From Asterias rubens (lineage: Eukaryota): 64,000 nt of DNA. Shown here piece after piece: positions 1-64,000 of the stretch. The DNA lies in assembly GCF_902459465.1 (NCBI RefSeq), contig NC_047071.1, positions 5,456,001 through 5,520,000 on the forward strand. Reading direction: 5' to 3'. The translations under genes and the position numbers were made by a program. Below the pieces are notes generated by a model, which saw only the letters and a list, made by a program, of their open reading frames with translations, searched no databases and had not been told where the DNA came from. The first letter of the stretch is position 1, and each line of letters begins with the position of its first letter.

Positions 1-16
1 CCCGGGTGGGAACTGA

Positions 17-613
17 CTACTTCTTTGGCTTGGTGGTCTTCTTCGGCTTTGCTGCTTTGGTGGCCTTCTTTGCCTTTGGCTTTGGACTCTTTGCGGCTTT
101 GCTGGGCTTGGCGACTTTCTTTGATGGCTTGGCTGCTGTTTTCTTGGCTGCAACTTTCTTGGTGGGTGTCTTCTTGACGATTTTCTTTGGAGTCTTCTTC
201 TTGGTTATCTTGGTTTTCTTGGCCTTCTCCTTCTTGGCTGCGGCTTTCTCTGCTTTCTTGGCTTTCATCTCTGCTTTCTTTGCTTGATCCTTCTCTTTCT
301 TGGCCTTGGCTCGTTCTTTGACCTTCTCCGCCTGTTCCTTGGCCTTGTCCTTTGCTGGGTCCAATTTGAATGAACCGGAAGCTCCCTTGCCCTTGGTCTG
401 GATAAGAACTCCCTTCTGCACACCGGTATTGAGGGCTTTTCGGATGAAAACGGCCTGCCTGTCCATGTCGACTTGGAATGTGTCCTTGATGTACTTTCTG
501 ATGGCTTGACTGGACGAACCGTTTTTCTCCTTCAGTGCCACGATAGCGGCAACCACCATCTTGATTGCTGGAGGGTGGGCCCGAACGGTTGCAGACTTTT
601 TCACGGTAGCCAT
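17..613 (-). CDS. H1: Histone H1 (198 aa), copy 1
   Basis: Winged-helix globular domain ([28 protein letters not shown]...[13 protein letters not shown]) followed by a K/A/P-rich tail; intronless. Confidence 0.97.
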
Positions 614-672
614 GATGATAGAGAGAGATGATGCGAGGGAATCGTTTCGTAAGAAGCTTTACAGCGAGCAAT

Positions 673-820
673 ACTGATGAGACCCACCGGACCGTCAGCC
701 TTTTTCAAGGGTCACGGGTGGCTCTGAGCAGCCCCTGGGTCCATTCACGCTGCTCAATCAACCGGCGAGACTCGGCGGTTCGCGTGGAGCTGGAATTTAC
801 TCCAATATTAGTGTGTTTCA
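673..820 (-). promoter_or_regulatory. H1 promoter (repeated in each intact unit)
   Basis: Minus strand: TCAGT initiator-like motif (673-677), TTGAAAAA at the TATA position (701-708), CCAAT-like TCAATCA, and AAACACA H1-box (812-818). Confidence 0.55.
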
Positions 821-1625
821 TTTTTCTTCTGATTTGCAAAATTCTTGTTTAAAATAGCATCGGACAATTTCCCCATAACTGTAGATGTGTTGGTCAAGTT
901 CTAACCTTTCCATGCATACAATTTTCTTTAACGAGGTCTCAATATCTAAGCCTGAAACGACCACTATGAAATGACATTGTTTCCGATAGTGAAATTTTAT
1001 TCATTTTTTTGTCGCATATAATGTTACATCGATTTATGTAACATATGATTATTGCTTCAAATAATGATGATGATCTTAGCAAGTCAATTAATCCAATCAC
1101 GCAATAGTTGTTGTAAAATTGTCTTGCGACAATTTCGAGAAACAAACTCGTTTTTGTTATTTGGGCATTATTGGTGCTTAAGGCAGTGGAGTCGCATGCA
1201 AGTTGATACATTCTTACTATTTCCGCCCTTCTGTGTACCCCCCCGTGTCTCTACTGCCCCCCTTCAGAAAACAAACAAACAAACTAACAAACACCGCATA
1301 TTTATGTAAATTGGTACGTTTGTTTACATCAAATTCATCGTGTTTCGCCATTTTGTTTTGTTGCATAATGCCCCCCTACATCACCGCTGCTTTTATGTAA
1401 ACTTGTGGGTTTGTTTTTATTAGATCCATCGTTTTTCGCCATTTTGTTTCTGTTACATAGTGTTTTTGATCAAACTAGTTACTTATTTATGTAATGTTTA
1501 TGTATTTAATATTTTGGATGTATTTTTTTTATCGAAACAAATAAATTATCTGCCGATGTGATTATTTAATTTTTCAATTATTTTTCCTAGACAAATGCAG
1601 GTAATAGTCTCTTTTTGTAAGTTGT

Positions 1626-1641
1626 GGCTCTGAAAAGAGCC
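1626..1641 (-). terminator. Histone 3' stem-loop of H1 copy 2
   Basis: GGCTCTTTTCAGAGCC followed by ACAAC and a purine-rich downstream element CAAAAAGAGA (1608-1617). Confidence 0.95.
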
Positions 1642-1676
1642 GTTTGGTTTGGTTGATTGTCCCGGGTGGGAACTGA

Positions 1677-2273
1677 CTACTTCTTTGGCTTGGTGGTCTT
1701 CTTCGGCTTTGCTGCTTTGGTGGCCTTCTTTGCCTTTGGCTTTGGACTCTTTGCGGCTTTGCTGGGCTTGGCGACTTTCTTTGATGGCTTGGCTGCTGTT
1801 TTCTTGGCTGCAACTTTCTTGGTGGGTGTCTTCTTGACGATTTTCTTTGGAGTCTTCTTCTTGGTTATCTTGGTTTTCTTGGCCTTCTCCTTCTTGGCTG
1901 CGGCTTTCTCTGCTTTCTTGGCTTTCATCTCTGCTTTCTTTGCTTGATCCTTCTCTTTCTTGGCCTTGGCTCGTTCTTTGACCTTCTCCGCCTGTTCCTT
2001 GGCCTTGTCCTTTGCTGGGTCCAATTTGAATGAACCGGAAGCTCCCTTGCCCTTGGTCTGGATAAGAACTCCCTTCTGCACACCGGTATTGAGGGCTTTT
2101 CGGATGAAAACGGCCTGCCTGTCCATGTCGACTTGGAATGTGTCCTTGATGTACTTTCTGATGGCTTGACTGGACGAACCGTTTTTCTCCTTCAGTGCCA
2201 CGATAGCGGCAACCACCATCTTGATTGCTGGAGGGTGGGCCCGAACGGTTGCAGACTTTTTCACGGTAGCCAT
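1677..2273 (-). CDS. H1: Histone H1, copy 2
   Basis: Identical protein to copy 1. Confidence 0.97.
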
Positions 2274-3284
2274 GATGATAGAGAGAGATGATGCGAGGGA
2301 ATCGTTTCGTAAGAAGCTTTACAGCGAGCAATACTGATGAGACCCACCGGACCGTCAGCCTTTTTCAAGGGTCACGGGTGGCTCTGAGCAGCCCCTGGGT
2401 CCATTCACGCTGCTCAATCAACCGGCGAGACTCGGCGGTTCGCGTGGAGCTGGAATTTACTCCAATATTAGTGTGTTTCATTTTTCTTCTGATTTGCAAA
2501 ATTCTTGTTTAAAATAGCATCGGACAATTTCCCCATAACTGTAGATGTGTTGGTCAAGTTCTAACCTTTCCATGCATACAATTTTCTTTAACGAGGTCTC
2601 AATATCTAAGCCTGAAACGACCACTATGAAATGACATTGTTTCCGATAGTGAAATTTTATTCATTTTTTTGTCGCATATAATGTTACATCGATTTATGTA
2701 ACATATGATTATTGCTTCAAATAATGATGATGATCTTAGCAAGTCAATTAATCCAATCACGCAATAGTTGTTGTAAAATTGTCTTGCGACAATTTCGAGA
2801 AACAAACTCGTTTTTGTTATTTGGGCATTATTGGTGCTTAAGGCAGTGGAGTCGCATGCAAGTTGATACATTCTTACTATTTCCGCCCTTCTGTGTACCC
2901 CCCGTGTCTCTACTGCCCCCCTTCAGAAAACAAACAAACAAACTAACAAACACCGCATATTTATGTAAATTGGTACGTTTGTTTACATCAAATTCATCGT
3001 GTTTCGCCATTTTGTTTTGTTGCATAATGCCCCCCTACATCACCGCTGCTTTTATGTAAACTTGTGAGTTTGTTTTTATTAGATCCATCGTTTTTCGCCA
3101 TTTTGTTTCTGTAACATAGTGTTTTTGATCAAACTAGTTACTTATTTATGTAATGTTTATGTATTTAATATTTTGGATGTATTTTTTTTAACGAAACAAA
3201 TAAATTATCTGCCGATGTGATTATTTAATTTTTCAATTATTTTTCCTAGACAAATGCAGGCAATAGTCTCTTTTTGTAAGTTGT

Positions 3285-3300
3285 GGCTCTGAAAAGAGCC
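3285..3300 (-). terminator. Histone 3' stem-loop of H1 copy 3
   Basis: GGCTCTTTTCAGAGCC plus downstream element. Confidence 0.95.
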
Positions 3301-3335
3301 GTTTGGTTTGGTTGATTGTCCCGGGTGGGAACTGA

Positions 3336-3932
3336 CTACTTCTTTGGCTTGGTGGTCTTCTTCGGCTTTGCTGCTTTGGTGGCCTTCTTTGCCTTTGGCT
3401 TTGGACTCTTTGCGGCTTTGCTGGGCTTGGCGACTTTCTTTGATGGCTTGGCTGCTGTTTTCTTGGCTGCAACTTTCTTGGTGGGTGTCTTCTTGACGAT
3501 TTTCTTTGGAGTCTTCTTCTTGGTTATCTTGATTTTCTTGGCCTTCTCCTTCTTGGCTGCGGCTTTCTCTGCTTTCTTGGCTTTCATCTCTGCTTTCTTT
3601 GCTTGATCCTTCTCTTTCTTGGCCTTGGCTCGTTCTTTGACCTTCTCCGCCTGTTCCTTGGCCTTGTCCTTTGCTGGGTCCAATTTGAATGAACCGGAAG
3701 CTCCCTTGCCCTTGGTCTGGATAAGAACTCCCTTCTGCACACCGGTATTGAGGGCTTTTCGGATGAAAACGGCCTGCCTGTCCATGTCGACTTGGAATGT
3801 GTCCTTGATGTACTTTCTGATGGCTTGACTGGACGAACCGTTTTTCTCCTTCAGTGCCACGATAGCGGCAACCACCATCTTGATTGCTGGAGGGTGGGCC
3901 CGAACGGTTGCAGACTTTTTCACGGTAGCCAT
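3336..3932 (-). CDS. H1: Histone H1, copy 3 (one T>I change in the tail)
   Basis: KKIKITKKK instead of KKTKITKKK; otherwise identical. Confidence 0.97.
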
Positions 3933-4944
3933 GATGATAGAGAGAGATGATGCGAGGGAATCGTTTCGTAAGAAGCTTTACAGCGAGCAATACTGATGAG
4001 ACCCACCGGACCGTCAGCCTTTTTCAAGGGTCACGGGTGGCTCTGAGCAGCCCCTGGGTCCATTCACGCTGCTCAATCAACCGGCGAGACTCGGCGGTTC
4101 GCGTGGAGCTGGAATTTACTCCAATATTAGTGTGTTTCATTTTTCTTCTGATTTGCAAAATTCTTGTTTAAAATAGCATCGGACAATTTCCCCATAACTG
4201 TAGATGTGTTGGTCAAGTTCTAACCTTTCCATGCATACAATTTTCTTTACGAGGTCTCAATATCTAAGCCTGAAACGACCACTATGAAATGACATTGTTT
4301 CCGATAGTGAAATTTTATTCATTTTTTTGTCGCATATAATGTTACATCGATTTATGTAACATATGATTATTGCTTCAAATAATGATGATGATCTTAGCAA
4401 GTCAATTAATCCAATCACGCAATAGTTGTTGTAAAATTGTCTTGCGACAATTTCGAGAAACAAACTCGTTTTTGTTATTTGGGCATTATTGGTGCTTAAG
4501 GCAGTGGAGTCGCATGCAAGTTGATACATTCTTACTATTTCCGCCCTTCTGTGTACCCCCCCCGTGTCTCTACTGCCCCCCTTCAGAAAACAAACAAACA
4601 AACTAACAAACACCGCATAGTTATGTAAATTGGTACGTTTGTTTACATCAAATTCATCGTGTTTCGCCATTTTGTTTTGTTGCATAATGCCCCCCTACAT
4701 CACCGCTGCTTTTATGTAAACTTGTGAGTTTGTTTTTATTAGATCCATCGTTTTTCGCCATTTTGTTTCTGTTACATAGTGTTTTTGATCAAACTAGTTA
4801 CTTATTTATGTAATGTTTATGTATTTAATATTTTGGATGTATTTTTTTTATCGAAACAAATAAATTATCTGCCGATGTGATTATTTAATTTTTCAATTAT
4901 TTTTCCTAGACAAATGCAGGTAATAGTCTCTTTTTGTAAGTTGT

Positions 4945-4960
4945 GGCTCTGAAAAGAGCC
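4945..4960 (-). terminator. Histone 3' stem-loop of H1 copy 4
   Basis: GGCTCTTTTCAGAGCC plus downstream element. Confidence 0.95.
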
Positions 4961-4995
4961 GTTTGGTTTGGTTGATTGTCCCGGGTGGGAACTGA

Positions 4996-5592
4996 CTACT
5001 TCTTTGGCTTGGTGGTCTTCTTCGGCTTTGCTGCTTTGGTGGCCTTCTTTGCCTTTGGCTTTGGACTCTTTGCGGCTTTGCTGGGCTTGGCGACTTTCTT
5101 TGATGGCTTGGCTGCTGTTTTCTTGGCTGCAACTTTCTTGGTGGGTGTCTTCTTGACGATTTTCTTTGGAGTCTTCTTCTTGGTTATCTTGGTTTTCTTG
5201 GCCTTCTCCTTCTTGGCTGCGGCTTTCTCTGCTTTCTTGGCTTTCATCTCTGCTTTCTTTGCTTGATCCTTCTCTTTCTTGGCCTTGGCTCGTTCTTTGA
5301 CCTTCTCCGCCTGTTCCTTGGCCTTGTCCTTTGCTGGGTCCAATTTGAATGAACCGGAAGCTCCCTTGCCCTTGGTCTGGATAAGAACTCCCTTCTGCAC
5401 ACCGGTATTGAGGGCTTTTCGGATGAAAACGGCCTGCCTGTCCATGTCGACTTGGAATGTGTCCTTGATGTACTTTCTGATGGCTTGACTGGACGAACCG
5501 TTTTTCTCCTTCAGTGCCACGATAGCGGCAACCACCATCTTGATTGCTGGAGGGTGGGCCCGAACGGTTGCAGACTTTTTCACGGTAGCCAT
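4996..5592 (-). CDS. H1: Histone H1, copy 4
   Basis: Identical protein to copy 1. Confidence 0.97.
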
Positions 5593-6606
5593 GATGATAG
5601 AGAGAGATGATGCGAGGGAATCGTTTCGTAAGAAGCTTTACAGCGAGCAACACTGATGAGACCCACCGGACCGTCAGCCTTTTTCAAGGGTCACGGGTGG
5701 CTCTGAGCAGCCCCTGGGTCCATTCACGCTGCTCAATCAACCGGCGAGGCTCGGCGGTTCGCGTGGAGCTGGAATTTACTCCAATATTAGTGTGTTTCAT
5801 TTTTCTTCTGATTTGCAAAATTCTTGTTTAAAATAGCATCGGACAATTTCCCCATAACTGTAGATGTGTTGGTCAAGTTCTAACCTTTCCATGCATACAA
5901 TTTTCTTTACGAGGTCTCAATATCTAAGCCTGAAACGACCACTATGAAATGACATTGTTTCCGATAGTGAAATTTTATTCATTTTTTTGTCGCATATAAT
6001 GTTACATCGATTTATGTAACATATGATTATTGCTTTCAAATAATGATGATGATCTTAGCAAGTCAATTAATCCAATCACGCAATAGTTGTTGTAAAATTG
6101 TCTTGCGACAATTTCGAGAAACAAACTCGTTTTTGTTATTTGGGCATTATTGGTGCTTAAGGCAGTGGAGTCGCATGCAAGTTGATACATTCTTACTATT
6201 TCCGCCCTTCTGTGTACCCCCCCCCGTGTCTCTACTGCCCCCCTTCAGAAAACAAACAAACAAACTAACAAACACCGCATAGTTATGTAAATTGGTACGT
6301 TTGTTTACATCAAATTCATCGTGTTTCGCCATTTTGTTTTGTTGCATAATGCCCCCCTACATCACCGCTGCTTTTATGTAAACTTGTGAGTTTGTTTTTA
6401 TTAGATCCATCGTTTTTCGCCATTTTGTTTCTGTTACATAGTGTTTTTGATCAAACTAGTTACTTATTTATGTAATGTTTATGTATTTAATATTTTGGAT
6501 GTATTTTTTTTATCGAAACAAATAAATTATCTGCCGATGTGATTATTTAATTTTTCAATTATTTTTCCTAGACAAATGCAGGTAATAGTCTCTTTTTGTA
6601 AGTTGT

Positions 6607-6622
6607 GGCTCTGAAAAGAGCC
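6607..6622 (-). terminator. Histone 3' stem-loop of H1 copy 5
   Basis: GGCTCTTTTCAGAGCC plus downstream element. Confidence 0.95.
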
Positions 6623-6657
6623 GTTTGGTTTGGTTGATTGTCCCGGGTGGGAACTGA

Positions 6658-7254
6658 CTACTTCTTTGGCTTGGTGGTCTTCTTCGGCTTTGCTGCTTTG
6701 GTGGCCTTCTTTGCCTTTGGCTTTGGACTCTTTGCGGCTTTGCTGGGCTTGGCGACTTTCTTTGATGGCTTGGCTGCTGTTTTCTTGGCTGCAACTTTCT
6801 TGGTGGGTGTCTTCTTGACGATTTTCTTTGGAGTCTTCTTCTTGGTTATCTTGGTTTTCTTGGCCTTCTCCTTCTTGGCTGCGGCTTTCTCTGCTTTCTT
6901 GGCTTTCATCTCTGCTTTCTTTGCTTGATCCTTCTCTTTCTTGGCCTTGGCTCGTTCTTTGACCTTCTCCGCCTGTTCCTTGGCCTTGTCCTTTGCTGGG
7001 TCCAATTTGAATGAACCGGAAGCTCCCTTGCCCTTGGTCTGGATAAGAACTCCCTTCTGCACACCGGTATTGAGGGCTTTTCGGATGAAAACGGCCTGCC
7101 TGTCCATGTCGACTTGGAATGTGTCCTTGATGTACTTTCTGATGGCTTGACTGGACGAACCGTTTTTCTCCTTCAGTGCCACGATAGCGGCAACCACCAT
7201 CTTGATTGCTGGAGGGTGGGCCCGAACGGTTGCAGACTTTTTCACGGTAGCCAT
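6658..7254 (-). CDS. H1: Histone H1, copy 5
   Basis: Identical protein to copy 1. Confidence 0.97.
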
Positions 7255-8267
7255 GATGATAGAGAGAGATGATGCGAGGGAATCGTTTCGTAAGAAGCTT
7301 TACAGCGAGCAATACTGATGAGACCCACCGGACCGTCAGCCTTTTTCAAGGGTCACGGGTGGCTCTGAGCAGCCCCTGGGTCCATTCACGCTGCTCAATC
7401 AACCGGCGAGACTCGGCGGTTCGCGTGGAGCTGGAATTTACTCCAATATTAGTGTGTTTCATTTTTCTTCTGATTTGCAAAATTCTTGTTTAAAATAGCA
7501 TCGGACAATTTCCCCATAACTGTAGATGTGTTGGTCAAGTTCTAACCTTTCCATGCATACAATTTTCTTTTACGAGGTCTCAATATCTAAGCCTGAAACG
7601 ACCACTATGAAATGACATTGTTTCCGATAGTGAAATTTTATTCATTTTTTTGTCGCATATAATGTTACATCGATTTATGTAACATATGATTATTGTTTCA
7701 AATAATGATGATGATCTTAGCAAGTCAATTAATCCAATCACGCAATAGTTGTTGTAAAATTGTCTTGCGACAATTTCGAGAAACAAACTCGTTTTTGTTA
7801 TTTGGGCATTATTGGTGCTTAAGGCAGTGGAGTCGCATGCAAGTTGATACATTCTTACTATTTCCGCCCTTCTGTGTACCCCCCCCGTGTCTCTACTGCC
7901 CCCCTTCAGAAAACAAACAAACAAACTAACAAACACCGCATAGTTATGTAAATTGGTACGTTTGTTTACATCAAATTCATCGTGTTTCGCCATTTTGTTT
8001 TGTTGCATAATGCCCCCCTACATCACCGCTGCTTTTATGTAAACTTGTGAGTTTGTTTTTATTAGATCCATCGTTTTTCGCCATTTTGTTTCTGTAACAT
8101 AGTGTTTTTGATCAAACTAGTTACTTATTTATGTAATGTTTATGTATTTAATATTTTGGATGTATTTTTTTTATCGAAACAAATAAATTATCTGCCGATG
8201 TGATTATTTAATTTTTCAATTATTTTTCCTAGACAAATGCAGGTAATAGTCTCTTTTTGTAAGTTGT

Positions 8268-8283
8268 GGCTCTGAAAAGAGCC
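8268..8283 (-). terminator. Histone 3' stem-loop of deleted H1 copy 6
   Basis: GGCTCTTTTCAGAGCC retained. Confidence 0.9.
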
Positions 8284-8318
8284 GTTTGGTTTGGTTGATT
8301 GTCCCGGGTGGGAACTGA

Positions 8319-8834
8319 CTACTTCTTTGGCTTGGTGGTCTTCTTCGGCTTTGCTGCTTTGGTGGCCTTCTTTGCCTTTGGCTTTGGACTCTTTGCGGCT
8401 TTGCTGGGCTTGGCGACTTTCTTTGATGGCTTGGCTGCTGTTTTCTTGGCTGCAACTTTCTTGGTGGGTGTCTTCTTGACGATTTTCTTTGGAGTTTTCT
8501 TCTTGGTTATCTTGGTTCTCTTGGCCTTCTCCTTCTTGGCTGCGGCTTTCTCTGCTTTCTTGGCTTTCATCTCTGCTTTCTTTGCTTGATCCTTCTCTTT
8601 CTTGGCCTTGGCTCGTTCTTTGACCTTCTCCGCCTGTTCCTTGGCCTTGTCCTTTGCTGGGTCCAATTTGAATGAACCGGAAGCTCCCTTGCCCTTGGTC
8701 TGGATAAGAACTCCCTTCTGCACACCGGTATTGAGGGCTTTTCGGATGAAAACGGCCTGCCTGTCCATGTCGACTTGGAATGTGTCCTTGATGTACTTTC
8801 TGATGGCTTGACTGGACGAACCGTTTTTCTCCTT
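8319..8834 (-). pseudogene. H1: 5'-deleted histone H1 (copy 6), lacking promoter and codons 1-27
   Basis: H1 sequence ...ttttctcctt joins directly to spacer gtttcgccattttg at 8834/8835, a ~809-bp deletion versus the normal unit. Also carries a K>R change. Confidence 0.92.
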
Positions 8835-9124
8835 GTTTCGCCATTTTGTTTTGTTGCATAATGCCCCCCCCCCCCTACATCACCGCTGCTTTTATGTAAC
8901 CTTGTGGGTTTGTTTTTATTAGATCCATCGTTTTTCGCCATTTTGTTTCTGTTACATAGTGTTTTTGATCAAACTAGTTACTTATTTATGTAATGTTTAT
9001 GTATTTAATATTTTGGATGTATTTTTTTTATCGAAACAAATAAATTATCTGCCGATGTGATTATTTAATTTTTCAATTATTTTTCCTAGACAAATGCAGG
9101 TGATAGTCTCTTTTTGTAAGTTGT

Positions 9125-9140
9125 GGCTCTGAAAAGAGCC
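9125..9140 (-). terminator. Histone 3' stem-loop of H1 copy 7
   Basis: GGCTCTTTTCAGAGCC plus downstream element. Confidence 0.95.
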
Positions 9141-9175
9141 GTTTGGTTTGGTTGATTGTCCCGGGTGGGAACTGA

Positions 9176-9772
9176 CTACTTCTTTGGCTTGGTGGTCTTC
9201 TTCGGCTTTGCTGCTTTGGTGGCCTTCTTTGCCTTTGGCTTTGGACTCTTTGCGGCTTTGCTGGGCTTGGCGACTTTCTTTGATGGCTTGGCTGCTGTTT
9301 TCTTGGCTGCAACTTTCTTGGTGGGTGTCTTCTTGACGATTTTCTTTGGAGTCTTCTTCTTGGTTATCTTGGTTTTCTTGGCCTTCTCCTTCTTGGCTGC
9401 GGCTTTCTCTGCTTTCTTGGCTTTCATCTCTGCTTTCTTTGCTTGATCCTTCTCTTTCTTGGCCTTGGCTCGTTCTTTGACCTTCTCCGCCTGTTCCTTG
9501 GCCTTGTCCTTTGCTGGGTCCAATTTGAATGAACCGGAAGCTCCCTTGCCCTTGGTCTGGATAAGAACTCCCTTCTGCACACCGGTATTGAGGGCTTTTC
9601 GGATGAAAACGGCCTGCCTGTCCATGTCGACTTGGAATGTGTCCTTGATGTACTTTCTGATGGCTTGACTGGACGAACCGTTTTTCTCCTTCAGTGCCAC
9701 GATAGCGGCAACCACCATCTTGATTGCTGGAGGGTGGGCCCGAACGGTTGCAGACTTTTTCACGGTAGCCAT
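9176..9772 (-). CDS. H1: Histone H1, copy 7
   Basis: Identical protein to copy 1. Confidence 0.97.
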
Positions 9773-10788
9773 GATGATAGAGAGAGATGATGCAAGGGAA
9801 TCGTTTCGTAAGAAGCTTTACAGCGAGCAATACTGATGAGACCCACCGGACCGTCAGCCTTTTTCAAGGGTCACGGGTGGCTCTGAGCAGCCCCTGGGTC
9901 CATTCACGCTGCTCAATCAACCGGCGAGACTCGGCGGTTCGCGTGGAGCTGGAATTTACTCCAATATTAGTGTGTTTCATTTTTCTTCTGATTTGCAAAA
10001 TTCTTGTTTAAAATAGCATCGGACAATTTCCCCATAACTGTAGATGTGTTGGTCAAGTTCTAACCTTTCCATGCATACAATTTTCTTTTACGAGGTCTCA
10101 ATATCTAAGCCTGAAACGACCACTATGAAATGACATTGTTTCCGATAGTGAAATTTTATTCATTTTTTTGTCGCATATAATGTTACATCGATTTATGTAA
10201 CATATGATTATTGTTTCAAATAATGATGATGATCTTAGCAAGTCAATTAATCCAATCACGCAATAGTTGTTGTAAAATTGTCTTGCGACAATTTCGAGAA
10301 ACAAACTCGTTTTTGTTATTTGGGCATTATTGGTGCTTAAGGCAGTGGAGTCGCATGCAAGTTGATACATTCTTACTATTTCCGCCCTTCTGTGTACCCC
10401 CCCCCCCGTGTCTCTACTGCCCCCCTTCAGAAAACAAACAAACAAACTAACAAACACCGCATAGTTATGTAAATTGGTACGTTTGTTTACATCAAATTCA
10501 TCGTGTTTCGCCATTTTGTTTTGTTGCATAATGCCCCCCTACATCACCGCTGCTTTTATGTAAACTTGTGAGTTTGTTTTTATTAGATCCATCGTTTTTC
10601 GCCATTTTGTTTCTGTTACATAGTGTTTTTGATCAAACTAGTTACTTATTTATGTAATGTTTATGTATTTAATATTTTGGATGTATTTTTTTTATCGAAA
10701 CAAATAAATTATCTGCCGATGTGATTATTTAATTTTTCAATTATTTTTCCTAGACAAATGCAGGTAATAGTCTCTTTTTGTAAGTTGT

Positions 10789-10804
10789 GGCTCTGAAAAG
10801 AGCC
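10789..10804 (-). terminator. Histone 3' stem-loop of H1 copy 8
   Basis: GGCTCTTTTCAGAGCC plus downstream element. Confidence 0.95.
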
Positions 10805-10839
10805 GTTTGGTTTGGTTGATTGTCCCGGGTGGGAACTGA

Positions 10840-11436
10840 CTACTTCTTTGGCTTGGTGGTCTTCTTCGGCTTTGCTGCTTTGGTGGCCTTCTTTGCCTTT
10901 GGCTTTGGACTCTTTGCGGCTTTGCTGGGCTTGGCGACTTTCTTTGATGGCTTGGCTGCTGTTTTCTTGGCTGCAACTTTCTTGGTGGGTGTCTTCTTGA
11001 CGATTTTCTTTGGAGTCTTCTTCTTGGTTATCTTGGTTTTCTTGGCCTTCTCCTTCTTGGCTGCGGCTTTCTCTGCTTTCTTGGCTTTCATCTCTGCTTT
11101 CTTTGCTTGATCCTTCTCTTTCTTGGCCTTGGCTCGTTCTTTGACCTTCTCCGCCTGTTCCTTGGCCTTGTCCTTTGCTGGGTCCAATTTGAATGAACCG
11201 GAAGCTCCCTTGCCCTTGGTCTGGATAAGAACTCCCTTCTGCACACCGGTATTGAGGGCTTTTCGGATGAAAACGGCCTGCCTGTCCATGTCGACTTGGA
11301 ATGTGTCCTTGATGTACTTTCTGATGGCTTGACTGGACGAACCGTTTTTCTCCTTCAGTGCCACGATAGCGGCAACCACCATCTTGATTGCTGGAGGGTG
11401 GGCCCGAACGGTTGCAGACTTTTTCACGGTAGCCAT
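10840..11436 (-). CDS. H1: Histone H1, copy 8
   Basis: Identical protein to copy 1. Confidence 0.97.
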
Positions 11437-12447
11437 GATGATAGAGAGAGATGATGCGAGGGAATCGTTTCGTAAGAAGCTTTACAGCGAGCAATACTGA
11501 TGAGACCCACCGGACCGTCAGCCTTTTTCAAGGGTCACGGGTGGCTCTGAGCAGCCCCTGGGTCCATTCACGCTGCTCAATCAACCGGCGAGACTCGGCG
11601 GTTCGCGTGGAGCTGGAATTTACTCCAATATTAGTGTGTTTCATTTTTCTTCTGATTTGCAAAATTCTTGTTTAAAATAGCATCGGACAATTTCCCCATA
11701 ACTGTAGATGTGTTGGTCAAGTTCTAACCTTTCCATGCATACAATTTTCTTTTACGAGGTCTCAATATCTAAGCCTGAAACGACCACTATGAAATGACAT
11801 TGTTTCCGATAGTGAAATTTTATTCATTTTTTTGTCGCATATAATGTTACATCGATTTATGTAACATATGATTATTGCTTCAAATAATGATGATGATCTT
11901 AGCAAGTCAATTAATCCAATCACGCAATAGTTGTTGTAAAATTGTCTTGCGACAATTTCGAGAAACAAACTCGTTTTTGTTATTTGGGCATTATTGGTGC
12001 TTAAGGCAGTGGAGTCGCATGCAAGTTGATACATTCTTACTATTTCCGCCCTTCTGTGTACCCCCCCGTGTCTCTACTGCCCCCCTTCAGAAAACAAACA
12101 AACAAACTAACAAACACCGCATAGTTATGTAAATTGGTACGTTTGTTTACATCAAATTCATCGTGTTTCGCCATTTTGTTTTGTTGCATAATGCCCCCCT
12201 ACATCACCGCTCCTTTTATGTAAACTTGTGAGTTTGTTTTTATTAGATCCATCGTTTTTCGCCATTTTGTTTCTGTTACATAGTGTTTTTGATCAAACTA
12301 GTTACTTATTTATGTAATGTTTATGTATTTAATATTTTGATGTATTTTTTTTATCGAAACAAATAAATTATCTGCCGATGTGATTATTTAATTTTTCAAT
12401 TATTTTTCCTAGACAAATGCAGGTAATAGTCTCTTTTTGTAAGTTGT

Positions 12448-12463
12448 GGCTCTGAAAAGAGCC
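12448..12463 (-). terminator. Histone 3' stem-loop of H1 copy 9
   Basis: GGCTCTTTTCAGAGCC plus downstream element. Confidence 0.95.
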
Positions 12464-12498
12464 GTTTGGTTTGGTTGATTGTCCCGGGTGGGAACTGA

Positions 12499-13095
12499 CT
12501 ACTTCTTTGGCTTGGTGGTCTTCTTCGGCTTTGCTGCTTTGGTGGCCTTCTTTGCCTTTGGCTTTGGACTCTTTGCGGCTTTGCTGGGCTTGGCGACTTT
12601 CTTTGATGGCTTGGCTGCTGTTTTCTTGGCTGCAACTTTCTTGGTGGGTGTCTTCTTGACGATTTTCTTTGGAGTCTTCTTCTTGGTTATCTTGGTTTTC
12701 TTGGCCTTCTCCTTCTTGGCTGCGGCTTTCTCTGCTTTCTTGGCTTTCATCTCTGCTTTCTTTGCTTGATCCTTCTCTTTCTTGGCCTTGGCTCGTTCTT
12801 TGACCTTCTCCGCCTGTTCCTTGGCCTTGTCCTTTGCTGGGTCCAATTTGAATGAACCGGAAGCTCCCTTGCCCTTGGTCTGGATAAGAACTCCCTTCTG
12901 CACACCGGTATTGAGGGCTTTTCGGATGAAAACGGCCTGCCTGTCCATGTCGACTTGGAATGTGTCCTTGATGTACTTTCTGATGGCTTGACTGGACGAA
13001 CCGTTTTTCTCCTTCAGTGCCACGATAGCGGCAACCACCATCTTGATTGCTGGAGGGTGGGCCCGAACGGTTGCAGACTTTTTCACGGTAGCCAT
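12499..13095 (-). CDS. H1: Histone H1, copy 9 (abuts gap)
   Basis: Full 198-aa frame; ATG at 13093-13095, two bases before the N run. Confidence 0.96.
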
Positions 13096-13097
13096 GA

Positions 13098-13597
13098 NNN
13101 NNNNNNNNNNNNNNNNNNNNNNNNNNNNNNNNNNNNNNNNNNNNNNNNNNNNNNNNNNNNNNNNNNNNNNNNNNNNNNNNNNNNNNNNNNNNNNNNNNNN
13201 NNNNNNNNNNNNNNNNNNNNNNNNNNNNNNNNNNNNNNNNNNNNNNNNNNNNNNNNNNNNNNNNNNNNNNNNNNNNNNNNNNNNNNNNNNNNNNNNNNNN
13301 NNNNNNNNNNNNNNNNNNNNNNNNNNNNNNNNNNNNNNNNNNNNNNNNNNNNNNNNNNNNNNNNNNNNNNNNNNNNNNNNNNNNNNNNNNNNNNNNNNNN
13401 NNNNNNNNNNNNNNNNNNNNNNNNNNNNNNNNNNNNNNNNNNNNNNNNNNNNNNNNNNNNNNNNNNNNNNNNNNNNNNNNNNNNNNNNNNNNNNNNNNNN
13501 NNNNNNNNNNNNNNNNNNNNNNNNNNNNNNNNNNNNNNNNNNNNNNNNNNNNNNNNNNNNNNNNNNNNNNNNNNNNNNNNNNNNNNNNNNNNNNNNN
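13098..13597. other. Assembly gap (500 N)
   Basis: Run of exactly 500 N; true distance and array copy number are unknown. Confidence 0.99.
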
Positions 13598-13705
13598 GTC
13601 TTGCTTAAGGACACAAGTGTCACGGCTGGGGATTCGAACCCACAACTCTGCTGATCAGAAACACAAGAGTTTGAATTCGTGATTTTAACCGCTCTGCACG
13701 ACACT
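13598..13705 (-). mobile_element. tRNA-derived SINE, 5' part
   Basis: Minus strand GTGTCGTGCAGAGCGGTT (A-box-like) ... GGGTTCGAATCCCC (B-box) GTGACACTTGTGTCCTTAAGCAAGAC. Same family at 47942 and 54460. Confidence 0.75.
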
Positions 13706-14608
13706 TCCGTCATCATCACGACAATCTTCGTTGAGCCATTATTGAAGTCAATGTCTTCGTTTGTCATACAGTGTATTGCGCATTTAAAGGGAATGTCTAC
13801 GCACCATCAAGCTAAAGAAAGTACAAACCATAAAAACCTGCAGCAGCTTTCGATAGTATAAAGCATTTTGAGACATTTCACTTCAAAGTGATGTGGTTTT
13901 ACATACCGAAATGTCACTATGGGGACAAAGTGGAGGGGGTTGGCATATAGAGGGGGCCTTAAAGCCTCCTCATCCATACCGCCATACCAATGGATTAACT
14001 CCCATCTCAGACACCAGAGCCTTGCACATGCATTGGGACTTGAGTCGCTATACTGATTGCGTGGGTTTTCCCTATTGGGGGTTTCACCGCCCACACTTAA
14101 ACTGACCATTACTCACTCACTGTGTATCCTATTATTGGCGCTAATTGTGCTGTTGAGGTGCAATAATGAAATTAAACAAATAAACACCTCAGAAACATAG
14201 GAGAGCATCGGGGTACCAATTTGTAAATCAATGAAAAGAGGGCGAGGGTGTTTGGACGAGGCACACTTGAATAACCTGATCTTTTTTTAGAGGCCCGCTC
14301 TCCCGATACTGCGAAATGTTCCCATATCATTCCGCTTAGGAACCTCAATCCGCAAGCAAAATTTGCGGGGTCATTCACAATATTTAATTTAGTTAATAAC
14401 AACACAGCCAATGTCGACAGGGATATATTGTCCAAGGCCAAGCCATCATAAATAAGCTTTGACTGTATATTCATGGTATGTAGGTAAGCCACAACACAAA
14501 TTGATAGCACTTTATTGTTTACTTTTAATTGTAACAACCACGGTACACATGTCAAAAAACTCTAGAATAATTGACAAACGGCACCCCATAGGCGTCAGAT
14601 AAGACCAG

Positions 14609-14848
14609 GGCCCAATTGCATAGAGCTGTTAAGCACAAAAATCTGCTTAGCATGAAATTTCTTCCTGATCAAAACAGGTTTACCCGAACCAAATTTCCAA
14701 GTGATTTTCAGGATAAGCAAACAAAAGCTGAATACCAGTAACAAGCACTATGTAACAAATGGAAATTGGCTGGTAATCCTGTTTTTATCTGGGAAGAAAT
14801 TTCATGCTTAGCAAATGTTTGTGCTTAGCAGCTCTACCAAATTGGTCC
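14609..14848. mobile_element. MITE with ~55-bp TIRs and CAG duplication (PIF/Harbinger-like)
   Basis: GGCCCAATTGCATAGAGCTG..CATGAAATTTCTTCC is inverted at the right end; CAG at 14606-08 and 14849-51. Confidence 0.65.
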
Positions 14849-14956
14849 CAGAACTGGGATGCAGTGAATTCAGTAGATTGTGGCAAATTATCATCGAATC
14901 TTTTGCTTTCCACAAACAAAAACTGGCGCCCTCGGACAAAGATTGACAAAATAATA

Positions 14957-15050
14957 GGGCTAGCTAGCTCAGTAAGTATAGAGCGCTGGTATACGTTAAT
15001 CCGGAGGTCGTTGGTTAGAGTCCCACCCTAGTCAGTTGTCTTTGTTCAAT
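14957..15050 (+). mobile_element. tRNA-like repeat head (not a tRNA gene)
   Basis: TAGCTCAGTAAGTATAGAGC (A-box-like) and GGTTAGAGTCCCAC (degenerate B-box); poor anticodon arm. Confidence 0.5.
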
Positions 15051-16658
15051 CCCAAATCAAAAACAAAAACAGTATAACAGGTGGCGTGGAATAGCGACGT
15101 GACGTCATAAGTAAACTACGAGCGTGTCAGTGACGTATCAATCATTGGCTGGTCAACCTCAACACCTGTTAAGATCTTCAACAACACCGTTACAAAAGGT
15201 AGCGGTCGATTTCTCAAAGATCAATTCCGTTCCCAAAAGAATATTATTAGTTTGAGCAAAGTAAAGGAACTGAATAAGCACGTCCAAATCATGTCAAACC
15301 TGGATCAACTGAACCAACTGTATTCGATCGTAAGCATTGTTGATATTGTCATAAATCTAACAGGTCAACGACAGATAATGCCAACGACGGTATATTAATG
15401 GCCAGAGTCTCGCAAATTAATACATCATAAACCGCAAGTTGTTTTCGACCCCCTCCAACTATAATCATAGATTTTAGTATTGATGTATTTTTTTTCTTCA
15501 TAATGAATATATACATGAACCAAAATGCTTCGGGTTACCATTACAGTAGATTGGTCACCATGCATTAATATTTGAGGAGAAACATGTCAATCAAAAATAG
15601 CATGTTTTTGAGCTAGCTTTCTTGGGGTGAAAGAACACGCTAAAATAACAGCAGATTGACCAAAGCCATTCATACTCATAGAAGTTATTTTAATACCAAA
15701 TTATTTCAGATGTTTTTTTCCTTTTCTTTTTCTTTTATCGTTCTGTGGTTGTAACATATAGACAGAGTGTAGTGAATTGAACTGTATTTTTTTTTGAAAC
15801 GATTAGGAATGGAAACTTCTGATGGTTCATTCCTACAAAGCTCAGAGCACAATTCCATATAGCCTGTATGAGAATAAAAACTTGCTAAGCGCATACAAAA
15901 ATATTGCTTCACAGAAACTGGGTACCAGCCCAAATTCTACAAAGTTTACATTGTTGCAACGGCATGGTGCCCCATTCACCTTTCAGCTTTATGAATATGG
16001 CATTGCTTCTTAAATGGATCCCTTAAATGGAAACCTATGTTGTGAAACATGTACTTTACATTTTGTAACAATTTTGTTTAGTTATATATATTTATATGAA
16101 AATGTTGAAGATAATTGAATTTCACTATTTGTCCCACGAATAATGAAAATTCATATGCCAAGAAGTGAAAACAATAATTGCATTAAAAAAAAGTACGACG
16201 GTATGAAGGGAAGCAGTTCCTTTCATACTCAAACATAGAATCATGATATCTATTATGTTGAAATTCCTGAGATGTATAATTGTTTATCAACTAAAAATAA
16301 TGAACACGTTACTGAACAATAACATGCGGATTTTTTTTTCTTTTTCTTTTCATTTTGATTGTTGCTAAATTAATTTTGCAGGGAGTTCCTGGTAGCCAAT
16401 TACAACGCGTAATAAATGTCGATTATACCTTGAGGTTTATATTAATAGACGGTTACTGTAAATAAAGTCGAGAGGATGGCTTTAATTGACACGATGCTTT
16501 CTAATCAAACAATTGATTTATTCTGGCGTTATTAATCATCCATCTCTATAGTCCTTGGTTTTTCATTTATCTGTAAGTGATGAGGAGGAAGGTCGGAGAA
16601 GGCTGACTAATTTGGTCTCTGTTGAATATCATTCCTGGAACCCCATAGAAACCGCTTA

Positions 16659-17051
16659 TTAAAGGCACCGGACACCTTGGGTAATTATTGTCATAGACCA
16701 GTCTTTTCAATTGGTGTATTCTCAACATATGCACAAAACAACAAACCTGTGAACATTTGAACTCCATTGGTCATCGACATGGCGAGACAATAATGAAAGG
16801 AAAAACACCCTTTTCGCACGAAATTATGTGCTTTCAGATGCTTGAATTTTAGACCTCAAAATCCAATTCTGAGGTCTCGAATTCAAATATTTTAAAGAGA
16901 AATTACTTCTTTCTTGAAAACGACGTACTTAAGAGGGAGCCGTTTCTCACAATGTTTTATACTATGAACATCTCTCCATTGATCGCTAACAAGTAAGTTT
17001 TTATTCCAACAATTATTTTGAGCAATTACCAAAAGTATCCAGTTCCTTTAA
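16659..17051 (+). mobile_element. TTAA-flanked short-TIR element, family 2 (Kolobok-type ends)
   Basis: TTAA|AGGCACCGGACAC ... GTATCCAGTTCCT|TTAA. Internal GAGGGAGCCGTTTCTCACAATG is shared with copies at 23465, 40101, 41747 and 53260. Confidence 0.8.
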
Positions 17052-18678
17052 CCACCGGTTCTTTTCAGAACAAACACTACTCAGAAATAGATATTGGCTT
17101 AGTGTTACCGCAAACCTCTCTAATAGTTAACTAACATCGATGCATTAAATTTTTGGTCATCACCCAAAGACACTGTATTGTTTGTTCATCAAAATGAATA
17201 ACGCAAACAGACCAAAAACCTACCAAGTATACAAATCGCAATTCCTTTGATATCATAGCTTCCCCTCGGGGGTAAAATACATTATTATTTTAAAAAGCTT
17301 TCACTATTCATTTTCTTCATGAGTGCGTCACTAATGGCAGCGTGCAGTCATGCCAACCTAAACCGATTAATGGATGGTCATGGATACATCATTTTCAGTG
17401 GTTTGTATCATTGTTTGATTACTCATTCCACAACATTTTTGAAGCCTCATGTTTCGCTAAGATGCTTTATTTGGTGCTTGATATTTGGCGTGTAATAACC
17501 CCTCTCTCAACTCTTGTGTCTTCAGTGCACACAAATCGGCCCCAAATGACACTCAAGGCGCTTTATAGATTAAAGATGAACAAGAAGACACCGATACATG
17601 ATCATTTGAAGATAAATATGAAACAGCTGTAGGCCTAAACACAAACAGAAATTTCATCCAGCCCTTAAATGTGAATCTTGTTTTTTTTTAAAGGATTTAC
17701 GATGGGTAAGGAGTACATGTATGTTGGAGCAGAGGGCTGAAACATGTTGGGGTGGGGACTCCCTCTCTCAATGCCTCATCGGGCGTATGTATAATGCATG
17801 AAGAGCTCTGTCAATAACGATATTCACACGAAATTGCAAATCAATTTGATTGAATCCCATATACTTTCACATGTATATTTGCTGTGGGTGGGTGTCATGT
17901 AGGTGGGTTTTATAGAAGTACATGGTCATCCTAGAAAATGAACAAACAAATTATTGGAATTGAAAATGTGGGTGGAAAATTCTTGTAAATGCTTCAAAAT
18001 AAAGACAAGACCGCAGTTCAAAAAGGTGCAGCAATAACGAAATGCGAAATTATTACAACTGAGACGCTAAAACATAAATTCGACGCACACAAAAATGGGG
18101 GAAAAGACGTCAAATTAAATTCTTGACGTTGCAAATAATATTGACGCAAATGTGGTGTTTAAGTTGTAAAATTATAACGGCTGACTCCAACATGCTTAAA
18201 TTGTCACACAATAACTCGCGGTCCGAAAATCACGGTCTGGTACCTATGCTGATCTCTGACTAACTTGAGGCATCTAAGGGAAAATGTTTGAACCTTTAGA
18301 TAAGGAATACATTAACAAATTTTATAAAGGTGTGTACGGTTGGTGCCAGACTAAACTGCGTGTTTACATAAACAAAACACTAACGAATGACTCCGTTTGC
18401 GACTTGGGGTACCAAATTGTGAACTATATGCAACTACTCGTGTACATTGTGGAAATCTAAAGATTTCACACAAATGTACGATTTGAGGGTACGATTTGGG
18501 GTAAATATTTACGCAAAATTAGTTTAAAATTGGTGTTCGATGTCTATCAATCTATCATCTGGTATAGTTTTAACTACCAGTCTGTGTGGAAAGTTCCTTA
18601 ACTTGAGCTTGATCATTATCGGTGTTGGTTAAAGAGCCCAAGCCATGTGAGTATCGCGAAGATTAACCATAATCGACA

Positions 18679-19297
18679 CACTGCACAGACTGTGGTGTTA
18701 AAATTTACACCGCTGGTGTTATCCGATAATGACAGATACCGAAGAGAAAAAAAACTTAACACCCGGTTTGTTAAATCAACACCAATATAATATTTTCCAG
18801 AATACAGTGTTATTTAAAGGAACACGTTGCCTTGGATCGGCCGAGTTGGTCTTCGAAAAGCGTTTGTAACCGTTTGTTATAAAATGCATATGGTTAGAAA
18901 GACAATTTAAAAGTAGAATACAATGATCCACACAAATTTGTCTCGAAATTGCGTGGTTTTCCTTTTAATTTGCGAGCTAACACGGTCGGCCATTTATGGG
19001 AGTCAAAAATTTGACTCCCATGAATGGCCGACCGTGTTATCCGACGATGTAAAAGGAAAACCGTGCAATTTTGAGGCATGTTTGTGTGGATCATTGTATT
19101 CTACTTTTACAACATCTTTCTAACCATATGCATTTTATAACAAACAGTTACTAACGCTTTTCAAAGACCAACTCGACCGATCCAAGGCACGTGTTCCTTT
19201 AAACACCCTTTGTGTAAAGTTAGATTCTTTTTGGTATTTGTAATAATAATATGACAGCACCCATGATGGCAATTTTAACACCCCATGTTTTGCAGTG
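18679..19297. mobile_element. MITE with CACTGC..GGTGTTAAAATT TIRs hosting a family-1 insertion
   Basis: Left CACTGCACAGACTGTGGTGTTAAAATT; right AATTTTAACACCCCATGTTTTGCAGTG followed by TA. Confidence 0.5.
18814..19202. mobile_element. Foldback MITE family 1 (TTAA|AGGAACACGTTGCC...), near-palindromic throughout
   Basis: TTAA at both ends; ~190-bp arms around a central GGCCATTTATGGGAGTCAAAAATTTGACTCCCAT hairpin. Confidence 0.9.
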
Positions 19298-20622
19298 TAG
19301 ATATCGCACAATCTGAGGGTGTATATTAAATGAATACATCGGTTTGGAGAGATATCGATCTGACATCCAGATAGATATATTTTACATGCAATAAGATATA
19401 CAATAATCTAACATATAGATAAGAACAGATCTTCACAGATCACTAACCAAAATCCGAACCCCAAAAGCAAGACACAGATGAAAGCTTTCGTCGGCAATTC
19501 AAAGTAAAAACAGGTCCTCAAAGTCTTATATAAATTATACAGAGTCGTAACTCACATCCTCTTATATTAACAACCTGTCTCATTAATAAAATCGTGTAAA
19601 TATGAAACGACACAACAAGTGTTCTTGGGCGCCCTTTGGGAAAAACGTGTTGAACTCACGAGGGAGCGTAGACGTGACCAGGCATCAACAGATGGCGGTT
19701 TTTAATGGATTTACAAATCCTACTTTATGACTGCCGGAAATCCCTTTTCCGTTGGTGTGTATGGAAACAGATTCATCAGAGAGTACAGAACCAGACGCAA
19801 GGGAAGGGAGGGTTATTCTGGGCACTTGGAGCGGCAGCATTGAACAGCCTTCACCGAAATCAAAATAACACCTTTTAAAAAAGATAACCGTTAACGAAAT
19901 CGACTAATCGAAATTGCTTTTACGGGAACATTTAAAATCTTTAAATCGAGAAACAAAACATCGTTAGTCGTTAACTGCAAGATCTTCTGGCGCCTTGTCA
20001 AGATTATAAGAACAAATCGTACGATTCTCAAAGGTATTTCTTTGTTTTAAAACAAAGTGCCGATATTGAATAATACAGAATACTTCTTGGTGGGGAGCAT
20101 TTTATTTAAGCTGTTGATGCCTGTAAAAACATACATATGCACTTGGATCGCAAGAGTCTAGACGAATAGTACAGCCACTGAAAAAAAAAAAAAAAAAGAT
20201 AGGCTAAGACCCATGTACACTTCTGGACCAATTTAAATTTACACTTTTGCCAACCTAATTCGAAAACGAGAATAGTTTGCAGGATGATGTTGTGCATAAC
20301 CTGCTCTCTAAGGTCCCTTGTCTCATGAGGCGACTATTGGAGGCAACCAGTGACAGTGCATGCTACACGAAAACTTTGGTAGCACATGAGTCATTCTTCA
20401 AACAATGTCTTACGATTCCCCCACAAAATTAAGAGAACATCAAAGTGAATGGATTCTCTTCTCTTCCTAGAACTGGTTGACTGTAAGTTGCAACGTGTGC
20501 CGTTGCCCTTGATCGACTAAAATATAGATTTATATATTTGTATTTCTGTTGGTGTCCATGTTGTATTAAATGTTTGTTGGACAATTTGAATTTCCTCTCA
20601 TCATCTTTCCTCCCGTATCGGC

Positions 20623-20626
<4 letters not shown>

Positions 20627-20655
<29 letters not shown>

Positions 20656-20900
20656 ATTATTGATTATTATTTATTCTTAATATTTTCGCCATTTACACAT
20701 GACAATAATTTAAATACAGAGCAAGACTATAATCAAAATGAAAAGTGAACATACAATAGAGCCAGCAAAAGGTGAAAGTGTTAACCTAAAAAATGTGACC
20801 TGTGGCCTGTGTTTTCCTATAGGCCCTACGCTATAATGTTTCATATTGTTCATCCTCCAACACTTGGTCCGAGATGACCCCTGTAAGTCCGATACACTTT
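20627..20900 (-). mobile_element. Probable retroelement 3' end with poly(A) tail
   Basis: ~28-nt T run preceded on the minus strand by AATAAA-containing AT-rich sequence. Confidence 0.35.
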
Positions 20901-21943
20901 TCTACCTGGAAAGTATGAAGACAGAAGCCGCAGAATAATAATTGCAACACGGTGTTTAGCACAAAACAAAGAAAAAAGTACAGTGTGTGGTTATATTTTC
21001 TTCGTAGTATTTGTCACAAAACCACCCACACGAGCCTCATCCCACTAAATTATTGAACAATTTAAATGCCTCCAGTTGTTGACAGAACCCATCGATCACA
21101 GGGCGTCACATATTAATGACGTCATTGACTGCGCTGACAGTGACCTTCCAATGGAGGTGCAAAGTCAGTCGTTCAATTTAGGAAGTCATGCTTTAATTTG
21201 ATCTAATCCGTGGGGGTAATTAGTGCATGCGCTCAGAAAAGACTTTCTGGGGGAAAGGAATTCTTCTGGTGTCCAAAGAGATTGCTTTTTCCCTTCATCA
21301 TTATTCTATAATGTCATGGCTTCAAAGTAATTTTTTCGGAAGGCCGTACCTTATTATTGTCTGCCTAGAACCATATAAGGTCCTTTAGTGCAATTTGTAT
21401 GGATTTCAAAACTGCCTTTACATGTTTTGTGGAGCTCCTGTACATTAGGCTTATTGGTCAAGACATAGTCTTCAAAGTATTTGTTTGGCAGAAAGAAACA
21501 ACCAAAAATTCTTAGTAAAACCTCTTCCTTTTTTTCAAATCTATGCTTTTTATTTTATTATTGACCTTTTGATCTTACGTATATGAACTACTATTCATAA
21601 ATACCTAAGACAGTTTATCCATTCTGATTGGTCGAGAGGGTATCACGAGGGGTTGTTTGAAGGGATGATATAAAACCAGTAAAAAGTGTTGAAACATGGG
21701 CGTGACACCCGAGCTTGCACCTGTGCTTATAAGACAGTTTCTTCATATCCTATTGGTCGTGAGCACGGCTGGAACAGTGTGCCACATCACGCGATACGCG
21801 CGACGCGCACAGCAATCTCCTTATTATGAGTTGTTTACCCGAGGGCCTATACCATTTCATAGCTGGAGGGGTGTTTTGTTGAAAGAAATCATTGAACAAT
21901 TATAATGTTGCATTGATGTTTTTTGACCGGAAAGGTATTTATG

Positions 21944-22165
21944 AATGGGAATCAAAGTGTGTTGAATCGGTTTTCAACTATAGTGGTTTAAACCCGCCGA
22001 GGCCTGGCTCTTGATAATATTTACCTCGACTTCGTCTCGGTAAAATTATCGAGAACCAGGTCCTCGGCGGGTTTAAACCACTCGTCGAGGTAAATTATCA
22101 AGAACCAGGCCTCGTTGGGATAAAACGACTAGTTGAAAACCTCTTCACCACACATTGATTCCCTT
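21944..22165. repeat. Long palindrome with a duplicated right arm (non-autonomous element)
   Basis: AGTGGTTTAAACCCGCCGAGG..GATAAT..CTCGAC-TTC-GTCTCGG..ATTATC..CCTCGGCGGGTTTAAACCACT; a second right arm follows at 22083-22165. Confidence 0.75.
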
Positions 22166-23464
22166 ATTTTTTTTTTCTTGAGATCAATGGCCCTTGATAA
22201 TTGATCTTTACTTCTGAGCAGACCAATGTAGGTCCCATACCATGCCCCTATACACCAGTCATCGCAACTCTTCTGACTATGTTATAAGAAGATCGGTTCT
22301 GTTCGCAATCTTCGTGAGCTCGACACGACACTGGAAGAAATTACTCAAGTTAGTAAATAAGTTGTATTTATGCAATTTATCTGATCATAAAATAGTGTTA
22401 TTTGAATGCAGGGTATATGCTTTAGGTAATTACGCCGTAAGTTAACGACTATAAAAAGTGACAGGGTAAAGAACAGCAGCACCGGGGAGCTGTTGATATT
22501 AATCAACAACAAAAAGTTATGTTGTTTATAGAGAAAAGAGGAAAATTATTTATACAACAAAAAGAATCTGGGAAAGGCTTCATGCTTGAATGTTTCCCAT
22601 GCTGTTAGAAAGCACACTCTCAATTCTAGCAACAAGAGTGTTTGCTTGTTTCATTATTTGTCTTGCAATTTCTAAGTCCAATTGAGGCCAAATTCTCGCA
22701 GGTGTGTTATTTTATGCATATGTTGAGTTACACCAAGTGAGAATATTGGGTCGTTTACAAAAAGTATACCCTTCCTTTTAAGCCAATCCATTTGTCTTTT
22801 CTTGTGCATCAACCTTCAATTGATTATGATCGATCACGGGCCAGTAATGACTTTAATGTTGTTGTGTTTGACTCTCTCCATCTGGCCATTGATCTCCAAA
22901 AAAAAACAAAAAACATCCCCTCATTGAATATCGTGCATGAAATTTCAAAATTAAATGAAACTGTCAAAAAAGACGGACAATGATAGCATTTTGAACAAAC
23001 CGGGAAGTTTACTATGATGGTTTATATTATTAGCAACAGTTAATAAAAAACTTGAATGTTATAGTATACTCTGAATGGTTATCAAATAATATGTAGAAGA
23101 TACCTTTGCACAAAGGTTTATCATGCAGTCACGTATTTTTTTTTAAGGGGAATCACTCTTAGAGTGGTATTACAAAACTTTGGTTAGAAGTCCACAGGAG
23201 CTTTCGATAATATACAGCACTTTTAGAATCATTTCACTTCGAAGTGGTTATGTCAAAATTAGGTTATATCAGATTTTATGCCCCAAAACTCGAATGTGAG
23301 AAGCGTTAGTGCGATAACGCTTCTCACATTGTGTATTCCTATCTAATGGGATTATTCTTCAGTCGCTCCAGATTTCGCGAAATTTTAAAAATGTAAACAC
23401 CTTCTCTGAAATAGAATTTCAAAAAGTTAGTCTGATTGTAAACAGTCATTAACATTTTATAGGA

Positions 23465-23793
23465 TTAAAGGCACTGTACACGAATTGTCAAAAACCAGTG
23501 TTCTCACTTGGTGTATCCCATCAATTGGTCATCAAAGTTGCGAGAAAATTATGAAAGAAAAACACCTTTGTTGAACGAATTTGTGTGCTTTCAGATAGGA
23601 ATAAAAGACTTCTAGCTAGAAGTCTTTTATTATTTTAGTGAGAAATTACCTCTTTGTCAAAAACTACTTAACTTCAGAGGGAGCCGTTCTCACAATGTTT
23701 TATACTATCAACAGCTCTCCAATGCTGGTACCAAGTCAGTTTTTAAGTTAATATTTTTTTTGAGTAATTACCAAAGGTGTACCTTCTCTTTAA
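23465..23793 (+). mobile_element. TTAA element family 2 (diverged)
   Basis: TTAA|AGGCACTGTACAC start, shared core, TTAA at 23790-93. Confidence 0.7.
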
Positions 23794-24832
23794 ACTAAAG
23801 GAACGGCTCCACAAACCAACGGCACATACTTTGTCTTTAACGAAACTGTATTTATCTGTAAATGACCGTTTATAAAGATAGACAAAAAAAACGCAAATAT
23901 GTCGCCTCTCCCAAATGAAATTCACTCATCATCTTGACCAATATAGTTTCATCCGACTCAATAGACTTCACCCCTTACATCGAAAGCTGTCTTCTTAAAG
24001 GAGATAAATCGACTTGAGAAGATGACGCGTCTTCAAGAACCGTTTTCAGTGATAATTACCCCGAGTCAGTGACAAATTGGCGTCTTGCTCACGTATACTT
24101 TGTTGGTTTTGCCTTTTCTACTAACTATAGGCTATATCCGTTTGTTTGATGTTTGTTTGTTAAATTAGAAATACTCATTGCCCATCGGCAATAAAGCGAT
24201 GACCTGACAGAAAATGTGCTTACGTGCTTTTATCAGCACCTCTTCTCAGAGATGTGACAACTTAAATGTTTAATTAGTAGGCCTATCTCTCATTTTTAAA
24301 CTAAGTATTCCATTGGTTTTGGAACCGTTCGGTTGTTCTTATCCTATAATATAGGTTTTCTCAGTCAAATTCGGCAAATGAGCAGTCAAATTCATTTTCA
24401 TGCGTTCGAATTAAAGCTGTTTTGCCTATCCAGTTGTTACTGCGTTTTCAAATGCAGAATTCGGCCATTCAATTTCGTTTAGAGTCGAGTCAAATTCCTT
24501 TAGCACTCTGTTCAATTTAGTGTATTGCATTTTTTTTTCGTGACACACCCGTATCAAGAAGCGTCTGGGGGCGAATTTGAATGCTGCTTCTATTGATACA
24601 GCTTTGAACTTTTTTGTTCTAAACCGTTGCTCTACTACAGTTAGCATCGCAACGAAAATAAAGCTTTGGTCTGACTTATGTGTGGTTTATAGGGTACCAA
24701 ACAACTTGTTGGATGATTGGTTACGCACGGAAAACAAATAGTATTCAATGAATTCAATATATATGTGTGGGGGGGGGGGGTTGTCTTACAAACGCAGTTC
24801 ATGTTTAGAATCTCTCTTTGGATTGATGTGGT

Positions 24833-24847
24833 GGCTCCGTAAGAGCC
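24833..24847 (-). terminator. Degenerate histone stem-loop of H2A
   Basis: GGCTCTTACGGAGCC (15 nt) versus canonical GGCTCTTTTCAGAGCC; downstream element CAAAGAGAGA at 24811-24820. Confidence 0.8.
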
Positions 24848-24878
24848 GTTTGGTTTATCAGTGTAGCAAGAGCTGAGT

Positions 24879-25381
<503 letters not shown>

Positions 25382-25566
25382 CAGGTTTCTCCTCGCATGG
25401 ACGCGCCCGGGTTCAGCGGAGCATTCTGGGCGGGGGTGGACCACCAGCGGCGGGCGGGGGCGGCACGCAGTTCGAGGGGAAGGTAGGGATAATTACTGCG
25501 GCGGTCCCCCCACCGTCAACACCCCTCTGAAAACAAGATAAGATTCCGAGAAAACAAACCTAACCC

Positions 25567-25574
25567 CAACAACG

Positions 25575-25603
<29 letters not shown>
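25567..25603. repeat. (CAA)n microsatellite
   Basis: Direct reading. Confidence 0.9.
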
Positions 25604-25605
<2 letters not shown>

Positions 25606-26178
25606 AAACAAAGCAAAAGCAAATATTTACAGAAACTGAAAAACATCATGTTTGTTTGTTTGGTTTTGCGTGCACATGTTTTGGTTGATTTTTCAAAATA
25701 AAACTATTACCAAATTCATAATTTCAAGTTAACTCTGGCGTATAGAGTCGCTGTTGTTGTTGTGTTGTATGTTATTAAAGTAATACGGTGTCATGAACAA
25801 GGCACTTACTCAATGTACGTCTTTCTTTCTTTCTTCAAGTCCAATCTTGTGAACCCTCACTCGACGACACATTTGAGCGTTGTTTTTTTATAACTGACTG
25901 TAAAAGTAGAATAACAATCAACGAGAAAGATGTTTAGTGATCGCTAAAAATTATAGTGGACAAGTTATCAAGATGATTTGAACTTCGTAAACAATGTTGT
26001 TGAGTTGTTCTACGGAGATATATAAAGAAGGCAGAAATATTTTGAATAACCCTTTAATACAATATAGCATTATTGTAAACCCTGTTGATTTTAATTAATA
26101 TTATTAAATGGGGACGGTTGGTGTTACGGTGGCCACTTAATTCACGCATGTTTTGAATCTCTCTTTGGGAAATGTGTT

Positions 26179-26194
26179 GGCTCTGAAAAGAGCC
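26179..26194 (-). terminator. Histone stem-loop of H2B
   Basis: GGCTCTTTTCAGAGCC; downstream element CAAAGAGAGA at 26158-26167. Confidence 0.95.
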
Positions 26195-26223
26195 GTTTGG
26201 ATTGTGCTTGACGCCGGACCTGC

Positions 26224-26592
26224 TTATTTAGAAGTTGTGTACTTGGTGACCGCCTTGGTGCCCTCGCTGACAGCGTGTTTGGCCAGCTCACCGGGGAGAA
26301 GGAGACGGACTGCAGTCTGGACCTCTCGGCTGGAGATGGTTGATTTCTTGTTGTAGTGGGCCAATCTAGAAGACTCGGCGGCAATGCGCTCGAAAATGTC
26401 GTTGACGAAGCTGTTCATAATCGACATGGCCTTGCTGGAAATGCCCGTGTCTGGATGAACCTGCTTCATGACCTTGTAGATGTAAATGCCGTAGCTCTCC
26501 TTGCGGCGACGACGTCTCTTCTTGTCTGTCCGGATTGGCCCCTTGGTGTTACCGGCTTTCTTCTGTCCCTTTCCACTTGCTTTGGGAGGCAT
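26224..26592 (-). CDS. H2B: Histone H2B (122 aa)
   Basis: [42 protein letters not shown]...[26 protein letters not shown]. Confidence 0.97.
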
Positions 26593-26634
26593 GACTATAG
26601 AGTGCTGTGTTGCTGAGTTGGTAGAATAAATCAG

Positions 26635-26689
26635 ACTGATGACTGGTACACCGGAGAAGGCTTAGCTTTATACTGCGAGTCGGGGATCC
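26635..26689 (-). promoter_or_regulatory. H2B promoter
   Basis: TATAAAG (26666-72) preceded by GGATCC (26684-89); TCAGT initiator at 26635-39. Confidence 0.75.
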
Positions 26690-27237
26690 GGCGGCCATTA
26701 GGGCATTGTTAGCATTCGCGCGCCTCGCTGTGAGCAGTGAAGCGGTCCACCAGAAAAGTTGCGTGTCTGCAAGGATGGGTGTCTGAATAACGGGCAGGCA
26801 ACCATTGGAAAGGAGTTTTATACTCTGGTTAGAACTACAACACGAATATAGTGTAACCCAAAACAAGTATCCAAAAATAATAATGAGAGAAACTTATCAA
26901 AAAAAACAAAAACAAAATCTGCAATGGCCCGAGCATGCATAGTACGTTAATTTTGAAGAAAACGATACCATTTAATTATGGAGTAAAACCAAAGCAAGAG
27001 ATTGACCTAACCAACCCGACTAGACTGATAGAACGACCGACCCAATAAAAGGATGGCGGTGCTGCGTAAAGATAAAAAACAACTGTTTTGTTCATGCTGT
27101 TTTGAATTTAACTTCTGACTGCCATCGTAGCGGGCGCTATACAACATTCGTATAAGTAGGCACGGTCCTCTATTATACCGAAAGTTATGTTTACACTGCA
27201 AGGTGTATACATTAGTTTGTCAAATTTCTAAGGTTCT

Positions 27238-27296
27238 TGTTTGTTTGTTGCTTGTTTGTTTGTTTATTTATTTATTTGTTTGTTTGTTTGTTTGTC
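27238..27296. repeat. (GTTT/ATTT)n microsatellite
   Basis: Direct reading. Confidence 0.85.
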
Positions 27297-27413
27297 TATT
27301 GGTTCGTTTATTGGTTTTTTTTTTGTTTTGTTGAAGGATGGAGTGTGGAAGAGGAAAAATTGGAAGAAATAACGAATACACGGACGTGATTAACATCTCT
27401 GTTAAGAAGTGGT

Positions 27414-27429
27414 GGCTCTGAAAAGAGCC
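27414..27429 (-). terminator. Histone stem-loop of H3 fragment
   Basis: GGCTCTTTTCAGAGCC. Confidence 0.93.
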
Positions 27430-27458
27430 GTTGTGTTTTGAGAAAGGAACGAATCCTC

Positions 27459-27701
<243 letters not shown>

Positions 27702-29250
27702 CTATTAATACAGGCTGGTTTCCACACCCTCCAGTGAATAACAAGGGTAAGTTTGACATACATCTTATATTGTAGCTTTTTTTTAAAGTTTTAGTCTGTT
27801 GTTAATGTTAGTTAGTGTTGTGCTATTATTATTAAATACCAAGTTACAAATACAATAACCCAAATTCTGTACTGCACAAACTACCATACTGCACCACACT
27901 ACACCTCACACTACACAGTCAAACACACATACTACACCTGATTACAGTACACAAACCAATACATGAACAAGGGGGGGAAACACTCACGTTTTTAAGGAGT
28001 GAGGGGAGGGGTTTCGGAATCTGAATTTTAATAAAGTCGGAAAACTTCCACATAAGGTTTATCAAGAGAGGGCGCTCTTGAAGTTTGAACCCACACAAAG
28101 GTGTAGGCATTGCGTGCGCGAGTCGTAGAAACTGCATAGTAACCGCCCCATATTCCATCCCACAATGCATTGCGTTTCTGAATCGCGATAAACCTTATGG
28201 AAACAAACAACGCTAGTCTGGTCCCCTGACCAAAGATTCCTTGACTCTCTTGTTAAAAATCTTGGGTCAGGTATCACCCACGGTTAAAAATAGAGCATGA
28301 CGCAACTTGTCAGGGTCGCGGGTCATCTACTAGTTGCGATAACGTAACCCTCCTCCCAACGGCCGCTAGGCCGGAGGGTTACGAGATTATTTTGATCGTC
28401 AATTATTGACAATCTGGTTCAACACGTATAATTTCGGCAGCTAGTCACCAGATTTTGCCCATTTTTACCACTTTTAAAAATCATGAAACTTAATCCTCAA
28501 TCAATGTCTAATGAACACTCAAGTCAAAACACCTTTGAACAAATATTTTTAAACAAAAAGGACGAAAACTTAACCAGATCCCGAAGCGATTTCCCAGGTT
28601 TATATATTTTGAACTGGCGCATCACTTTGCAAACGCTTTATTTAGGCACAACGCCTGCATTGGCAATAACTGGCTGAAAAACTCCTGGATCTACGCCCGA
28701 CAGGACTAACATTACGAGTCCATACCGAACATCAACGATACTGTCCGAATGTTGACGACAACACGTTCGGAACATTTCGGATAACTTCGAAAAAGGAGTA
28801 ATTCCTCCTTTTGGGTCACGTGATTTTGGGTGATACGGACCCTAAATTCGACAGCAATTAATTAAGTATCACGCTTTATTTGGTGGGGGGGGGGGAAGTT
28901 TAGGGTAAACATAAATTAATTAGCATAACAAGATGTGGCAGTTCATTTGGTTCACTTGGGAGGGAATTTAGTTTCAACTTCACTAGTTTGAAAAGAGGAA
29001 AATAGTTTATTTTTGGTAGAGGGGAACTATGTCTGAATATGGGTAATGAGAACATAGAACATACTACTGAAGAGAGAGTAACCTTGGGTTGGACAATGTT
29101 ATGAATCACCCAAAAACACAATATATACAAAAGTCAATAGTACACAACATTATGTGAACAATGATTTGACATCACCTAAAACTATTATAATATGGTCAAC
29201 AGAAAGCTAACATATATGATCCACCCTCTCAAACTATTAGGGCCAACAGA

Positions 29251-29387
29251 AGAAAGTCAAAAGAGGTTCCAATCACAGAAAGTCAAAAGAGGTTCCAATC
29301 ACAGAAAGTCAAAAGAGGTTCCAATCACAGAAAGTCAAAAGAGGTTCCAATCACAGAAAACAGAAAGTCAAAAGAGGTTCCAATCAC
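29251..29387. repeat. 26-bp minisatellite, 5 copies
   Basis: AGAAAGTCAAAAGAGGTTCCAATCAC x4, a 7-bp insert, then a fifth copy. Confidence 0.95.
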
Positions 29388-29967
29388 ATCCTCTAACACC
29401 GAGGTGACCACTGCAAAACTGATACAATTTGGCTTTTACTTCATGTGAAAAGTTACAAAATTAATTCTAAAATTAGAAAAAAACAATAACATTTGGTGGT
29501 GGTGATGCATGACCATCCGTTTAATGCAACAAAAACATCATTGCAACAACCACTTAAATAAACCCTCATGTTGGAAAGTGGTAAAATATAAAAGTTTATA
29601 AGTTAAAAATATTTAGAAAAATGTTTTGAGGTCGGCAATTCGGCCGCAAAAAATTCAGGTCGGTCGGGTTACCGTAAACACAACATTTATTTTGTTTGGC
29701 CTAAGGACTAACTTTAAAACTATTTGGTTTTCTCATGAATGATGTATTTCTTGAGTTTGAGTGAATTTTAACATTAAAATCTTTCAGTATTGTCTTTTTT
29801 GTACTTTTGATTGACATATATTATGAAATTGAAGTTGACAATGCAGTCACTCTGAAGATTGATTCAGTTTTAAGCAACGCCATGTAATGAGCTTAGAATT
29901 TTTATTACTTATTGTATAGTTTTCATTGATAAACTGAAACTATGAACAATTTGTAATGAGAAATTAA

Positions 29968-30930
29968 GAGTCAGTTCAGGTAAATAATTGACATAGTTGC
30001 TCACGGTCAAATAATGATTTTTTTTAATACTTTGTGGGTGGAAGGGCCTTGGGGTGCAAGTAAACAAAATTGCATTTTCAATTCTATATATAGCAAACAA
30101 ATATTGCTATAAATTTCACCCTTGTGCTATTTTTAGAACGTGCATTAGATTTTTTTTTTAGAACTTGCAAAATCAACATTTTTACCCTTTTTTTGTGCCT
30201 CAAAATTGCTTTTTTTCAGGGGTCTCAGAATATTTTCCTTTCGATTTTGATCAGGGCCAAAATTTGCTTCATTTTGAATTTATAACATTAAGAAGTTAGT
30301 AATAATTCCATCAATCTGGCAGCTTTTCATAAGCACTCTGTAGGCTTAGTGCATTACCAAACATTGATCAGGACTTGTTGATGACCTAAGTCTTAGAATT
30401 TGCCCCGCCCGGCCCCACCCCGGCCCCGGCCCCGGCCCAATCCTATTTCTTGACATTGCATAAAAATTCCCCTTGCACATCAAGAAAGTTTGTACTGTCT
30501 TAATTTTTTAATGGTTCTCAGAATATTTCCCTTTTGGTTGTGATTGGGCTATCATTATGGTTTGCATGTCTGCTGGGGAGAAACACTTTGGTTTATTGTA
30601 TCCTGTTGTGACACTTCTGCCTCAAACATGGAAATTTTTCCAAAAACAATAAAAATGCATTTTGAAGTTATCCCTTAGTTTGAATTGATAAAAAACAAAA
30701 ACGAGCATGCTTGTTAAAAAAATATGGCACTGTTTCCATGCTCTTTAAGTAACAAATAACAAGTTTATAACATGCTTTGCCACTGAGAGTTCTTGTTTTG
30801 TCATGACTACTTTACCTAGTTGTACAGGTATAATTCACATTGCAAGAAGAGAAGTAGTGCGATGAGTATTCTTTACTATTCTTGTCTATACATGGCCTTA
30901 TAACAGTCTTCTTGGTCCCCTGCCCGCTAC
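29968..30930 (+). repeat. Left long TIR
   Basis: Inverted match to the right arm, with deletions relative to it. Confidence 0.8.
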
Positions 30931-31306
30931 CAAACTAAACATTTTCATCCCTATCAGAACAAAGAGGCTCTAAAAGTGAGCAAGTACTGTATCCAACGTA
31001 TCTAAATGGCCAGTCACCTGCTTTGGCCTTCTGTAAGCAGTTCCCCCATCCATGGTGGGGTTCCTTTCAATTGTAGTGTTGCAAACATTAAAAGAGTTGG
31101 TTTATTTAACGTGATAAACAATTCAGCAGGTAATGTTTGACAATGTTTTTTGTTGATCGTTCTCAGATAATAATTATGAATTAGTAAGATAGTGAATGGA
31201 AAAAATAATCAAACTAGCCTGAATAAACTTTTGTCACTGCAAATGCATCTTACTTATTTATGTTGAGCAGGTGCAAGTATTTACAACTTCTTTCAATGTG
31301 GTTTCA

Positions 31307-31532
31307 TTAAAGGAACACGTTGCCTTGGATCGGTCGAGTTGGTCTTTGAAAAGCGTTTGTAAACGTTTATTACAAAATGCATATGATTAGAAAGATATTT
31401 TAAAAGTAGAATATAATGATCCACACAAGTATCACTCAAAAACATCTTTCTAACCATGCATTTTACAACAAACGGTTACAAACGCATTTCAAAGACCAAC
31501 TTGACCGATCCCAGGCAACGTGTTCCTTTTAA
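31307..31532. mobile_element. Internally deleted family-1 MITE inside the 6-kb element
   Basis: TTAA|AGGAACACGTTGCC ... GGCAACGTGTTCCT; central hairpin missing. Confidence 0.85.
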
Positions 31533-32051
31533 ATGATCTCTTACGCTCATCTTGCAAATCGTTAGTATCATTGTTTTTAATAAGATCTTGGCAAACTTTT
31601 CCCACACTTTTAAGCGGGCTTTTTAATTTTCCACATTTGTGTTGGACATGATTGGATGCTCTAAACCATCTGCCTCAAGCACAGAAACTACATTGTTTAT
31701 GATCTCTATCTCTATGAAAAGTTTTACATTTGGTAGCAGGCAGGGACCAAGGAGAGTAGGCCCTGTAATCGGCACCAAATCCATCAAAATCAATCGGTGG
31801 AATATGGTTGATTTTGTAAGATTTGGCACACCACCATGTTGTACCATTTGGTTGATTGTGATGGATTTGGTATGTGAGGACACAACATCCTGGTTGATTT
31901 TGGCAGAATTGGTCTTTTAGATATTTCAAACCACTGGTTGATTTTGTTTGACTTGGTCCTTTAGATAGCTCCATGGGAGTTTCAACCCACTGGTTGATTT
32001 TGACATAGTTGTACTCCTACTACAGTACACACATTCCTGACATTTAATTAG

Positions 32052-33668
32052 GACAGTGAAGGATGGACGAGAACTCTACACAACATCAGAGTTAGAAGCT
32101 TCAAGCCGAAGGGTACACTAGGACCTTCATTCAACCGACGCTCTTCGGCTTTGAAGTACTTCCTCAAGTTCTTTCCCATCAGTCTCCTTCTCACCATCGT
32201 CAAGTGGACCAATGTAAAACTTGCGGAGAAACCCGTTCGGCTAACGTCACTCGCAGAGATAAGAGCCTGGTTCGGCATACACCTGGTGATGGGTCTGGTC
32301 AAGGTGGCCAATTACAAAAATTACTGGTCAACACATCCCGGTTATCGTAACTCCCTCATCTCGTCCACAATGACCCGCAACCGTTTTGACTCCATCAGCC
32401 AGTTTCTTGTGTGTAACGATGCCAGCAAGGACCCCTCCCTCATCCAAGACAAGGCTCACCGATACAACGCCAAGCTCAAGCACCCCTTGTTCCATGTGCA
32501 GCCGGTATGGGACAAGGTCCGCAAACAGTGCCTGAGGAACTACGTGCCGGATCAGGAGCTGACCATAGACGAGGCGATGATCCGGTACAGGGGATTCAAG
32601 GCTAGCGTTCGCAAGTTTTTTATGCCCCTGAAGCCAATTCGTGCCGGCTTCAAAGTTTACGCCATCGCCGAATCAGCTACAGGGTTCATCCTGAACTTCA
32701 TAATCCACCCTCACGGTCAGAAGCCTGCTAAGATGTTGGACATCGCAATGGACACTGCAAAATTCCATCTCAACTCATACCACCACCTGTACACCGACAA
32801 GCTGTACACATCTATCCCCTTGGCGCGACACCTTCTGAGCCAAAAGATGTACTTGACCGGGGCCATCAAAGGCAACAGCAGAGGCCTGCCCAAGGACTTT
32901 AACAGCGAGAGGGTGAAGAGGATGAGTAGCAACCCTCGGGGCTCTTTCTCCACACGGCAGAACGGTCAACTGACTGTTGCTGCTTGGAAAGACAGCAGAG
33001 TGATGCTACTTCTTTCTTCAGCGCATCAAGGGTGGAGAGACCCTCAGGAGCACTCCGTGCAGCGAAAGATCGCAGATGATGGCACTGGACGCCTGGAGAA
33101 AAAGACCATATCTGCACCTCCACAGGCAATCTCCTACACTCGCTACATGGGAGGGGTTGATCGTGGGGATCAGCTACGATCATACTATTCTTGCTCGAGG
33201 AAGTCCCAGCTGTGGTGGCGAAAAATCCTGTATTTCCTCGTTGACATAGCTCGAGTGAATGCGTGGATATGCTACCGGAAACACCACAGCACCGTAGCAA
33301 CCAACAGTCCGGAAAGCTCAGAGGAAGATGAAAGTGCCCCCACCCACTCCAAGTTCATCATGGATGTAGCAACACAGCTCATCGATGGGTATGCCCAAGG
33401 CAGAGCTGAGGTGCAGTTTTATGGATCCAAGAGGGTGAAAGCAAAGAACGCCCTTGGGCACACATCAACTAGGATGCCAGGTCGCTACGCACGTTGGTGT
33501 CGGTGGTGCAGACTGCACAACGGAGTAACAAAGTCTGGAAGAACAAAGACAACAAGACGAGGCTGTCAAGCGTGTGGAGTCTACTTGTGTGCTGGACAGT
33601 GCTTCATCAACTACCACTCTCTTGAAAGCAGCGAAGAGGCAGGACACACCACCAGCACCACCGAGTAG
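32052..33668 (+). CDS. piggyBac-family (PGBD4-like, DDE_Tnp_1_7) transposase; open frame starts at a splice acceptor, no in-frame start ATG
   Basis: Catalytic motifs LTIDEAM, LYTDKLYTS, MGGVDRGDQ; C-terminal cysteine-rich CRWC..CQAC....C...C...H. The frame is open from 32052 (DSEGWTRTL...) after cctgacatttaattag. Confidence 0.88.
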   Translation, partial: DSEGWTRTLHNIRVRSFKPKGTLGPSFNRRSSALKYFLKFFPISLLLTIVKWTNVKLAEKPVRLTSLAEIRAWFGIHLVMGLVKVANYKNYWSTHPGYRNSLISSTMTRNRFDSISQFLVCNDASKDPSLIQDKAHRYNAKLKHPLFHVQPVWDKVRKQCLRNYVPDQELTIDEAMIRYRGFKASVRKFFMPLKPIRAGFKVYAIAESATGFILNFIIHPHGQKPAKMLDIAMDTAKFHLNSYHHLYTDKLYTSIPLARHLLSQKMYLTGAIKGNSRGLPKDFNSERVKRMSSNPRGSFSTRQNGQLTVAAWKDSRVMLLLSSAHQGWRDPQEHSVQRKIADDGTGRLEKKTISAPPQAISYTRYMGGVDRGDQLRSYYSCSRKSQLWWRKILYFLVDIARVNAWICYRKHHSTVATNSPESSEEDESAPTHSKFIMDVATQLIDGYAQGRAEVQFYGSKRVKAKNALGHTSTRMPGRYARWCRWCRLHNGVTKSGRTKTTRRGCQACGVYLCAGQCFINYHSLESSEEAGHTTSTTE

Positions 33669-34214
33669 ACGAGAGTAGACATCTTAGGACTCCCCACACA
33701 GCAAGATTTTTTTGGTACTCATTTTGTCCCCCTCATTTTGTGTCAAAAGAACAAAACCAAAAAATATCAGTGGATATTCATGCAATGGCAGTGCATTTCG
33801 GGAAAAACCCACCAAAAAAAACCCCACAAAAGCATTAAAAAAAAAAAAAAAAAAAAAAAAAAGGCAGTGATGCAACAATGATATTCCTGTAACGGCAGTG
33901 CGAACAGAATAATTTCATTGAGACTGAGCCACCCAAAAAAAAACAAGTAAATGTACATCGAGTTTGCTCAATCACAATTCGTTCAGTTGGTTGATTGTGA
34001 TTGATTCAGCTATGTAACAACCAGTAGTGACACTAGAGTTGGATCCTAATAGACCAAGTCCATCAAAATACTCCAAGATGTTAGTGATTGGTTCTGATGG
34101 ATTCAGTACTTATGTTAACAATGCTTTGGTTGATTATGGTGGATTCAGTACAGTTGCATATTTATTGTCTCTCATTTGATTGATTTTGGCGGATTAGGTA
34201 TATTTTTAAGCAAA

Positions 34215-35943
34215 AACAGCCAGGGGGTTAGGGTTGTTAAAGACAACTTGTAAAGAATGCTCATCGCACTCTACTTGCAATGGGAATCATACCTGTACAA
34301 TAGGTATACAAAGTAGCCAAATCAAGAACTCTCAGTGGCAAAACATTGGTTATGGTTTGGTTGGATACCATTATGTTTAAATAAAAACTTTGTATTATTT
34401 ACTCAAAGGGCATGGAAACAGTGCCAGATTTTAACAAGCATGCATTGTTTGGGGAAAAATTACTATACTTAAGGCATGATCAGTCACAACAGGATACAAT
34501 AAACACAGTGTTTCTACCCAGAAGACATGAAAACACCAATAACAACCGAAAGGGAACACTTTCAAAAAAGAGGCGCTATTCACAAAACATTGTTTTATGC
34601 AATGTCAAGAAATATGATTGGGGCTGGGCTGGGCAAATTCTAAAATTAAGGTCATCAACAGTTCCTGATCAATGTTGGGTAATCCACTAGTGCTTAGGAA
34701 AAGCTGCAAGACTGATAGAATTATTACTTTTTAATGTTAGAAATTCAATATGAAGAAAAAACAATTCAAAATGCATTTTTCTGTTTGGGGAAAAAAGTCT
34801 ATTTTTTGAGACAGTACTGTTAACATCAGGATACACTTGCCCAAGTTTTTCTTACCAGAAATAAAAAGACAAATTTTGGCCCTGATCAAAACCGAAAGGA
34901 AAATATTCTGAGACCCCTGAAAAAATGAAATTTTGAGGGCAAAAAATATGGTAAAAATGTTGATTTTGCAAGTTCTAAAAACATACTGTAATGCACGTTC
35001 TAAAAATAGCACAAGGGTGAAAGTTATAGCAATATTTTTTTGTCTCAAGTAAAGCCAAGGATGATACTTTGTAGTGATGTAAAAGGTTTTATGAAATATT
35101 TTTGTTTTTTGGTTGGGTGGAGTTGTAAATATTAACTAAAAAAACAGTTTTTCAGACCCCCAAATCGGCCTAAAGTGGCCTAAACACAAATGAACTGTTA
35201 CCATGGCAACGTGTTATATTTTGATTTGAAATGTAAACGTGTTATATTATGATTTGAAATGTAAATGTTGTTTATTTGGACCCCAAGTCCCTTCCATCCA
35301 CAAAGTATAAGAAAAATATTCCTTTTTTTACCGTGGACAAGTATGTCGATATTATGTGAAAAGACCCTTAAAAAGGCATTTTTCACGTTTATGGGAAAAA
35401 AGTCTAGTTTTGAGGCAGTACTGTCACAACAGGATACAATTGCCCAAGTTTGTGACACCAGATATGGAAAGACCAATGTTGGCCCTAATCACAGCCGAAA
35501 GGAAAATTTTCTGAGACCCCTGGCAAGTTGACATTTTGGGGTCCAAAAATAGGGTAAAAATGTCGATTTTGCAAGTTCTAAAAACATACTGTAATGCATG
35601 ATGCAAAAATAGCACAAGGGTGATATTTAAAGCAATAATTTTTTTTCTCAAGGAAGGCCAAGGATGATACTTTGTAGTGATATAAAAGGTTTTTTTGAAA
35701 TAATTTTGCATTTTGGTGGGGTGGAGTTGTAAATATGAGCTAAAAAACATTTTTTCAAACCCCAAAATCGGCCTAAAATGGCCAAAAAACAAAATGAGCC
35801 GTAACCATGGCAACGGGCTATATATAGAATTGAAAATGCAATTTTGTTTACTTGCACCCCAAGGCTCTTCCACCAACAAAGTATAAAAAAAATTCATTTT
35901 TTGACCGTGAGCAACTATGTCAATTATTTACCTGAACTGACTC
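34215..35943 (-). repeat. Right long TIR containing a ~600-bp internal tandem duplication
   Basis: GTACTGT..CAGGATACA..TGCCCAAG at ~34815 and ~35418; inverted match to the left arm. Confidence 0.75.
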
Positions 35944-38430
35944 TTAACTATTTTGATCTTATAATATCACCCTCCAATTTATTAATTTATTGGTTTGTTT
36001 GCTGCAAGTTTTTGTTTGTATAATAAACTCCATGAGCAGTTTGATGAACACTAATTGGTAGTTACTCATAATACTTGTTAACTAACTGGCATAAAAACTT
36101 ACTTGGTAAAAAGCAACAGAGAATTTTAACAGAGAATTTTTGATAGTATAAAACAGTTGTATATTAAACATTGTGAGAATTGGTTTTGAGACCTCAGATT
36201 TAAATCTTTAGATCCCGAAATCATGCACTTTAAAGCATACAAATGCATATTACAAGGGTGTTTTTTCTTACATTATTATCTCGCTACTTCGACGACCATT
36301 TGAGTCAAAATTATCACAGGTTTGTTATTTTGTGCTGCATTTGTTGGTATATACAGGTGAGAAGCCTGGTCTTTTACAATAATTAAAGTGTATTCAAAAG
36401 TTGATATATTATTATTGTTGTCTTAAACAGCAACAAATTATGCTTCAAGTAAGAAATGAGTACATAAATCAACACTCTGGTTGGAACAATAAAAAAAAAT
36501 TATTTTAATACCAAGTCATCAAAAAGTGTAATGCGACTAACCCGTAATGCGACAGACCATGCAATGTAATGCGACTGACCAAATCTTTTTTTCAAGAGGA
36601 GGATGCAAAGAGGTCAGCAAGGCTGGATTATCTACAGTAACTTATGACTTACTAGAAGACAATTATCTAAGAGATCTGGGGCTCTCTGCATAATATATGC
36701 CACTCATGCCCACCCCACCATGCATTTTTCGCAAAGCAAATGCTAAAAACTGTAAGTTGTACATGTGCTATTCCAATCTGTACTTCTAGTTTCATCATTT
36801 GTAAGCGTCTTTATGTTATAATATGAAATAAAATATAAAAAAAAAACAATATGGCTGAGATTTCTTTGGGGTAAAAAAGGTGAAGTAATGGCATTGAAAT
36901 TAACTACTCTCCACGCTGAAAAAGCAGAAATGATATGCTGACAAACTGAAAGTACAAGGATTATAAAGAGATCACAGACACGTCACCTGCCAAAAGGGCA
37001 AACAAAAGCAAACAGCTGATGTCCTCTTGCCTCCATTTACAAAGTGCTGCATTACAAATCAGGGTAGCAATGTAAGGGTAGCAATGCATGGTCGAGTCAG
37101 TGGTGTGTGGTGTAATTATGCAGTGAAATGTATCCAGGTAAAGTGAAAGGGATGGGTGCTCTAAAGTCAAAGAGATGGTTGTCATGTGATCATGTTTTGT
37201 GTGTGTTATAATTATATACTTTTTACGAACCATGTAACATACAAATTGTTTGTTGCATTGAAGAACCTGTGATAACAAACAACTCGGGCCTTTTTGAATT
37301 TACGGGCCACTTTTAATAGTAACCACAATTTTGAAGTTTCAGGGTACATTATGTTAAAATAAATGCATGTAAGTCACTGTAAATCTGCAAATTAATTTTT
37401 GTTCAATTACATACAGCAAGATGTTCAATGCAATACTCTGAATATAACGTTGATCAGTCAAATGTGAAATCCTAATACTTCTGAAAAATGTAAAATTTGT
37501 AAACTTTTACATCGAAAAACACATTTCAGCCGTGTTTCTATGATTTTTAAGAGACAATAATGTGATTTTAGTAGTCAAAACCAGTAAAATCAATTTATTT
37601 AACTTGTTGATAATGAATGAATCCAATATTGACAAATAACTCCAGTTGGGAACTGTGATGCGGCTGACCATGGTTTTACCATGTAGGCCTATACATAAAA
37701 TTATAAGTTGCTGCTTCCTGTAATATATTCATTAGAGTTGTGTATTACATACTTGAAGTAAACCCCTTGCATTTTTCTTTAGTTTGAGGAAACTTTTGGA
37801 TTGTGACAAGTGTAATTTTACCATGTCATTTTTGTGTATTGCGACTGACCGCTTTTACAACGTTATAACATCCAGAGCACAAAGCCCACAACGTTTCTAG
37901 TATCATCAATTTAGAGAGCCTTGGGTTTCAAGTACAAATCAATCTATAAACTTAATGGAAAGAATATCTTACCAAGAACTACTTACTAGCACAAAGATCA
38001 AGAAATTGCACAGAAAAGTGTAATCTGACTATAATTTTAAACGTGATGACCATTGGATTAGTATTTTGGACACAATGGTTGAGTTTCAAATAAAGGCCTA
38101 CTGGCATCTTAATTATTTTGAGAATTGAGTGCATAGATTGAAGACTGATGAATAGTTTTGCCTGACAATTGAGAAATCAAAGAATACAAAAAGGTAATTT
38201 CTGTATTAAAAAAAGGAAAAGACAAAAAAAGACCCTCTATGTCTACAGTTGCAAAGCTCGCTGGTTCTAATCACACTCACCAGTGATTTGCCTGTGATTT
38301 TGAAGAAAACAATAAGACATCGGTGTAAGGGTAAAGGCAAACATTTTTTTTTTAAAGCCATTATACACTTTCGGTAAACAGTATTGTCCAAGTCCCACAC
38401 TTCGTGTATCACAACTTATACATAAAATAA

Positions 38431-38555
38431 TGAATAGGGTAGGTGGCCTTAGCTTTCGATCCAAACCGGACCTTCTTCAGAGGCATAACACAAGTACAAA
38501 CAAATACATATCCATTTTTAGAAAAAGAGAGGGGAAAGGGATTAAGGGAAGGATC
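38431..38555 (-). mobile_element. Short Penelope-like insertion with 10-bp target duplication
   Basis: CATAAAATAA at 38421-30 and 38556-65; the family copy at ~45680 lacks the insert; carries a hammerhead motif. Confidence 0.7.
38446..38484 (-). ncRNA. Minimal type-I hammerhead ribozyme
   Basis: GCCT CTGAAGA A GGTCC-GGTTT-GGATC GAAA GC T A AGGC: stem I 4 bp, stem II 5 bp, palindromic AGCT stem III. Confidence 0.72.
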
Positions 38556-39344
38556 CATAAAATAACAAACCTGTGAAAATTTAGGCTCAATCGGTCATCG
38601 GAGTCGGGAGAAAATAACAGGAAAACTCACTCTTGTTTCCGCGCGTTTCGCCGTGTCATGACTAGTGTTTACTATAAATCCGTAATTCTCGCTATCGAGA
38701 ATTTATATTGTTTTAACGTTTTCTCAAAAAGTAAAGTCTTTCACCAATACCTTCTGTAAACCCTGTGAATTATTTGTAAATCTGTGAACTTTTTTTTTCT
38801 GTACCGAAAGTGTATAATGGCTTTAAATCCAAAGATTAAAAATTAACATCTATTAAAAATGCCATCGTTGAAATCGAAATTCATTTATGAAAGATAAAAC
38901 ATTAATCAACAGATTTTTACTGGGGTCTCTACCTAATTTTTGGGGACTAAAACAATAGATTTATGAAGGCAAAAACTAAGGTGCATGATGTGATCAAAGC
39001 CTACAAACGTAAGCATGTCAACCCATATCATACAAGTTAAACTCGGGCAGTACAAGCTTGATGACCAAACCATACCAAAGGCACTCACTTACTGTTTGTT
39101 TAGACATGGAGGTAAACATGTCAATGATTTTTGTGTGCAGCTTCAATTACCCACAACAATGTTTCTGTATAGGCACCATACATACAGTCTGGTATGAATC
39201 ATGCAACTTAAAAGAGTTTACTTTATGTCTCGACTGGTCATTTTGTCAGTAGACTACATGAAGCCAATTCAACAACACTGTGGAACAAACAAACACACAT
39301 TTTTTGTGGTAACAAACACACATTTTTACTAGATAGTGTCTTAT

Positions 39345-39624
39345 TGTTCACAGATTTACAAATAATTTACAAGGTTTACAGAAGGTAATGGTAAATGACT
39401 TCTCTTGAAATATTATTCCATGAAATGCTTTAAACATTAAAACAATATCAATTCTCGTTAGAGAAACGCGCGGAAACAAGAGTGGGTTTTCCCGTTATTT
39501 TCTCCCGACTCCGATGACCGATTGAGCCTAACTTTTGACAGGTTTGTTTTTATACAATAAGTTGTGAAACACGAAGTGTGGGACTTGGACAATACTGTTT
39601 ACCGAAAGTGTATAATGGCTTTAA
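39345..39624 (-). mobile_element. TTAA element family 3, reverse orientation, truncated
   Basis: Ends TACCGAAAGTGTATAATGGCT|TTAA; inverted relative to the 38352 copy. Confidence 0.8.
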
Positions 39625-40100
39625 ATAACCACATGGATACATTTCTATTGATCATTATATCACCTGAATCATTTCTATTCAAATCTGCGCCCATAGATTT
39701 AACCTTTCCTTATGTTGTATTACTTGTCAATTTTGTTTAGCTGAATCATCCGTCGTTATTTTGTGTCGTGCGTTCTATCACTGGACTGGAAAATGTTGGT
39801 GATACAAGATGTGTCGAATGAGCCACAGAACGGCAATCACAGTGTACATGTATGCATTGCCTGCACGGCGGTGCTCGGGAAGATCGGGGCTCCGTGGTGA
39901 CAGGATTTAAACAATTTATAACACGTCACATTTTGCTTGCGATATCGGTTGGTATAATCACTAGGCTGTCGCAAATTGTTAAACAAGTAATGCCAGTGTC
40001 ATAAGAATATTTTTTATAATTCGAAGTGTTTATCTAATAACAAAATACAAATAACAAATAAAAAAGGTATACTGTTCCCCAAAAAACAAAGCAGTCTGCT

Positions 40101-40507
40101 TTAAAGGTTGTGGACACTCAGATTAATAATTGCTCAAAATAATTATTGGCACAAAACCTTACTTGGTAACGAGTATAAATGGGGAGAGGTTGATAGTTCA
40201 AAACATTGTGAGAAACGGCTCCCTCTAAAGTGACATAGTTTTTCGTGGATGAAGTAATTTCCAACAAATTTGATTTAGAGACCTCAGATTTAGAATTTGA
40301 GGTCTCGAAATCAAGCATCTGAGAGCACACAATTTTCGTGTGACAAGGGTGTTTTTTTCTTTTATAGTTATCTCGCAACTTTGACGACCAATTGAGGACC
40401 AATTGAGCTCAAAATTTGACAGGTTTGGTATTTTATGCATTATGTTAAGATACACCAAGTGAGAAGACTGGTCTTTGAAAATTGCCAATAGTGTCAAATG
40501 TCTTTAA
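40101..40507 (-). mobile_element. TTAA element family 2
   Basis: TTAA|AGGTTGTGGACAC ... GTGTCAAATGTCT|TTAA with the shared core reversed. Confidence 0.8.
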
Positions 40508-41042
40508 ACAATAAGTTCAAATTATGTTCTGCAATAAAGATCTGCAATATTAAAAATTAAATGCCATCTCCAAAGGCAAACTCTTTTGTTTTTATTTATT
40601 TTGGGCGACACATTAGCAGGGCCGAATTTCAACAGCTGCTTGACCAGCACCAAAAAAGCTATATAGGCCTACACAAAAACAATTAGGCTAACCAAAATAA
40701 GATTAACAGCCAACCGGCAAAGTACAATTTCACATTGTACTTATTTTGATAATAAGCATAAATATTGTTTAATAACCAGCTTTTTTAACTTGTGACTTGT
40801 GCTTTCAACGTAAATAAAATTTGCTCGAGCAAAACAACACTCACACCCGAGCGAGCCATCAGTCTTTTTCTTCAGAAAAATATAAGGAAACTAACAAAAG
40901 TGAGAGAGGGCGCGATGGAATAAGAAAGAAATGAAAAAAAATATTTTAAAAAGCATGTAAAACTGTGCAATGATCAATGACCTGAATCCCATGTGAAGTA
41001 GAGAGTTTGTCATTCATAGATAACCCATCCCCGCCCGGCGTT

Positions 41043-41415
41043 TTAAAGATGATATGTCAGATTTTTGGCCCCAACAAATTAATTTTGTTGGAGTGAATGG
41101 TAGTTCAAAGAGTATCACCCGCTCTAACGAAAAACAGTTTAACTTTTACTTTTAATGGTCAGGAACCATGACAAAAATTTGAAACGTTTCTTATAAAACA
41201 CATAAGAATTGGTCACGTGATAAATTGTCGAGATCCCGACAAAAACTAATTTTGAGCACTTTATTTCACTGCTCCTGATAATTGGCGGACTTTTTTTTCG
41301 AGCAATGGCTTAAATGAAAGCTTGTAACTTTCTCGACCCCCATCAAAATACCTATTGAATTTTAAATCAAAATTTTTGGGTCAAATCAGCATAAAATCTG
41401 ACATAGCATCTCTAA
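41043..41415. mobile_element. TTAA element, further family (AGATG.TATGTCAGATTTT TIRs)
   Basis: TTAA|AGATGATATGTCAGATTTT ... AAAATCTGACATAGCATCT|CTAA. Confidence 0.6.
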
Positions 41416-41746
41416 TCTGAACAATAATATTGCCATCACACTGCACTTCAACAGTTGTGACTTTGCAATCAAGCACATACCGTAATTATTTCGAATCCCT
41501 AACTTTACGCTGTGAGTGAATTTCTGGGGGCACTTGGCTTCAAATCACTATGATACTATATCAAAGTATAGACCGTGCCCGTGGTCGGTAAGTGGTGCTG
41601 TAAGTTGTTAAACCCGCGCTTTCAATTTGTAATACATTTTGGAATGCTTGCAATTTGTAATACATTTGGAATAAGCTGGCAATGATAATAACCGCATTGT
41701 CAAAAAAAAAATGTGCCAACTGGAACTGTGTCGTATCAAAACAACG

Positions 41747-42116
41747 TTAAAGGCAGTGTACACTATTGGTGGTAATCTCTCAAAACAATTATCAGCATAA
41801 AACCTTTTTTGGTGACGAGTAAATGGGGAGAGGTTGATAGTATAAAACATTGTGAGAAACGGCTCCCTCTGAAGTGACGTAGTTTTCGAGAAGGAAGTAA
41901 TTTTCCACGAATTTGATTTCGAGACCTCAGAACTTGAGGTATCGAATTCAACCATCTATTAACGCACACAACTTCGTGAGACAAGGGTGTTTTTTTCTTT
42001 CATTATTACCTCGGAAGTTCGAGGACCAATTGAGCTTAAATTTTCACAGGTTTGTTTATGTATAATGTTAAAATACACCAACTGTGACAATTACCGATAG
42101 TGTCCATTGCCTTTAA
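41747..42116 (-). mobile_element. TTAA element family 2
   Basis: TTAA|AGGCAGTGTACAC ... GTGTCCATTGCCT|TTAA. Confidence 0.85.
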
Positions 42117-44792
42117 ACAACTTCAGTAATATTATTATTTAGCCGCTGACATTGTTTTCCATCAATCATTTTTTTAAATTAATAATAGGCCCTAATGGCA
42201 TTTTGTAACTATATATATTCTGAAATTATATGAATCAGGAATAATATCATCATTTCTTTACAAACGAGCGAGTAACACAAAACACTTCAAATTTGAATGA
42301 TTTATGATACACTTACCGACACAGCTAGCCCGCATGATGTGATACAATATCGGTACATGATGAGGATTCACACCAAAACAATAATAATGATCATAATATT
42401 TATGCAAAAACCAACTACACTCTTCAATATTTTGAAAATTATACCCATACGTACGTACGTGGCACACACGTTTGAATTTCCGCATATGTTGCGCGTTTGC
42501 GTTTACCAACGACGTATATTAATTTTTTGTTTGAAGTGCGCGTGCTTATACGCCATAATGCGTTTTAAATGAAGCGCGCATAAAATTATAATACGTCCGG
42601 GTGCGTCCCACGCGAGAGCGCGCTGATTTTCGCGCAGTAATGCCCCATGGATGCTCATTCAGTGATCATCAGTACCGTGGAGTGGGTGAAACCGTCAACC
42701 ACTCACTCGGGTTAATTTAGAGAAAGACAAAATAATTATGCGCCTCATTTCAAACTCGACAATCACGTTGGATGAGTGAGTGAGTATGCCATTGCCGCCG
42801 TCATAGGGGCATATGAGGGCCGAACGCATTTAAGTATATAATATAATCAATCGCCATCCTCCAAAAAGGTAATAAGTTTTTTATAAGGACTACATTCCCC
42901 GAACTTCAAAGAACAGGAAAACAATTGCCATGTTTACGACCGTGGCTATTTTGATGTCAGACAAACAACAACAACATTGCGGGTCGAATGGCATGCCAGG
43001 GCATGTTGCGGCGCGGTGGAAGCATGGAAGCGAACAGCTTATGAAAGGAAGTTTTGGGGTATAGGGAAAATACATTGATCCAAACTACATTTCATTTGAT
43101 ATGGGGTCATTATTGAGGATTTTTTATTATTTACATTTATCAGTCTGAGTAAGTGCCCACCCGACTGCAGAGAAAACCACCACAAGTGACGATCTATAAA
43201 AAAGGGGACAATGTCAGACAGATATTTTTTTATTTTCATGTAGTGCAGAAACAACACCGGGCGATAGGAACTGTCCGTTGCCTGGATATGCCTCTTGGGA
43301 AAAGGGCACATCATGGCTTTGAAATATTTAGGTACATTTGTGGTTTATAAGACCCAAAGCCAGTCATTTACACACACAAAAAAAAAAACCACAAAAAACG
43401 TTGCCGTTCCGTTTTGTTTTCAAGTTCGCCTGGTTCTACTTTTGTAAAACTACAAAAAAGCGTTTGCATTTCCTGAGGCTTTATTTATACCAAACGAAAG
43501 CGAACACTTCTAATGATAGGCTTTCTCGTTTGAGCAAAAAAACAATGGCGGTAGTATATTGACAATGCACAGAGCACTGCGGTTTCAAAACTAGTTCCCG
43601 CCGGATCGCCATTGCTCAAACACCAAGGTACTTTGTGAGCATCCAGGGTCCTTGAATTATGTTAACAAAGGGGGTGTCCATTTTGAAGTATAGGGGTGTT
43701 GTGGGGAACAAATTTAATTTATAAAACTTATAAATCATGATAACGAAAAGAAAAAAAAGGTATTTCCATGGTAATTCCTCCAAAGAGATCACTTATTAAT
43801 CACAATTGTTTCAAACCTTCTTTCTATAATTGGTATACCACTGGTAATAAAACATTCGCTGGTGTTAAGCCGGTCCCTGCATACAGCCTGCAAATCGCCC
43901 ACCCAGCCCATTTTTTCAGCCTGCAAAAACGCACGTGCGTTTTGTACACACAGTAGATATGATGCAGGCACGAGTCGAGTCGAGTAGTCAGATGCCATTC
44001 TTGGATTGCTCGCCGTAAGTTAGTGCGCGTATGCGGTGTTGCCCTTAAAAGTACGCGGATGTCGGGGGCTAGAAGAACGAAAGAACAACCTTCTATACTT
44101 CCACTTCATGTTGTAGATGGTAAGTCAACATTTATATACATAAAAATATCGCTGACAATCAATTAAAATAAATTTTGGTTTATTGTTTTACAACAACGAG
44201 AACAAAACAACTGAGTGTAATGGCATACACGTCGTCATACGAAAAAACGGGAGCGACCCCATTGCTGGCTGCGTGCTGGTGGGAACTCCCGAGTCGATGA
44301 GCGGGGGAAGACCGCGACACGAAACCTGCCGGGTTTCCGGTGCAGCAACCAACGCTGGGTTTGCAATACTAATTTGCCGTGCATGCTTATTTTCATGGCA
44401 GTTTGTTTAATTCATTGGTTGCAACTTCATCAATGGAAGACGATGTTGTTTGTACTCTGTTCATAATATTAATAGCGTGCGGTCCGGCAACTCAAAATAA
44501 TTGTTAGCATAAATCCTTACTTGGTAATGAGTAATGGGGAGAGGTTTATAGTATACAACTTTGTGAGAAACGGCTCCCTCTGAAGTGACGTAGTTTACGT
44601 ACGAGAAAGAAGTAATTTTCCACGAATTTGATTGAGAGACCACCAGGTCAGTCTTTTTCCATTGGCATTTTTTCATTAAGATTGACAGCTTGGTAAGAAC
44701 ATTCACAATGAATAAATTCAGATACGAAGAAACAAATAGTTTTATGTCAAGGGCTACTTTGGTCTCAAGTTTTCAACTATTAATATTAAACG

Positions 44793-45295
44793 TATAATAG
44801 ATGTTAAATTTGCATTGGGGATAAAGAATATTAATTTTGGTTTTTACCTATACACCGATGTGTGTTAGCACTGTATACTCAGTACTTTCCCGAGTCCTGT
44901 GAAAAAAATATCACAGGCATGTTACTCGGGTGGGATTCGAACCCACGACCCTTGCAATTCTAGAGCAGTGTCTTACCAACTAGACTACCGAGGTTGCCCG
45001 GCAGCTAGAGGCAGGTCGAATCCTATGTTTTGGCAGCGGGTACCGCAACGATATAATAGATGTTAAATTTGCATCGGGGATAAAGAATATTAATTTTGGT
45101 TTTTACCCATACACCGATGTGTGTTAGCACTGTATACTCAGTACTTTCCCCCGAGTCCTGTGAAAAAATATCACAGGCATGTTACTCTGGTGGGATTCGA
45201 ACCCACGACCCTTGCAATTCTAGAGCAGTGTCTTACCAACTAGACTACCGAGGTTGCCCGGCAGCTAGAGGCAGTTCGGGAAAGTACTGAGTGTA
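44793..45295. repeat. ~260-bp tandem duplication, each unit with a tRNA-like module; closed by a 17-bp inverted repeat
   Basis: Units start at 44793 and 45052; tRNA-like segments on the minus strand at 44925-44992 and 45185-45252; ACTCAGTACTTTCCCGA is inverted at ~45276-45292. Confidence 0.85.
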
Positions 45296-45613
45296 TGTCT
45301 AAAAAATAGATAAAGTTGTTTGGGGGAAAAATATTTGTAATAAAATATTATTTGTTCCGACGAAATTGGAGCATTAACATAATTCTACAAATTAAAATGT
45401 GTTTTCGTCAATACCAATACCCTAATGTTTTGGCCAGTGTAATAGGAAACACACACATTATATATTATTTTGTTTGGCCTAAGTAAAATTAAAATTGGCA
45501 CAATGGGAACAATGGGATTGCTGGACAAATAAATTCAATGTCATTATCTGGATGGATAGCAGTTTGTGGTAAACTTGTGAAGAATTGAGTTTCTTAGGTG
45601 TTGAATACATGAT

Positions 45614-45964
45614 TTAAAGCCATTGGACACTTTTGGTAAACAGTAAATGTCCAAGGCCCACACTTTGTGTATCACAACTTATATATAAATTAACAAACCT
45701 GTGAAAATTTAGGCTCAATCGCTCATCTGAATCGGCAGAAAATAATGTGAAAACCCACCCTTGTTTCCGCACGTTTCGCCGTGTCATGACATGTGTTTAA
45801 AATAAATATGTAATTCTCGATATCAAGAATTGATTGTTTTAATGTTTTCTCAAAAAGGGAAGCATTTCAATTAAATTTCAAGAGAAGTCTTTCACCGTTA
45901 CCATCTGTAAACCCTGTAAGTTATTTGTAAACCTGTGAACTTTTTATTTTGTTTCTGTACCAAA
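45614..45964 (+). mobile_element. TTAA element family 3 lacking the last ~14 bp of its right TIR
   Basis: TTAA|AGCCATTGGACACTTTTGGTA start; ends CTGTACCAAA, then unrelated sequence. Confidence 0.8.
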
Positions 45965-46013
45965 CGGTTTGTTTGATTTTGTGATAACTTTTGCAGTAGT
46001 TAAGAAACTAACC

Positions 46014-46394
46014 ATGGATGAAGAGTGGCTGGTTAAAATCGCTGCAGCAATTGCAAAGAAAGTCGGACATGACTCGTACACAGGATGTGATATTTGGCAG
46101 GGCTATGCAAAGAGGAGAATGGGAAGGGCAAGGGCGTATGGATATGGCATCATGAATGTTAAATTTCCACACCGAGATTCACGCACAATGATGCGTGTAC
46201 ATCGGTTGGTGTACATTGTACATACTAGAAGTTTAATATCCCGGCAGTATGATGTTAGCCACCTATGCCACAATTCATTGTGCGTGAATTTCCACCATCT
46301 CTCCCTGGAGCCACATTCCGTCAACAATTCCCGTAAAACGTGCAGGCGGCGCAAGCATTGCATGGGCCATGGAGATTATAAAAACTGCCTGTAA
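46014..46394 (+). CDS. His-Cys-box / His-Me finger endonuclease-like protein (126 aa)
   Basis: ACCATGG start context; GCDIWQG, YGYG, VHRL, SHLCHNSLCVN.HHL..E..SVN.SR..C.....C.GH.....C, matching the I-PpoI-type catalytic and zinc-binding pattern. Confidence 0.8.
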   Translation: MDEEWLVKIAAAIAKKVGHDSYTGCDIWQGYAKRRMGRARAYGYGIMNVKFPHRDSRTMMRVHRLVYIVHTRSLISRQYDVSHLCHNSLCVNFHHLSLEPHSVNNSRKTCRRRKHCMGHGDYKNCL

Positions 46395-46591
46395 ACTTGT
46401 TGTGAGTTACATGTAATTAGTTTTCCAAAACCTAACCAAATCCAAGTCCCAACCCATTCCCAAACCCTGACCTAAACCCAAACCCTACCCTAACCCTACA
46501 AGGTACATGTAGCTCCAGTCATACCCATTTCTAATCATAACCCAAATAATTATGTTCATATCAAGTGAGTTTTGAATACATTCTAATAATA

Positions 46592-47576
46592 TTAAAGGAA
46601 CAAGTTGCCTTGGATCGGACGAGTTGGTCTATAAAAAGCGTTTGTAACTGTTTTTTATCAAATGCATATGGTTGGAAAGATGTTTTTAAAGTAGAATACA
46701 ATGATCCACACAAGTTTGCCTCGCAATTGCGTGGTTTTCCTTTTACTGTGCGAACTAACACAGTTGGCCATTTATTGGGGTCAAGTTTTTGTCCGTGTTA
46801 GTCGACGAGGTAAAAGGAAAACCGTGCAGTTTCGAGGACTGTTGTGTGGATCATTGTATTCTACTTTTACAACATCTTTCTACACATCTTTCTATCCACA
46901 CAAGTATCACTCAAAATTGCACTGTTTTCCTTTAACGTCGTTAAAGGAACACGTTGCCTTAGATCGGACGAGTGAGTTGGTCTATGAAAAAGCGTTTGTA
47001 ACCGTTTGTTATGAAAAGCATATGGTTAGAAAGATTTTTTTAAAGTAGAATACAATGATCCACACAAACATGCCTCGAAATTGCACGGTTTTCCTTTTAT
47101 TTTGCGAAATAACACGGTCGCCCATTTATGGGAGTCAAAAATTTGACTCCCATAAATGGCCGACCGTGTTTGTCGACGAGGTAAAAGGAAAACCGTGCAA
47201 TTTCGAGGCATGTTTGTGTGGATCATTGTATTCTACTTTTACAACATCTTTCTACCCATATGCATTTTATAACAAACGGTTACAAACACTTTTCAAAGAC
47301 CAACTCGACCGATCCAAGGCAACGTGTTCCTTTAACTAAAGCGTTCGGCCATTTTATGGAGTCAAAATTTTGACTCCACAAAATGGCCGACTGTGTTTCT
47401 TTGAGACGTAACAGGAAAGCCATGCAGTTTAGAGGCATGTTTACTTGTGGATCATTCTATTCTACTTTTAAATTATCTATCTAACCAATTGCATTTCATA
47501 ACACACCAATCCAAGTGCCTTTCAAAGTCTAACTCGACCGATATAAGGCGAGATATAAGGCAACGTATTCCTTTAA
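46592..47576. mobile_element. Nested cluster of three family-1 foldback MITEs
   Basis: Copy A 46592-~46880 (truncated); copy C 46941-47335 complete with TTAA duplication, inserted into older copy B (~46885-46940 plus 47336-47576). Confidence 0.8.
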
Positions 47577-47941
47577 CTCCTGCACAACAATCGCTGCAAA
47601 AACAGCCCTGTCATGTCAGAATTTGCATTGCATTCGCAGCAAGTTTGAACTTGGCTCAAGGATCTAGTAGCCCAGTTTGATAAGAATGATACAAGTTGTT
47701 CTTGCAAGTTTTTTCTCACTTTGAAGTGTGGTTTAGCTTTACATTATGCTGGTCTCGTTCCAGTTGTTTAAAAACATTTTTTTATGCAAGTCGCCAGACA
47801 TACAAGGTCTGAAGACCATTTCAAGGTGTGGGCTACCAATAATTTTTTTTCAAGAGCCCGCCCTTTTTTTGGCACCTACTCCGAGGGCTGAAACAGGCTT
47901 GGGTATCAGTAGAGCAGAAAGCACTACCTCCCAAATTTTAC

Positions 47942-48040
47942 GTAGCAAGTGTCACGACCGGGATTCGAACCCACACTCTGCTGATCAAACACCAGAGCTT
48001 GATTCCGGTACCCTTGACCGCCAGGCCATGACACGCCACA
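47942..48040 (-). mobile_element. tRNA-derived SINE, 5' part
   Basis: Minus strand GTGTCATGGCC.GGCGGT ... GTGGGTTCGAATCCCGGTCGTGACACTTG. Confidence 0.75.
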
Positions 48041-49064
48041 CTTACATCATTGTTTTTGTGTAATGCTTTTTTAAAGATTATTCATGTTTTTGTTTCCATT
48101 GAAACAGGGGCACTTGAAGCGGCAGTTAACAGGCAGCCCCAGCTTCTCACTTCAGTACTCCAGAGTTTGCAAATTTGTTGGGAGGGACAAGGTGGATGGC
48201 ATTGTTTTCTATTCGTAAGTGGATTTTTTGAATGTTCATGCATATTGTAGTCTAAAATTTCAAACTTATGCCAACTTGTTTCTAAGGTATGTAGCTTGAA
48301 GACCCAACCTCCTGTGCTACAATTGCAAAGGACACAAGAGGCATAATGAAAGTTGTGGGAACTGTCCAAACTCTTGCGTATCATGCTGAAACTGCAGGTG
48401 GCGGGTCACATGTAGAACCGCTGCCCTAAATCAAACGGAGCCTGAGCCAGAAAAAAACCTTTCCAACTCACAAGCATCCAGCAAGAAGAACAGTGAAAAA
48501 GAAAGTGTGAAATGACCTTATGGGGAGCTAAAAAAAGTATGAACAGACAGCAAAGCTGAGGACAGGGCGATCGTACAGTCCACAGTGTCAACTAGAAATT
48601 GGTCGGGGCCCCAGCTAGAGGAGCCAGAAGAGAACACTGACCAGGCCGCACACAGCAGCCTTCAAGGCCCCGGCAACAGCGTAGAAAAATAGAAGAGAAC
48701 CGCCGAAGACGGCCATTGGCACCGAGCTTACATAAAAGCACCAAACCCAATCGAGGCCCCAAGGGTCACCAACCAAGACTGACCTGACTCGAGACGCTGG
48801 AGAGAGCATTCTGAAATCGCTGGTAAGGGACCAGGGGAGGGTGTGAGTAAGAGGAGTTCCATGGGGGCTCTGCAATGTCCGACGTCTCTCACAAGCGGCG
48901 AAGAGAAGAGAATTGTCCTCATCCTCCTGGACATGGCCAAAGGGTAAATAGAACAAGAAAGGAAGAAGAAAAGGCACTCAGCTGTTGGCTGTGTTGCAGG
49001 ATTAAGTTGCAGGATTTATTATGCGTTTTGGTTTGACCTTGTTGTCCATTTAAGGGTGCAGCGT

Positions 49065-49900
49065 GTGTGGTGGCAGTTGTTTTACCACGTTGCTATGGAG
49101 ATGGACAACTTGGTCATGCGCTGAAAAATGCAAAATGTTTGTGAAGTTGTCTCTGGCCACTTTTGTACATACAAAGGTGAGCAGGAGATTTTTTGTGGCA
49201 TTCGTTAATGTCGTATTCCGCCTTTTGGGACGGTTGCCTTGGACATACCTGGACGTGTGCCACGTTATTTTGGCGTTTCCTAATGCCCGAGCTGTGTGTT
49301 TGGTTGTGGCCGTACAGCCCCAAGGCGCAAAATAAGAACTGTTCTGTCGAACTTCAGTAGCCCTCTCTTATGCTACTGAAGTAAGCTGGGCATTGTAGCA
49401 AAGAGCCATCTATGGGCTTTGCAACCCCTTAAGTCAGGGTTATTTGCTCTTTATTTTAAGTCTGTTGGTTTGTTGCGTCGGTTTGGTTTCGGCCCTGTCG
49501 TCCATCTCTGGGTGTAGCGTGTTCTGTGGCGATGGTTTGACCACTGTTACTGTGGCGTACATTGCCATGGAGATGGACAACAAGGTCGTGCGCCGTAAGC
49601 TGCGCGACTATGGTGAATTCGTCTCTGGCCACTTTTGTACCCATAAAGGTGAGCCCTAGGTCTTCAACGGAATCATTATAGAAAGCGTTTACAGCGTAAT
49701 ATTCCGACGGTTCTCCGCATCGGGGACCAAAACGCCTGGGTCTCGTATCTTGGACAGACCCAGACATTTGCCCGATGCGTGGAATCGGGCTACCATGTTC
49801 CTTCCCCCTCTCGCGGAGGGCTAGGGTGATTACCATTGAAGACATGGTGGCTGCAATGCAGGGTATCACGTTAAACAAACAGTCGCCAACGGCGATGGAA
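49065..49900 (+). pseudogene. Two decayed copies of an L1/Tx1-type ORF1 fragment
   Basis: VTVAYIAMEMDNKVVRRKLRDYGEFVSG...NGI and, after a frameshift, LRIGDQNAWVSYLGQ...RC.ESGYH (zinc-knuckle-like). GGAGATGGACAAC..GTCTCTGGCCACTTTTGTAC is repeated ~470 bp apart. Confidence 0.45.
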
Positions 49901-50224
49901 AAATGAAAGCGCTTTCGCGGTATTGGTGTGCACTTGCGCCGCGTGTAATCGCCCCAGTGCTCTTGCTTAAGAACGCGTAAGAACAGTCTGCTCTTTGACA
50001 CTGCACCTGAGTTCTACAAGTCTGTTTTGCAGAGTTGTCGTTCAAGTCGTAATCTTGTTGCTTACTTTGCATCTGTTCTTTTAAGAATAATCTGAAAATG
50101 CTGTTCATTGGGCAGTAAGTTTACTTCATCATAAATAGTCCCTAGTTCCAGTGCACCCTTAGCAATCCGATTCAGTGGCCAACATCTCATGGATTATGCT
50201 TGCTCGGATTTATCCTAACATAAC

Positions 50225-52020
50225 ATGAGTGAGGTCGCTCAGGCGTTACCTGCCCATTGTGCCGTGTGCTCGAAATCAATCGACAAGATTTCGGGCCTAC
50301 GCCGGCACATGGGTAAGATGCAATCAGAATATAGGCCTGCACATTCCACCGAGTCTGCATTGCTGAAAGTCAAAAATGACATCATGGAACTTGTTTCTAG
50401 GCGCAAAGGTGTGTTTTTGGCCCTGTTAGACCTCAGTGCGGCATTTGACACCGTTAACCACCGCATCTTGCTAAACAGGCTCGCGGATGAAATGGGATTG
50501 GAGGGTAATGTGCTCAAATGGATTGGGTCCTACCTTTCTGGAAGAACAACCAGTGTATGTATTGACGGCTCACTTTCTCAACATCTTGACTTGAAATATG
50601 GCATACCACAAGGATCGATAGTGGGCCCCCAACAGTTCAACATCTACACCACTCCAATTGGCAACATCCTGCGTAAGTACAACCTTCAGTTTCACATCTA
50701 CGCAGATGATATACAAGTGTATTCTTCTTTCGACCCCGGCAACCACAATTCCATGATATCTGCACTCTCACAGATGTCGACATGCATTGATGAGATCATG
50801 TCTTGGATGATTGTCAACAGGCTCAAGCTCAACGAGGAGAAGACCGAGTTCCTCGTGGTAATCTCTGATCACCTTAAGCACCTCCTGCCTGCAGTGACTC
50901 TCTGTATCGGTACCAAGATAATCCAGCCCTCTGAGAGTGTGCGCAATCTCGGTGTTGTGTTTGACACTTCCTTGAGTATGAATGCTCAAGTAACATCCCT
51001 GTGCAAAGGTCTCAACTACCAGATGCGCAATATCTCTAGAATCAGAAGATTCCTCGATAAGGACACCTGTTATCTTGTTGTCCGTGCTCTGATTCATACC
51101 AGGCTTGACTATGGTAATGCCTTGCTGTTTGGGTCCAACTCAACAGACATACAGCGACTCCAACGGCTACAAAACTGGGCTGCTAAACTTGTCTGTCGTG
51201 CCCCAAAGCATGACCACGCCACATCATACCTACAAGATCTTCACTGGCTGCCGATTAGGGAGAGGATAACCTTCAAGATCTTGGTTTATGTGTATAAATG
51301 CCTCAACAACACAGCTCCTGGCTATTTATCCTCTTGCCTGTCTCTCCATCGGCCTTGGGCGCTCAAGTCTACGCTCAGCATCCGACACTACTTGCTTCAT
51401 GGAACCTAACTCAATCAAGCTTCTTAAGTCGGCCTCAAGTCGCACATTCTCACATTTTGCTCCACACACCTGGAGTGCACTCTCCCCCTCAATCAGGAAA
51501 TCCGACTCTCTTCGAACATTTAAGAAGTGTATCAAACATTCTCTATACTCCTATCTAATGCGCTGCGTTCTTGACGTAGTGGCGCTATATAAATGCCCTA
51601 TATGTATGTATGTATGTATGCATCGCCACACAGATCATGAATCTTCAAGCAGTGCTGAGCTGATGGAGACTGTCGACCAGATCTTCAAGTACCCTCTTTC
51701 TGATGCCTGGTCCTGTAATGTCTGTAAAGACAATTTCTTCAATCAACAAACTCTGAATGGGTAGGATGCATCTCCACTCTGCTGAACCATCAAGCAGTGC
51801 TGAGCTAATGGAGACTGTCGACCAGATCTTCAAGTACCCACTCTCTTATGCCTGGTCCTGTGTTGTCTGTAAAGACAATTTCTTCAATCAACGAACTCTG
51901 AAAAGGCATCAGAAACGTTCCCATCGGGCAGTCTCCATCAGTTACATTTACCAGTGCCGTGCCTGTCCGCAGGAGTTTGACAACGCGAGGAGAGCTGCAG
52001 CACACTACCAGCGTCATAAG
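50225..52020 (+). pseudogene. Multi-C2H2 zinc-finger ORF remnant, split by an L2 insertion (possibly the N-terminus of an RLE-clade retrotransposon)
   Basis: CAVC-x12-H-MGKM|H is rejoined across the insertion; downstream CVVC-x12-H-x4-H and CRAC-x12-H-x3-H; ~145-bp tandem duplication at ~51620-51900. Confidence 0.6.
50323..51617 (+). mobile_element. 5'-truncated L2/CR1-group LINE (RT domain, one frameshift, (TATG)n tail)
   Basis: QSEYRPAHSTESAL, LLDLSAAFDTV, GIPQGSIVGP, YADD; extra T at ~51355; tail GCGCTATATAAATG..(TATG)n; ATGCA at 50318-22 and 51618-22. Confidence 0.9.
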
Positions 52021-53259
52021 AAAGCAGCCTCCTCGGCGTGTTCATCAGTGTGTGCCGTCCAGCCTCCTGCCGACCCTCGAGTGCTGCCTCTAGCTCCACA
52101 CACACCACCGTCTCCACCGCCTCCAGCCCGGCCACTGTTCTTCAGTCCACCACCTCTTCTTGCACGGTCACCAACTCCACCACCACCATCACCAGTTCTA
52201 CAAGCCACGAACCCAGTTTACAGCGCCTGGTGTGCATGTTAATGAGGATGCCGAGGCAGCCCAGGCACATCCCACGGCCCAATCTGCAGTGTGTTATCGA
52301 TTTGTTGAGTCACAGACAATATTTTAGAATAAGTATGTTGTTGCTGGTGAAGAAGGGGGCTCGTCTCTCGTGGGCAGTGTGGTGAGGTCAATCATAATCA
52401 AGTATGGGAAGTTTTAATTTTTGATTGTTTAAAAAAAATTGTTTAAATGATTATTGAAACAATAAACCTTTTTAAAAACTGAATGTTCTTCTCCGATTAA
52501 TATCGGAAAAGTCTTACTCTAGCAGACGATGTGTAGTCTAGTATGGTGGCAGGGGTGTATCATTGGGGGTAGCATCTTGCAGTTTGGGGAGGGGTGGATC
52601 TGTGTACTGTATGGCCACACAGCATTTGAAATCTCTAATTCAAAGCCTTGGAGCTCAGGAATGTCTTAGAATAGTTTTCTTATGTCTCCCATGTTTCCCG
52701 ATATAACATTCATAAATTTTGACCACATTTTCTGCATTTTCCCACACTCCCCACAGCTGTGAACTCAAGAAGTGAAGATCCGCCTTTGAGCTGAGGTTGT
52801 AATGCCAGTCTGCAGACCATGGAGAGTTCATCCACACAGCTTGCATCTGTGAGTATTTATTGCACATTTTGTGTCTTTGTCTGTTGAGAGCATGTGTTAA
52901 CCTCTTTTATGGGTTAACCATGAGTACAACATGCACACACAATCCTACATGTACATACATTAAACACTTTGTCAGCTGTTACTAAATTCCATTTAAGAAA
53001 CTAAATAATTAAATGAGACAAAAAACACAATTGCCTCCGTTGCCTCCGTGAAGTATCAGGCCTGCTTTAGCGACTTGATAATAATCCCTCTCTACTACAT
53101 GTAGCTGTTCATCCACCCATAACTACTGTGACAGGAGAAAGACACTGACAATGAAATCAAGTGAGTTACATGTATGTTTCTAGATGTGATGGTGACAAAT
53201 ACATGTACATGTAGTTGTTACTGTATAGGCCTACCAAAGGAATCAATGAAACTATCAAT

Positions 53260-53565
53260 TTAAAGGCAGTGGACACTATTGGTAATTGTCAAAGACTAGC
53301 CTTCACAGTTGGTGTATCTCAACATATGCAGAAAATAACAAACCTGTGAAAATTTTAGCTCAATCGGTCATCGAAGTTGCCAGATAATAATGAAAGAAAA
53401 AACACCCTTGTCACACGAAGTTGTGTGCGTTTATATGGTTGATTCGAGACCTCAAGTTCTAAATCTGAGGTCTCGAAATCCAATTCGTGGAAAATTAATT
53501 CTTTCTCAAAAATTATGGCACTTCAGAGGGAGCCGTTTCTCACAATGTTTTATACCATCAACAGC
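53260..53565 (+). mobile_element. TTAA element family 2, 3'-truncated
   Basis: TTAA|AGGCAGTGGACACTATTGGTAATT start and shared core. Confidence 0.8.
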
Positions 53566-53867
53566 GCCAGCCACCAACCAAGGTCATTACCACGCAGTGA
53601 ACACCGGGTACGAACACTGTTATTCCCATTAATAAATACCTTTTTTTAGCGAATTAAGCGGCTAAAATTGTCAAAATTTTGTGACTTTTCTCTCGGCGGT
53701 ACTTCCAGACATGTTCAGTGGCCATATTTGAGCTTTTGATGGTTCCCATCTCTTTCGTGCGTTAATCACATTGTTTATTTGGCCCATACACTTATGTCAA
53801 GCATTACATACTCAGTACTTCCCGAGTATATTGAAAACCATCTTAGTGGGATTTGAAGCTAGTGCAG

Positions 53868-54075
53868 GACCCAATTTCATGGCTCTGCTTACCGCCGAAT
53901 TCTGCGCTTACGATCGCGATTCCCCGATAGTGCAAGCGCCGAATTTCTGCGCTAGCCTTGTAAGCGTAGAATGCCTAGTACCGTGGAGTACGCACGTGCA
54001 GAAGCCCAAATTCGGCGCTTACCCGTGACATAATGCTTGCCGTGCTTACAGTAAGCAAAGCCATGAACTTGGGCC
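53868..54075. mobile_element. MITE with G(A/G)CCCAA..CATGGC TIRs (Harbinger-like)
   Basis: CAG|GACCCAATTTCATGGCTCTGCTTAC ... GTAAGCAAAGCCATGAACTTGGGCC|CTG. Confidence 0.6.
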
Positions 54076-54459
54076 CTGATGTCTTGACTAGAGCTACATG
54101 TATAAGGCAGTTGTGATGAGCCAACTATCTAATGGCTTCCCCTCTCTCCACAGATGAAACGCCTTCATGTCTTCTGGAAGTATGAGCCAAGTTCCTTCTC
54201 TGGAGCCTGGAGGGACCAATGAATTCAAAGCAGATTAATTGATGGGTAAGATGAGTGTTGTTAAATGTCTCAATACTGGTTGTTTTTGTATCAATTTAAG
54301 ACATCGTTACAATTAATTCATTTTGTCTGCTGGAATCATGTAAATTGTAAACTACACTTTTTATGACTGTAGCCCAGCTTCCTGCGAATGCAAATTTCTA
54401 CTAAAGTTTGATGTCATAAATTCACAGTTGTAGGGTGTCGTGGACAAGTCACAGTTGTA

Positions 54460-54700
54460 GGGTGTCGTGGACAAGTCGTTAAGAACATCAAAATCAAGTT
54501 TTGGTTGTAAAGTCATCAGAGTATGGGTTCGAATCCCGATAGTGACACTTGTGTTCTTAAGCAAGGAAAAGACTTTACTATATAATTGCTTCTCTTCACC
54601 CAGGGGTATAAATGGGTACCTTTGAGGGAAGAGGTTGACATTGTGTATGAAAAAAATCTTTGAAGCGTATCAGTTGCTTCGGTTGTATACAACATTTTCC
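54460..54700 (+). mobile_element. tRNA-derived SINE
   Basis: GGTTCGAATCCC B-box, GTGACACTTGTGTTCTTAAGCAAG, CACCCAGGGGTATAAATGGGTACC core; 27-bp tandem duplication of the head (54423-54476). Confidence 0.75.
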
Positions 54701-54705
54701 AGGGA

Positions 54706-55220
54706 TATTTGGTTTGCGGTAACACCATGTGTGTATCTACTTGCCAGGTAGAGTTGTTCTTAGAAAACTGTCTTGCTTTATTCTACTGTCGCGGAGTAGA
54801 TAATCGGAGGTTCGGGAGACTTCTCAGTTCTGAAAAGAACTGTCCTGCTTTTTAACTATTACCAGGGCGGATGGTGTAGAAATTAGACTGGACTACTACT
54901 TTAGCTTATAGGATCGTAATTAACTGTACTGCCGCGGAGTCAGTTCTGAATTGGTCTCAACGTTTCGACTAGCTTGCTCTAGTCATCGTCAGGAGACTGA
55001 AGAGGTAAGAGAAGAGTGGGCTTATTTATACGGTTCAGTGGATCCACTGCAGGTTAATCAATGCTCTGATTGGTTGTGTGGTTGGCGGGCTCAGGGCTAT
55101 TGGTAGGGTTGACCATTGGCATCTACTTGCCTACATGTACCTGGCAAGTAGTTACCCACATGGTGTTACCGCAAACCAAATATACATTGATACCTCACCA
55201 TGCAATGCCTCAAATCCTAT
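54706..55220 (-). mobile_element. Penelope-like insertion with a 46-bp inverted arm and a hammerhead
   Basis: 54705-54750 is inverted at 55138-55183 (44/46 identical); flanked by ATTTTCCAGGGA / ATTTCCCAGGGA (11/12, possible target duplication). Confidence 0.6.
54954..54997 (-). ncRNA. Minimal type-I hammerhead ribozyme
   Basis: GTCTC CTGACGA T GACTAG-AGCAAG-CTAGTC GAAA CG T T GAGAC: stem I 5 bp, stem II 6 bp, palindromic AACGTT stem III. Confidence 0.82.
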
Positions 55221-55431
55221 ATTTCCCAGGGACCTCAATTTGTTTGACTAGCATACTCGGTTTATGATTACTAAAATGGTCAGGTCGGAACGGACTCGGA
55301 TGTACACAAATAAAATTGACAGACAAAATAAAATAAAACAACCCTGATCCCACTCCCATGTAACACAAATACCGCACGATTTTAAGGTTTTATGTTTAAT
55401 GTTTCCTTTTTTCTAAAATTTTTTCACATTT

Positions 55432-56824
55432 GTGACCCGCTCTGACGGAATGAGGAATGTCTAGTAAAGTTTCATTTCGTGTAATTTGACACCGAACATA
55501 ATCATAACAAACAATTAATGAAAATTATTGAATTTTTTAATTTTTTTATTACTACACTTTTAGGTTGCCTAAATCTTGATTAAACTTACTATGGTCTTAC
55601 CTTTTCGTCAAAAGATTACTAAAGATGTAAAAACAGACGATTTCTGAGCCATGTTCTTGACGTAATTATCCAAAAATGTTCCAAATCCCACGGGACAGAC
55701 AGCGAACATTCATTGAAAACACCAAATTTGGCGAGCGTCGCAAAGCTTTTCACACAACTTGCATAGCGCCACCAAGAGTACCATTGGAAAGCCAAAGATT
55801 AGAGGTGTCTAAATATAGCCACCAAAAACATGTGTCAACACTGAAAGGGGTTCAAAGGTCACCAAAGGCAAACCCTGTTTTATCAGCGATGACATCTCTC
55901 ATTCATAAATCCGCGTCGCGAGATTTAGTATGGCTCACAGACCGAGGCGTTGTTTATCCATGCAGCGTGAGAGTCCGATCACCCGACCCGGTCTTGTTGC
56001 CATAGCTAGTTGCAGCGCTGGTAATACGACAATGTACACACGAACACTGCGCGGGTACCATGCACAAACTTTGCTACACGTACGACGTATGGAACAGTGG
56101 AATGTTTATCGAACGTTGGGAAAACAGAGTCTAATTTCCATCATTGTTTTGTGGTTTTTCAAGGTTGAATTGTTCCAAACCAAAATAATTCTGAATGTTA
56201 AAGGAATAATCTTTCAGTTAAACTTCATGCTGGGTAAGAAATTTCGCTAAAATCATGAGAAACATCCACGGGGAAATTGCGAATGTTCCCTGGTCTTCAA
56301 GCCGAGTATACCCGTGGGGGTTGATGCTATGCGCTGAGTGACAGCTGTCTTTACTATGTTTTGACTTGACGGAACAAAACTCGCATTTCAAGTTGGAAAT
56401 ATCAACGCAAATTGCTCTAAAATTTCAGGTAAACATTGTCAAACTTATTGGTGAAATTGTCTACACATTATAATCTAACTTCTCGTTGAGTTGTTTGTTC
56501 ATTTTGGTAATTTTGTTTGCCTGACTACGGGGGGTTAAAAATTGATGTTTTCATTATCGTAAACAAAAATATTAATATTATTTTAATGAGTGTGTGAGAC
56601 GTCGCGTTTTTTCAAATTAATTTTTATGGAGTTTGTGTTTTCCAAAACGGGTCGTAAAATTAAGCGTCAAGGGCGTCGAAAATTCCACATTGTTTCAGAC
56701 AGGAAGGTCGTATGATCTTGATTTTTATTTCATTTAAAATATTAATATTTGTTTGTTTGGAATATTATGAAATATGCAAATGTGAAATTCACTAGACAAT
56801 CCTCATTTCGTTAGAGCAGGTCAC
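55432..56824. mobile_element. 1.4-kb non-autonomous DNA transposon with ATTT duplication
   Basis: GTGACC(C/T)GCTCT..ATGAGGA.TGTCTAGT TIRs (30/34 identical); ATTT at 55428-31 and 56825-28. Confidence 0.7.
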
Positions 56825-57560
56825 ATTTGATATAAAGCATTAGAAAATACACATTTTCTTACGAGAAAATACGTCGTTGATCCACTAGTAGTAGTTCTAG
56901 TATTGCACGAACGACGTATACAGTAGCGTGTGTGTGTACGTGTAGTAATGTACCCGGCTGCGAGTTCGTAAAGCTAGCAATCTGTTAATTGCACTGCTCA
57001 ATTTCAAGATTGCACAACAGATGTTGATTGAGCTACGTACGCCCGACGGTATGCGCTTCGCATTAGCCAGGCATGCAACTCTTCCGCGTTTCCGCGGAAT
57101 TCCGCGTTTTAAAAAAACTGATTAGCGCTAAGAAAAACATTCCGCGGTTAGCGCGATCTTAAGACAATTTACAACAATGCATCGTAACGCATGGTCTGGC
57201 CTCTGCCGCAGCACGCAATCCATTCTACTGCATGGTCAATCTAAAGCCCACAGCAAGCAATGCATACGTTTACACACTGCGTGCAGTCATTAATAGCCGT
57301 GTGTACGGTCGAAAAATATGGAACAGTGGAACGCACCCCGTGGCGCAGGCGAGTTGTGTGCTAAACCAAGTTATTATACAGCCTTGAAATGAGTCTAAGG
57401 TCATGTCTTCGTCTGGTCCCGCTATTTTGCAATAGTATACACGTATTGTACATGTATGTATGTGTGTGTGAGTTAGTTACCAAACGTACATGTATACTGC
57501 TGCTGTGTGCGAGTGTCACATTGCGCTACGAAACAGTCGCATCTTCAAACGTCCGTCAAA

Positions 57561-57850
57561 ATGACATCCAAAAGAAAAGATATTTTAGAGCGGGACCGAG
57601 TGGTACCTGGCCAAATCAAAGCCATAGATAAAGGAGTAAAAAATACCTGGAAGTGGTTCTGGTTGGAAAAATAAGACGTAGACGGTAAACTGCTCTCCGA
57701 AATCGTCCGGAAAGTGGACAAGCCAGGAATGGCATATTGTGTGATGTGCAAGACGGCAAGTGGGAACAAGTGGCTCTCACCGAACATTGTAAGGCGGCAA
57801 AGCATCGGGAGTTGATTAAGTTGAGGAAAACTAACTATTGTTTCCCAGGT
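57561..57850 (+). pseudogene. Decayed transposase N-terminus with a BED-like zinc finger (hAT-like)
   Basis: IDKGVKNTWKWFWLEK*...IVRKVDKPGMAYCVMC...ALTEHCKAAKH...RKTNY; one stop codon and a frameshift. Confidence 0.5.
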
Positions 57851-57993
57851 AGTTATGAAATATGCATAAAATTATTATTCCCCCCCCCAATAATAATTTT
57901 ATGCAATAATAATTTTATGCAAATTTCATAACTACCTGGGAAACAATAGTTAGTTTTCTTCAACTTAATCAACTCCCGATGCTTTGCCACCTT
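57791..57993. repeat. Near-perfect palindrome, 89-bp arms, C9 centre
   Basis: Left arm 57791-57879 is inverted on the right, with a 16-bp tandem duplication (AATAATAATTTTATGC) next to the centre. Confidence 0.92.
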
Positions 57994-59163
57994 AGAATTA
58001 CGGTGCATACATAGGCAAGGTGTTTTTCCATGTTATTTTAGTTGTATAAAACACTTCACTTTGTCTTTGTCATACATGCTAAGATTGATCCTAAGAGCAT
58101 AAAAAACCTCAACACTTTTTAGGGTACCATTGTGGGTCTCGAAAAGTTTCCTCTTTTGTTTTCATCGGGCAGTTGCATGCCTGATTTGCGCAACTGAAAA
58201 CAGCCCCAGGAGCGGGGTAGGAGCGCGATCGCGCTCTTCAAAAACGAAGGTCTGGTTATGATAACTCTCTTGTGAACATAATTAAATAAAAGACAATTTT
58301 AATTTCACTTTTTCATGAGCTTTACACCTCTTTTCCCTATGCATGAATAGCAAAGTTGTATGAAAATGTTTGTCTACCCTTAAGGATCAACACTAAATAT
58401 AAAACAAATAAAAAAAGATACATTAGTTGTGTTTGATGCAGCCATAAAGTTGAGCAGAGCTCTGTGTACAACATTTCACATAGCAAATGAGAACTTGGTT
58501 TAAAAACAAATCTTTCAACATTTGGGGCAATCTATCTTTGTGTTACAAATCTCAAAGCTTCAATTTGTAAGAAAAGAAAAAAGAATGCAAGCCTTTCAAA
58601 TTTTAATTCATTGTCTTCAACCAAGTAAACTAAATTAAATGCGACACATGAAAACTAATGACTGGTTGGGATTTGAAGTTACAGGTCATAATGACTTTTC
58701 GTTCTGTGTTCATGAATATTAATGACTCTATGTTTAACTGTGTGCAACTGCTGAAGGGTGACTTGGTAACCACGGAGTGTTATTGTGCACTGACTCATTA
58801 AGCTGATTTAAAAAACAGCTACATTCCATCTAGCCTGAACGTCTGACGTCATTCTTCATGGCTCGTGAATAACGCCAGAGACCAGGCTAAAAAAATTGCA
58901 AAACCGGCGTGTAGTTTGACCTCTGACCTCTGTCGTTTGAAATATAGATACGAAGTCAAATTCCATTGCCGACTTGAGAGCAGTGACTATTTGGGCATCT
59001 ACATGTATGTCACTACATGTGCATTGTATCCAATTGGGAATCACTGGATCTAGCGGCAGGGACTGGATCTATCCTTGCGGGCTGGGCCCAGTCTACATTC
59101 CATCTTGTTGGTCTTAATTGCTGATGTGGGACGTCACAATACAAAACACTGTTCACTTATATC

Positions 59164-59482
59164 TTAAAGGAACACGTTGCCTTGGATCGGACGAGTTGGT
59201 CTATAAAAAGCGTTTATTAAATGCATATGGTTGGAAAGATGTTTTAAAAGTAGAATACAATGATCCACACGAATTTGCGTGGTTTTTCTCTTACTGTGCC
59301 AACTAACACGGTCGGCCATTTATGGGAGTCAAAAAGTTGACTCCCATAAATGGCCGACCGTGTTAGTCGACAAGGTAAAAGGAAATCCGTGCAATTTAGA
59401 GGCGTGTTTGTGTTTTTAAACATCTTTCCAACCATCTGCATATAGACTAACCCGTCCGATCAGAGGCAACGTGTTCCTTTGA
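59164..59482. mobile_element. Family-1 foldback MITE (internal deletions)
   Basis: TTAA|AGGAACACG ... CGTGTTCCT|TTGA. Confidence 0.85.
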
Positions 59483-60281
59483 AATTAATCTTAGTGATTC
59501 AGATTCAATAACTAGAATTATAATTCATCTTTGTTGTTGTCCCAGGAAGATGAATGCACAGCTCAATGATTTAATGGAGAGATGTGACCTAAATGTACTA
59601 ATTGTACCAGTTTAAAGACGTATACACTACACTGAATGAAGCCATGAAGCACACTCAAGATTATCAGGTAATATTATACAGTTGTAATAGTTATGTAACC
59701 AAGGGGGTCAACAAGTCTGATAGTCTGTGTTAAAATTTGTAATTTGTAAAAAAAATTCATTAGGCAATTGTGGCTTTTCTAATATGCGGACACCAAACTA
59801 TAGGGAGGCAGAGTACAATCAATACGTAAAATACGCACTATAAGTGTGCAGGGCAGCCGTACCTCCTACATCTATGCCTCTTGATGTGGTTGATGGATTC
59901 TACCTGGATTAGGGGCCTACAAGACGGCACAGCTCGGCAGCAACAAGCTCAAAACAGAAGGATGTGGCTTCCAGGAGGACAAGAAAATAAATATTAAATT
60001 TATTTTCTTGTCCATTTCCACAGCTATTGTGTTAAAACTGTTCAGTACTAAAAACAACACTGCCCGTTACTTCCCAAACTGCCCCCAACCAATAAGAGAG
60101 TTTAGAGCACTTATTTGTGTTTCAATGGGGTTGTTGTCATCATTTTTTCAATCACTTTTTTTTATATTATATATTTATTTCTTTGAGATGACAGTACAGT
60201 AGAGCAAACTTAACGATGAGGCAATCAATTACAACGTACGCAAACCTTATTTCTTAATATTAGTTGATCTGTACTAAGTTT

Positions 60282-60670
60282 TTAAAGGAACACGTTGCCT
60301 TGGATTGATCGAGTTGGTCTTTGAAAAGCGTTTGTAACCGTTTGTTATAAAATGCATAGGGTTGGAAAGATGTTTTAAAAGTAGAATACAATGATCCACA
60401 CAAACACGCCTCTAAATTGCCGGTTTTCCCTTTACCTCGTCGACTAACACGGTCGGCCATTTATGGGAGTCAAATTTTTGACTCCCATAAATGGCCGACC
60501 GTATTAGTTCGCACAGTAAAATGAAAACCACGCAATTTCAAGGCAAATTTGTGTGGATCATTGTATTCTACTTAAAAAACATCTTTCCAACCGTATGCAT
60601 TTTATAACAAACGGTTATAAACGCTTTTTATAGACCAACTCGTCCGATCCAAGGCAACGTGTTCCTTTAA
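60282..60670. mobile_element. Family-1 foldback MITE, complete
   Basis: TTAA at both ends, full arms and central hairpin. Confidence 0.9.
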
Positions 60671-60905
60671 CCTCAAAAGCTTCAATATGGAAGCGAAATC
60701 TAAACACAAAAATTAAACCCAGTAGTGCCAATCATATGAAGAATATCATCCTCAACAAAATAAACATCACTTGTAACCATGAAAATAATCATAACTGAAG
60801 TTATCTGAACATTAGAAAAATGGTTACTTACTGTGCCACAGTCATGGAGTACTTGACCCCCTGTTTAGGCAAACTGATAAAAGGGTTCCACACACAACCA
60901 GTTTT

Positions 60906-61142
60906 AGTGAAGAGACAACTTATGAAATGAGCCTGCAGAGTCTGGTTTAAACAATAATAATTAGAGTGAAGAGACAACTTATGAAATGACCCTGCAGAGT
61001 CTGGTTTAAACAATAATAATTAGAGTGAAGAGACAACTTATGAAATGAGCCTGCAGAGTCTGGTTTAAACAATAATAATTAGAGTGAAGAGACAACTTAT
61101 GAAATGACCCTGCAGAGCCTGGTTTAAACAATAATAATTAGA
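60906..61142. repeat. 59-bp minisatellite, 4 copies
   Basis: AGTGAAGAGACAACTTATGAAATGA(G/C)CCTGCAGAG.CTGGTTTAAACAATAATAATTAG starting at 60906, 60965, 61024 and 61083. Confidence 0.95.
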
Positions 61143-64000
61143 CAAAAGTACAGTATACACGTACAACAGTCATTCTTCATCATTCCAGTGATTTACAACT
61201 CCTGTAGATTTACACGTACAACTTCTCTACGGGTGTAGGTCGGGATCCTGATCATTAACCCGATGTGATAGGCTGGGATGCCGAAACAAAAATCCCGGCA
61301 GGATGGGTTGGGATCCCGGGCAGTATCCCACAGGGATTCCCAACCTATCCCGCAGAGATATTGGTCGGGATCCCGACCAAATTTTTTAAGGGGTTGAGAC
61401 AACATCAATACTGGTAATGAGTACATCTTGTGAATATGATGTTTCTTCTAGTTTTCACAGAATGTCTGTTTTGTCACGGACAATGTATGTGGGTTGCAAG
61501 GTAACTATTATGAGGGAAGCCATCAAAAATAAAATAGGCGGCGTCCTGCATCCCGCCGCAGCGCTCCCGCAAAGCGCCGCGATTGTGTTTTTGATCCGGC
61601 ACTCGTGCGGCCCAACTCCAAGGGCCAGCTCATTAAAATGATGTCCTTTGTTGTGCCTGCTATTTATATGTTAATCGGTGACAACAATAGGCAGCATCAC
61701 GGCGCTTGTGCGGCCGGCCGCTAGTGCGCCTCAAAGAGATACCAACTATTTGCGGTCACATTGTGGCTTTACCGCGGCCCATTCTCGGGAGGCTGCAAAC
61801 TTCCTGCAGTACTGCCATTGTCCTGTTCCATAGTGTCCATGAATACAGAGCAGAATCTTTTGAAGGTGTTTTTTTTATAGAAGATTCTTGAAGAAAGCAG
61901 CTGCTTTCAAGATTTTTTAAACTAAAAATGGGCAGTTTGAATGGACTTTAGGCTCATTGAGGAGGTAATATTTCTTCCATTATGTTAGGCCTAAGGGATC
62001 ACAGTTGATAATTGTTTAGCACTTTGGACGGAAACCAGTCACATTGCGCCAATTTGAAAGGGGAAAACCAAGTTACCTTCATCTGGCCGTATATGCAACA
62101 TTGTAGGCCTAGGTTAAAAAAATATTATCTTTTATTAGAAAATGTGTTTCAATCTCACTTCAAAAAAGATGTTTTAGTTTTACTTGTCGTCAAAATCAGT
62201 GATCTGAGCGCGCCTGCGGAATGTCACTCCGTAAATTGTTCATTTGCATCATGCTGCATACAAGTTTCCAATTCAGTTTACTCATGCCCACCACCTTGTA
62301 CATCTGGGCTGAAACCATCTGTTAACGTTGATGCGCCTGGGGGTGAGCGAGCGGGGACGAGAATGTAATGTGTTGGTACCCGGCGCGGCGGCACCTTAGT
62401 ACAGCGCTGCGTTAGTATACCACTGATAATGTGTAAAGGCTGATACCTTACAAACGAGTGTTGAACTAGTATAACGGACGTCGAGTTGCAATACCACAAA
62501 TCCCTGTGTTGCATGGATTAAAAGTAAAGTCTTGTTTCCAAACGTCTTGCTCAGTATGTCGACCAACAGTAATGAGCTTCTGACTACTACTGTTAAATAA
62601 TTTTCAGTTTATGACGATTGTTTTATGATGCACATGTTAAATTTTTAAAACAATGTTGACTGTTGCAGTGTTTCTGCTGATTTTTTTGTTTACTTTTTTT
62701 ACAGCGGGTGCTGCGGCATTTTTAAGAATCTGGCAACAGGTTTGGACTATTGACAACAAGTTATTAAGCTGGGCTGGCTCGACCAGCGTTCTGTTCAAAC
62801 TGTAATTTTTAGCCGTTTGCTTAATGGCTTGTCTAGATGTCATTTTCATTTTGTTAAAAACATTATTGTGGGTTGAACCATGGAGGTAGTTTAATCCATT
62901 ATCTTAACATGTACACAAAGGCCGTGTCACATGCACGGTACAAATTGGAGACGGCGGAGACCTTTAGATGAGCTTTTCCCATTTATTTGCACTCAGTGTA
63001 TAACATTACACAGGTGAAACTATAAATAACAAATACATAAATAGCTTACTAAATGACACGAAAAATGCACATTATTAAACAATTAAGGGAAGGGAGACAA
63101 AGGTGAACCATATCAGACTAACAAAAACAACTCTAAATGCAGAACGAGATACAGCAATAAACCAAGCAACGACCGAGGGCTGATAAACAGTGAAACTTGA
63201 ATATAAGACACTACAAAGACAAATCCAGCGTTAAATTACAAGAGTGAAATAACTAATACATTTAATAAATTAAAACAGTGAAATAACTAATACATTTAAT
63301 AAACTTACATCGTTGCCGGGAGAAACTCAGAAACTACGTCCGTGCACATGGTAAATGTTCTGCGGTATTCTGGGGGCGTTCACCGGTATTCTGGTATAAA
63401 CATTACATGAAACCAACAAAAAATATACAGGAAACAACGGGGGACTTGTACACTACAATATAATTCTAAGCAATAGAATAAATACTGAATGAAGCAGCAA
63501 GAAAATGAATTACACGAGAAATTAACTCCAGAGACTATAAGCCGTAAAAGGGGGACCGAGTGAGTTGGCTCAAACGGCGATAAATAACTATAAGAAAACG
63601 GCAACTTGCTGAATATACCGAACAGGAAAATGTTAACATAAGGGAAGTTTTGATTGCGAAGGTTAAATAAAGATATTTATACATAAGGAAGATAAATGCT
63701 AGAAATAACAGTTGTAAACAGAATAAGGCTACTTACGGGAGATGGCTACGGAAAATTACATGTCTGAAAAGAACTAAAATAAACTCGAACACAACACAAC
63801 GGAATCAGGAACAGAAAATGACTTGGAAATACAGGCACCCAGATATATGTATACAAAATAGGGGCTTGCCACACCTTAAGCGAAATTCCTTAAATGCCCG
63901 CAGGCGATTGGCTGTGGCCACTGAACTTTGACTTTAAGCAAACAAGGATAAACTGATAGGATAATAAATGTTGGTGCTGTCCCATCCAGTGACGTTGTGT

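What the first reader, a model, noticed from the sequence alone, without database searches (positions are those of the whole stretch)
45614..46400. Intact free-standing His-Cys-box homing-endonuclease-like gene next to a Kolobok-type terminal element
Seen: a 126-aa ORF with strong start context (ACCATGG) retains the I-PpoI-type general-base His (SHLC), zinc ligands (C..C..H; C..C..H..C) and metal-binding Asn. No group I intron or rDNA is apparent around it. It starts 50 bp after a family-3 element cut inside its right TIR and is followed by more TTAA elements. Established: these nucleases normally sit in nuclear group I introns, and KolobokP transposons carry a small His-Me nuclease. Inference: a KolobokP-derived or otherwise mobilised and possibly active nuclease. 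Whether it has a target in multicopy loci such as the neighbouring histone arrays is untested speculation.
Basis: partly seen in the sequence, partly recalled or inferred. Interest (0 to 1): 0.75.

Follow-up and report, generated by a model that had tools for sequence, protein, structure and literature searches.

The report
Orphaned KolobokP transposon nuclease gene
The small intact nuclease gene is real. It is the leftover nuclease gene of a KolobokP jumping element, a transposon family described in 2022, that has lost its transposase and terminal repeats, so it is an ordinary transposon remnant.

Summary

The gene belongs to KolobokP transposons (Kojima & Bao 2022, PMC9587614). In all 11 homologue loci with enough flank, a Kolobok-type transposase (PF20700) accompanies the nuclease gene. 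It lies convergently downstream in 10 of them, and long terminal direct repeats were found where looked for.

The window holds only a ~630-bp internal fragment: a 49-nt leader, the nuclease ORF, a telomere-like array and the last ~10 transposase codons. A TTAA foldback element cuts it at 46592. No transposase body and no direct repeat lies anywhere in the 64 kb.

The "family-3" element upstream is an unrelated Kolobok-like MITE (short non-coding transposon), not this element's terminal repeat.

The locus is single-copy. One RNA run gave no reads on it.

The ORF shows no decay: all 32 consensus residues are kept, which limits neutral drift to about 2%. It is therefore either a young relic or still constrained; the data cannot separate these.

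Verdict: a known kind, in a species the paper does not list. Low interest. The scan had not noted this gene before.

The parts
45614..45964 (+). It has a TTAA flank and 5'-AG..CT-3' ends; the left TIR is intact and the right TIR is cut after about 10 nt. It is not part of the KolobokP element.
   Evidence: Copies in the window. Intact copy at 38351-38830, and end comparison. TIR scan gave 6 hits against 0 expected. No similarity to the terminal direct repeats of the relatives.
45965..46013 (+). 49-nt leader, all that remains of the KolobokP internal region upstream of the nuclease gene. Relatives have about 340-350 bp here. It contains a ttttgcag acceptor-like motif and the ACCATGG start context.
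   Evidence: Distances from the direct repeat to the ATG in L004 and L005.
46014..46394 (+). Intact 126-aa His-Me finger (His-Cys box, I-PpoI-like) nuclease ORF of KolobokP type, stop codon included.
46393..46407 (+). Conserved motif AAAC..TTGTGAGT (splice-donor-like) just after the stop codon. It is shared with L003, L005 and L006. Function unknown.
   Evidence: Alignment A3; sequences.
46430..46499 (+). Degenerate telomere-like (CCCTAA)n array, in the same place as in the closest relatives: between the convergent nuclease and transposase genes.
   Evidence: A (TTAGGG)n array also stands in the published KolobokP-2_PaMi internal consensus.
46561..46591 (-). Last ~10 codons and the stop of the KolobokP transposase (..IIRMYSKLT*). 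This is the only transposase remnant. The foldback insertion cuts it.
   Evidence: Compare the C-termini ..CRMFSKST* (L003)..CKIFSK* (L005) and ..SRMSQK* (L006), and the DNA alignment A3. A profile search of all six frames finds no other transposase piece in the 64 kb. The same search does find a frameshifted transposase in L012.
46592..47578 (.). Cluster of TTAA-flanked foldback transposon copies that ends the KolobokP fragment. The sequence beyond the cluster does not continue the transposase.
   Evidence: Loose read ends at 46592.

Best explanation
The ORF is the His-Me finger (His-Cys box, I-PpoI-like) nuclease gene of a KolobokP DNA transposon.

Complete KolobokP elements have the form direct repeat - internal region - direct repeat. 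The internal region carries a Kolobok DDD/E transposase and, convergent to it, this small nuclease.

The window holds only a ~630-bp internal fragment (about 45965-46591). It comprises a 49-nt leader, the whole nuclease ORF, the telomere-like spacer and the last ~10 transposase codons.

- The left part (about 300 bp of internal region plus the direct repeat) is missing at a junction with a truncated, unrelated MITE.
- The right part (the transposase and the other direct repeat) is missing beyond a foldback-transposon insertion at 46592. I infer this was insertion followed by deletion or ectopic recombination.

Shown: family membership, fold, catalytic residues, fragment boundaries, single-copy status and absence of RNA reads in one run.

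Inferred: the protein, if made, would be a zinc-stabilised dimeric DNA endonuclease cutting a semi-palindromic site, like I-PpoI. Kojima & Bao propose that in intact elements it cleaves within or at the ends of the direct repeats and drives multimer formation by induced unequal crossover; this is untested.

At this locus the gene is most likely a young, silent relic that has not yet accumulated damage.
For: Domain, residues and fold

Gene neighbourhood
- The nuclease gene is followed by a convergent PF20700 transposase in L001, L002, L003, L006, L007, L009, L010 and L011, and by a frameshifted one in L012/L013.
- L005 carries a transposase in the adjoining unit.
- That is 11 of 11 loci with enough flank.

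Repeat architecture in relatives
- L001 has 674-bp direct repeats and L002 has 651-bp ones. Each has its own TIRs and RR..YY ends flanking the two genes.
- L005 and L004 have direct repeats of about 480 bp. Their ends resemble the published KolobokP-1_PaMi repeat of the sea star Patiria.

Match to the published description and alignments (PMC9587614)
- The architecture matches.
- Its nuclease alignment shows DVSHLC.N..SLCV..HLSLEP..VN-NSRK, and its transposase alignment shows the YNNPL motif that L003 also has.

Fragment boundaries
- The order stop codon, AAAC..GTGAGT motif, telomere-like array, transposase stop is the same in the window, L003, L005 and L006.

State of this copy
- No transposase body and no direct repeat lies in the 64 kb.
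- Contig depth is like that of the unique flank (169.6 against 194.6 in X2).
- RNA run X24 has zero reads on 46002-46433.
- Against a profile of the other 41 homologues the protein scores 5th of 42, with no consensus residue lost.
- dN/dS to relatives is 0.12-0.28, the same range as among the relatives themselves.
Against: - The ORF is fully intact and consensus-like although its transposon is wrecked. In simulation it tolerates only about 2% neutral divergence (P 0.07 at 2%, 0.004 at 4%). So the fragmentation is recent or the ORF is still under constraint, and I cannot tell which.
- The locus, including the MITE junction, also occurs in a differently labelled organism (C). That copy has 10 base differences and 30 extra letters over 642 bp, so the fragment is not brand new.
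- Expression was tested in one RNA run only, of which 18% was read.
- I could not search the whole starfish assembly. The source family and its age are therefore unknown.
- The left limit of KolobokP-derived sequence is not resolved, because the upstream alignment is poor.
Confidence: 0.85

Rival explanations
1. A retained, functional orphan nuclease. After the transposon broke up, the ORF was kept by selection. It would be either a host (domesticated) gene or a trans-acting helper or antagonist for other KolobokP copies still in the genome.
For: - The ORF is intact, with all 32 consensus residues and all catalytic and zinc residues kept.
- Neutral drift is limited to about 2%.
- The locus and its left junction are shared with organism C at about 1.6% divergence.
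- Extra contig depth over 46218-46325 suggests other nuclease copies, and hence possible substrates, in the genome.
- The start context is good, and an acceptor-like ttttgcag lies 18 nt upstream.
Against: - One RNA run shows no reads.
- The exact protein is not in the 15-billion-protein collection, so no gene model was found for it.
- Only 49 nt of the native upstream region remain.
- The 1.6% divergence between the two organisms is too small to show constraint.
- dN/dS to distant relatives mostly reflects time spent as an active transposon gene.
Confidence: 0.08
2. A passenger of the family-3 MITE. The nuclease ORF would have been captured and moved as the internal part of a family-3-bounded non-autonomous Kolobok element ("otherwise mobilised").
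For: The ORF begins 49 nt after a family-3 copy in the same orientation. Family-3 has Kolobok-like ends and a TTAA flank.
Against: - The family-3 copy ends inside its own right TIR, so it is a nearly complete MITE on its own.
- No opposing family-3 TIR lies downstream of the ORF.
- Other family-3 copies in the window carry no such insert.
- The ORF stretch is single-copy, while family-3 is extremely abundant.
Confidence: 0.03
3. An independent free-standing homing endonuclease with its own genomic target, for example the neighbouring histone arrays, that spreads by homing.
For: The fold and active site are I-PpoI-like. Multicopy histone arrays lie in the same window (not tested here).
Against: - All relatives with informative flanks sit in KolobokP units.
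- The ORF is single-copy, with no sign of spread.
- No intron, intein or repeat-target context surrounds it.
- The transposase stop-codon remnant shows it came in as part of a transposon.
Confidence: 0.02

Closest known systems
KolobokP His-Me finger nuclease (Kojima & Bao, Mob DNA 2022;13:24, PMC9587614)
   Same: - Small (~125-140 aa) I-PpoI-like His-Cys box protein with the same conserved motifs (DVSHLCHN-SLCV-HLSLEP-VNNSRK-C).
- Relatives are encoded convergently downstream of a Kolobok DDD/E transposase, between long terminal direct repeats of ~450 or ~660 bp.
- The family is reported in Asteroidea (Patiria miniata).
   Different: - This copy has lost both direct repeats and the transposase, apart from its last ~10 codons.
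- The host (taken from earlier scan notes to be Asterias rubens, order Forcipulatida) is not in the paper's species list.
- The paper's main text does not mention the telomere-like array between the two genes.
I-PpoI and other His-Cys box homing endonucleases of nuclear group I introns
   Same: - The general-base His, metal-binding Asn and both zinc sites are present.
   Different: - Sequence identity is only about 16%.
- It does not lie in a group I intron or in rDNA.
- It is 126 aa against 163 aa. The model aligns to I-PpoI residues 3-140, so the C-terminal tail of I-PpoI has no counterpart.
- The target site is unknown.
Non-autonomous or internally deleted KolobokP copies (INT-only and LTDR-INT forms described in the same paper; L005 here)
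   Same: These are KolobokP pieces lacking a working transposase. The second unit of L005 keeps the nuclease gene but has the transposase deleted.
   Different: Those forms keep at least one direct repeat or clean excision footprints. Here both borders are junctions with other transposons.

Membership tests
KolobokP transposon nuclease | I-PpoI-like His-Me / His-Cys box domain with eight conserved His/Cys plus the equivalents of S97, H98, H110, E114 and N119 | tested here: met
   PF05551 E 2.4e-12. Residue-by-residue alignment to I-PpoI. Invariant columns C25, S82, H83, C85, C90, E99, N104, C110 and C125, and near-invariant H95, C116 and H119, are all kept.
KolobokP transposon nuclease | Gene lies downstream of, and convergent with, a Kolobok DDD/E transposase in the internal region | tested here: inconclusive
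   Met in 10 homologue loci, and an 11th has the transposase in the adjoining unit. In the window only the last ~10 codons and the stop of the transposase survive at 46561-46591 (-). The rest is absent from the 64 kb.
KolobokP transposon nuclease | Element bounded by long terminal direct repeats of ~450 or ~660 bp, each with short TIRs and RR..YY ends | tested here: not met
   Present in L001 (674 bp) and L002 (651 bp), and inferred from paired TIRs in L005 and L004 (about 480 bp). None is found for the window copy: the TIR pattern gives 0 hits, there is no blastn match to the relatives' repeats, and family-3 is a different element. The window holds a fragment, not an element.
KolobokP transposon nuclease | Target-site duplication of 3-5 bp (TTAA-like) at the outer ends | not testable with these tools
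   Both outer ends of the element are missing at this locus.
His-Cys box homing endonucleases (I-PpoI group) | His-Me finger fold with two structural zinc sites | tested here: met
   [not shown]
His-Cys box homing endonucleases (I-PpoI group) | Encoded inside a nuclear group I intron in rDNA | tested here: not met
   No group I intron or rRNA match in 40000-52000 at Rfam gathering thresholds. The flanks are transposons.
His-Cys box homing endonucleases (I-PpoI group) | Site-specific double-strand cleavage of a long semi-palindromic target, followed by homing | not testable with these tools
   This needs biochemistry. No candidate target was identified.

The most novel reading that the evidence does not exclude
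The orphaned nuclease ORF is not a relic but is kept by selection after the loss of its transposon. It would be either a domesticated host endonuclease or a stand-alone factor acting in trans on the genome's remaining KolobokP repeats. The telomere-like array and the GTGAGT motif conserved beside it would then be functional parts of the unit, for example a terminator, a target or a splice signal.
Probability: 0.1. Interest if true: 0.5.

Novelty: new member of a known kind. Interest (0 to 1): 0.2.

Why it matters
It matters little beyond annotation.

- It adds a forcipulatid sea star to the hosts of KolobokP.
- It shows that a KolobokP nuclease gene can outlive the rest of its element with an undamaged reading frame.
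- If further work showed constraint or expression, it would be a first candidate for a domesticated or trans-acting KolobokP nuclease, and a convenient protein for testing the untested "induced unequal crossover" model.
- The side observation of a telomere-like array conserved between the two convergent genes in sea-star-type KolobokP elements may interest transposon specialists.

Tried and rejected
1. Family-3 as the KolobokP terminal direct repeat: rejected. Its length (~350 bp against ~480 bp) and its ends (AGCCATT.. against GGGTGCACC..) differ. It shows no similarity to the repeats of the close relatives, and those lie about 340 bp from the ATG rather than 49 nt.

2. A transposase hidden behind the nested insertions: rejected.
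   - tblastn with three transposases gave only one weak hit, at 52471-52758 (E 4e-4).
   - A 7-sequence profile over all six frames gave only a score of 1.6 at 52633-52815. I treat both hits as noise in a Pro/Ser-rich stretch.
   - The sequence after the foldback cluster does not continue the transposase.
   - The same profile recovers a frameshifted transposase in L012, so the method works.

3. A family-3-bounded composite carrying the ORF: no opposing TIR lies downstream.

4. A group I intron or rDNA context: none.

5. NCBIfam: no hit.

6. Earlier scan notes by sequence or by words: nothing on this gene.

7. dN/dS between the window and organism C: not possible.

8. The big representative-protein search and the atlas search: not run. 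The family was already clear.

Full report
**Observation**

Window 46014-46394 (+) is an open 126-codon frame that starts in aaACCATGGat.

- It matches Pfam PF05551 (zinc-binding loop region of homing endonuclease) at E 2.4e-12, 47.6 bits against a cut-off of 27. It also matches HNH_3 weakly.
- Among solved structures by sequence, only I-PpoI is found (E 0.017). The aligned stretch puts S82/H83 on S97/H98, H95 on H110, E99 on E114, N104 on N119, and C85/C90/C110 on C100/C105/C125.
- Rfam finds no group I intron or rRNA in 40000-52000, only two tRNA-like SINE heads.
It breaks off inside its right TIR near 45964, 49 nt before the ATG.
- TTAA-flanked foldback elements start at 46592.

**The protein family**

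A word-indexed search found 43 homologues of 81-182 aa, almost all unnamed and from marine metagenomes and Logan assemblies. The best are 68-71% identical. The exact sequence is not in the collection.

The alignment shows a compact family with a conserved start, a conserved end and conserved length. Its invariant residues are C25, S82, H83, C85, C90, L96, E99, P100, N104, C110 and C125. The window protein has every one of these, and every near-invariant residue too.

Against a profile built from the other 41 sequences, the window protein scores 5th of 42. It agrees with the consensus at all 32 columns where at least 70% of homologues agree.

**Where relatives live**

I fetched the contigs of eleven homologues.

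- In L001, L002, L003, L006, L007, L009, L010 and L011, the nuclease gene is followed directly by a convergent 560-690-aa gene matching Pfam PF20700, "Mutator-like transposase".
- In L012/L013 the same transposase is present but frameshifted.
- In L005 the transposase of the adjoining unit lies upstream, and the unit's own transposase is internally deleted.
- L004 and L008 end too soon to tell.

In L001 and L002 the two genes are bracketed by direct repeats of 674 and 651 bp at 99.9% and 100% identity. Each repeat has its own short TIRs and RR..YY ends. In L005 and L004 a pair of TIRs delimits a direct repeat of about 480 bp lying 340-350 bp upstream of the ATG.

This is the architecture published as KolobokP by Kojima & Bao (Mob DNA 2022;13:24, PMC9587614):

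- the form is LTDR-INT-LTDR (long terminal direct repeat, internal region, long terminal direct repeat);
- LTDRs are about 450 or about 660 bp with their own TIRs;
- a DDD/E transposase lies with a small I-PpoI-like His-Me nuclease on the opposite strand;
- the family occurs in seven animal phyla, including the sea star Patiria miniata.

Three further points tie these loci to the paper. Its supplementary nuclease alignment shows the same DVSHLC.N-SLCV-HLSLEP-VN-NSRK-C signature. Its transposase alignment shows the YNNPL motif that L003 also carries. The repeat ends of L004 and L005 resemble the published KolobokP-1_PaMi repeat end.

**What is left in the window**

Only the stretch of about 45950-46585 is free of repeats shared with the rest of the window.

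Downstream of the stop codon the order of features is the same in the window, L003, L005 and L006:

1. a conserved AAAC..TTGTGAGT motif (46393-46407);
2. a degenerate telomere-like (CCCTAA)n array (46430-46499);
3. on the minus strand, the transposase stop codon and last codons.

The window reads ..IIRMYSKLT* at 46561-46591. L003 reads ..CRMFSKST*.

The fragment is then cut by a foldback element whose terminus and TTAA lie at 46592-46595. What follows the foldback cluster (47579 onward) does not continue the transposase.

No other transposase piece exists in the 64 kb. This was tested by tblastn and by a 7-sequence profile run over all six frames with filters off. The same profile easily finds the frameshifted copy in L012.

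No direct repeat of the relatives' type is present either.

On the left, only 49 nt precede the ATG before the junction with the truncated family-3 copy. Family-3 is a Kolobok-like MITE of about 350 bp with a TTAA flank and AG..CT ends. It is not this element's direct repeat, and no opposing family-3 TIR lies downstream.

The locus is therefore a ~630-bp internal fragment of a KolobokP element, bounded by two junctions with other transposons.

**State of this copy**

Public runs of three organism labels hold the stretch.

- Assembled contigs cover 45987-46567 with no difference in X1, and 45916-46617 with 2 differences in X2.
- Their depth is like that of the unique flank (169.6 against 194.6 in X2), so the locus is single-copy.
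- Organism C (X4) has the same left junction, with 10 differences and 30 extra letters over 642 bp.
- Extra contig depth appears only over 46218-46325, the most conserved part of the gene. This suggests that other nuclease copies exist in the genome.
- The one RNA run offered (X24, 18% read) gave thousands of reads on the flanking repeats and none on 46002-46433.

Pairwise dN/dS to L003, L005 and L006 is 0.12-0.28, the same as among those relatives.

A simple neutral-decay simulation was run on the ORF. It gives the chance of an open frame with all 32 consensus residues kept as 0.27 at 1% divergence, 0.07 at 2% and 0.004 at 4%. The ORF has thus drifted neutrally by no more than about 2%. That fits a young relic, and it also fits continued constraint. 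The data do not decide between them.

**Mechanism**

By homology with I-PpoI (established knowledge), the protein would be a zinc-stabilised His-Me finger endonuclease. H83 would act as general base and N104 would hold the catalytic metal.

For intact KolobokP elements, the authors propose that the nuclease cleaves within the direct repeats or at abutted TIRs, and so promotes multimer formation or re-integration of circles. They themselves call this speculative.

At this locus there is no repeat or transposase for it to act with. Any activity would have to be in trans.

**Comparison, novelty and limits**

This is a member of a described family, found in a species the paper does not list. Earlier scan notes identify the genome as the common starfish Asterias rubens; I did not verify that.

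It is not a group I intron homing endonuclease by context, although it shares the fold. The significance given to the neighbouring Kolobok-type element is not, and the histone-array target remains pure speculation.

- The scan had not noted this gene before.
- No stretch of N was touched.
- I could not search the whole assembly, could not see organism C's differences inside the ORF, and saw only one RNA run.

Noticed in passing
window 46430-46499; L003 ~620-760; L005 4400-4540; L006 895-1040: A degenerate telomere-like (CCCTAA)n array sits between the convergent nuclease and transposase genes in the window and its three closest relatives. A (TTAGGG)n array also stands in the published KolobokP-2_PaMi internal consensus, but the paper's text never mentions telomere-like repeats.
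   Followed up: partly
window 46393-46407; L003, L005 and L006 just after the nuclease stop codon: A conserved AAAC..TTGTGAGT motif (splice-donor-like) lies 1-15 nt after the stop codon in four elements whose proteins are only about 60-70% identical (alignment A3). Its function is unknown.
   Followed up: no
L005 1-4846: This marine-metagenome contig looks like a KolobokP multimer. It runs: transposase of unit 1, a ~478-bp direct repeat, then the nuclease gene of unit 2. The transposase of unit 2 is internally deleted (4418-4684 matches 1-280, and 4683-4846 matches 2543-2706). So nuclease-only derivatives exist.
   Followed up: partly
window 46218-46325: In three DNA runs, summed contig depth rises several-fold over only the most conserved ~100 bp of the ORF. 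This suggests other KolobokP nuclease copies, at least 90% alike there, elsewhere in the genome.
   Followed up: no
window 45614-45950 and 46592-46900: The family-3 MITE and the foldback element are covered by thousands of RNA reads, on both strands equally. Most reads run on into unlike sequence, so they come from many other copies.
   Followed up: no
window 44789-45278: Two tandem copies (96.6% alike) of a 233-bp tRNA-derived SINE. Rfam tRNA hits lie at 44922-44994 and 45182-45254 on the minus strand.
   Followed up: no
window 46505-46560: A second, degraded stretch resembles the transposase 3' end (..ATAATTATGTTC.., compare L006). It lies just before the recognisable stop codon and may be a small local duplication.
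   Followed up: no
window 50225-51409: A 394-aa ORF that looks by eye like a non-LTR retrotransposon reverse-transcriptase fragment. It was not scanned against Pfam.
   Followed up: no
L012 7000-8864 (-): A frameshifted KolobokP transposase pseudogene lies next to a still-open nuclease ORF in a large eukaryotic contig. This is another case where the small nuclease frame outlasts the transposase.
   Followed up: partly
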